Part shown: positions 1-32,000 of the stretch, one piece after another
Layout of the letters: every line of letters begins with the position of its first letter
Numbering within the stretch: position 1 is the first letter of the stretch
NCBI GenBank assembly: GCA_031256725.1
Contig: JAIRQE010000013.1
Coordinates: 67,323 to 99,322, forward strand
From: Propionibacteriaceae bacterium
GTDB lineage: Bacteria > Actinomycetota > Actinomycetes > Propionibacteriales > Propionibacteriaceae
Direction: 5' to 3'
DNA length: 32,000 bases
The notes under the pieces: generated by a model
Seen by the model: the letters and a program-made list of their open reading frames with translations, nothing else
Told to the model about the DNA's origin: nothing
Database searches by the model: none
Position numbers and translations under genes: made by a program

Positions 1-158
1 GCCTTCTTGCTGGTGCTGAGTCTATTCGTGAGGTCATCGCCTTCCCCAAGATTGGCAGTGGGTACGATCCTCTCACGGGCGCACCCACACCTATTACGGT
101 TCAACAACGCCGCGAAGCCGGTGTCGATTTTCGACCCAAGCCGAAGGAACAGGATTAG
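1..158 (+). CDS. aspS: aspartate--tRNA ligase, C-terminal fragment (5' part lies outside the window)
   Basis: Frame 3 is open from the window edge and gives [51 protein letters not shown], with stop TAG at 156-158. IREVIAFPK followed by DPLTxAPxPITxQQR is the AspRS C-terminal tail as I remember it (E. coli has IRDVIAFPK). Confidence 0.75.
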
Positions 159-307
159 TACCTAGGTGCGAAACTGACCAGTTGCCTGGATTGTTGTGAA
201 ACTGTGACCTCTCTTATGGGGAAAATCATGGCATCGTCTGTTCCTGACGAGTACATTAGTTGGGTAGTTCGGAGGGATCCCCTCCAATACAGACGATAGG
301 AAGAAAC

Positions 308-1351
308 GTGAAGAAAATTGCAGCATCGGTCGTATTGTTGACCGCAGCAGCCCTAGCTCTCGCCGGCTGTGCAGATGCACCTCAGACCAATGATAGTTTC
401 CTTGCATGCATGATCTCCGACCAGGGTGGATTTGATGATAAGTCCTTCAACCAATCAGGTCATGAAGGCTTGCTCAAGGCAGAGAGTGAACTCGGTGTGA
501 CTACTAAGGCATCTGAGTCACAGAATGCCACGGACTTTGCTCCGAACCTTGAGGCCATGCAGGCTCAGAACTGCAACCTCACCATCACTGTCGGGTACCT
601 TCTTAAGGAAGCCACTGAAGCTCAGGCCTTGGTGACACCCGACGCTCATTTTGCCATCATTGATGACAATCAGATCGTCCTGCCGAATGTGAAGCCACTG
701 GTCTTCAAGACCTCTGACGCTTCCTTCCTTGCAGGCTATCTTGCCGCTGCTTATTCCACAACCGGTACCGTAGCCACCTTCGGTGGAATTGCCATTCCTT
801 CCGTCACCATCTTCATGGATGGTTTCGTTGATGGTGTTGCTCGCTACAACGAAGACAATGGTGCTGATGTCAAGGTTCTCGGTTGGGACAAGGACAAGCA
901 AGATGGTGTTTTCACAGGTAACTTTGAAGACCAGTCCAAGGGTCAGAATACCACGAAGAATTTCATCGACCAGGGTGCAGATGTCATCATGCCCGTTGCA
1001 GGTCCTGTGGGTAACGGTGCTGCCGCTGCCGCTAAGGAAGCCGGAAATGTTGCGATCATTTGGGTTGATGCTGATGGATATGAGACCGCTCCTCAGTACA
1101 AGGATCTCTTCTTGACCTCCGTGATCAAGGAGATCGGCGCTTCTGTCTTCGATACAGTCAAGGAAGCCCAAGCAGGCAACTTCTCGTCCGATCCTTACAT
1201 TGGTACTCTTGCCAATGGTGGTGTGGGTATTGCTCCACTCCATGACTTCGAGTCAAAGGTTCCTCAGGAAGTCCAAGACAAGATTGAAGAACTCAAGGCT
1301 GATATTGCCTCAGGCGCTTTGAAGGTTACATCACCTTCGGATCCTCAGTAA
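308..1351 (+). CDS. BMP-family (PnrA/Med-like) nucleoside-binding ABC transporter lipoprotein
   Basis: Track ORF is 260-1351. Preferred start is GTG 308, preceded by AGGAAG (298-303). N-terminus VKKIAASVVLLTAAALALAGC is a signal peptide plus lipobox LAGC. The body carries BMP-family contexts (SFLAGYLAA, PVAGPVGNGA). It is the first gene of an ABC operon. Confidence 0.85.
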   Translation: MKKIAASVVLLTAAALALAGCADAPQTNDSFLACMISDQGGFDDKSFNQSGHEGLLKAESELGVTTKASESQNATDFAPNLEAMQAQNCNLTITVGYLLKEATEAQALVTPDAHFAIIDDNQIVLPNVKPLVFKTSDASFLAGYLAAAYSTTGTVATFGGIAIPSVTIFMDGFVDGVARYNEDNGADVKVLGWDKDKQDGVFTGNFEDQSKGQNTTKNFIDQGADVIMPVAGPVGNGAAAAAKEAGNVAIIWVDADGYETAPQYKDLFLTSVIKEIGASVFDTVKEAQAGNFSSDPYIGTLANGGVGIAPLHDFESKVPQEVQDKIEELKADIASGALKVTSPSDPQ

Positions 1352-1361
1352 TACAGATTCT

Positions 1362-1395
1362 CCGTAATCACCATGAGTACCTCAGGTGATTATGG
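1362..1395 (+). other. 11-bp stem hairpin directly after the binding-protein gene (no U-tract)
   Basis: ccgtaatcacc (1362-1372) pairs with ggtgattatgg (1385-1395): 10 Watson-Crick pairs plus one G-U, 12-nt loop. Confidence 0.5.
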
Positions 1396-1406
1396 ATAGA
1401 AATAGG

Positions 1407-1456
1407 GAACCGGGCTTATACCCACTCACGTGGGAATAGGTCCGGTTTTCTTCTTT
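1407..1456 (+). terminator. candidate intrinsic terminator/attenuator between the binding-protein gene and the ABC ATPase gene
   Basis: gaaccgg (1407-1413) pairs with ccggttt (1442-1448). An inner cccac-tcac-gtggg hairpin sits inside. The T-rich run ttttcttcttt follows (1446-1456). Confidence 0.55.
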
Positions 1457-1507
1457 AAACAAGAGGAATTACGGATAGAGTTGTGCTAGAACTGACAAGG
1501 AGGGGCA

Positions 1508-3103
1508 ATGAAGCTTGAGTTGCGACAAGTAACAAAGAAGTTCGGTGATTTTCTTGCGAACGATGCCATCGATCTTGTGGTCGAACCTGGCCAAATCCAT
1601 GCCCTCTTAGGTGAGAATGGGGCTGGGAAGTCCACCTTGATGAATGTCCTCTATGGACTCTATGGTGCCGATGGGGGAGAGATTCTCCTTGACGGTACCC
1701 CTGTACGTTTCTCTGGGCCTGGGGATGCCATGGCAGCAGGTATTGGTATGGTTCACCAGCATTTCATGCTCGTACCAGTATTCACAGTGGCTGAAAATGT
1801 TGTCCTCGGTCATGAACCCACTGGTCCTTTTGGAATGATCAAGGTCGATGAAGCCAGAAAAATCGTTAAAGAAATTTCAGACAAATTCGGCTTCGACGTT
1901 GATCCTGATGCCTTGGTGGGTGATCTTCCTGTTGGTGTACAGCAAAGGGTCGAGATCATTAAAGCACTCTCCCGCAGTGCTGAGATCCTGATTCTTGATG
2001 AACCAACAGCAGTACTCACTCCCCAGGAAACCGATGAACTCATGGACATCATGAGGCAACTCAAACTTTCTGGTACCTCTATCGTCTTCATCACCCACAA
2101 ACTCCGTGAGGTCCAGGAGGTCGCTGACACGATCATAGTCATCCGTCACGGCAAGGTTGTGGGAAATGCATTACCAACCGCATCTCAGTCAGAGTTAGCC
2201 TCCCTTATGGTGGGTCGAAATGTGGACCTAGGTGTTAAGGATCGCGCAGACATCGATGGCGAGGTAGTCCTTGAAGTGGTCAATCTTGATCTCGCTGATG
2301 AAGAGGGACGAATCCTTCTAGAGAATCTGTGTTTCACAGTGTCTTCAGGCGAGATCCTTGCTATCGCTGGTGTTCAAGGCAATGGTCAAACAGAATTGGC
2401 CGAGGTTCTCATCGGGCTGAGGAAACCCACTGCTGGGTCGATTGTACTCCATCGCCACGACGAGGAGGGGAATCGCAGATCGGATGACCTGGCTGGTAAG
2501 TCAGTGAAGAAGTTCCTTGCTGCAGGGATCGGTTTCGTACCCGAAGATCGAGGCAAGGATGGGATCGTCCACAGTTTCTCTATTGCCGAGAACCTCGTCC
2601 TGGATCAGATCAGTTCCCCTCCATTCTCGTCAGCAGGGGCACTCAATATCCGAGCGATCGCCTCAAACGCCTCTGACCGTGTTGAGGAGTTCGATGTCCG
2701 TGCTGGTTCATCGAATGCGGCTGTGGGTACCCTTTCGGGTGGCAATCAGCAAAAGGTTGTGGTGGCACGAGAACTATCGAGAGACCTATCTGTCTTGGTA
2801 GCCTCCCAGCCGACACGTGGTGTGGATATCGGCTCAATCGAGTTTATTCACTCCCGAATCATCCAACAAAGAAACAAGGGTACTGCGGTGGTCATTGTCT
2901 CAACAGAACTCAACGAAGTGACCTCATTAGCTGACCGTATCGCTGTGATGTACGACGGCCACTTCGTGGGGATCGTACCTCCCGATACTGAACGCCACGT
3001 TCTAGGTTTAATGATGGCTGGTGTCGGGTATGAGGATGCCCTCGCTCAAGCTGGACATTCACCTAATCCATCTGAGAAGGCTCAAGGAGGCGACGATGTC
3101 TGA
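1508..3103 (+). CDS. ABC transporter ATP-binding protein with two fused cassettes (nucleoside/simple-sugar type)
   Basis: ATG 1508 follows AAGGAGG. Walker A: GENGAGKST and GVQGNGQTE. Signature motifs: LPVGVQQRVEI and LSGGNQQKV. Walker B: ILILDEPT and VLVASQPTRGVD. Confidence 0.9.
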   Translation: MKLELRQVTKKFGDFLANDAIDLVVEPGQIHALLGENGAGKSTLMNVLYGLYGADGGEILLDGTPVRFSGPGDAMAAGIGMVHQHFMLVPVFTVAENVVLGHEPTGPFGMIKVDEARKIVKEISDKFGFDVDPDALVGDLPVGVQQRVEIIKALSRSAEILILDEPTAVLTPQETDELMDIMRQLKLSGTSIVFITHKLREVQEVADTIIVIRHGKVVGNALPTASQSELASLMVGRNVDLGVKDRADIDGEVVLEVVNLDLADEEGRILLENLCFTVSSGEILAIAGVQGNGQTELAEVLIGLRKPTAGSIVLHRHDEEGNRRSDDLAGKSVKKFLAAGIGFVPEDRGKDGIVHSFSIAENLVLDQISSPPFSSAGALNIRAIASNASDRVEEFDVRAGSSNAAVGTLSGGNQQKVVVARELSRDLSVLVASQPTRGVDIGSIEFIHSRIIQQRNKGTAVVIVSTELNEVTSLADRIAVMYDGHFVGIVPPDTERHVLGLMMAGVGYEDALAQAGHSPNPSEKAQGGDDV

Positions 3104-4346
3104 TCTCAATGAAGTCCAGCCAGTTCAGCCAGTATCCAGATGGTCAGATGCTTTCAAGAAGATGGCGACCTCTCAGGTACTCACCTCCATCCTCGCCATC
3201 GTTGTTGCATTGGTTCTCGGGGCAATCCTGATCGCCGCCGCTGATGGGGATGTGCAACGTAGCTGGGGGTATCTTTTCTCAAGGCCAGGGGATTTCTTCT
3301 CCGCTCTTGGTGGCTCTGTGGGAAGTGCCTATTCTGCTCTCTTCCAGGGAGCTGTCTTCAACATCTCTAGTTCATATACAGTAGGACAATTCTTTGCTCC
3401 ATTGACAAAGACGATTGCCTACTCTGTACCTCTCATCTTTGCTGGTCTGGCATTGGGAATGGGATTCAGAGCAGGACTATTCAATATTGGTGCACAAGGC
3501 CAGATCATTCTTGGTGCAACCCTGTGTGGTTATCTGGGATTCACCCTTAACCTTCCTGCAGGAATACATCTGGTTATCTGTCTTCTGGGAGCCTTTATTG
3601 GGGGCGCATTATGGGGATTCATTCCTGGGATACTCAAGGCGAAAACAGGTGCGAATGAGGTGATTGTCACCATCATGTTGAACTCCATTGCCATCTTCTT
3701 GTTGGGGTGGCTGTTGACTCTTCAGGCATTCCGTTCACCTGGTTCCAATATGCCTGTGAGCCCGAGAATGGCCCCGACAGCGCAGTTTCCGCATTTCTTT
3801 GGTACAACTATCGATCTCGGCTTCGTTCTAGCGATTCTGGCAGCAATTTTGGTCTGGTGGATCATGGAACGTTCAACTCTGGGGTTCCGTATCCGTGCTG
3901 TGGGTGAGAATCCTGATGCGGCTCGTACTGCTGGAATGAATGTCTCCATGTCCTATGTGTGGGTCATGATCATTGCTGGTGGTCTGGCTGGTTTGGCGGC
4001 GACCTCACAGTTGCTGTCTTCACCAGCTCAACAACTCAACATCGACATCGCTTCGACCTTCGGTTTTGATGCGATCACTGTCGCCTTGCTTGGGCGATCC
4101 AAGCCTTTGGGTACAGTCCTAGCAGGTCTTCTCTTTGGTGGGCTTCGTGCGGGTGGTTATCTCATGCAGTCATCGACAGGTACCCCGATCGACATCATCT
4201 TGGTACTCCAGTCTGTGATTGTGCTTCTCATTGCAGCTCCACCACTGGTTCGAGCCATCTTCCGATTGCCTGATCCTGAGCGTGAGCGAAAGGCCGAAGC
4301 CCGTGCCCATGCACGTGCTGCGAAGAAGGAGGTGGCAGCATCATGA
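3096..4346 (+). CDS. ABC transporter permease (BMP-type system, subunit 1)
   Basis: ATG 3096 with AAGGAGG at 3084-3090, overlapping the upstream stop by 8 nt. The track start at 3021 is only an open extension inside the ATPase gene. Long hydrophobic multi-TM protein. Confidence 0.85.
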   Translation: MSDLNEVQPVQPVSRWSDAFKKMATSQVLTSILAIVVALVLGAILIAAADGDVQRSWGYLFSRPGDFFSALGGSVGSAYSALFQGAVFNISSSYTVGQFFAPLTKTIAYSVPLIFAGLALGMGFRAGLFNIGAQGQIILGATLCGYLGFTLNLPAGIHLVICLLGAFIGGALWGFIPGILKAKTGANEVIVTIMLNSIAIFLLGWLLTLQAFRSPGSNMPVSPRMAPTAQFPHFFGTTIDLGFVLAILAAILVWWIMERSTLGFRIRAVGENPDAARTAGMNVSMSYVWVMIIAGGLAGLAATSQLLSSPAQQLNIDIASTFGFDAITVALLGRSKPLGTVLAGLLFGGLRAGGYLMQSSTGTPIDIILVLQSVIVLLIAAPPLVRAIFRLPDPERERKAEARAHARAAKKEVAAS

Positions 4347-5653
4347 GTCTGATGAACACTCAACCTGACCTTGACCATGAACTCGAACACGAGGTTCTGC
4401 GTCCACGATCATGGAAGATGCCTGTAGCGCTGACGATCTTCACCCTGGTTGCTCTGGCTGGTTTCTGTCTCACTGTTGATTCTGGTGTAGAGAGCAAGGT
4501 CGCCATCGTGACCGGGAATTCTTTGATTGGTACGATCAACCTTGTTCTTCCTAGTTTCTCGGCACTTCTTGTTTTTACTGTAGCCATGGCTGCTTTGGCG
4601 GGGATTTCCTGGTGGGCCACTGCGACCCGTACCGTCAAAATAGGCGGAGTACGCATCGGGTCCTGGGTTGGGATACTTTTCGGCACCTTCTTTGTCTCTG
4701 CTTTCTTGTTGTGGGCAGTGGCTGGCAGGGGAGTAGCCCTACAGTTCACGTCCTTGCTTTCGGGGGCCTTATTCCTGTCGATCCCGCTGATCTTTGGTGC
4801 GATGGCTGGTACAGTCTGCGAGCGCGTCGGCGTCATCAATGTCTCCATTGAGGGTCAACTGCTTGCAGGTGCCTTCCTGGCTGCAGTGTTGGGGGCTATT
4901 ACACAGAATCCGTGGATTGGCTTGCTGGCTGCACCCATAGCAGGGGCTCTGATTGGCCTGCTCCTTGCTTTGTTCGCGGTACGCTACTGGGTCGATCACA
5001 TCATCGTTGGCGTTGTGTTGAACGTACTTGTGGGAGGTCTCACCAGCTACCTGTTCTCTACTGTACTGACCCGCAATCCTGATGTTTTCGCAATGTCTGT
5101 GAAACTACCGATCTGGAAGATTCCGATTCTTTCGGAGATTCCCGTGCTTGGACCAGTACTCTTTGCTCAAAGTGTGTTGGTGTACATCATGTACCTTGCG
5201 GTAATCATTCTTCAGATCATGTTGTTTAAGTCCAAGTGGGGACTTCGATTGCGTTCCTGTGGTGAACATCCTCGCGCTGCTGATACCGTGGGCATCAAAG
5301 TCAATCGTACTCGGGTGGTGAACACGATTCTTGGTGGTGCTATTGCTGGCCTGGGTGGCGCCTATTTTACTTTGGCTAATGGTCTGGCTTTCGGTAAGCA
5401 TATGAGTGGTGGTCGAGGCTATATCGCCTTGGCTGCCATGATCCTCGGTGGTTGGAAGCCAAAGGGTGCTTTGGTTGCTGCCCTTCTCTTCGGTTTTGCT
5501 GACAATTTACAGAACTCTCTCGGTGTTGTGGGTGTCGAGGTACCATCACAGTTCATGTTGATGGCACCCTACCTTGTGACGATCTTCGCGGTAGCTGGGC
5601 TCGTTGGACGGGTACACCCGCCCGCCATGGAAGGTAAGCCGTACAAGGGATAA
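4343..5653 (+). CDS. ABC transporter permease (BMP-type system, subunit 2)
   Basis: ATGA start/stop overlap at 4343-4346. Multi-TM protein, paralogous in layout to the preceding permease. Confidence 0.85.
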   Translation: MSLMNTQPDLDHELEHEVLRPRSWKMPVALTIFTLVALAGFCLTVDSGVESKVAIVTGNSLIGTINLVLPSFSALLVFTVAMAALAGISWWATATRTVKIGGVRIGSWVGILFGTFFVSAFLLWAVAGRGVALQFTSLLSGALFLSIPLIFGAMAGTVCERVGVINVSIEGQLLAGAFLAAVLGAITQNPWIGLLAAPIAGALIGLLLALFAVRYWVDHIIVGVVLNVLVGGLTSYLFSTVLTRNPDVFAMSVKLPIWKIPILSEIPVLGPVLFAQSVLVYIMYLAVIILQIMLFKSKWGLRLRSCGEHPRAADTVGIKVNRTRVVNTILGGAIAGLGGAYFTLANGLAFGKHMSGGRGYIALAAMILGGWKPKGALVAALLFGFADNLQNSLGVVGVEVPSQFMLMAPYLVTIFAVAGLVGRVHPPAMEGKPYKG

Positions 5654-5655
5654 CA

Positions 5656-6057
5656 ATGGACTGGACTGACTTGGTACAAGCCGCAGCGGAAGCGGCGAAA
5701 CATGCCTATGTTCCTTATTCACACTATCCGGTTGGGGCGGCAGCTCTAGTCGATGATGGGCGAATGGTGACTGGATGCAATGTGGAGAATGCCTCCATTG
5801 GTTTGACCCTCTGTGCTGAGTGTGGGCTTGTGAGCACACTTATGGCAACCGGTGGTGGCAAACTCACCCACTTCACATGTGTCAATGGAAAGGGCGAGAT
5901 CATCACTGCATGTGGGAGATGTCGTCAACTCCTCATGGAACATGGCGGCCCAACACTTGCAATCTGGTCACCTGAGGGAGAATGTATCTTGGAGGATCTT
6001 CTACCACAGTACTTTGGTCCCAATGACCTTGATGAGTACACGTCCCAAGGAGGATAA
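5656..6057 (+). CDS. cdd: cytidine deaminase (small homotetrameric type)
   Basis: 133 aa. Zinc-ligand contexts CAECG and CGRCRQ. Starts 2 nt after the upstream stop. Confidence 0.9.
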   Translation: MDWTDLVQAAAEAAKHAYVPYSHYPVGAAALVDDGRMVTGCNVENASIGLTLCAECGLVSTLMATGGGKLTHFTCVNGKGEIITACGRCRQLLMEHGGPTLAIWSPEGECILEDLLPQYFGPNDLDEYTSQGG

Positions 6058-6059
6058 CC

Positions 6060-7430
6060 ATGGCTGAACCCTGTGACGCAGTCGATGTCATCATGACGAA
6101 GAGGGATGGTAAGACCCTTAGCATTCCCCAGATCAAATGGATGATTGATGCCTATACGCGAGGAGTTGTTGCTGAGGAACAGATGTCTGCCTTGCTCATG
6201 GCGATCTTTTTGCAGGGCTTCACCCGTGAAGAGTTGAACTGTTGGACTGATGCCATGATCGCTTCGGGGGAGCGTTTGGATTTCACCGAGTTGGCCAGAC
6301 CCACAGTCGATAAGCACTCCACTGGGGGTGTCGGTGACAAGATCACCCTTCCTCTATCGGCTGTCGTTGCGAGTTTTGGGGTGGCAGTACCCCAATTGTC
6401 TGGCCGTGGGCTCGGTCACACTGGTGGTACCCTCGACAAACTGGAGTCCATCCCAGGATGGAGGGCTGCACTCAGCCTCGACGAGATGAAGAAGCAGTTG
6501 AGTGAGATTGGGGCTGTGGTCTGTCAGGCGGGTTCCGGTTTGGCTCCTGCTGATAGGAAGTTGTACGCGCTACGCGATGTCACGGGTACTGTAGCCTCCA
6601 TCCCACTGATTGCCTCATCGATTATGAGTAAGAAGATTGCTGAGGGCACCTCTGCACTCATGCTTGATGTGAAATGCGGATCGGGTGCCTTCATGACTGA
6701 GATTGGTCCTGCCCAAGAACTCGCGTCAACAATGGTGGAAATCGGAGAGGATCATGGCGTACACACTGTGGCTCTCATCACGGATATGTCCACCCCACTT
6801 GGGAAAACAGTGGGGAATGCCCTGGAAGTACGCGAATCTGTGGAGGTACTTGCTGGTGGCGGTCCTGATGATGTTATTGAGCTCACCCTCAGGCTAGCCA
6901 GGGAAATGCTTGATGCTGCTTCAACGATTGTTGAGAAGAAGGGGATCCCGGGTGCGGGTGTGAGCCCAGGCAGTAAAGAGGCCCTTCGCAGAGCTGAGGC
7001 CCTTCGTGAAGCAGATCTTGCAGAATCACTCAAGAATGGCCGTGCCATGGATTCTTGGAGGGCGATCATCACCGCCCAAGGTGGTGACCCTGATGCTGAA
7101 CTCGGTACAGCACAGGATCACGAAGAAATCTTGTGCCCCACAGATGGATTCATGACGAGACTGGATGCACTCAAGGTTGGTGTCGCTGGATGGAGGCTGG
7201 GAGCAGGGCGCGCCCGCAAGGAGGATGCCGTTCAGATTGGTGCAGGAATCCAACTCCATGCGAAACCTGGTGACTCTGTTCGACGTGGCCAGTCCCTCAT
7301 GACCCTTCACTCCGATACCCCCGAGGCCTTCCAGAGGGCTAAGGAGGTTCTTGAGGGCGCCTGGACCATCGACGATAACCCTCCCGAACCCAGTTCCGTC
7401 GTTATTGACCGAGTAGCTTCTGCACCCTAA
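6060..7430 (+). CDS. deoA: thymidine/pyrimidine-nucleoside phosphorylase
   Basis: 456 aa. Motifs [10 protein letters not shown] and [20 protein letters not shown]. Starts 2 nt after the cdd stop. Confidence 0.9.
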
Positions 7431-7461
7431 TTCTTATCCGACAAGCCCGTACATAGAAAGA

Positions 7462-8112
7462 ATGATTATGAATCGTCAAGAACTGGCTCAAATGATTGAC
7501 CACACCATCCTCAAACCTGAGGCGACTGCAACCGATGTTGAGGCTCTCGTTGCCCAAGGAGTCGCCTTGGGGGTCTACTCAGTATGCATCAGCCCCTCCA
7601 TGTTGCCTATCGATGTCCAAGGGCTCAAGGTGGCCACAGTATGCGGGTTCCCTTCGGGTGCCCATCATGGATCAATCAAGGCCGCAGAGGCTACCCAATC
7701 CATTACTGATGGGGCCGATGAAATCGACATGGTCATCAACCTGGGTTTTGCTAAAACAGGGCAATGGGATCGTGTACAGGCCGAGATCGAAGCAGTACGA
7801 CAGGCCACTTCTTCTGGGGTTTTGAAGGTCATCATCGAATCTGCGGTACTCACCGATGAGGAGATCATCAGCGCCTGTCAGGCAGCGAAATATGCTGGTG
7901 CAGACTTTGTGAAAACCTCAACAGGAATGCATCCAGCAGGAGGAGCAAGCGTCCATGCTGTACAACTCATGAAAGACAGTGTTGGCGATTCCTGTGAGGT
8001 GAAAGCCAGCGGAGGAATCCGTACCCTCGCAGAGGCCATGGCCATGATCGAGGCAGGGGCAACTCGGCTGGGAGTCTCTGCTAGTGCAGCCATCCTCGCT
8101 GAGATGAACTGA
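7462..8112 (+). CDS. deoC: deoxyribose-phosphate aldolase
   Basis: 216 aa. IDHTILKP near the N-terminus, Schiff-base lysine context FVKTSTG, second lysine context [12 protein letters not shown] 7468 is an alternative start. Confidence 0.9.
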
Positions 8113-8114
8113 CA

Positions 8115-9791
8115 ATGTCTACATCTAGTTTGCACCAGAAGGTGACACGTTGGATTGACTCTGATGTGGACCCATCAGCCCAGGAAGAGTTACGTGCCTT
8201 ATCCCGGGCCGCGCAGAGTGATCCGCAGGCTTTAGCCGAGCTTCAGGATCGCTTCTCGGCTCGTCTCCAGTTTGGTACCGCTGGTTTACGTGGTGGTATG
8301 GCTGCTGGGCCTAATCGGATGAATAGAGCGGTGGTGATCCAGGCTGCCAAGGGGTTGGTGGATTATCTCTCATCCCACGTTAACTCGCCCACCGTCGTGA
8401 TCGGTAATGATGCTCGCCACAATTCCCGCCAATTCGCCCAGGACAGTGCTGAAGTCATCACTGCCGCTGGTGGGGTGGCTCTCCTCCTACCTGATCCCGT
8501 GCCAACACCTGTCCTCTCCTTTGCCGTGAGGTACCTCAATGCGGATGCTGGTGTTATGGTCACTGCCTCTCATAATCCCGCCCAGGACAATGGATACAAG
8601 GTCTATCTTGGTGGACGAATGGTGGAGGATCATGAGGCTGGAGTCCAAATTGTAGCCCCCCATGATTCAGCGATTGCTGCCTGCATAGCCGAAGTCCCAC
8701 CTGCCAACCAGATCGAGCGTGCTCAAGGTTTCCAGCACGCTCCCTCTCAGATCGTGTCCATCTACGTTGACGCCATTTCGTCGAAGATTGATTCACCGCA
8801 AGGGCTCAAAATCGTTCACACTGCTATGCACGGAGTGGGAAGCGCGCCCGCGCTGGCGGCTCTGAAGCAGTCAGGGTTCACCGATGTCATCTGTGTTGAT
8901 GCCCAAAAGAATCCCGATCCTGATTTCCCGACAGTGAGTTTCCCCAACCCGGAGGAGCATGGTGCCATTGATATGGCGGTGGCCCTCGCCCAGGAGGTTG
9001 CTGCGGATCTCGTGATCGCCAATGACCCGGATGCTGATCGATGTGCAGTTGCCATTCCTGATCCTCGTAGGGGTTGGCGGATGCTTCATGGTGACGAGCT
9101 GGGTGCTGTACTCGCTGAGGAACTCGCTCGTGGTGGTCGGACTGGTATCTTCGCCAACTCGGTTGTCTCCTCGCGACAACTTCAGGCTATTGCGACCCAT
9201 TATGGACTTGGGTACGAAACAACCCTCACAGGTTTCAAGTGGATGGGCCGGGTCAAGAACCTTGGGTTCGCTTATGAGGAAGCCATTGGTTATTGTGTGC
9301 GCCCTGACCTTGTTCGAGACAAGGATGGTCTGTCTACTGCTGTTGCTGTAGCGCGCATGGTTTCACGGTTGAAGGGGGAGGGGAGTACCATCGCTGGACT
9401 ATTGGACGATCTGGCTCGCCGAAATGGTCTCTACCTCAGTTCCCAGCTTTCTGTACGATTTGAGGATCTCAGCCAGATCCCTCAAGTCATGGCGAAACTG
9501 AGGAATACACCCATTGGTACCTTGGCTCAAAGCCCTGTCACCGAAGTCGTGGATCTAAGTGAAGGGTGGGGGAGCCTTCCACCGACAGAGGGCATCCTTA
9601 TGCACACTGAGCGCAAAGACCAGGTGGTGGTACGCCCTTCCGGGACTGAACCGAAACTCAAATGCTACCTTGAGGTCATTGAGTCGGTATCCGCAGATGC
9701 ATCCTTCGAAGATCTCAGCCAATCACGCATCAATGCCGAGAAAAGCTTGGATCAGATCAAAACAGAACTGAATTCTATTCTCTTCGATTAA
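8115..9791 (+). CDS. alpha-D-phosphohexomutase-superfamily phospho-sugar mutase (PGM2-like); likely the phosphopentomutase of this cluster
   Basis: 558 aa. Catalytic Ser loop TASHNPAQDNGYK, metal loop ANDPDADR, phosphate loop RPSGTEPKLK. Starts 2 nt after the deoC stop. The specific function is inferred from context only. Confidence 0.8.
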   Translation: MSTSSLHQKVTRWIDSDVDPSAQEELRALSRAAQSDPQALAELQDRFSARLQFGTAGLRGGMAAGPNRMNRAVVIQAAKGLVDYLSSHVNSPTVVIGNDARHNSRQFAQDSAEVITAAGGVALLLPDPVPTPVLSFAVRYLNADAGVMVTASHNPAQDNGYKVYLGGRMVEDHEAGVQIVAPHDSAIAACIAEVPPANQIERAQGFQHAPSQIVSIYVDAISSKIDSPQGLKIVHTAMHGVGSAPALAALKQSGFTDVICVDAQKNPDPDFPTVSFPNPEEHGAIDMAVALAQEVAADLVIANDPDADRCAVAIPDPRRGWRMLHGDELGAVLAEELARGGRTGIFANSVVSSRQLQAIATHYGLGYETTLTGFKWMGRVKNLGFAYEEAIGYCVRPDLVRDKDGLSTAVAVARMVSRLKGEGSTIAGLLDDLARRNGLYLSSQLSVRFEDLSQIPQVMAKLRNTPIGTLAQSPVTEVVDLSEGWGSLPPTEGILMHTERKDQVVVRPSGTEPKLKCYLEVIESVSADASFEDLSQSRINAEKSLDQIKTELNSILFD

Positions 9792-10513
9792 GCGAATGCT
9801 GCGGCGATAGCCAGGGTCAAAGCTCCTTGGAATCGTGACTCCCTCTCTTCAGAGGTCATGTCCGTACCCTTCTTTGTGAGGTGATCGGAGACAGTGAGAA
9901 CAGTCAAGGCGCCCTTCCCATGTTCGGCAGCGACCCCATACAGGCTTGCGGCTTCCATTTCAACACCGAGAACACCATGGGCCACCATGGCATCAAGTTG
10001 ACCTGGGATAGAGAAATAGAAGTGGTCAGCAGAAATGATTGGCCCAGTGAAAACATTCATCGTACCTTCAGCGGCCTTGAGGGCTGCAGCAGCCATACGC
10101 AGGTCAGCAATAGCTGAGAAATGTGTACCCGGGATACGGAGTTCATTCATAGATGAGGTGGTATGTGCCCCGACACCGATGATGACATCGCCGACGGAAA
10201 CATCGGGGGAGATACCACCAGCTGTACCAACGCGAATAATCCTTTCCACATCAAAGAAGCGGAAGAGCTCTGTGGCATAGATGGCGATGGAGGGCATCCC
10301 CATCCCGGAGCCCATGATAGATAGGGGCTTGCCATAGTGCTCACCCGAACCTGAATAGGTGCCTGTAAACCCCATCATCCCACGTACATCGGTCACGAGA
10401 CGTGCAGAGTCAAGGATCATCCCTGCCATACGTTCAGCACGTTTAGGATCCCCTGGCATCAGTACTGCTGGTGCGAAGTCATTGGTTTCGGCATTGATAT
10501 GTGGGGTCGTCAT
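9788..10513 (-). CDS. deoD: purine nucleoside phosphorylase, DeoD type
   Basis: 241 aa from ATG 10513 (AAGGAG 8 nt upstream). N-terminus MTTPHINAETNDFAPAVLMPGDPKRAE closely parallels E. coli DeoD ([25 protein letters not shown]). GVEMEAA is present. The track extension to 10756 lies inside the upstream gene. Confidence 0.9.
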   Translation of the reverse strand: MTTPHINAETNDFAPAVLMPGDPKRAERMAGMILDSARLVTDVRGMMGFTGTYSGSGEHYGKPLSIMGSGMGMPSIAIYATELFRFFDVERIIRVGTAGGISPDVSVGDVIIGVGAHTTSSMNELRIPGTHFSAIADLRMAAAALKAAEGTMNVFTGPIISADHFYFSIPGQLDAMVAHGVLGVEMEAASLYGVAAEHGKGALTVLTVSDHLTKKGTDMTSEERESRFQGALTLAIAAAFA

Positions 10514-10514
10514 G

Positions 10515-11927
10515 TTAGTCTCCTTGAGGTGATTCATTGTCTGTGGGGTGGGGCAACCGTATCCGATCACCCAGTGCAGGCACGATGGCGTGGATCCCCA
10601 GTTCTGTGGTGATCCTCTCAGCGAGAAGACCTGCTCCTTCTTCGCCATGGATGCAGTACACAGTGTGAGGTTGAGGGTTGAGGGCGCGGAGCCAATCCAT
10701 AAGCTCGGAAGCATCAGCATGCGCCGAGAAACCGTCATCAAGGAGGATCTCCGCATTGACGGGTATCATCTGACCGTACATCTTGAGGGACTTGGCCCCA
10801 GTAATAAGGGAGTGTCCACGGGTACCATGAGCCTGGTACCCCGTGAAGACCACGGTATTACGAGCATCAGGAAGCATATGTTCAAGGTGATGGACGACTC
10901 TACCTCCAGTAGCCATACCGGACGAGGAGATGATGATCGACGACTGGCTGGGTCGATTGAGGGCTATGGAATCCTCAATGGAGGTCACTTCATGGAGGTT
11001 TGCAAGATCCACAAAGTCAATGTCTCGCAAATCTGGACGCAACTCATCTCTTTGTTCCTGGGATTGATAGATGTCCAGCGCTCTCACTCCCATGGGAGAA
11101 TTGACGTAGATCGGAATATCGGGGATGCGTCCATCTGACTTCATCTCGGCAAGAGTCTTCAAGATGACTTCGGTACGATCTACTGCGAAAGCTGGTACAA
11201 GAACAGATCCGCCGCGTTTGACTGTACGCCTAATCGCTGCAGCGAACTCCTCGTGGGGGGATTCATCCCATTCAGGATGCTCACGGTCACCATAGGTGGA
11301 TTCAATCAGAACGATAGGAGCCCCCTTGGGTGTTTCACGAGTTCTGAGGACAGGGTGGTTTCCTCGACCTAGGTCACCAGAGAAAAGGATCTCTGCTGTC
11401 GGTGTCGTCACATGGATGGAGGCTGACCCCAGAATATGGGCTGCGCGAGTATACCTCGCTGTCACACCTCCAGGTAGGTGAAGATCGGTCTCAAAGTCAA
11501 CGACACGGAAAAGCTTGATAACAGCTTCAGAATCCTTGACAGTGTAGAGAGGCTCGGGGGTGCTGTGCTTCGAATAGCCCCCTTTAGCGGCGTCACGAGC
11601 ATCCGCTTCTTGGATGTGTCCCGCATCAAGGAGTACGATTTCGGCGAGTGCGATCGTAGCATCGGTTGCCCAGATAGCACCCTGAAACCCCTGCTTCACG
11701 AGCCGAGGAAGGTAGCCTGTATGATCAAGGTGGGCATGGGTCATAAGGATGCAGTCAATAGAAGCGGGATCCATGGGGAATTTCTCCCAGTTGAGTTCAC
11801 GCAATTCCTTATCCCCTTGGAAGAGCCCGCAGTCTATAAGAATGCGTTGATTGCCTGTCTCCAGAAGAAACTTGGAGCCAGAAACAGCTCCTGCACCTCC
11901 GAGAAATGTCAGTGTCGTTGCAGCCAT
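10515..11927 (-). CDS. MBL-fold beta-CASP family hydrolase (RNA-metabolising metallo-beta-lactamase type)
   Basis: 470 aa. HAHLDHTG motif, later GFSAHAD and CIHGE His motifs. Stop TAA 10515-10517 lies 1 nt before the deoD ATG. Confidence 0.8.
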   Translation of the reverse strand: MAATTLTFLGGAGAVSGSKFLLETGNQRILIDCGLFQGDKELRELNWEKFPMDPASIDCILMTHAHLDHTGYLPRLVKQGFQGAIWATDATIALAEIVLLDAGHIQEADARDAAKGGYSKHSTPEPLYTVKDSEAVIKLFRVVDFETDLHLPGGVTARYTRAAHILGSASIHVTTPTAEILFSGDLGRGNHPVLRTRETPKGAPIVLIESTYGDREHPEWDESPHEEFAAAIRRTVKRGGSVLVPAFAVDRTEVILKTLAEMKSDGRIPDIPIYVNSPMGVRALDIYQSQEQRDELRPDLRDIDFVDLANLHEVTSIEDSIALNRPSQSSIIISSSGMATGGRVVHHLEHMLPDARNTVVFTGYQAHGTRGHSLITGAKSLKMYGQMIPVNAEILLDDGFSAHADASELMDWLRALNPQPHTVYCIHGEEGAGLLAERITTELGIHAIVPALGDRIRLPHPTDNESPQGD

Positions 11928-12015
11928 AGGTTAACGCTAGCCCAGTTGGATGAGATTGGACAGGATTGCCCCCGCTAGATGGACAATTATGCAGCGTGTT
12001 TCCTGGAAGGGGATA

Positions 12016-12906
12016 ATGAGTAATGAATCCCAAGGAGACCCCATGATCATTGACCTGCATACCCATTCTGCAGTTTCTGATGGTACAGATTCTGTACCTG
12101 AGCTTATTGATGCTGCTTCTGCGGCTGGGATAGGAATTCTGGCACTCACCGATCACGACACCATGGATGGGGTTGATCTCGCCCAAGACTTGGGCGCCCA
12201 AGCTGGGATAGAGGTACTACGAGGAATGGAGCTGTCCACTCACATTGATGCGGATTCAGGCATTTTCTCGGTACACCTACTCGCTTACGGATGTCTGAGT
12301 GAGGATCCTGAGATCATTGCACTTCTTGAGGCTCTGCGTCAGGCTCGTACCTCGCGTGTTCCGAGGATGTTGGAGCACTTGACTGACATGGGGATGCCAG
12401 TGACGATTGAGGAGGTGCAGGCCCAATCCAGTTCAGCCTCCGTGCTGGGACGTCCCCACATCGCTGATGCGATGGTTGTAAAAGGGTACGTTAAGAATAG
12501 GACCGAAGCCTTTGATGCCTATCTTAGTGATACTGGTCCAGCCTATGTACGACGGTACACTCCCAGTGTCGCAGAGGCTCTTGATATCATTGCTGGTGCA
12601 GGTGGTGTCGGTGTTCTCGCCCACCCGTGGGGGAGAGGAAACCAATCACGGCTTACCACTGCCATCATCGCTGAACTGTCTACGAATCATGGGCTTGCAG
12701 GGATCGAGGTTGACCACACAGACCATGGCGATCTGGAAAGACAGGTACTTCGTAGCATCGTCAATGATCTAGGATTAGTTGCCACGGGGTCAAGCGACTA
12801 TCACGGAACCGGAAAAGCCAATAATCCGCTCGCGATCAATCGCACCACCCCAGATGCCTATGAGTTGCTCAGATCAGAAATTGAAAGAAGAGGCGGTCGA
12901 CCATGA
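12016..12906 (+). CDS. PHP-domain phosphoesterase (TrpH/YciV, RNase AM-like)
   Basis: PHP metal-ligand contexts IIDLHTHSAVSDG, LALTDHDT, VLAHPWG and GSSDYHG. Start ATG 12016 is preferred (GGAAGGGG upstream). The track ORF opens at 11950, and ATG 12043 is also possible. Confidence 0.75.
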   Translation: MSNESQGDPMIIDLHTHSAVSDGTDSVPELIDAASAAGIGILALTDHDTMDGVDLAQDLGAQAGIEVLRGMELSTHIDADSGIFSVHLLAYGCLSEDPEIIALLEALRQARTSRVPRMLEHLTDMGMPVTIEEVQAQSSSASVLGRPHIADAMVVKGYVKNRTEAFDAYLSDTGPAYVRRYTPSVAEALDIIAGAGGVGVLAHPWGRGNQSRLTTAIIAELSTNHGLAGIEVDHTDHGDLERQVLRSIVNDLGLVATGSSDYHGTGKANNPLAINRTTPDAYELLRSEIERRGGRP

Positions 12907-13982
12907 CTGAACCAGTTATAGACCAATCAGCATCCCTGGAACGTACTATGGCACGCAGTCGTGAGATTGATGTCGAATTGGTCAAGAATCCCGCTGCCTT
13001 TAGGGTACTCACTGGTGACCGTCCAACAGGAAACCTCCATATTGGGCATTACTTCGGTTCTCTCACCAATCGTGTACGTCTTCAAGACATGGGCGTTGAC
13101 TCCTGTGTTCTCGTGGCCGACTACCAGGTGATCACAGATCGCGATGGAGTGGGTCCAATCAAGGAGCGGGTCTACTCCCTCATGGCAGACTATCTTGCTG
13201 CCGGGATTGATCCCAGCCGAACGATGATCTTCATCCATTCCGCGATCCCCGCCCTCAACCAGTTGATGCTTCCCTTCCTTTCCTTGGTCACTGATGCTGA
13301 GCTGCGTAGGAATCCCACAGTCAAGGCTGAGTTGGAGGATTCTGAGAGGCCCATGTCTGGTCTTATGTTGACTTATCCTGTACATCAGGCTGCCGATATT
13401 TTGTTCTGCAAGGCCAACCTTGTACCAGTAGGCAAGGATCAGATCCCGCACATTGAGATGTGTCGTGTAATTGCCCGACGTTTCGACGAACGTTATGGTC
13501 GTGCTGGTGACCAACCCGTCTTTCCTGAAGCAGATGCTCTGCTGTCACTTCCCACGCTGATTTTGGGTACCGACGCAACCAAGATGTCCAAGTCTAAGGG
13601 AAATGTCATCGAATTGGGCATGACTGCTGATGAGACTGCCAAGGCACTCAAGAAGGCTGTCACCGATTCAGACCGAAATATCACCTATGATCCGATTGCC
13701 CGCCCTGAGGTTGCAAACCTTCTTGTTATTACTGGTTTGTGCCTTGACCGAGATCCTGCATCAATCGCTGAAGAGATCGGTGATGGGGGAGCAGGTACCC
13801 TCAAAAAGGTTGTCACCGAGGCTCTGAACGAGCGTCTCAGAATCCATCGTGAGCGCCGTGCCGAGTTGGTTGCTGATCCTGGATATTTGGAGTCAATCAT
13901 CCACGACGGTAATGCCCGCGCCAACGAGATTGCAGAGACCACCTTGTCCGAGGTACGTACCGCCATGAAGATGTCCTACTGA
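12903..13982 (+). CDS. trpS: tryptophan--tRNA ligase (divergent HIGH-type signature)
   Basis: 359 aa. Class I motifs PTGNLHIGHYFG and KMSKS. ATGA overlap with the PHP gene at 12903-12906. Confidence 0.85.
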   Translation: MTEPVIDQSASLERTMARSREIDVELVKNPAAFRVLTGDRPTGNLHIGHYFGSLTNRVRLQDMGVDSCVLVADYQVITDRDGVGPIKERVYSLMADYLAAGIDPSRTMIFIHSAIPALNQLMLPFLSLVTDAELRRNPTVKAELEDSERPMSGLMLTYPVHQAADILFCKANLVPVGKDQIPHIEMCRVIARRFDERYGRAGDQPVFPEADALLSLPTLILGTDATKMSKSKGNVIELGMTADETAKALKKAVTDSDRNITYDPIARPEVANLLVITGLCLDRDPASIAEEIGDGGAGTLKKVVTEALNERLRIHRERRAELVADPGYLESIIHDGNARANEIAETTLSEVRTAMKMSY

Positions 13983-14013
13983 TCACCATCAGCGCAATGG
14001 TCAGGTGTCAGGG

Positions 14014-14137
14014 GTGGAATTATTACTCCACAGGGGACATGAGACCAAATCGCGCAGCGATTTTGTCGAAGTTAAGAGAGCCGGTGGTACGCTTGCGACC
14101 ACCGAAGCGAGCGTACCCTGTGGAGCAATAATCCCAC
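14014..14137. other. 124-nt structured inverted-repeat element (candidate small RNA or MITE/REP-like element)
   Basis: gtggaattattactccacaggg (14014-14035) is the reverse complement of ccctgtggagcaataatcccac (14116-14137) at 20 of 22 positions. Inner hairpins: aaatcgc-gca-gcgattt (14047-14063) and ggtggt-N9-accacc (14083-14103). An alternative 10-bp helix pairs 14087-14096 with 14107-14116. Confidence 0.45.
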
Positions 14138-14153
14138 TCCTGCCTGGGAACCA

Positions 14154-14182
14154 TAGACTCATCCGTACATATACCGTACAAT
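14154..14182 (+). promoter_or_regulatory. candidate promoter giving a leaderless transcript for the DUF1778 gene, with a CCGTACA direct repeat
   Basis: TAGACT (14154-14159), 17-nt spacer, TACAAT (14177-14182), ending 6 nt before ATG 14189. No Shine-Dalgarno is present. CCGTACA occurs at 14163-14169 and 14174-14180, 11 nt apart. Confidence 0.45.
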
Positions 14183-14188
14183 AGTCTC

Positions 14189-14443
14189 ATGGCTCAACCA
14201 CTGCGTACCCGTCGTTTTGAAACAAGACTTGATGCTGAGACCGACAACCTCATTAGTGAGGCTGCCGAAATCCTGGGGGAATCACGGTCAACCTTCGTGA
14301 CTCGAGCAGCCAAGCAAGCTGCAACCAAAGTTGTTTCACCCATGGATCAGATGACACGCCGCCAAGCTTTGGCTGTACTCACTGAAGGTATGACTGAAGC
14401 CGAGATAGCTTCATGTCCTCTCCTGAAGGTCTTGGCCTCCTAA
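14189..14443 (+). CDS. DUF1778 (TacA-like, ribbon-helix-helix) antitoxin-family protein, no cognate toxin gene present
   Basis: 84 aa. FETRLDAETDNLISEAAEILGESRSTFVTRAAKQAATKVV aligns by eye with Salmonella TacA LNLRAKESQRALIDAAAEILHKSRTDFILETACQAAEKVI. Confidence 0.75.
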   Translation: MAQPLRTRRFETRLDAETDNLISEAAEILGESRSTFVTRAAKQAATKVVSPMDQMTRRQALAVLTEGMTEAEIASCPLLKVLAS

Positions 14444-17400
14444 ACGAGAACTGATTCCTCGTCGAGAATATCCTCAATGATCTGCGGCTCATGACCCATG
14501 TGAGCAGTGGTCAAAGTCAGCTTGATTCGATTGAGTTGGTTGACCTCTGAGGCACCCGGATCATAGTCAATGGTGACCAGGTTGGCACCAGGATGCTGGC
14601 GACGAATCTCCTTGAACATCCCCTTGCCCGTGACATGGTTGGGAAGGCATGCGAAAGGCTGTACGCAGATCACATTGGGAACACCTGAGTGAATCAGTTC
14701 AACGATTTCACCAGTGAGAAGCCATCCTTCACCTGCCTGATTTCCTAGGCTGGTGACTTCTTGGGCCCTGGAAGTCAATTCGGCCATTGACCCTGGAACA
14801 GTGAACTTCGGGGTCGAGTACCGAGCATTGACCCTCGTGAGTGCCTTGCGGATCGGGGTACGATAGGACTCCATCCACCCTCTGACCAGGGTCTTTGCAC
14901 GACGCCATTTCTTGCCTATTCCAAGGTTCTGCCAGTTCCATTCGGTGGTGTACAACCCTGTCACCATGAACTCCATGAGCCCCGGCAGGGCCGCTTCACA
15001 GCCTTCGGATTCAATGACCTCAATAACATGGTTATTGGCATCGGGGTGGAATTTCACAAGAATTTCTCCCACGATGCCAACTCGTGGTCGGCGAGGTTCA
15101 TCAGTGAGTTCGAAGGCATCGAATTCATCCACAAGAGCGTGTACTAGCCCCGAATACGACAAAGACCTCCCGTAGGTGGGGGACTTTCCTGTCATCAGCC
15201 ATTCACGGATGATTTGATCCCAACGATGGTAGAGATCTGTGGCTGAGTCTGGTACTAGCTCATAGGGCCGTACCCTCAAAAGAAGATCTTGAAGGAGGTC
15301 ACCCAGAGCAAGTGCCCGCATCGCTTTGTGAGCCAGGGGAAGAGTGATCTTGAATCCAGGATTGGATTCGATTCCCGAGGTTGAAATGGCGATAACAGGT
15401 ACCTGTGGGAAACCCGCATCCCGCAGAGCCTTACGCAGCAGAGCAGTGTAATTCGTGGCCCGACACATGCCCCCTGTTTGGGTGATCAAGGCAGAGGTGG
15501 TGTCTGGATCCACCTCACCAGATTTCAATGCTTCCACAAGTTGCCCGATAACCATGATGGCTGGGTAACATGCGTCGTTGTTCACGGTACGCAAACCCAT
15601 TTCAACATCTTGGGCAGAGGCATGTTCAAGGAACTTCACCTTGTACCCAGCAGACTCAATAATTGGGATTACGAGCCGGAAATGGATGGGTGCCATCTGG
15701 GGAGCCAGAATGGTGTGGGTCTTCTTCATCTCCTTGGTGAAAGGTGCCTTCACCAAAGCATGGCTACGCTCAGGCCTATGAATGGTACGACGCTGGTCGG
15801 CTGCTGCTGCCAGGGAACGCAGTCGGATCCTGGCGGCACCAAGGCTCGATACCTCATCGATCTTCAAGAGGGTGTAAACCCGATTCTTGGCTTCCAGAAC
15901 TTCGGCGACCTGCTCCGAGGTGATGGCATCAAGTCCGCATCCGAAAGAGTTGAGTTGTACTAGTTCGAGGTTCTCATCTTGGGTGACCACTGAGGCTGCC
16001 TCGTAGAGGCGGGAGTGATAAGCCCACTGATCTCGTACCCTCAATGGACGCTCAAGCTGGGAATCGCCAAGGATGGAACTCTCGGTGAACACAGCCATAC
16101 CGAGGCTCGTCACAAGTTCGGGGATCCCGTGGTGTACCTCAGGATCAATGTGGTAGGGCCTGCCTGCAAGGACGATTCCACGTACACCATTTTGGGCACA
16201 GTACTCGCGAGCCTCACGACCGGCTTGCTGGATATCAGCTCTGAACTGAGCATCTTCAGCGTATCCGGCTCCAACAGCAGCCTGTGCTTCCTCTTCGGTG
16301 ACATTCCAGTCGGCGAAGATCTCAACAATTCTCTTCGCAAGGTGTTCTGGGTTGGCGAGGTTGACATAGGGGTTAATGAAACGTACCCCAGGTTCCTGGA
16401 TTCTTTCCAGGTTGTTTTGAATCACCTGCGGATAGGAGGCGACAACAGGACAGTTATAGTTTTTGTCGGACTCCGAGATGAGTTGCTGTTCATAGTTCAC
16501 GCTGGGGTAAAAGATGGTTTTCACACCCAGATCTAGGAGATGTTCAACATGGCCATGAACCAACTTCGCTGGGTAACAGACATTCTCTGAGGCGATGGAG
16601 TGCATCCCAAGCTCAAAGAGATCATGGGAACTACGACCAGAGATCACCACACGGAACTTAAGGTGGGTAAGGATGGTGAACCATAAGGGGTAGTTCTCGT
16701 ACATATTGAGGGCTCGTGGGATGCCAATGTCACCACGAACGCCATCCTTGGCGGTGAGGCGTCGATAGCCGAAGAGCCTCTTGTAGGTGTAGTCGAAGAG
16801 GTTCGGCAGGGGAGATTTCGCCTTGGTGGGGTCAGCGCCACGTTCACAGCGGTTGCCAGAGATGTGACGTTCACCATTGCCGAAGGTTGAGATCGTACAC
16901 TGACATGTGTTCTGGCACAGGTTACAGTTCGTTGTCTCGGTTTCCAGATGGATCCTCTTGAGGTTCGCTACAGAAAGCATCCGTGTCGGTGCTCCAGGGA
17001 GGAATTCCGTCTTGGCAGTCAGAGCGGCACCATAGGCTCCCATGAGACCAGCGATGTCCGGGCGTACCACTTCTCGTCCTGTGAGAAGCTCGAAGGCGCG
17101 CAGGACAGCATCGTTGAGGAAGGTACCTCCCTGAACAACGATCTTCTCACCCAATTGGCCTGGCTCTCGAAGCTTGATCACCTTGTAGAGGGCATTGCGA
17201 ATCACCGCATAACTGAGACCTGCGGCGATATCCCCAACTGTGGCGCCCTCCTTTTGTGCTTGCTTGACAGAGGAGTTCATGAAGACCGTACAGCGGCTTC
17301 CTAAATCGACGGGAGCCTGGGACTGACATGCAGCTTCAGTGAATTCACTTATGGTGAGACCCAAGGATTCTGCAAAGGTTTGGAGGAAGGAACCACACCC

Positions 17401-18732
17401 AGATGAGCATGCCTCATTGACGGCAATCGAATCAATGGCACAGTCATGGATGGAAAGGTACTTCATGTCCTGGCCACCGATGTCAATTACTGAGGTCACA
17501 CCGGGGGCAATCTTGTCGGCTGCCCGGAAATGGGCAATGGTTTCCACCACGCCATGGTCGATGTGGAGTGCAGCCTTGATAAGTCCCTCGCCGTAGCCAG
17601 TCACACAAGTCTGGGCAATGATTGCAGCCCCAGGAAGGGCTTGGCGTACCTCGGTAGCAATCGTGATCGCTGCCGCTACAGGGTCGCCTTCATTACCTCC
17701 GTAATAGGACCAGAGAATGTTATCCTCTTCGTCAATGAGTACGGACTTGATGGTCGTCGAACCAGCATCAATACCGAGGAAACAGGCCCCACGAGCCTCG
17801 CTGAGTTCCCTTCGTGCGATGGTTTCCGACCCATGGCGCGTGAGGAAGGCTTCCCGATCCTCCTTGGTGAAAAATAGTGGAGCCATACGCCCCGATTCGG
17901 GTACCAGATGGCGTCGGTTGGTGAGGCGATCAGAGAGTTCCTCCAAACTCATAACCGTGGTGGAGGCCTTCTCAGCCGCACCCATAGCCACAAAAAGTTG
18001 GGCAGATTCTGGGACTATGCATTCTGTTGCCTGACCCTCCAAGGTACGCTCAAAGGCTTGACGTAATTCAGGGAGGAAGTGTAGGGGGCCACCCAGGAAT
18101 ATGACTTTTCCCCTCACCGGGCGGCCTTGGGCGAGGCCAGAGATGGTCTGGGTTGCCACGGCTTGGAAGATCGACGCAGCAAGATCCTCATGTCGAGCAC
18201 CCTCGTTAATCAGCGGTTGAAGATCCGATTTCGCGAAGACTCCACATCGTGAGGCAATGGGGTAGAGGTGAAGATGGCCAGCCGCCAAGTCATTGAGTCC
18301 TGTGGCATCTGTACGCAACAATGTTGCCATCTGATCGATAAAGGCGCCTGTACCCCCTGCACAGGTACCGTTCATGCGCTGTTCGGGTACTGGCTTGAAA
18401 TAGGTGATTTTGGCGTCCTCGCCACCCAACTCGATGGCCACATCTGCCTCAGGATGATGACGTTGAACAGCATGGGTACCAGCGATCACCTCTTGGATGA
18501 ACTCGACCTCCAATGCCTGGGCGATTCCTAATCCACCTGATCCGGTGATCGCTATAGCAGCTTCAATTCCAGGGTAGGCATCGGCAAGTTCCTGAACCAA
18601 TTTCACCAATTCCGCTTGAACATCAGCATTGTGACGTCGGTACTCCTGGTGGATGATGGTGTCATTTTGGATCAGAACCGCTTTGAGAGTCGTAGACCCC
18701 ACATCTAGTCCCAAGGCATGGGTTCGGCGCAC
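14440..18732 (-). CDS. 1430-aa fusion: two BcrAD/BadFG (HgdC-type) activator ATPase domains, a Cys-rich linker, and a 2-hydroxyacyl-CoA dehydratase / double-cubane-protein-like C-terminal module
   Basis: GTG 18732 with AAGGAG 8 nt upstream. Two ATPase repeats start LGLDVGSTTLKAV and LGIDAGSTTIKSV. Each keeps its cluster-Cys contexts (NGTCAGGTGAF/ASRCGVFAKSD and NEACSSGCGSF/GSRCTVFMNSS). CNLCQNTCQC is encoded at about 16896-16930. C-terminal Cys contexts: NVCYPAK, NYNCPVV, SFGCGLDA, NDACYPA, GGMCRATNY, PFACLPNH. Confidence 0.8.
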   Translation of the reverse strand: MRRTHALGLDVGSTTLKAVLIQNDTIIHQEYRRHNADVQAELVKLVQELADAYPGIEAAIAITGSGGLGIAQALEVEFIQEVIAGTHAVQRHHPEADVAIELGGEDAKITYFKPVPEQRMNGTCAGGTGAFIDQMATLLRTDATGLNDLAAGHLHLYPIASRCGVFAKSDLQPLINEGARHEDLAASIFQAVATQTISGLAQGRPVRGKVIFLGGPLHFLPELRQAFERTLEGQATECIVPESAQLFVAMGAAEKASTTVMSLEELSDRLTNRRHLVPESGRMAPLFFTKEDREAFLTRHGSETIARRELSEARGACFLGIDAGSTTIKSVLIDEEDNILWSYYGGNEGDPVAAAITIATEVRQALPGAAIIAQTCVTGYGEGLIKAALHIDHGVVETIAHFRAADKIAPGVTSVIDIGGQDMKYLSIHDCAIDSIAVNEACSSGCGSFLQTFAESLGLTISEFTEAACQSQAPVDLGSRCTVFMNSSVKQAQKEGATVGDIAAGLSYAVIRNALYKVIKLREPGQLGEKIVVQGGTFLNDAVLRAFELLTGREVVRPDIAGLMGAYGAALTAKTEFLPGAPTRMLSVANLKRIHLETETTNCNLCQNTCQCTISTFGNGERHISGNRCERGADPTKAKSPLPNLFDYTYKRLFGYRRLTAKDGVRGDIGIPRALNMYENYPLWFTILTHLKFRVVISGRSSHDLFELGMHSIASENVCYPAKLVHGHVEHLLDLGVKTIFYPSVNYEQQLISESDKNYNCPVVASYPQVIQNNLERIQEPGVRFINPYVNLANPEHLAKRIVEIFADWNVTEEEAQAAVGAGYAEDAQFRADIQQAGREAREYCAQNGVRGIVLAGRPYHIDPEVHHGIPELVTSLGMAVFTESSILGDSQLERPLRVRDQWAYHSRLYEAASVVTQDENLELVQLNSFGCGLDAITSEQVAEVLEAKNRVYTLLKIDEVSSLGAARIRLRSLAAAADQRRTIHRPERSHALVKAPFTKEMKKTHTILAPQMAPIHFRLVIPIIESAGYKVKFLEHASAQDVEMGLRTVNNDACYPAIMVIGQLVEALKSGEVDPDTTSALITQTGGMCRATNYTALLRKALRDAGFPQVPVIAISTSGIESNPGFKITLPLAHKAMRALALGDLLQDLLLRVRPYELVPDSATDLYHRWDQIIREWLMTGKSPTYGRSLSYSGLVHALVDEFDAFELTDEPRRPRVGIVGEILVKFHPDANNHVIEVIESEGCEAALPGLMEFMVTGLYTTEWNWQNLGIGKKWRRAKTLVRGWMESYRTPIRKALTRVNARYSTPKFTVPGSMAELTSRAQEVTSLGNQAGEGWLLTGEIVELIHSGVPNVICVQPFACLPNHVTGKGMFKEIRRQHPGANLVTIDYDPGASEVNQLNRIKLTLTTAHMGHEPQIIEDILDEESVLV

Positions 18733-18908
18733 GCCAACTCCTTCGATTTGCAGAAACTTTATGACCTTACGCTACCGTAGCTTCCTCAATACGTCACATA
18801 TTTCGACCCGAGTGGTCCATACCATGAGACTATGTCAAGTCTCAAGCGGTGTGATTAGACTCATAATCTGTGACCATGAAGAGTGTGGGGAAATACCGAA
18901 GATTCAAG

Positions 18909-18981
18909 CTCCCCCACCTGGACTCGAACCAGGAACCTGCGGATTAACAGTCCGACGCTCTGCCAATTGAGCTATGGAGGA
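18909..18981 (-). tRNA. tRNA-Asn (anticodon GUU), CCA not encoded
   Basis: The minus strand reads UCCUCCAUAGCUCAAUUGGCAGAGCGUCGGACUGUUAAUCCGCAGGUUCCUGGUUCGAGUCCAGGUGGGGGAG. It has a 7-bp acceptor stem (one G-U), D arm GCUC/GAGC, anticodon loop CU-GUU-AA, T arm CCUGG-UUCGAGU-CCAGG and discriminator G. There is one U27-C43 mismatch. Confidence 0.9.
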
Positions 18982-19161
18982 TTGTAGCCATACGAGAGTA
19001 CCAGATCTCGGGCCTTTCGTCGAACCAAACCATTCTTGAGCGTGAATCCCATCCACAAGAGTATGGTATCCAGAAATGGTGAAGAGTCCATTATGCTACG
19101 ATCAAACAGTTGACCTCATGATAGGCCAGCGAAAAATCCGACACGAAATGGCTTGTCTTTC

Positions 19162-20295
19162 ATGGTTTCTGATCCGTTGAACACTGTGAGTGAGGATGCT
19201 GTCCTGTTCACAGCCCAGGATCCCTTGGTTTTCACCAGAGGTGGGCAACTGGATCATGTCGAGGTACGCTACGAAACCTATGGTCATCTTAATGAATCCA
19301 AGACCAACGCCATCTTTATTTGCCACGCTTTGACTGGTGATGCTCATGCTGCTGGTCACCGCCAAGGGGATCGCAAACCCGGATGGTGGGATGAAATGAT
19401 TGGTCCTGGGAAACCTATCGACACTGACAAGTTCTATGTGATCTGCCCCAATCTGCTCGGTGGATGTCAGGGTACAACAGGGCCAGCTTCAATCAACCCG
19501 ACTACAGGGCAATCTTATGGACTCGATTTTCCGATCCTGGATATGCGCGACTTTGTGACCGTACATAGACGCCTTGTGGCCCATCTAGGGATCACAAAAC
19601 TCCTTGCAGTGGTGGGGGGGTCCCTAGGTGGAATGCAGGCTCTCCAGTGGGCGCTCACGTCACCGTCCGATATGGGTTCGACTGTGATCATTGCTGCATC
19701 AAGTCGCCTGACTGCCCAAAATATTGCCTTCTCAGCGGTTGGTCGTGAGGCCATCATGAGGGATTCTGGTTTTTCTGGAGGGCACTATGTGGAGGAGGGT
19801 ACCTCCCCAGACACGGGGCTTTCACTCGCTCGAATGATGGCACACATTACGTACACATCTGAGGGAGCCCTGTGGAAGAAGTTTGGACGTGACCCACAAA
19901 ATACCGACCTGGCTCCAGGATTCGGTGTGGATTTTGCCATTGAAAGCTATCTTCAACATCAGGCAGAGACCTTCCTGGATCGTTTCGATGCCTTGAGCTA
20001 CCTCTATCTGTCACGTGTCTTGGATTACTTCGATCCCTTCGCCGAGGCTGGAGCCTGCAATCTGATCGCTGACCATCCCATCCCAGCACTCGTATGCTCG
20101 TTCACCACGGACTGGCGTTTCTCTCCCCGACAGTCGAAGAGGGTGGTTTCCCGTTTGGAGAGGGTGGGGGTACCTGTGACCTATCGTGAAATTGAGGAGG
20201 GCGTGGGCCATGACTCCTTCCTCTTGCCCATCTCGGAGTACCTTGATCTTGTTGCCGCTTTCCTGAACCAACGTTTTGAGGAGGATGCCCGATGA
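19162..20295 (+). CDS. metX: homoserine O-acetyltransferase
   Basis: Alpha/beta hydrolase with nucleophile elbow VVGGSLGGMQAL and catalytic His context VGHDSFLL. LHALTGD-type motif CHALTGDAH. Start is ATG 19162 or TTG 19153; neither has a clear SD. Confidence 0.85.
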   Translation: MVSDPLNTVSEDAVLFTAQDPLVFTRGGQLDHVEVRYETYGHLNESKTNAIFICHALTGDAHAAGHRQGDRKPGWWDEMIGPGKPIDTDKFYVICPNLLGGCQGTTGPASINPTTGQSYGLDFPILDMRDFVTVHRRLVAHLGITKLLAVVGGSLGGMQALQWALTSPSDMGSTVIIAASSRLTAQNIAFSAVGREAIMRDSGFSGGHYVEEGTSPDTGLSLARMMAHITYTSEGALWKKFGRDPQNTDLAPGFGVDFAIESYLQHQAETFLDRFDALSYLYLSRVLDYFDPFAEAGACNLIADHPIPALVCSFTTDWRFSPRQSKRVVSRLERVGVPVTYREIEEGVGHDSFLLPISEYLDLVAAFLNQRFEEDAR

Positions 20296-20900
20296 CTATT
20301 CGTGTTGACTTCTCCTTGATTTCTTCCTGGATTGCCCCCAAGTCACGGGTACTGGATCTCGGATGCGGGCAGGGTACTCTTTTGACAAGGCTTGAATCCA
20401 AGAAATCCTGCAGAATTCAAGGTGTCGAGATGGATACTGCCTATCTCTTGGACGCGGTGAAAGCTGGAGTTCCAGTGATCCATATGAACATCGACAAGGA
20501 ACTTGATCTCTTCGAGGATTCGAGCTATGACGTCGTGATTCTCTCGCGTACCCTACAAGCTGTGCATCATCCAGCGACAGTACTTCGACATATGCTGAGG
20601 ATCGCACCCATAGGGGTGGTTTCTATGCCGAACTTCGCATACTGGCGTAACCGAGTGAGGTTAGCCTGGGGGCGTGCACCTGTATCGAAGGATCTTCCCT
20701 ATGCTTGGCACGATAGCCCGAACGTACACTTTGGGTCCACCTTGGATCTGGAGGATCTTTTTGCCGAGATGGATCTAAGCATCGATAAATGTGTTCCACT
20801 GTCTGCCTCGGGAAGGGTTTCCAAGATGCCTTTCGCGACACGCAACTGGTCTTCGGGTGCGGTGCTCTATCAGGTGAGCAATCACAACCAGGATTCTTGA
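20292..20900 (+). CDS. metW: methionine biosynthesis protein MetW (SAM-methyltransferase fold)
   Basis: ATGA overlap with metX. Motifs VLDLGCGQGTLL, VSMPNFAYWRNRVRL and LPYAWHDSPNVHF match MetW family patterns as I remember them. Confidence 0.8.
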   Translation: MTIRVDFSLISSWIAPKSRVLDLGCGQGTLLTRLESKKSCRIQGVEMDTAYLLDAVKAGVPVIHMNIDKELDLFEDSSYDVVILSRTLQAVHHPATVLRHMLRIAPIGVVSMPNFAYWRNRVRLAWGRAPVSKDLPYAWHDSPNVHFGSTLDLEDLFAEMDLSIDKCVPLSASGRVSKMPFATRNWSSGAVLYQVSNHNQDS

Positions 20901-20910
20901 GGTACCTTCG

Positions 20911-22488
20911 GTGGCTGAGAACACCTGGAATCCCTGGCTACTTCGTGGAGTCTGCCTAATATCCGGATGCCTGGCAGGACTGGGTTTCGCTCCCACCCAT
21001 CTTTGGTGGCTTGTACCGCTGGCTGTCGCCGGTTTCCTCAGCGTAATTCTTTTATCACCTACACGGTCGGGGCTCAACCGAGGGTACCTCTTTGGGCTTG
21101 GCTTCAATCTGGTGGCCTTCCGCTGGAGTGGTGCTCTGGGGATTCCAGTACTGGCAGTCTTCGCCGCCTATCTTGCCGTATGGTATGCCCTCGTCGGCTT
21201 AGTGGTGGCTGCTGTGCGCAAGACACCCATCTGGGGATTCGTCGCGGTTTCTTCCTGGATGGCGGCTGAGTGGGCTGCTGCTCGGTTCCCCTTTGGAGGG
21301 TTCGGATGGGGGAGACTGGCCTATACCGCAGGTGGGACACCTATCGATGGATTCTTTCCCCTGATCTCTTCATCAGGGGTTTCGGCACTCATCGTGACCA
21401 CGGCCGTACTTCTTACATGGGTGGGTCGTACCTGGGTGGCTTCAGATCGATCCATTCGCCCCATCTGTGTGGCCGTGACCTTGGCGTTTATCCTTGTCAG
21501 CTTTGGTGGAGGATTGCTTGGAAGGCTGTACGAGCCATCATCTGAGGGTCGTGAACTCACGGTAGCTGTTGTACAGGGCAATGTACCAGGTTCAGGAATT
21601 ACTGCACTCGGGCCTCGGTACACAGTGGAAAACAATCATCTAGCTGAGACCATCATTCTTGCTGCGAAGGTTCGTTCAGGGATAGCCAAGCAACCAGATT
21701 TTGTGGTGTGGCCAGAGAATTCCACATCCACAGATCCTTTGACTGATCCCAAGACAACAGGGATCATTGAGGTCTCCTTGGATGTCATCAATGCGCCCAT
21801 CCTTGTTGGTGCTGTCACCCGTGGGCCAGGAGAGGATGAGCGCCAGACCACTGGGATTTGGTGGACTTCCGATGAGGGGCCAGGTGCGACCTATCACAAG
21901 AGAAACCTTGTGCCCTTCGGAGAGTGGGTTCCCTACAAGCCGATTCTGACCAAGGTCATCCCCATCTTGGCCTATGTGGGAGCCCAGTCGGTTCCTGGGA
22001 CAACTATTGGGGTACTTTATGTGGATCTTGATGGCACCCCCATTCGTATAGGGGATCTCATCTGTTTTGAGCTTGCATATGACTCCACTTTTGATGATGT
22101 GATCCGTGGGGATAACAGTACTCAAGGAGCTCAGATTGTGGTTGTGCAAACTTCCAATGCGATGTTTACAGGTACAGATCAGATGGCCCAGCAGGATCAA
22201 ATCACAAGGATTCGTGCCATGGAATCTCGTAGAGAGATTCTCATCGCCACCACCAACTCGTTGGCAGGATTGGTGAACACTCATGGGAGGGTTGTTTATG
22301 CGGCTACCCTACGAACTGCTGATTCCCAGGTTTTCACGATCCCCACTCGAACAAAGATCACCCCAGGGGTGGCCTACCGTACCTGGTTTGATCTGGCTGG
22401 CGTGGCAGCACCCCTCCTGCTGGCGGGATTAGTCGTCGTAGGATTAAGAATTCGCCTTCACAATCAAGAAGATGACCTGAGTACCTAG
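20911..22488 (+). CDS. lnt: apolipoprotein N-acyltransferase
   Basis: GTG 20911. Polytopic N-terminal half, then a C-N hydrolase domain with E-K-C triad contexts VVWPENS, YHKRNLVPFGE and LICFE. Confidence 0.85.
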   Translation: MAENTWNPWLLRGVCLISGCLAGLGFAPTHLWWLVPLAVAGFLSVILLSPTRSGLNRGYLFGLGFNLVAFRWSGALGIPVLAVFAAYLAVWYALVGLVVAAVRKTPIWGFVAVSSWMAAEWAAARFPFGGFGWGRLAYTAGGTPIDGFFPLISSSGVSALIVTTAVLLTWVGRTWVASDRSIRPICVAVTLAFILVSFGGGLLGRLYEPSSEGRELTVAVVQGNVPGSGITALGPRYTVENNHLAETIILAAKVRSGIAKQPDFVVWPENSTSTDPLTDPKTTGIIEVSLDVINAPILVGAVTRGPGEDERQTTGIWWTSDEGPGATYHKRNLVPFGEWVPYKPILTKVIPILAYVGAQSVPGTTIGVLYVDLDGTPIRIGDLICFELAYDSTFDDVIRGDNSTQGAQIVVVQTSNAMFTGTDQMAQQDQITRIRAMESRREILIATTNSLAGLVNTHGRVVYAATLRTADSQVFTIPTRTKITPGVAYRTWFDLAGVAAPLLLAGLVVVGLRIRLHNQEDDLST

Positions 22489-22539
22489 AATGCAGCCTCG
22501 TCCAATGGAATAATCATAGATCTGACCCTAGGAGACTCA

Positions 22540-23304
22540 ATGTACCCCAGTCTTGGCACAGTACTCGTGATTGTCCCCACTTATAACGAGAAAGACAATA
22601 TCGAGATTATTTCCCAGCGCCTTCGTGAGGCGGTACCTTCGGTGGATTTGTTGATTGTTGATGACAACTCTCCTGATGGTACCGGCCAGGTTGCCGATGA
22701 GTTGGCGAAGTCTGACTCCCAGATCCATGTGATGCACCGTACAGCCAAAAATGGGCTGGGGGCAGCGTACCTGGATGGCTTTGCCTGGGGACTGGAGCGA
22801 GGCTACGACGCCCTCGTGGAGATGGATGCCGATGGTTCCCATCAACCTGAGCAGTTGCCTCGTTTGCTGGATCGACTTGTGGATGCTGACATGGTGAAGG
22901 GGTCGCGCTACATCCCGGGCGGGGAGGTCGTTAATTGGCCCAAATCGCGACAGATGCTCAGCCGGGGTGGAAGCCTGTGGATTCGCATCCTCATGGGGCT
23001 CCCAGTGCGTGACATCACTGGTGGGTTCAATGCCTTCAGAGCAGAAACCCTTAAAGCCATTGTTGGAAATATCACCTCAACGGGCTACAACTTTCAGGTG
23101 GATCTCACATGGAATACCTATTCCCAGGGAATGAGGGTTGCGGAGGTACCCATCACCTTTGTGGAGAGGGAGCGGGGAGAATCCAAGATGACTGGGTTCA
23201 TTGTTCTGGAAGCCATTATCAAGACCACCGTGTGGGGTTTCTCTTATCGCGCCAAACAATTCTGGTCATGGGTGAAAGGGATAGGAGCCCGTTCCACTTC
23301 GTAG
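22540..23304 (+). CDS. ppm1: polyprenol-phosphate mannose synthase (GT2)
   Basis: AGGAG precedes ATG 22540. Motifs VIVPTYNEKDNI, VDDNSPDGT and EMDADGSH. Its position directly after lnt is the classic actinobacterial arrangement. Confidence 0.85.
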   Translation: MYPSLGTVLVIVPTYNEKDNIEIISQRLREAVPSVDLLIVDDNSPDGTGQVADELAKSDSQIHVMHRTAKNGLGAAYLDGFAWGLERGYDALVEMDADGSHQPEQLPRLLDRLVDADMVKGSRYIPGGEVVNWPKSRQMLSRGGSLWIRILMGLPVRDITGGFNAFRAETLKAIVGNITSTGYNFQVDLTWNTYSQGMRVAEVPITFVERERGESKMTGFIVLEAIIKTTVWGFSYRAKQFWSWVKGIGARSTS

Positions 23305-23574
23305 TTCTTCAAGACGAGAACTCAACATGAAGTTCAATTCCTGGGTGGTACGTCGTTCTGCAATCATCTCCCAGTGAGTCTTATTCGTAGGACGTGGTAT
23401 CTCGGGCGTTGGAAGGAACCCCTGTGTAGCGATCCTCCCACAATGGGGGCAATCCCAGGTTTCAGGGATCTCAATATCGGCAGCAAAAACCCTTGTAAAC
23501 TCATGTTTCATGTCACAGGTATAGGTACATTCGACGCGATCAACCAAGTCGGGGGCTAGGGCGATAGTACGCAT
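23266..23574 (-). CDS. rbpA: RNA polymerase-binding protein RbpA
   Basis: ATG 23574 is preceded by AAGGAG. THWEMIAERRTTQELNFMLSSRLEELRSG...HP parallels the RbpA C-terminus (Streptomyces: THWDMLMERRTREELEEVLEERLAVLRSG...HP). A C/H/C/C zinc-ribbon-like context is retained (CTYTCDMKH...CPHCG). Confidence 0.85.
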   Translation of the reverse strand: MRTIALAPDLVDRVECTYTCDMKHEFTRVFAADIEIPETWDCPHCGRIATQGFLPTPEIPRPTNKTHWEMIAERRTTQELNFMLSSRLEELRSGTGSYPFHP

Positions 23575-23628
23575 CTCATTCTCCTTGTCTAGTGTCGTAC
23601 ACACTAAACAACGCATCATGAGTGCAGT

Positions 23629-25047
23629 TTATTCCTTAGTGCTTCTGGGTGGTTTGACTGGAAGAAGAACAAAGAAGCCAAAAATAAGAATCGCTGCGAT
23701 AGCTAGCAGACCCCAGTGCTGAGTCGCATTTCCACCTGTAACCGCTTCACCAAGGGCGACAAAGACTGTGAACAGTGCGGGGGAGATGAAGGAGATGACC
23801 CTACCTGTGGTGGTGTAAATCCCAAAGATCTCACCAGAGTGACCATTGGGAATCATTCGAGCAAGGTAACTCCTGGAGGCCGCTTGAGCCGGCCCACACA
23901 ACGAAGACAGCAAAAGCCCAAAGATCCAAAAGATGGTCTTTCCGTGGGCAACCACAGTGGCATCATATCCCGCAGCCCCTTCAGGGATTGCATAAGCTGG
24001 TTGGTGGAGGAAGAAAACCACTATTGCTCCAATGGAAAGCACTGCAAGGCAGAAGAGGATCACCTTCTTGGGGCCAATCTTGTCATCAAGAAGGCCGAAG
24101 AGAATAGTGACAACACCAGCAATGACACTCGCGGCAACACCGAAGTAGATGATTTCTGTCGTAGAGAAACCGAAGGACTGCGCAGCAATGACCGCTCCAA
24201 AAGCAAAGACTGCAGCCAGACCATCCCTAAACAGAGCCGAGGCAATAAGGAAGTACGCAACCTGGCGGTCATGTTTCCAGATGCGTCCCATATGACGGAA
24301 GAGTGCCTTGTACGAACCCAGGATTCCAAGCTTGGTGGGATCATGCAGGGGAGGACGGTCCTTGAGGGAGACGAAGGCAGGGATAGTGAACAGTAGGGTC
24401 CATAGTCCGCAGACGACCATTGATGCCCTGATCTTGTCTGGAGTTTCGGTTAATCCGAACAGACCAACCTCTGGCTGGATGAATAGGAAGAGGATCACCA
24501 GGAGAACAAAGATGCCACCCATATATCCCATGCCCCATCCGAAACCAGAGACCTTGCCCACGTTGGATTCAGTGGCCACGCGATCAAGAGTGGCGTGGTA
24601 TAACGAACCGGCGATCTCGGAGATGATCGAACCTACGCCCAAGATGATGAGACCCACAATCAGGAACTGTGGACTGGGCTCAATGAAGAATAATGCCGCT
24701 GACAAGGCGGCAAGAGCCCAGGTCAGGTACTTCATATTGCGAACCAGATGTCCTGAACGATCAGCGGTTTGTCCAAGAACAGGAGCAATCACAGCAATGA
24801 CGATACCCGCGATCATCGTTGAGATACCGAGAGCCTTGGTGGCACCATTGGGGTTGCCTGGAGAGAAAAAGTCGGCCGTGGTGATGTAAACGGCAAAGAC
24901 AAAGGTCGTGATGACCGTGTTGAAAGGTTGAGCCCCCCAATCCCACAGTGCCCACGCAGTGACTTTGGCTCCGCTTGATTTAGTGTTCTGGGCAAGGGCC
25001 AGACCAGTAGTCTGTGTCTGGTCTGCACTTGTGTGGGTTTCACTCAT
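23629..25047 (-). CDS. MFS transporter, UMF1/Atg22-like family
   Basis: Start ATG 25047 (MSETHTSADQ...) overlaps the upstream gene's stop by 8 nt. The family-typical N-terminal context is WALWDWGAQPFNTVI. About 12 hydrophobic segments. The track start at 25188 lies inside the upstream gene. Confidence 0.75.
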   Translation of the reverse strand: MSETHTSADQTQTTGLALAQNTKSSGAKVTAWALWDWGAQPFNTVITTFVFAVYITTADFFSPGNPNGATKALGISTMIAGIVIAVIAPVLGQTADRSGHLVRNMKYLTWALAALSAALFFIEPSPQFLIVGLIILGVGSIISEIAGSLYHATLDRVATESNVGKVSGFGWGMGYMGGIFVLLVILFLFIQPEVGLFGLTETPDKIRASMVVCGLWTLLFTIPAFVSLKDRPPLHDPTKLGILGSYKALFRHMGRIWKHDRQVAYFLIASALFRDGLAAVFAFGAVIAAQSFGFSTTEIIYFGVAASVIAGVVTILFGLLDDKIGPKKVILFCLAVLSIGAIVVFFLHQPAYAIPEGAAGYDATVVAHGKTIFWIFGLLLSSLCGPAQAASRSYLARMIPNGHSGEIFGIYTTTGRVISFISPALFTVFVALGEAVTGGNATQHWGLLAIAAILIFGFFVLLPVKPPRSTKE

Positions 25048-25828
25048 TGGTACTCCATAGGTTGCGTCTGACAAGGATTTCTTTGAGAAGGTCAGGACGG
25101 TCGGTAATGATGCCATCGATTCCCCAGTCGATGAGGGTTTCCATCTCTTGTGGATCATTGATGGTCCAGGCATGGATGACTTTTCCAATCCTGTGAACCC
25201 TCTCGATTGTTTCAGCAGAGATGACCTGGATCGTCACGGGGCCAATTTTCTCCCTGATAGGAACCTGGATTGCGATTGCAGGGGAGGAGATGATGGTTGA
25301 CAGGACAGGTACAAAAGCTGTCCAGGCAACGCCTACCGGAGCCATGGCTGTAGGGATGGTGCCATGTGTAAGAGCCCTAAACCGTGAGATCCTGGTTTGG
25401 GAGAAAGAATCGACAAGGATGCGATCCTGGACCCCAAAGACATGGATGGCCTTTGTCAAAGGTACAACTGCATCATCAGTTTTAAGATCCACATTGAAAC
25501 AGACCTCAGGGAAGGTACGCAGAACTTCATCAAAGAAGGGGATGGGCTCACCGCCAACAGTGATCTCGGACAATTCGCTTGCCGTGAAATCTCTGACTCG
25601 TCCTGGTACTCCTGTGACACGATCCAATGTGTCGTCATGGAAGCACACTAATCGTCCATCGCGTGTCACCTGAAGATCGGTTTCAATGTAGCGATACCCC
25701 AGTGACACTGCCTGGGCGAAAGCATGGTGGGTGTTCTCTTTGCCAAGATTGGGACCCCATTCGGCTCCACCTCGATGGGCCATCGCTACGAATGCGGGAG
25801 AACAATATTGGTAGTTCTTGGCGTACAT
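25040..25828 (-). CDS. glycerophosphodiester phosphodiesterase
   Basis: 262 aa. Motifs MAHRGG...KENT, YIETDLQVTRDG and CFHDDTLDRVTG. Confidence 0.85.
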   Translation of the reverse strand: MYAKNYQYCSPAFVAMAHRGGAEWGPNLGKENTHHAFAQAVSLGYRYIETDLQVTRDGRLVCFHDDTLDRVTGVPGRVRDFTASELSEITVGGEPIPFFDEVLRTFPEVCFNVDLKTDDAVVPLTKAIHVFGVQDRILVDSFSQTRISRFRALTHGTIPTAMAPVGVAWTAFVPVLSTIISSPAIAIQVPIREKIGPVTIQVISAETIERVHRIGKVIHAWTINDPQEMETLIDWGIDGIITDRPDLLKEILVRRNLWSTNE

Positions 25829-25985
25829 CAGGCCTCACAGTGGGTCACAGAGTATTGAGATGGGGAGGGGTCCTCGTTGAACATCACGGGTTCATTCTCC
25901 TGCATAGATCGGGTCAGGGTCAATTGCGGTGCCATTACATGGGCATCACTGACTTACGAGAGTTTTCAGAGCAGAATAGATTCTT

Positions 25986-26840
25986 ATGACCACGATTATG
26001 TCCATTCAATCCTCAGTCGCCTTCGGCCATGTTGGGAACTCGGTCGCCGGATTCACATTGATGCGTATGGGTGTTGAGACCTATCCCGTTGTGACTGTGC
26101 ACTATTCGAACACTACGAGCTACGGTTCGTGGAAGGGGCCTGTACTTTCATCGAAGGACGTTATGGATGTTGTAACTGGTGTTGATGAGAGGGGAGCCCT
26201 CGCTGAGGTTGATGGGGTGCTATCAGGGTTCCAAGGATCCGAGTCCATGGGTGAAACCATTCTGTCGGCCGTAGAACTCATCAAGATCCGCAACCCTGAG
26301 GCCATCTATTGTTGCGATCCAGTCATGGGTGATGTCGGGCGAGGGATGTTCGTCGCTCCAGGGATTCCTGAGTTCCTCCGTGATCGCGTCGTACCTTATG
26401 CGGATATCGTTACACCTAATCAATACGAACTAGACTTTCTCACTGAATCTGAGACGACATCAACCAAGGATCTTCTCTGCGCAGTGGATCAGATGATTTC
26501 TAAGGGCCCGAGTACAATCCTGGTTACCTCGGCCATCGCAGATGATACTCCCGAGAATTCTATCTCTATGCTCGCTGCAACCCGTGATGAGGCCTGGCTG
26601 ATTTCCACCCCTCTTCTCGACCAGGTTTTCACAGGATCAGGGGATATGACCTCAGCGGTTTTCTTTGCTCATTTCTTAGAGAGTTCGCGACTAGATTTCG
26701 CTCTCGAAAAAACAGCATCCGTGATTTATTCCGTCCTTGAAGCAACGGTACAAGCCGGCAGGCGAGAATTAGCCCTAGTATCCGCCCAAGACCAGATCAT
26801 CAACCCGAGGCACATCTTTACAGCCCACAAGATTAGATGA
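25986..26840 (+). CDS. pdxY: pyridoxal kinase (PdxY-like)
   Basis: 284 aa, collinear by eye with E. coli PdxY (IQSxVxxGHxGNS, VLSGxxGS, CDPVMG, IVTPNxxELxxL, DEAWxIS, GxGDxxS). ATG 25998 (MSIQSS) is an alternative start. Confidence 0.8.
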   Translation: MTTIMSIQSSVAFGHVGNSVAGFTLMRMGVETYPVVTVHYSNTTSYGSWKGPVLSSKDVMDVVTGVDERGALAEVDGVLSGFQGSESMGETILSAVELIKIRNPEAIYCCDPVMGDVGRGMFVAPGIPEFLRDRVVPYADIVTPNQYELDFLTESETTSTKDLLCAVDQMISKGPSTILVTSAIADDTPENSISMLAATRDEAWLISTPLLDQVFTGSGDMTSAVFFAHFLESSRLDFALEKTASVIYSVLEATVQAGRRELALVSAQDQIINPRHIFTAHKIR

Positions 26841-26842
26841 AC

Positions 26843-28378
26843 TTAGAGTAGGAAAGAGTCGATTCGTGCCCCAAGTGCATTGAGTCGTTGCGGTAGTTCC
26901 TCGTATCCACGGGCAATAACGTAGGTGTCTTCAAGTATGGTCTGCCCACGCGCACCCAAGGCCGCTAAGAAGAGACACATGGCTGGTCTCAGTGCTGGAG
27001 GACAGACGATCTCCCCGCCGCCTCTCCATCTGGTGGGACCAACAACCATAATTCGGTGGGGATCCAGCAATGTGAGGTTGGCTCCCAATTTGTTGAGTCC
27101 CATGAGATGGATCATGCGGAAATCGTAGACCCAGTCAAAGATAGTCGTAGTACCTGTGGCCTGTGCAGCAATGACCGCAAAAAAGGGCAGGTTATCGATA
27201 TTGAGACCAGGGAAGGGCATGGGATGGATCTTGTCGACTGGAGCCACCAACTCTGATGGCTTCACGGTGAGGTCCACAAGACGGGTACGTTGATTGAGGG
27301 CTTTGTACTCCTCAGTGATGGTATAGTTCAGCTTCATTGATTCAAGGACAGCCAACTCGATTTCCATGAACTCAATGGGGATGCGTGTAATGGTCAGCTC
27401 AGAGTCCGTAGCTAGGGCAGCAGTGAGAAGGCTCATCGACTCGATGGGATCCTCGGAAATGTGGTACTCCACATCAACATTGATTGAATCCACGCCATGG
27501 ATGGTTAGTGTGGTGGTACCAATCCCCTCAATGGTGACCCCTAGTTTTGCAATGAACTCGCATAGGTCTTGAACCATATAGTTTGAACTGGCATTACGAA
27601 TTGTGGTGATACCAGGTGTGACCGCAGCAGCCATAATGGCATTTTCAGTCACAGTGTCTCCACGCTCCGTTAATGTAAACTGGCGCTGAGGCCGACTTAG
27701 AGGTACCACGTCACAGTGGTAGAAACCCTCAGTAGCTTCGACAGATAACCCAAGATGGCGCAATGCTTGAAGGTGTGGTTCGACTGTTCTCGTACCCAAA
27801 TTGCAGCCACCAGCATAGGGGAGAGCAAAGGTTGGAAACAGATGCATCAGGGGGCCGAGGAAGAGCAGAATGGACCGGGTTCTGCGCGCTGCCTCAGCAT
27901 TCATTGATGACAGATCGAGTTTCTCGGGTGGACGGATTGTGAGGTCAGTCTGCTCATCATTCCATGTACAGTCCACTCCTATAGAGATGAGAACCTCGAT
28001 AAGGCGGTTAACCTCCTCGATTCGGGCAATCCCTCGCAGCGTTGTTACTCCGCGATTCAACAGGGATGCACACAGGGTAGATACTGCGGCATTCTTACTG
28101 CTTCTGGTTTCTATTGTGCCGTGGAGGCGGCGTCCACCTTCGATGGATAAGTTGACCAATCCCGTGCCAGGGGTGATGAGTTGTTTTCCAAGAACTGCTG
28201 AAATTCGGTTGACCATCTCCAAGGAGAGATTTTGGTTTCCGGCTTCTATTCGACCTATGGCACTTTGACTGGTACTCAGGGCCTTCGCGAGATCTGATTG
28301 GGTCATTCCGATGCTGAGTCGGGCCTCACGAATGAGTATTCCTATTGCCTGTGCCGATGTTGCCATAGCAGACAGCAT
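26843..28378 (-). CDS. XRE-family helix-turn-helix domain fused to a full-length MurA-type enolpyruvyl transferase
   Basis: The N-terminal ~70 aa (IGILIREARLSIGMTQSDLAKALSTSQSAIGRIEAGNQNLSLEMVNRISAVLG) show the Cro/C1 HTH pattern. The rest is collinear with E. coli MurA: SKNAAV (K22-N23), GGCNLGTRTVEPH (C115, R120), GLNIDN (D305), ARGYE (R397). Alternative start ATG 28366 lies 7 nt after a TATGCT -10-like box (leaderless). Confidence 0.8.
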   Translation of the reverse strand: MLSAMATSAQAIGILIREARLSIGMTQSDLAKALSTSQSAIGRIEAGNQNLSLEMVNRISAVLGKQLITPGTGLVNLSIEGGRRLHGTIETRSSKNAAVSTLCASLLNRGVTTLRGIARIEEVNRLIEVLISIGVDCTWNDEQTDLTIRPPEKLDLSSMNAEAARRTRSILLFLGPLMHLFPTFALPYAGGCNLGTRTVEPHLQALRHLGLSVEATEGFYHCDVVPLSRPQRQFTLTERGDTVTENAIMAAAVTPGITTIRNASSNYMVQDLCEFIAKLGVTIEGIGTTTLTIHGVDSINVDVEYHISEDPIESMSLLTAALATDSELTITRIPIEFMEIELAVLESMKLNYTITEEYKALNQRTRLVDLTVKPSELVAPVDKIHPMPFPGLNIDNLPFFAVIAAQATGTTTIFDWVYDFRMIHLMGLNKLGANLTLLDPHRIMVVGPTRWRGGGEIVCPPALRPAMCLFLAALGARGQTILEDTYVIARGYEELPQRLNALGARIDSFLL

Positions 28379-28398
28379 ATCTCATGTTGCGAGGGATT

Positions 28399-28414
28399 AT
28401 CTCATGTATGAGAT
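28399..28414. promoter_or_regulatory. perfect 7-2-7 palindrome ATCTCAT-GT-ATGAGAT, candidate operator
   Basis: Read directly from the sequence. The half-site ATCTCATGT recurs at 28379-28387, exactly 20 bp away and abutting the ATG at 28378. It overlaps the presumed -35 region of the HTH-MurA gene. Confidence 0.5.
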
Positions 28415-28445
28415 GCACGATGTGTTGTTTTGCGTGTTGTGGCGA

Positions 28446-28461
28446 GGGTTCCGTGGAACCC
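28446..28461. promoter_or_regulatory. perfect 7-2-7 palindrome GGGTTCC-GT-GGAACCC upstream of lpdA
   Basis: Read directly from the sequence; it ends 39 nt upstream of the lpdA ATG at 28500. GCGAGGG precedes or overlaps both palindromes (28389-28395 and 28442-28448). Confidence 0.45.
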
Positions 28462-28499
28462 GTCTGACATTTCGGCTCGTTGGAGATAGAGTTGTCTCC

Positions 28500-29897
28500 A
28501 TGACCCACTTCGATACTGTAATCCTTGGTGCAGGACCTGGCGGGTATGTTGCTGCAATTCGCTGCGCACAGCTGGGAATGAAAACAGCGATTATTGAAAA
28601 CAAATGGTGGGGTGGGGTCTGTCTCAATGTCGGATGCATTCCCACAAAGTCGCTACTACGCAATGCGGAAATAGCTCACCTGCTCACCCACGATAAACAA
28701 GCATACGGAATCCAAGGAGACGTGAGATGCGACTATGGAGCGGCGTTTTCCCGCTCCCGTGCGGTATCAGACCGCATGGTCAAAGGAATCCACTTCCTTA
28801 TGAAGAAGAACAAGATCACGGAATACAACGGGTGGGGAGCCTTCAAAAACCATCGTACGATCTCTGTCACCTTCGATACTGGGGTTATTGAAAGTCTCAC
28901 CTTTGATAACTGTGTTATTGCTACGGGGGCCACTCCAAAAATGTTGCCGGGTGTTGTACCAGGGCCACGAGTCATGACCTTTGAGCAGCTCATCATGAGC
29001 CCCAACCTTCCTCGCTCAGTGGTCATCTGTGGGGGAGGGGCCATCGGAGCAGAGTTTGCCTATATCATGGCCAGTTATGGTGTTCAGGTCACCATCATCG
29101 AAGCGTGTGATCGCATCCTTCCACTAGAGGACCCAGAAGTATCCGCTGAGATAACCAAAGCCTACAAAAACTTCGGTATCAATATTCTTACCTCCCATAC
29201 CATCCATGGGATCTCCCAAGACCTCACCTCAGCTAAGGTACATGTAACCAGAGCCAATGGGGGAGAGCCCTATCAGGTCGACGCAGATCAGGTGATGGTC
29301 TCCATAGGTTTCCAACCGAGAATCCATGGATATGGTCTAGAAACCACAGGAGTGGCGCTCAGCCCTCAGGGAGCCATCGCGATTGATACGACCATGAAAA
29401 CGTCAATACCAGGGATTTATGCAATCGGTGATGTCACTGGCAAAATGATGTTGGCACACACAGCAGAGGCCCAGGGAAAGATTGCTGCCGAAACGATGGC
29501 TGGTATGCCAACCATCCCCATCGACTACAAGATGATTCCACGAGCAATTTATTGCGAACCACAGGTAGCCTCCTTCGGGTACACCGAAACTGAGGCACGC
29601 GAGAAGGGCTATAAGGTACGCGTCTCCAAGTTCCCCTTCGCTGCGAATGGAAAAGCCTGGGCACTGGGCAAGTCAACAGGATTCGTGAAAATCATCGCCG
29701 ACTCGACCCACAATGAGATTCTGGGGGCCCATCTTGTTGGTCCCAATGTGACCGAACTTCTACCAGAGTTAACCCTAGCCAAGATGTGGGATCTGACCAC
29801 CGATGAAATTGCGCGAAATATCCACGCTCACCCCACCTTGTCAGAAACCCTCAAAGAGGTCGCTGAAGGCGTCAGTGGCCGTATGACCAATTTCTAA
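28500..29897 (+). CDS. lpdA: dihydrolipoyl dehydrogenase
   Basis: Start ATG 28500 (MTHFDTVILGAGPGGY). Redox disulfide GGVCLNVGCIPTK, NAD site VICGGGAIGAEFA, C-terminal HAHPTLSE. The track start at 28311 is an extension across the divergent promoter region. Confidence 0.9.
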   Translation: MTHFDTVILGAGPGGYVAAIRCAQLGMKTAIIENKWWGGVCLNVGCIPTKSLLRNAEIAHLLTHDKQAYGIQGDVRCDYGAAFSRSRAVSDRMVKGIHFLMKKNKITEYNGWGAFKNHRTISVTFDTGVIESLTFDNCVIATGATPKMLPGVVPGPRVMTFEQLIMSPNLPRSVVICGGGAIGAEFAYIMASYGVQVTIIEACDRILPLEDPEVSAEITKAYKNFGINILTSHTIHGISQDLTSAKVHVTRANGGEPYQVDADQVMVSIGFQPRIHGYGLETTGVALSPQGAIAIDTTMKTSIPGIYAIGDVTGKMMLAHTAEAQGKIAAETMAGMPTIPIDYKMIPRAIYCEPQVASFGYTETEAREKGYKVRVSKFPFAANGKAWALGKSTGFVKIIADSTHNEILGAHLVGPNVTELLPELTLAKMWDLTTDEIARNIHAHPTLSETLKEVAEGVSGRMTNF

Positions 29898-29901
29898 GAC
29901 C

Positions 29902-31026
29902 TCAGTCTCCGAGCCCTGTACCAATCTTACGTGCGGTTTCTATCCAATGATGGTCTGTGGGAACAAGCTTCGACTTTCCTGCCACCTCTTCCAGGGGTAC
30001 AGGTTCGGTATCCTGTCCACGGGCTGCACATAGGATCCCGAATTCTCCCGCAGCTACGTGGTCTGCGGTTGCTGAACCGAGTCGTGTGGCCAAGAGTCGG
30101 TCTTCAGCTGAAGGGGTACCACCTCGCTGGACATAGCCCAATATGGAGACCCGGGTTTCAAGCCCTGTAGCGGCCTCTAACTCTCTGGCGAGTTTGAAGG
30201 TGTGCTCCCGTTGGGAGTCCTCAACATTGGCGAGATGAGTCTTGGCAGCCCGTACAGCTTCGGGAGTACTAGCCGTCTTGACAAGCAGATTCGCTGCCTC
30301 AGTATCGGCGGTATCCGTGGTGTCACGGGCACCCTCAGCAACCGCGATAACAGAGAAGGTACTCCCGCGTGCGATCCTGCTCTTAATGGTCGCTGTCACA
30401 GATTCCACAGTGTAAGGAATCTCAGGAATGAGGATGATGTCGGCGCCACCAGCGATCCCTGCGCCCAGGGACAGCCATCCTGCGCGGTGACCCATGATCT
30501 CCGCAAGGATGATCCTGTGATGGGAGTGGGCAGTACTATGAAGCCGGTCGATGGCCTCTGTAGCGATTTCCATAGCTGTGGCGAAACCGAAACTCGTGTC
30601 CGTACCCCAGATGTCATTGTCGATGGTCTTCGGCAAGAGGATCACGTTCACACCAGCATCCATGAGTTGCTTGGCATTCTTTGCTGTACCGCCGCCACCC
30701 AGCATCACGAGGGCATTTATCCCAAGTTTCTCCAGGTTCTCCTTCACTGTGGGAACCATATTCTTGGACTCACCATTGACCATGTACTTGTTAACCTTGT
30801 CGCGGCTCGTACCCAAGAAGGTACCTCCGCGGGTCAGAATCCCCGATAAAGAACTCGCATCAAGGTCGATGTAGCGATTCTCAACCAACCCAGTAATACC
30901 GTCACGAAACCCGATGAGTTCCATCCCATAGTGGGTGATCGCAGTCTTCCCAAACCCACGTATCACTGCATTCAAACCTGGGGCATCGCCGCCAGCTGTC
31001 AGTATGCCCACCCTTTTGGCTACCAT
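29902..31026 (-). CDS. pfkA: 6-phosphofructokinase (PfkA family, phosphoryl donor uncertain)
   Basis: Start ATG 31026 (MVAKRVGILTAGGDAPGLNAVIRG). Collinear with E. coli PfkA (RGGTFLGTSR, PKTIDNDI, GYVQRGG), with an insertion of about 45 aa. GGDG is replaced by GGGG (30688-30699). Confidence 0.85.
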   Translation of the reverse strand: MVAKRVGILTAGGDAPGLNAVIRGFGKTAITHYGMELIGFRDGITGLVENRYIDLDASSLSGILTRGGTFLGTSRDKVNKYMVNGESKNMVPTVKENLEKLGINALVMLGGGGTAKNAKQLMDAGVNVILLPKTIDNDIWGTDTSFGFATAMEIATEAIDRLHSTAHSHHRIILAEIMGHRAGWLSLGAGIAGGADIILIPEIPYTVESVTATIKSRIARGSTFSVIAVAEGARDTTDTADTEAANLLVKTASTPEAVRAAKTHLANVEDSQREHTFKLARELEAATGLETRVSILGYVQRGGTPSAEDRLLATRLGSATADHVAAGEFGILCAARGQDTEPVPLEEVAGKSKLVPTDHHWIETARKIGTGLGD

Positions 31027-31202
31027 AGTTTTCGCCTCTCTCGCGTAGGGAATATGCCCCAACACAGATCCATTCTTTCATTGGGTGAGCCCATGAACCA
31101 ACCTCACGACACAGAGACCCTGTAATGATATCGATACCACGGGGGAGAGGGTCTATACCTCAAGTTCACGCTGAATAAGGTCCCTGGCAAGTGAAAATAC
31201 AC

Positions 31203-31484
31203 TCAACTTGTACCTTGAGTGAGTTTTTCAGGAATCTTGGACAACTTACTGACTGTAGAATCCAAAGACTTGAGAGCACGAGTAAGTTGCCCCCGAGAAT
31301 ACGGTACGCCCGTACTCCGATCCAATTCCCGTGAAATCAACGTGGAGGCCATCCCGAATGCTTCAAGACGGCGAATGAGCAAAGTTTGCTGAGAAGAACC
31401 CTCAGCAAACTTATCGTGCATCCCAGAGTCCTCCAGATCCATATCTGCAAGACTAGCAGTGACTACAAATGGTGATCGATACAC
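31203..31484 (-). CDS. small hypothetical protein, possible helix-turn-helix regulator
   Basis: Maximal ORF is 93 codons from GTG 31484. A better start is ATG 31421, preceded by GGAGGA at 7 nt (72 aa). The segment LLIRRLEAFGMASTLISRELDRSTGVPYSRGQLTRAL looks HTH-like. No family was recognised. Confidence 0.35.
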   Translation of the reverse strand: MYRSPFVVTASLADMDLEDSGMHDKFAEGSSQQTLLIRRLEAFGMASTLISRELDRSTGVPYSRGQLTRALKSLDSTVSKLSKIPEKLTQGTS

Positions 31485-31551
31485 TTACAACAGGTTCCTG
31501 AAAGGAATGCACGCAAGAGCAAAAAACTCTCCACACGTAAGTCCTAGTCCG

Positions 31552-31565
31552 ATAATGTACATTAT
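31552..31565. promoter_or_regulatory. perfect 14-bp palindrome ATAATGTACATTAT upstream of the small minus-strand ORF
   Basis: Read directly from the sequence. It lies in the AT-rich stretch 68-81 nt upstream of GTG 31484. Confidence 0.4.
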
Positions 31566-31570
31566 GTCAT

Positions 31571-31616
31571 TTCGAAGAATCAGCATAATAGTTCGAAGCA
31601 GCATAATGGTTCAGAG
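31571..31616. repeat. short tandem repeat TTCGAAG(AAT)CAGCATAAT(A/G)G, two copies plus a partial third
   Basis: Copy 1 is 31571-31591, copy 2 is 31592-31609, followed by TTCAGAG (31610-31616). Confidence 0.5.
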
Positions 31617-31732
31617 TTCATCTCTCTCTCCTCTTGAGTTTTGGGTTGTAGGGAATAAAAACAGTAAAGCATTTAGGGGGTGAGATTTATGGATCATCAA
31701 GAGCCTAGTGACAAGGGCATTGACCTCTGGTG

Positions 31733-31843
31733 CTTGGTTGTCAGGGGTTTCAGGGGACGTATCTCCTGACACTTCGCACTCAATGTGGGGCGGCTTGATT
31801 GTCAAGGAACGTATCTTCTGACACTCGTCACTTGATATGGGTG
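31733..31843. repeat. imperfect direct repeat of about 50-58 bp, two adjacent copies
   Basis: Copy 1 (31733-31790): cttggttgtcagggg[tttcagggg]acgtatctcctgacacttcgcactcaatgtgggg. Copy 2 (31794-31843): cttgattgtcaaggaacgtatcttctgacactcgtcacttgatatgggtg. Roughly three quarters identity by eye. Confidence 0.5.
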
Positions 31844-32000
31844 ATCTCATCCGCCAGTCTCACCTTCTCCCTTAGTCCTCGCACTGGCTGAAGAAATACT
31901 TTGTGGATAACTCCCCATGAGGGCATGCAATGCTGTTGACTATACATAGTTCCCTGATGTCAAAGTGATAGGAGTCATTGTGAAGCGGATTGGGTGTCTA

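Follow-up and report, generated by a model that had tools for sequence, protein, structure and literature searches.

MurA, the target of fosfomycin, carries out the committed step of peptidoglycan synthesis. Its known control acts after translation, by ClpCP proteolysis, by ReoM/IreB-PASTA kinases and, in mycobacteria, by CwlM. Fusions of an enzyme and a repressor are known from BirA (biotin ligase and wHTH), NadR (HTH and NMN adenylyltransferase/kinase) and PutA (RHH and proline dehydrogenase). In these, the operator is part of the promoter of genes for the pathway or for the enzyme itself, and DNA binding depends on the ligand or on the catalytic state. Similarly to these proteins, the one described here (HTH-MurA) combines a metabolic enzyme and a DNA-binding domain in a single polypeptide. 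It differs from them in its folds (XRE and enolpyruvyl transferase), in its pathway (peptidoglycan) and in that self-regulation is all that is so far apparent for the actinobacterial members. The Firmicute paralogues MurAA/MurAB (MurA/MurZ) are comparable in that each genome has a pair of MurA-family genes, with one used conditionally, but neither paralogue carries an HTH, and both are controlled post-translationally by ClpCP, ReoM/IreB and PASTA kinases (PMC7286690, PMC12077105).

In Streptomyces, MurA2 (SCO5998) is encoded in addition to a separate canonical MurA, SCO2949 (PMC12161575). In the literature, MurA2 is regarded simply as another UDP-GlcNAc transferase, targeted by several regulators: murA2 is a late-sporulation gene under BldM-WhiI (PMC4125116), SigB acts on the SCO5998 promoter region (PMC8346170), and a DmdR1 site is predicted in the same region (PMC12161575). 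When murA2 was overexpressed, one assay showed no phenotype (PMC11005364). The HTH, the operator and a regulatory role of MurA2 are mentioned in none of PMC4125116, PMC8346170, PMC11005364 and PMC12161575. A literature search for a described HTH-MurA returned only a Pfam domain-co-occurrence table; the architecture is catalogued in Pfam surveys (PMC9394408) and in RefSeq names. The earlier note on this DNA knew of no characterised protein of this kind, and no paper in the literature searched describes the HTH. What is new is a conserved ATCTCA-N4-TGAGAT palindrome in the gene's own promoter.

In the 32-kb stretch of DNA analysed here (the window), positions 26843-28378 form a single minus-strand open reading frame of 511 codons. 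Profile searches assigned Pfam HTH_3 to residues 16-66 (E 4.5e-12; 46.2 bits, cutoff 23) and Pfam EPSP_synthase to residues 80-499 (E 2.3e-46; profile positions 2-417 of 417), which confirmed the fusion reported in the earlier note. The 511-codon frame given there is intact, but translation most likely starts at the ATG at 28366 (Met5), which gives a coding sequence at 26843-28366 (minus strand) and a protein of 507 aa. This start is the one annotated by NCBI for P0001, a 507-aa entry 100% identical to the window protein, and it lies 7 nt past a TATGCT -10 box, a spacing common to at least 72 of 81 loci.

The XRE/Cro-C1 HTH domain (28181-28345, minus strand; residues 12-66 of the 511-codon frame) has the recognition helix TSQSAIGRIEAG and forms four helices in the AF2 model (9-22, 27-33, 38-45 and 53-63). 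It is followed by a flexible linker (28151-28180, minus strand; residues 67-76), with pLDDT below 50 at residues 70-72 and the lowest conservation of the protein (26-40% identity). The remainder is a MurA-like enolpyruvyl-transferase domain (26858-28150, minus strand; residues 77-507), supported by Pfam EPSP_synthase, the NF006873 model, a residue table and Foldseek. Comparison of the AF2 model (pLDDT 89) with MurA structures gave TM scores of 0.89-0.93, as expected for the two-domain EPSP-synthase/MurA fold, and the closest solved relatives were MurA without exception (5u4h, E 3e-52). The E. coli enzyme (1UAE) shares the inside-out alpha/beta-barrel fold (TM 0.92) and the Cys115 loop, yet is only about 25% identical and has no counterpart of the added N-terminal HTH.

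The fusion, HTH included, was found in at least 598 genome loci, representing at least 598 sequenced species, in at least 5 actinobacterial orders. Orthologues are 61-68% identical (about 62%) across residues 12-509, and conservation is as high in the HTH as in the enzyme domain (mean top-residue frequency 0.80 versus 0.79); the recognition helix, TSQSAxxRIExGxQNxSLEM, is almost invariant. Enzyme and DNA-binding domains therefore form one conserved polypeptide, as in trigger enzymes. An assembly or frameshift artefact joining two separate genes, a concern of the earlier note, was rejected as practically negligible: we found no point in its support, and an unbroken fusion of identical length recurs in hundreds of isolate genomes and MAGs that are independent of one another.

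HTH-MurA is a distinct MurA subfamily, paralogous at least in Streptomyces and orthologous to Streptomyces MurA2 (SCO5998/sven5810/vnz_28735), and not the standard MurA with a domain added. The Streptomyces proteins are 61-63% identical to it over residues 12-509, at about 62% for HTH and enzyme together, and have the same operator. A divergent aconitase gene (SCO5999) is found in 29 Streptomyces loci, and one locus (L075) contains a sequence like the published SigB-type promoter SCO5998p about 345 nt upstream. Neither the 32-kb window nor any of the loci retrieved contained a second, canonical murA.

The earlier note also placed the gene at the PEP/pyruvate node because of its neighbours lpdA and pfkA. 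A functional link to these genes was rejected, since the neighbours change between lineages. Divergent lpdA is found at 15 loci, all from Propionibacteriaceae, and pfkA only in the two closest relatives (L001 and L002); other lineages have acnA (Streptomyces), an alcohol dehydrogenase gene (Nocardioides) or unrelated genes. The remaining genes of the window (metX/metW, lnt, GT2, MFS, GDPD and pyridoxal kinase) have no relation to the cell wall. The lpdA/pfkA neighbourhood is coincidental.

Active-site residues were mapped by alignment to E. coli MurA, using a sequence verified as identical to 1UAE. The residues listed in the earlier note were all correctly placed. K22/N23 correspond to K95/N96 of the window protein, R91 to R168, C115 to C192, R120 to R197, D305 to D395, R331 to R421, R371 to R464 and R397 to R490. 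The position of D369 is taken by Ala462, which is part of a CPPALRPA motif with a one-residue insertion. These nine residues (K22, N23, R91, C115, R120, D305, R331, R371 and R397) are invariant in 202/202 actinobacterial family members, which argues that the active-site chemistry is still under selection. Across the family, D369 is replaced by Ala or Pro, and the changes E188N, S162G and V163D are found, at positions where canonical MurA representatives retain D369, E188, S162 and V163 in 64-68 of 71. The protein scored 294.8 bits with the TIGR01072 murA equivalog (cutoff 392.7) and passed the broader NF006873 subfamily model (310.3 bits, cutoff 297). These replacements suggest that substrate or activity may differ from those of MurA. 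The earlier note called the enzyme apparently competent; the nine residues agree with this wording but, as four near-universal MurA residues are replaced and the equivalog cutoff is missed, catalytic competence is best described as plausible. P0125, a relative that lacks the HTH but has the CPPALRPA signature, is encoded amid housekeeping genes of a 641-kb contig, a hint that this variant of the active site can function as a working MurA.

NikO, an enolpyruvyl transferase that acts on UMP, is among the structural neighbours of HTH-MurA. This raises the alternative that HTH-MurA is an autoregulated enolpyruvyl transferase acting on another nucleotide-sugar and serving a specialised wall or spore polymer instead of general peptidoglycan, an explanation that we regard as very improbable. 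It would account for the invariant, family-specific changes at diphosphate- or sugar-lining positions (T304I and P121T in addition to S162G, V163D and E188N), S162-G164 being the diphosphate-binding region of MurA (PMC8698320), and for the developmental and stress-specific expression in Streptomyces (PMC4125116, PMC8346170). MurA structures match far better than NikO, however (E 3e-52 versus 1e-19), four residues that hold UDP-GlcNAc in MurA (N23, R91, R120 and D305) do not vary, and the pseudoenzyme relatives described below are located in classical mur clusters.

Upstream of the gene, a repeat search and a PWM identified a candidate operator at 28399-28414, the 16-bp perfect inverted repeat ATCTCATACATGAGAT (ATCTCA-N4-TGAGAT), which scored 24 bits, against 10 bits for the next best site in the 32-kb window. 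A homologous palindrome lies upstream of the gene in 81/81 loci, 60 of the 81 sites being outside the training set of the matrix; the lowest score among them was 14.2, whereas the background, 1.54 Mb of flanking DNA, reached no more than 11.4. The Streptomyces version is ATCTCATATCTGAGAT. In 79/81 loci the final T of the repeat is also part of a TAnnnT box, and in at least 72 of 81 the start codon follows 6-8 nt past this box, which points to a leaderless mRNA. The probable -10 hexamer of the window is TATGCT (28374-28379, minus strand), and in low-GC relatives the palindrome is the exact spacer between TTGCAT and TATACT. A protein bound to a palindrome that abuts the -10 box or fills the spacer would occlude RNA polymerase. 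In the window itself, the right half-site has been duplicated locally (about 20 bp) relative to its relatives. The repeat search and comparison with L001 and 79 other loci revealed an extra proximal half-site, ATGAGAT (28379-28385, minus strand), fused to the -10 box; the full palindrome is shifted about 20 nt upstream, so that it covers -48 to -33 and not the spacer.

A palindrome at the gene's own promoter is an arrangement often found in XRE regulators. Small XRE autorepressors (R-M controller C proteins such as C.Esp1396I and C.AhdI, 434 Cro/cI, the antitoxins HigA/HipB, and ClgR) share with HTH-MurA the HTH_3 domain, a similar recognition helix and a palindromic operator with a half-site spacing of about 10 bp over their own promoter. 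They differ in lacking a 430-residue enzyme domain and in their dimerisation, which is via the HTH or a short C-terminal helix, and we know of no operator among them that matches ATCTCA-N4-TGAGAT. Further copies of the operator were found neither in the 32-kb window, where the next best site is at shuffle level, nor in the 1.54 Mb of flanks, leaving the autoregulatory site only. Autoregulation, a possibility put forward in the earlier note, gains strong in silico support from the conserved palindrome in the gene's own promoter, which lies inside the 28379-28461 stretch proposed there for EMSA. The palindrome was also considered as an RNA hairpin or riboswitch. This was rejected: pairing was 83%, compared with 84.6% in shuffled sequences, covariation was absent, a search of the region against Rfam gave no match, and the palindrome is positioned upstream of the presumed leaderless transcription start.

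A motif-first scan of metagenomes yielded 50 high-GC contigs, with HTH-MurA directly downstream of the palindrome in 32 (and truncated in 4 more). In 4/50, the palindrome instead precedes a stand-alone XRE protein of 85-123 aa whose recognition helix reads MGTSQSAVARxEAG and which is 44% identical to the HTH of the window protein (E 2e-13). The palindrome is therefore tied to the HTH and not to the MurA domain. XRE-like folds have also been recruited for protein binding, as in RodZ, whose XRE-type HTH binds MreB. With this precedent, HTH-MurA could be an enzyme only, its HTH serving protein contacts or localisation and the palindrome belonging to a different regulator, as the control of Streptomyces murA2 by BldM-WhiI in late sporulation would allow (PMC4125116). 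Part of the conservation could indeed serve BldM-WhiI, SigB and the predicted DmdR1 at the Streptomyces promoter. As a full explanation we find this improbable. The almost invariant recognition helix is of the textbook XRE type that reads DNA, the nearest solved relatives of the HTH (controller proteins, HigA and ClgR) bind DNA, and palindrome and HTH type are found together in the fused enzyme, in fused pseudoenzymes and in stand-alone XRE proteins, including in phyla without BldM/WhiI.

These pseudoenzymes are distant HTH_3+EPSP_synthase proteins (L201, L204 and L205) that have lost C115, R91 and R371 but retain the helix KTSQSAVARIEKGEQN. Their genes are preceded by the palindrome ATATCA-N4-TGATAT (candidate site ATATCATATATGATAT), and they are divergent from murA-murB and co-oriented and overlapping with Mur-ligase or Ddl genes. 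Pseudoenzymes with HTH and palindrome in mur clusters suggest that the regulatory role outlives catalysis and is attached to peptidoglycan-precursor genes, and provide an example of a core enzyme evolving into a dedicated regulator. They also show that the architecture can work as a regulator without catalysis. HTH-MurA might then be a pure transcription factor that uses the MurA fold to sense UDP-GlcNAc, UDP-MurNAc or PEP, perhaps via a Cys-PEP adduct, and carries no meaningful flux, with canonical MurA making all the UDP-GlcNAc-enolpyruvate. The replaced D369, E188, S162 and V163, the TIGR01072 score, the separate MurA in Streptomyces (PMC12161575) and the absence of a phenotype in the murA2 overexpression assay (PMC11005364) would all fit. 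We nevertheless consider this reading rather unlikely, as nine catalytic or PEP-site residues, Cys115 and Asp305 among them, show no variation in 202/202 members across orders while in the true pseudoenzyme branch they decay rapidly, and as HTH-less members with the same active-site signature are apparently ordinary MurA genes.

Collectively, these observations give slightly better than an even chance that HTH-MurA is an autorepressing, bifunctional trigger enzyme that senses peptidoglycan precursors or PEP. The in silico work shows the architecture and its conservation, the operator, the promoter geometry and the tie of the operator to this HTH type; from these we infer binding to DNA, repression, control by a ligand and catalysis. 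The N-terminal HTH would bind ATCTCA-N4-TGAGAT, presumably as a dimer, the form in which XRE domains recognise palindromes, although no dimer interface was identified in HTH-MurA. As the inverted repeat fills or overlaps the core promoter, its occupancy would repress transcription of HTH-MurA's own leaderless gene. With its complete PEP and catalytic constellation, the MurA-like domain most likely continues to bind PEP together with a UDP-sugar (UDP-GlcNAc or UDP-MurNAc) and probably still transfers enolpyruvate. The MurA fold is well known for a ligand-induced movement between open and closed states. In HTH-MurA, this movement may determine how tightly the HTH pair binds DNA, and the amount of enzyme would thereby be tuned to the pool of peptidoglycan precursors or PEP. 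More tentatively, and at somewhat less than even odds, we propose that HTH-MurA proteins form an ancient, unrecognised family of precursor-sensing transcription factors built from MurA, in which actinobacterial members are catalytic and self-regulating and degenerate members from low-GC uncultivated bacteria control murA-murB and mur-ligase operons via the same kind of operator.

By reading DNA, a copy of MurA would place direct transcriptional feedback on top of the post-translational control of MurA. If the proposed family of precursor sensors is real, it would represent the first case in which transcriptional feedback on the committed cell-wall step is sensed by a copy of the regulated enzyme. 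The signal would be UDP-MurNAc, UDP-GlcNAc or PEP, possibly acting through a Cys115 adduct. Streptomyces MurA2, induced by sporulation and stress, would gain a role beyond isoenzyme redundancy, and the protein could serve as a naturally occurring biosensor module for pools of UDP-sugars or PEP. The candidate operator is defined to the single base and is identical in model Streptomyces, and purification of the protein should be straightforward, which makes the hypothesis readily testable.

The intergenic sequence flanking the palindrome is otherwise unalignable. A second palindrome in the window, GGGTTCCACGGAACCC (28446-28461), was set aside because it is not conserved in relatives; if anything, it is part of the lpdA promoter. 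Nine high-GC metagenome contigs carried the exact 17-mer without a neighbouring HTH gene, and several of them had TGC as the centre, which was never found at murA2 sites.

The HTH-MurA gene (26843-28378, minus strand) is an uninterrupted reading frame of 511 codons. Profile searches bore out the earlier description of an HTH and a MurA domain in a single ORF: Pfam matched residues 16-66 to HTH_3 (E 4.5e-12) and residues 80-499 to the entire EPSP_synthase profile (E 2.3e-46). The C-terminal part fell within the NCBIfam MurA subfamily model NF006873 (310 bits, cutoff 297) and the protein missed the cutoff of the murA equivalog model TIGR01072 (294.8 vs 392.7 bits). The closest solved structures were all MurA (top hit 5u4h, E 3e-52), NikO and AroA being much weaker relatives. 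The AlphaFold2 model (pLDDT 89.2, pTM 0.80) predicted four helices in the HTH (9-22, 27-33, 38-45 and 53-63), a low-confidence linker at about residues 64-74, and a MurA fold with TM scores of 0.89-0.93 against MurA crystal structures.

Both domains were present in all 120 best database relatives, and HTH-MurA was recovered from at least 598 loci when one genome per species was scanned. This conservation, together with a 100%-identical protein annotated in a Propionibacteriaceae MAG, ruled out an assembly or frameshift artefact; the fusion is real and had been accurately described. The best 80 of the at least 598 loci matched residues ~12-509 with 61-68% identity and included Streptomyces, Nonomuraea, Longispora, Allokutzneria, Nocardioides, Actinopolymorpha, Microlunatus and Acidipropionibacterium, as well as Pseudonocardiaceae. 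Clustering at 50% collapsed the entire family to one representative. Conservation was equally strong in the HTH and in the enzyme domain (top-residue frequency averaging 0.80 and 0.79), only the linker being loose.

The window protein is a member of the large MurA2 family (orthologues of Streptomyces SCO5998), which is functionally unstudied. In Streptomyces, murA2 has been reported with an aconitase neighbour (SCO5998/SCO5999; PMC12161575), and in about 29 Streptomyces loci we found aconitase divergent from HTH-MurA, one or two genes off. S. venezuelae murA2 is a footprinted late-sporulation target of BldM-WhiI (PMC4125116), SCO5998p is a SigB-dependent promoter of the form GCCATC-N14-GGGTAT (PMC8346170), and the exploration phenotype was absent on murA2 overexpression (PMC11005364). 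The HTH is unmentioned in these four papers, and a Pfam survey goes no further than naming HTH_3 among the domains that co-occur with EPSP_synthase (PMC9394408); the family is therefore known by gene name and database architecture, not as a DNA-binding protein.

The MurA half was aligned to an E. coli MurA sequence checked to be identical to 1UAE. K22, N23, R91, C115, R120, D305, R331, R371 and R397 corresponded to K95, N96, R168, C192, R197, D395, R421, R464 and R490 of the window protein, and D369 to an Ala within CPPALRPA, so that every residue assignment of the earlier note, D369 to Ala included, was right. The nine retained residues were invariant in 202/202 family sequences. D369 was lost family-wide through a one-residue insertion (PPALRP), alongside the systematic replacements E188N, S162G and V163D at positions which, like D369, are kept in 64-68 of 71 canonical MurA representatives; T304I and P121T were additional changes specific to the HTH-MurA family. 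S162-G164 is the diphosphate-binding region of MurA (PMC8698320). E. coli MurA D369N and L370I are viable with reduced fosfomycin sensitivity (PMC4790336), the former indicating that D369 is not strictly essential. Six HTH-less proteins (P0122, P0125, P0130, P0131, P0144 and P0154) had the same active-site signature, and the position of the P0125 gene amid housekeeping genes on a 641-kb contig hints that this variant can be a working MurA. On these grounds, HTH-MurA is likely to be catalytic, and its substrate preference could be shifted. No palindrome was found upstream of the P0125 gene (L209, ~5925-6000), where a tRNA-like sequence lies directly 5', its anticodon stem-loop by eye suggesting Cys-GCA.

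The 133-bp intergenic region between HTH-MurA and lpdA contained a perfect inverted repeat, ATCTCATACATGAGAT (28399-28414), and a third copy of the half-site (28379-28385). The consensus of this candidate operator, ATCTCA-N4-TGAGAT, has half-site centres 10 bp apart, the spacing expected for a dimeric HTH protein. Its CTCAY-N2-RTGAG core occurred upstream in 21/80 orthologous loci, at ~63 times the background density. A matrix built from the core sites of those 21 loci matched at the same position in 81/81 loci (the window and 80 orthologues) with a minimum of 14.2 bits, against a maximum of 11.4 elsewhere in 1.54 Mb of flanking DNA; the scan revealed no further targets in the 32-kb window or these flanks. 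The rest of the intergenic DNA was unalignable between genera. An RNA structure was rejected, as pairing equalled the shuffled expectation and half of the variation disrupted it; an Rfam search of the element gave no match.

A TAnnnT hexamer started at the last T of the repeat in 79/81 loci, followed after 6-8 nt by an in-frame ATG or GTG without a Shine-Dalgarno sequence in at least 72/81. This is the standard geometry of actinobacterial leaderless promoters, and we therefore propose that the repeat fills the -35/-10 spacer of the HTH-MurA promoter. In four low-GC metagenome contigs with a 49%-identical HTH-MurA, the repeat was the exact spacer between TTGCAT and TATACT. The window differed from the 80 orthologous loci by a ~20-bp duplication, CATGAGATAA TCCCTCGCAA CATGAGATAT (28379-28414), which parts the full palindrome (now at about -48 to -33) from the -10 box TATGCT (28379-28374), so that the second right half-site adjoins this box. 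With the ATG at 28366, this geometry points to Met5 as the true start, in line with the NCBI annotation, giving 507 aa. In one orthologous locus (L075, 9632-9667), a match to SCO5998p with 6 mismatches in 36 nt lay ~345 nt 5' of the gene and its leaderless promoter; two transcripts of Streptomyces murA2 would then be expected, the leaderless one and another with a long leader that runs through the operator.

Three lines of evidence indicated that the palindrome belongs to this HTH type. Starting from the protein, it was found at every orthologue (81/81 loci). Starting from the motif, a metagenome scan for ATCTCATRYVTGAGATA returned 120 contigs, 50 of them with GC >= 0.58; HTH-MurA lay immediately downstream in 32 of these 50, with 4 more cut by contig ends, and in another 4 its place was taken by a gene for a stand-alone XRE protein (85-123 aa) whose recognition helix was MGTSQSAVARxEAG (E 2e-13 and 44% identity against the HTH of the window protein). 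Among low-GC contigs, 66 lacked an HTH-MurA gene (62 'other', 4 near a contig end); these are chance matches, as expected in AT-rich DNA. Finally, six distant HTH_3+EPSP_synthase proteins (32-38% identity) kept the helix KTSQSA[VI]ARIEKGEQNLT and had lost C115, R91, R371 and other catalytic residues; ATATCA-N4-TGATAT stood 16-28 nt 5' of the start codon in 3/6, with an imperfect copy in a fourth. The palindrome thus follows the HTH across three protein contexts (fused enzyme, stand-alone XRE and fused pseudoenzyme) and across phyla.

The stand-alone XREs (L101 390-720; L186 9333-9620; L109 ~700-1000, divergent from a ClpP-like gene; L136 ~60-460) shared an N-terminal ERRHxPxxPGF motif with ATCTCATATxTGAGATA directly 5', and may be the ancestor of the HTH module, or a paralogue of it, in free-living form. 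Separately, ATCTCATGC[ACG]TGAGATA occurred without an adjacent HTH gene on mostly high-GC contigs (L137, L173, L183, L184, L191, L190/L168), one adjoining a DEAD-box helicase and one a PPK2-like gene. Its TGC centre was never seen at murA2 sites; such sites may have arisen by chance, belong to a repeat or mark further targets.

Among the pseudoenzymes, P0138, P0142 and P0160 lay on low-GC contigs, the first and last directly back to back with murA-murB and P0142 at a distance of two genes from a genuine EPSP_synthase/murA gene; each overlapped a downstream Mur-ligase or Ddl gene by 11 nt. The P0149 gene followed a sugar nucleotidyltransferase gene. By gene context, members of this branch plainly look like regulators embedded in peptidoglycan-precursor operons, the dead MurA fold probably serving as ligand sensor. 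Actinobacterial members, by contrast, have had their catalytic residues frozen across the whole radiation, and this difference between the branches argues best, of all the evidence available, for a window protein that would be both enzyme and regulator. The murA-like genes beside pseudoenzymes (L201 4624-5940, L204 95-1411, L205 3768-5126) kept K22, N23, R91, C115, R120 and D305 and were unusual in having Gly at R331 and Gln at R371 (YENGLDF, PGIIQAT). Immediately 3' of the pseudoenzyme gene in L201, and overlapping it, was a D-Ala-D-Ala ligase fused to Peptidase_C39_2 (7493-9082).

Collectively, the in silico data show that the fusion and its DNA-reading helix are conserved, as is the palindrome in the putative leaderless promoter of its gene, that this palindrome is linked to the HTH type, and that the superfamily is associated with mur genes. 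We hypothesize that HTH-MurA dimerises and binds the palindrome, where it would occlude RNA polymerase and so repress its own gene. In MurA, UDP-GlcNAc induces closure, and UDP-MurNAc with Cys-PEP forms a tight 'dormant' complex. Binding might be modulated by such ligand-driven opening and closing of the fold, by ligand-dependent dimerisation as in BirA, or by both; HTH-MurA abundance would then track the precursor or PEP pool. The protein would thus be a variant of the 'enzyme fused to repressor' theme, with repression here predicted from sequence. The analysis contributes a precisely defined candidate operator, the architecture of a leaderless promoter and a series of relatives that leads, in evolution, from enzyme to pseudoenzyme regulator, and the hypothesis has good prospects for direct experimental test.

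A link to the PEP/pyruvate node through lpdA and pfkA, suggested earlier, did not hold: the neighbourhood was lineage-specific, and the operator of HTH-MurA was its sole conserved regulatory element. Another perfect palindrome of 16 bp, GGGTTCCACGGAACCC (28446-28461), absent from the closest relative (L001), may be the site of an unrelated lpdA regulator. This palindrome closely precedes two promoter-like hexamers of lpdA, CTGACA at 28464 and TAGAGT, whose last base is at 28492. The probable lpdA start is the ATG at 28500 (MTHFDTVILGAG...), and this transcript (28464-28502 region) looks leaderless too; the ORF was listed from 28311, which extends it upstream into overlap with the HTH-MurA gene. 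None of the remaining genes of the window is related to the cell wall. A 1430-aa protein (14440-18732, minus strand) combines two BcrAD_BadFG ATPase regions with DUF2229; it resembles the activase of a CoA-dependent enzyme, of the 2-hydroxyacyl-CoA dehydratase or benzoyl-CoA reductase type, and is unrelated to HTH-MurA. The listed MFS/Atg22-like ORF (23629-25188, minus strand) overlaps the GDPD gene (25040-25828, minus strand) by ~150 nt. As its Pfam match begins only at residue 212, the TTG at 25188 probably lies far 5' of the true start.
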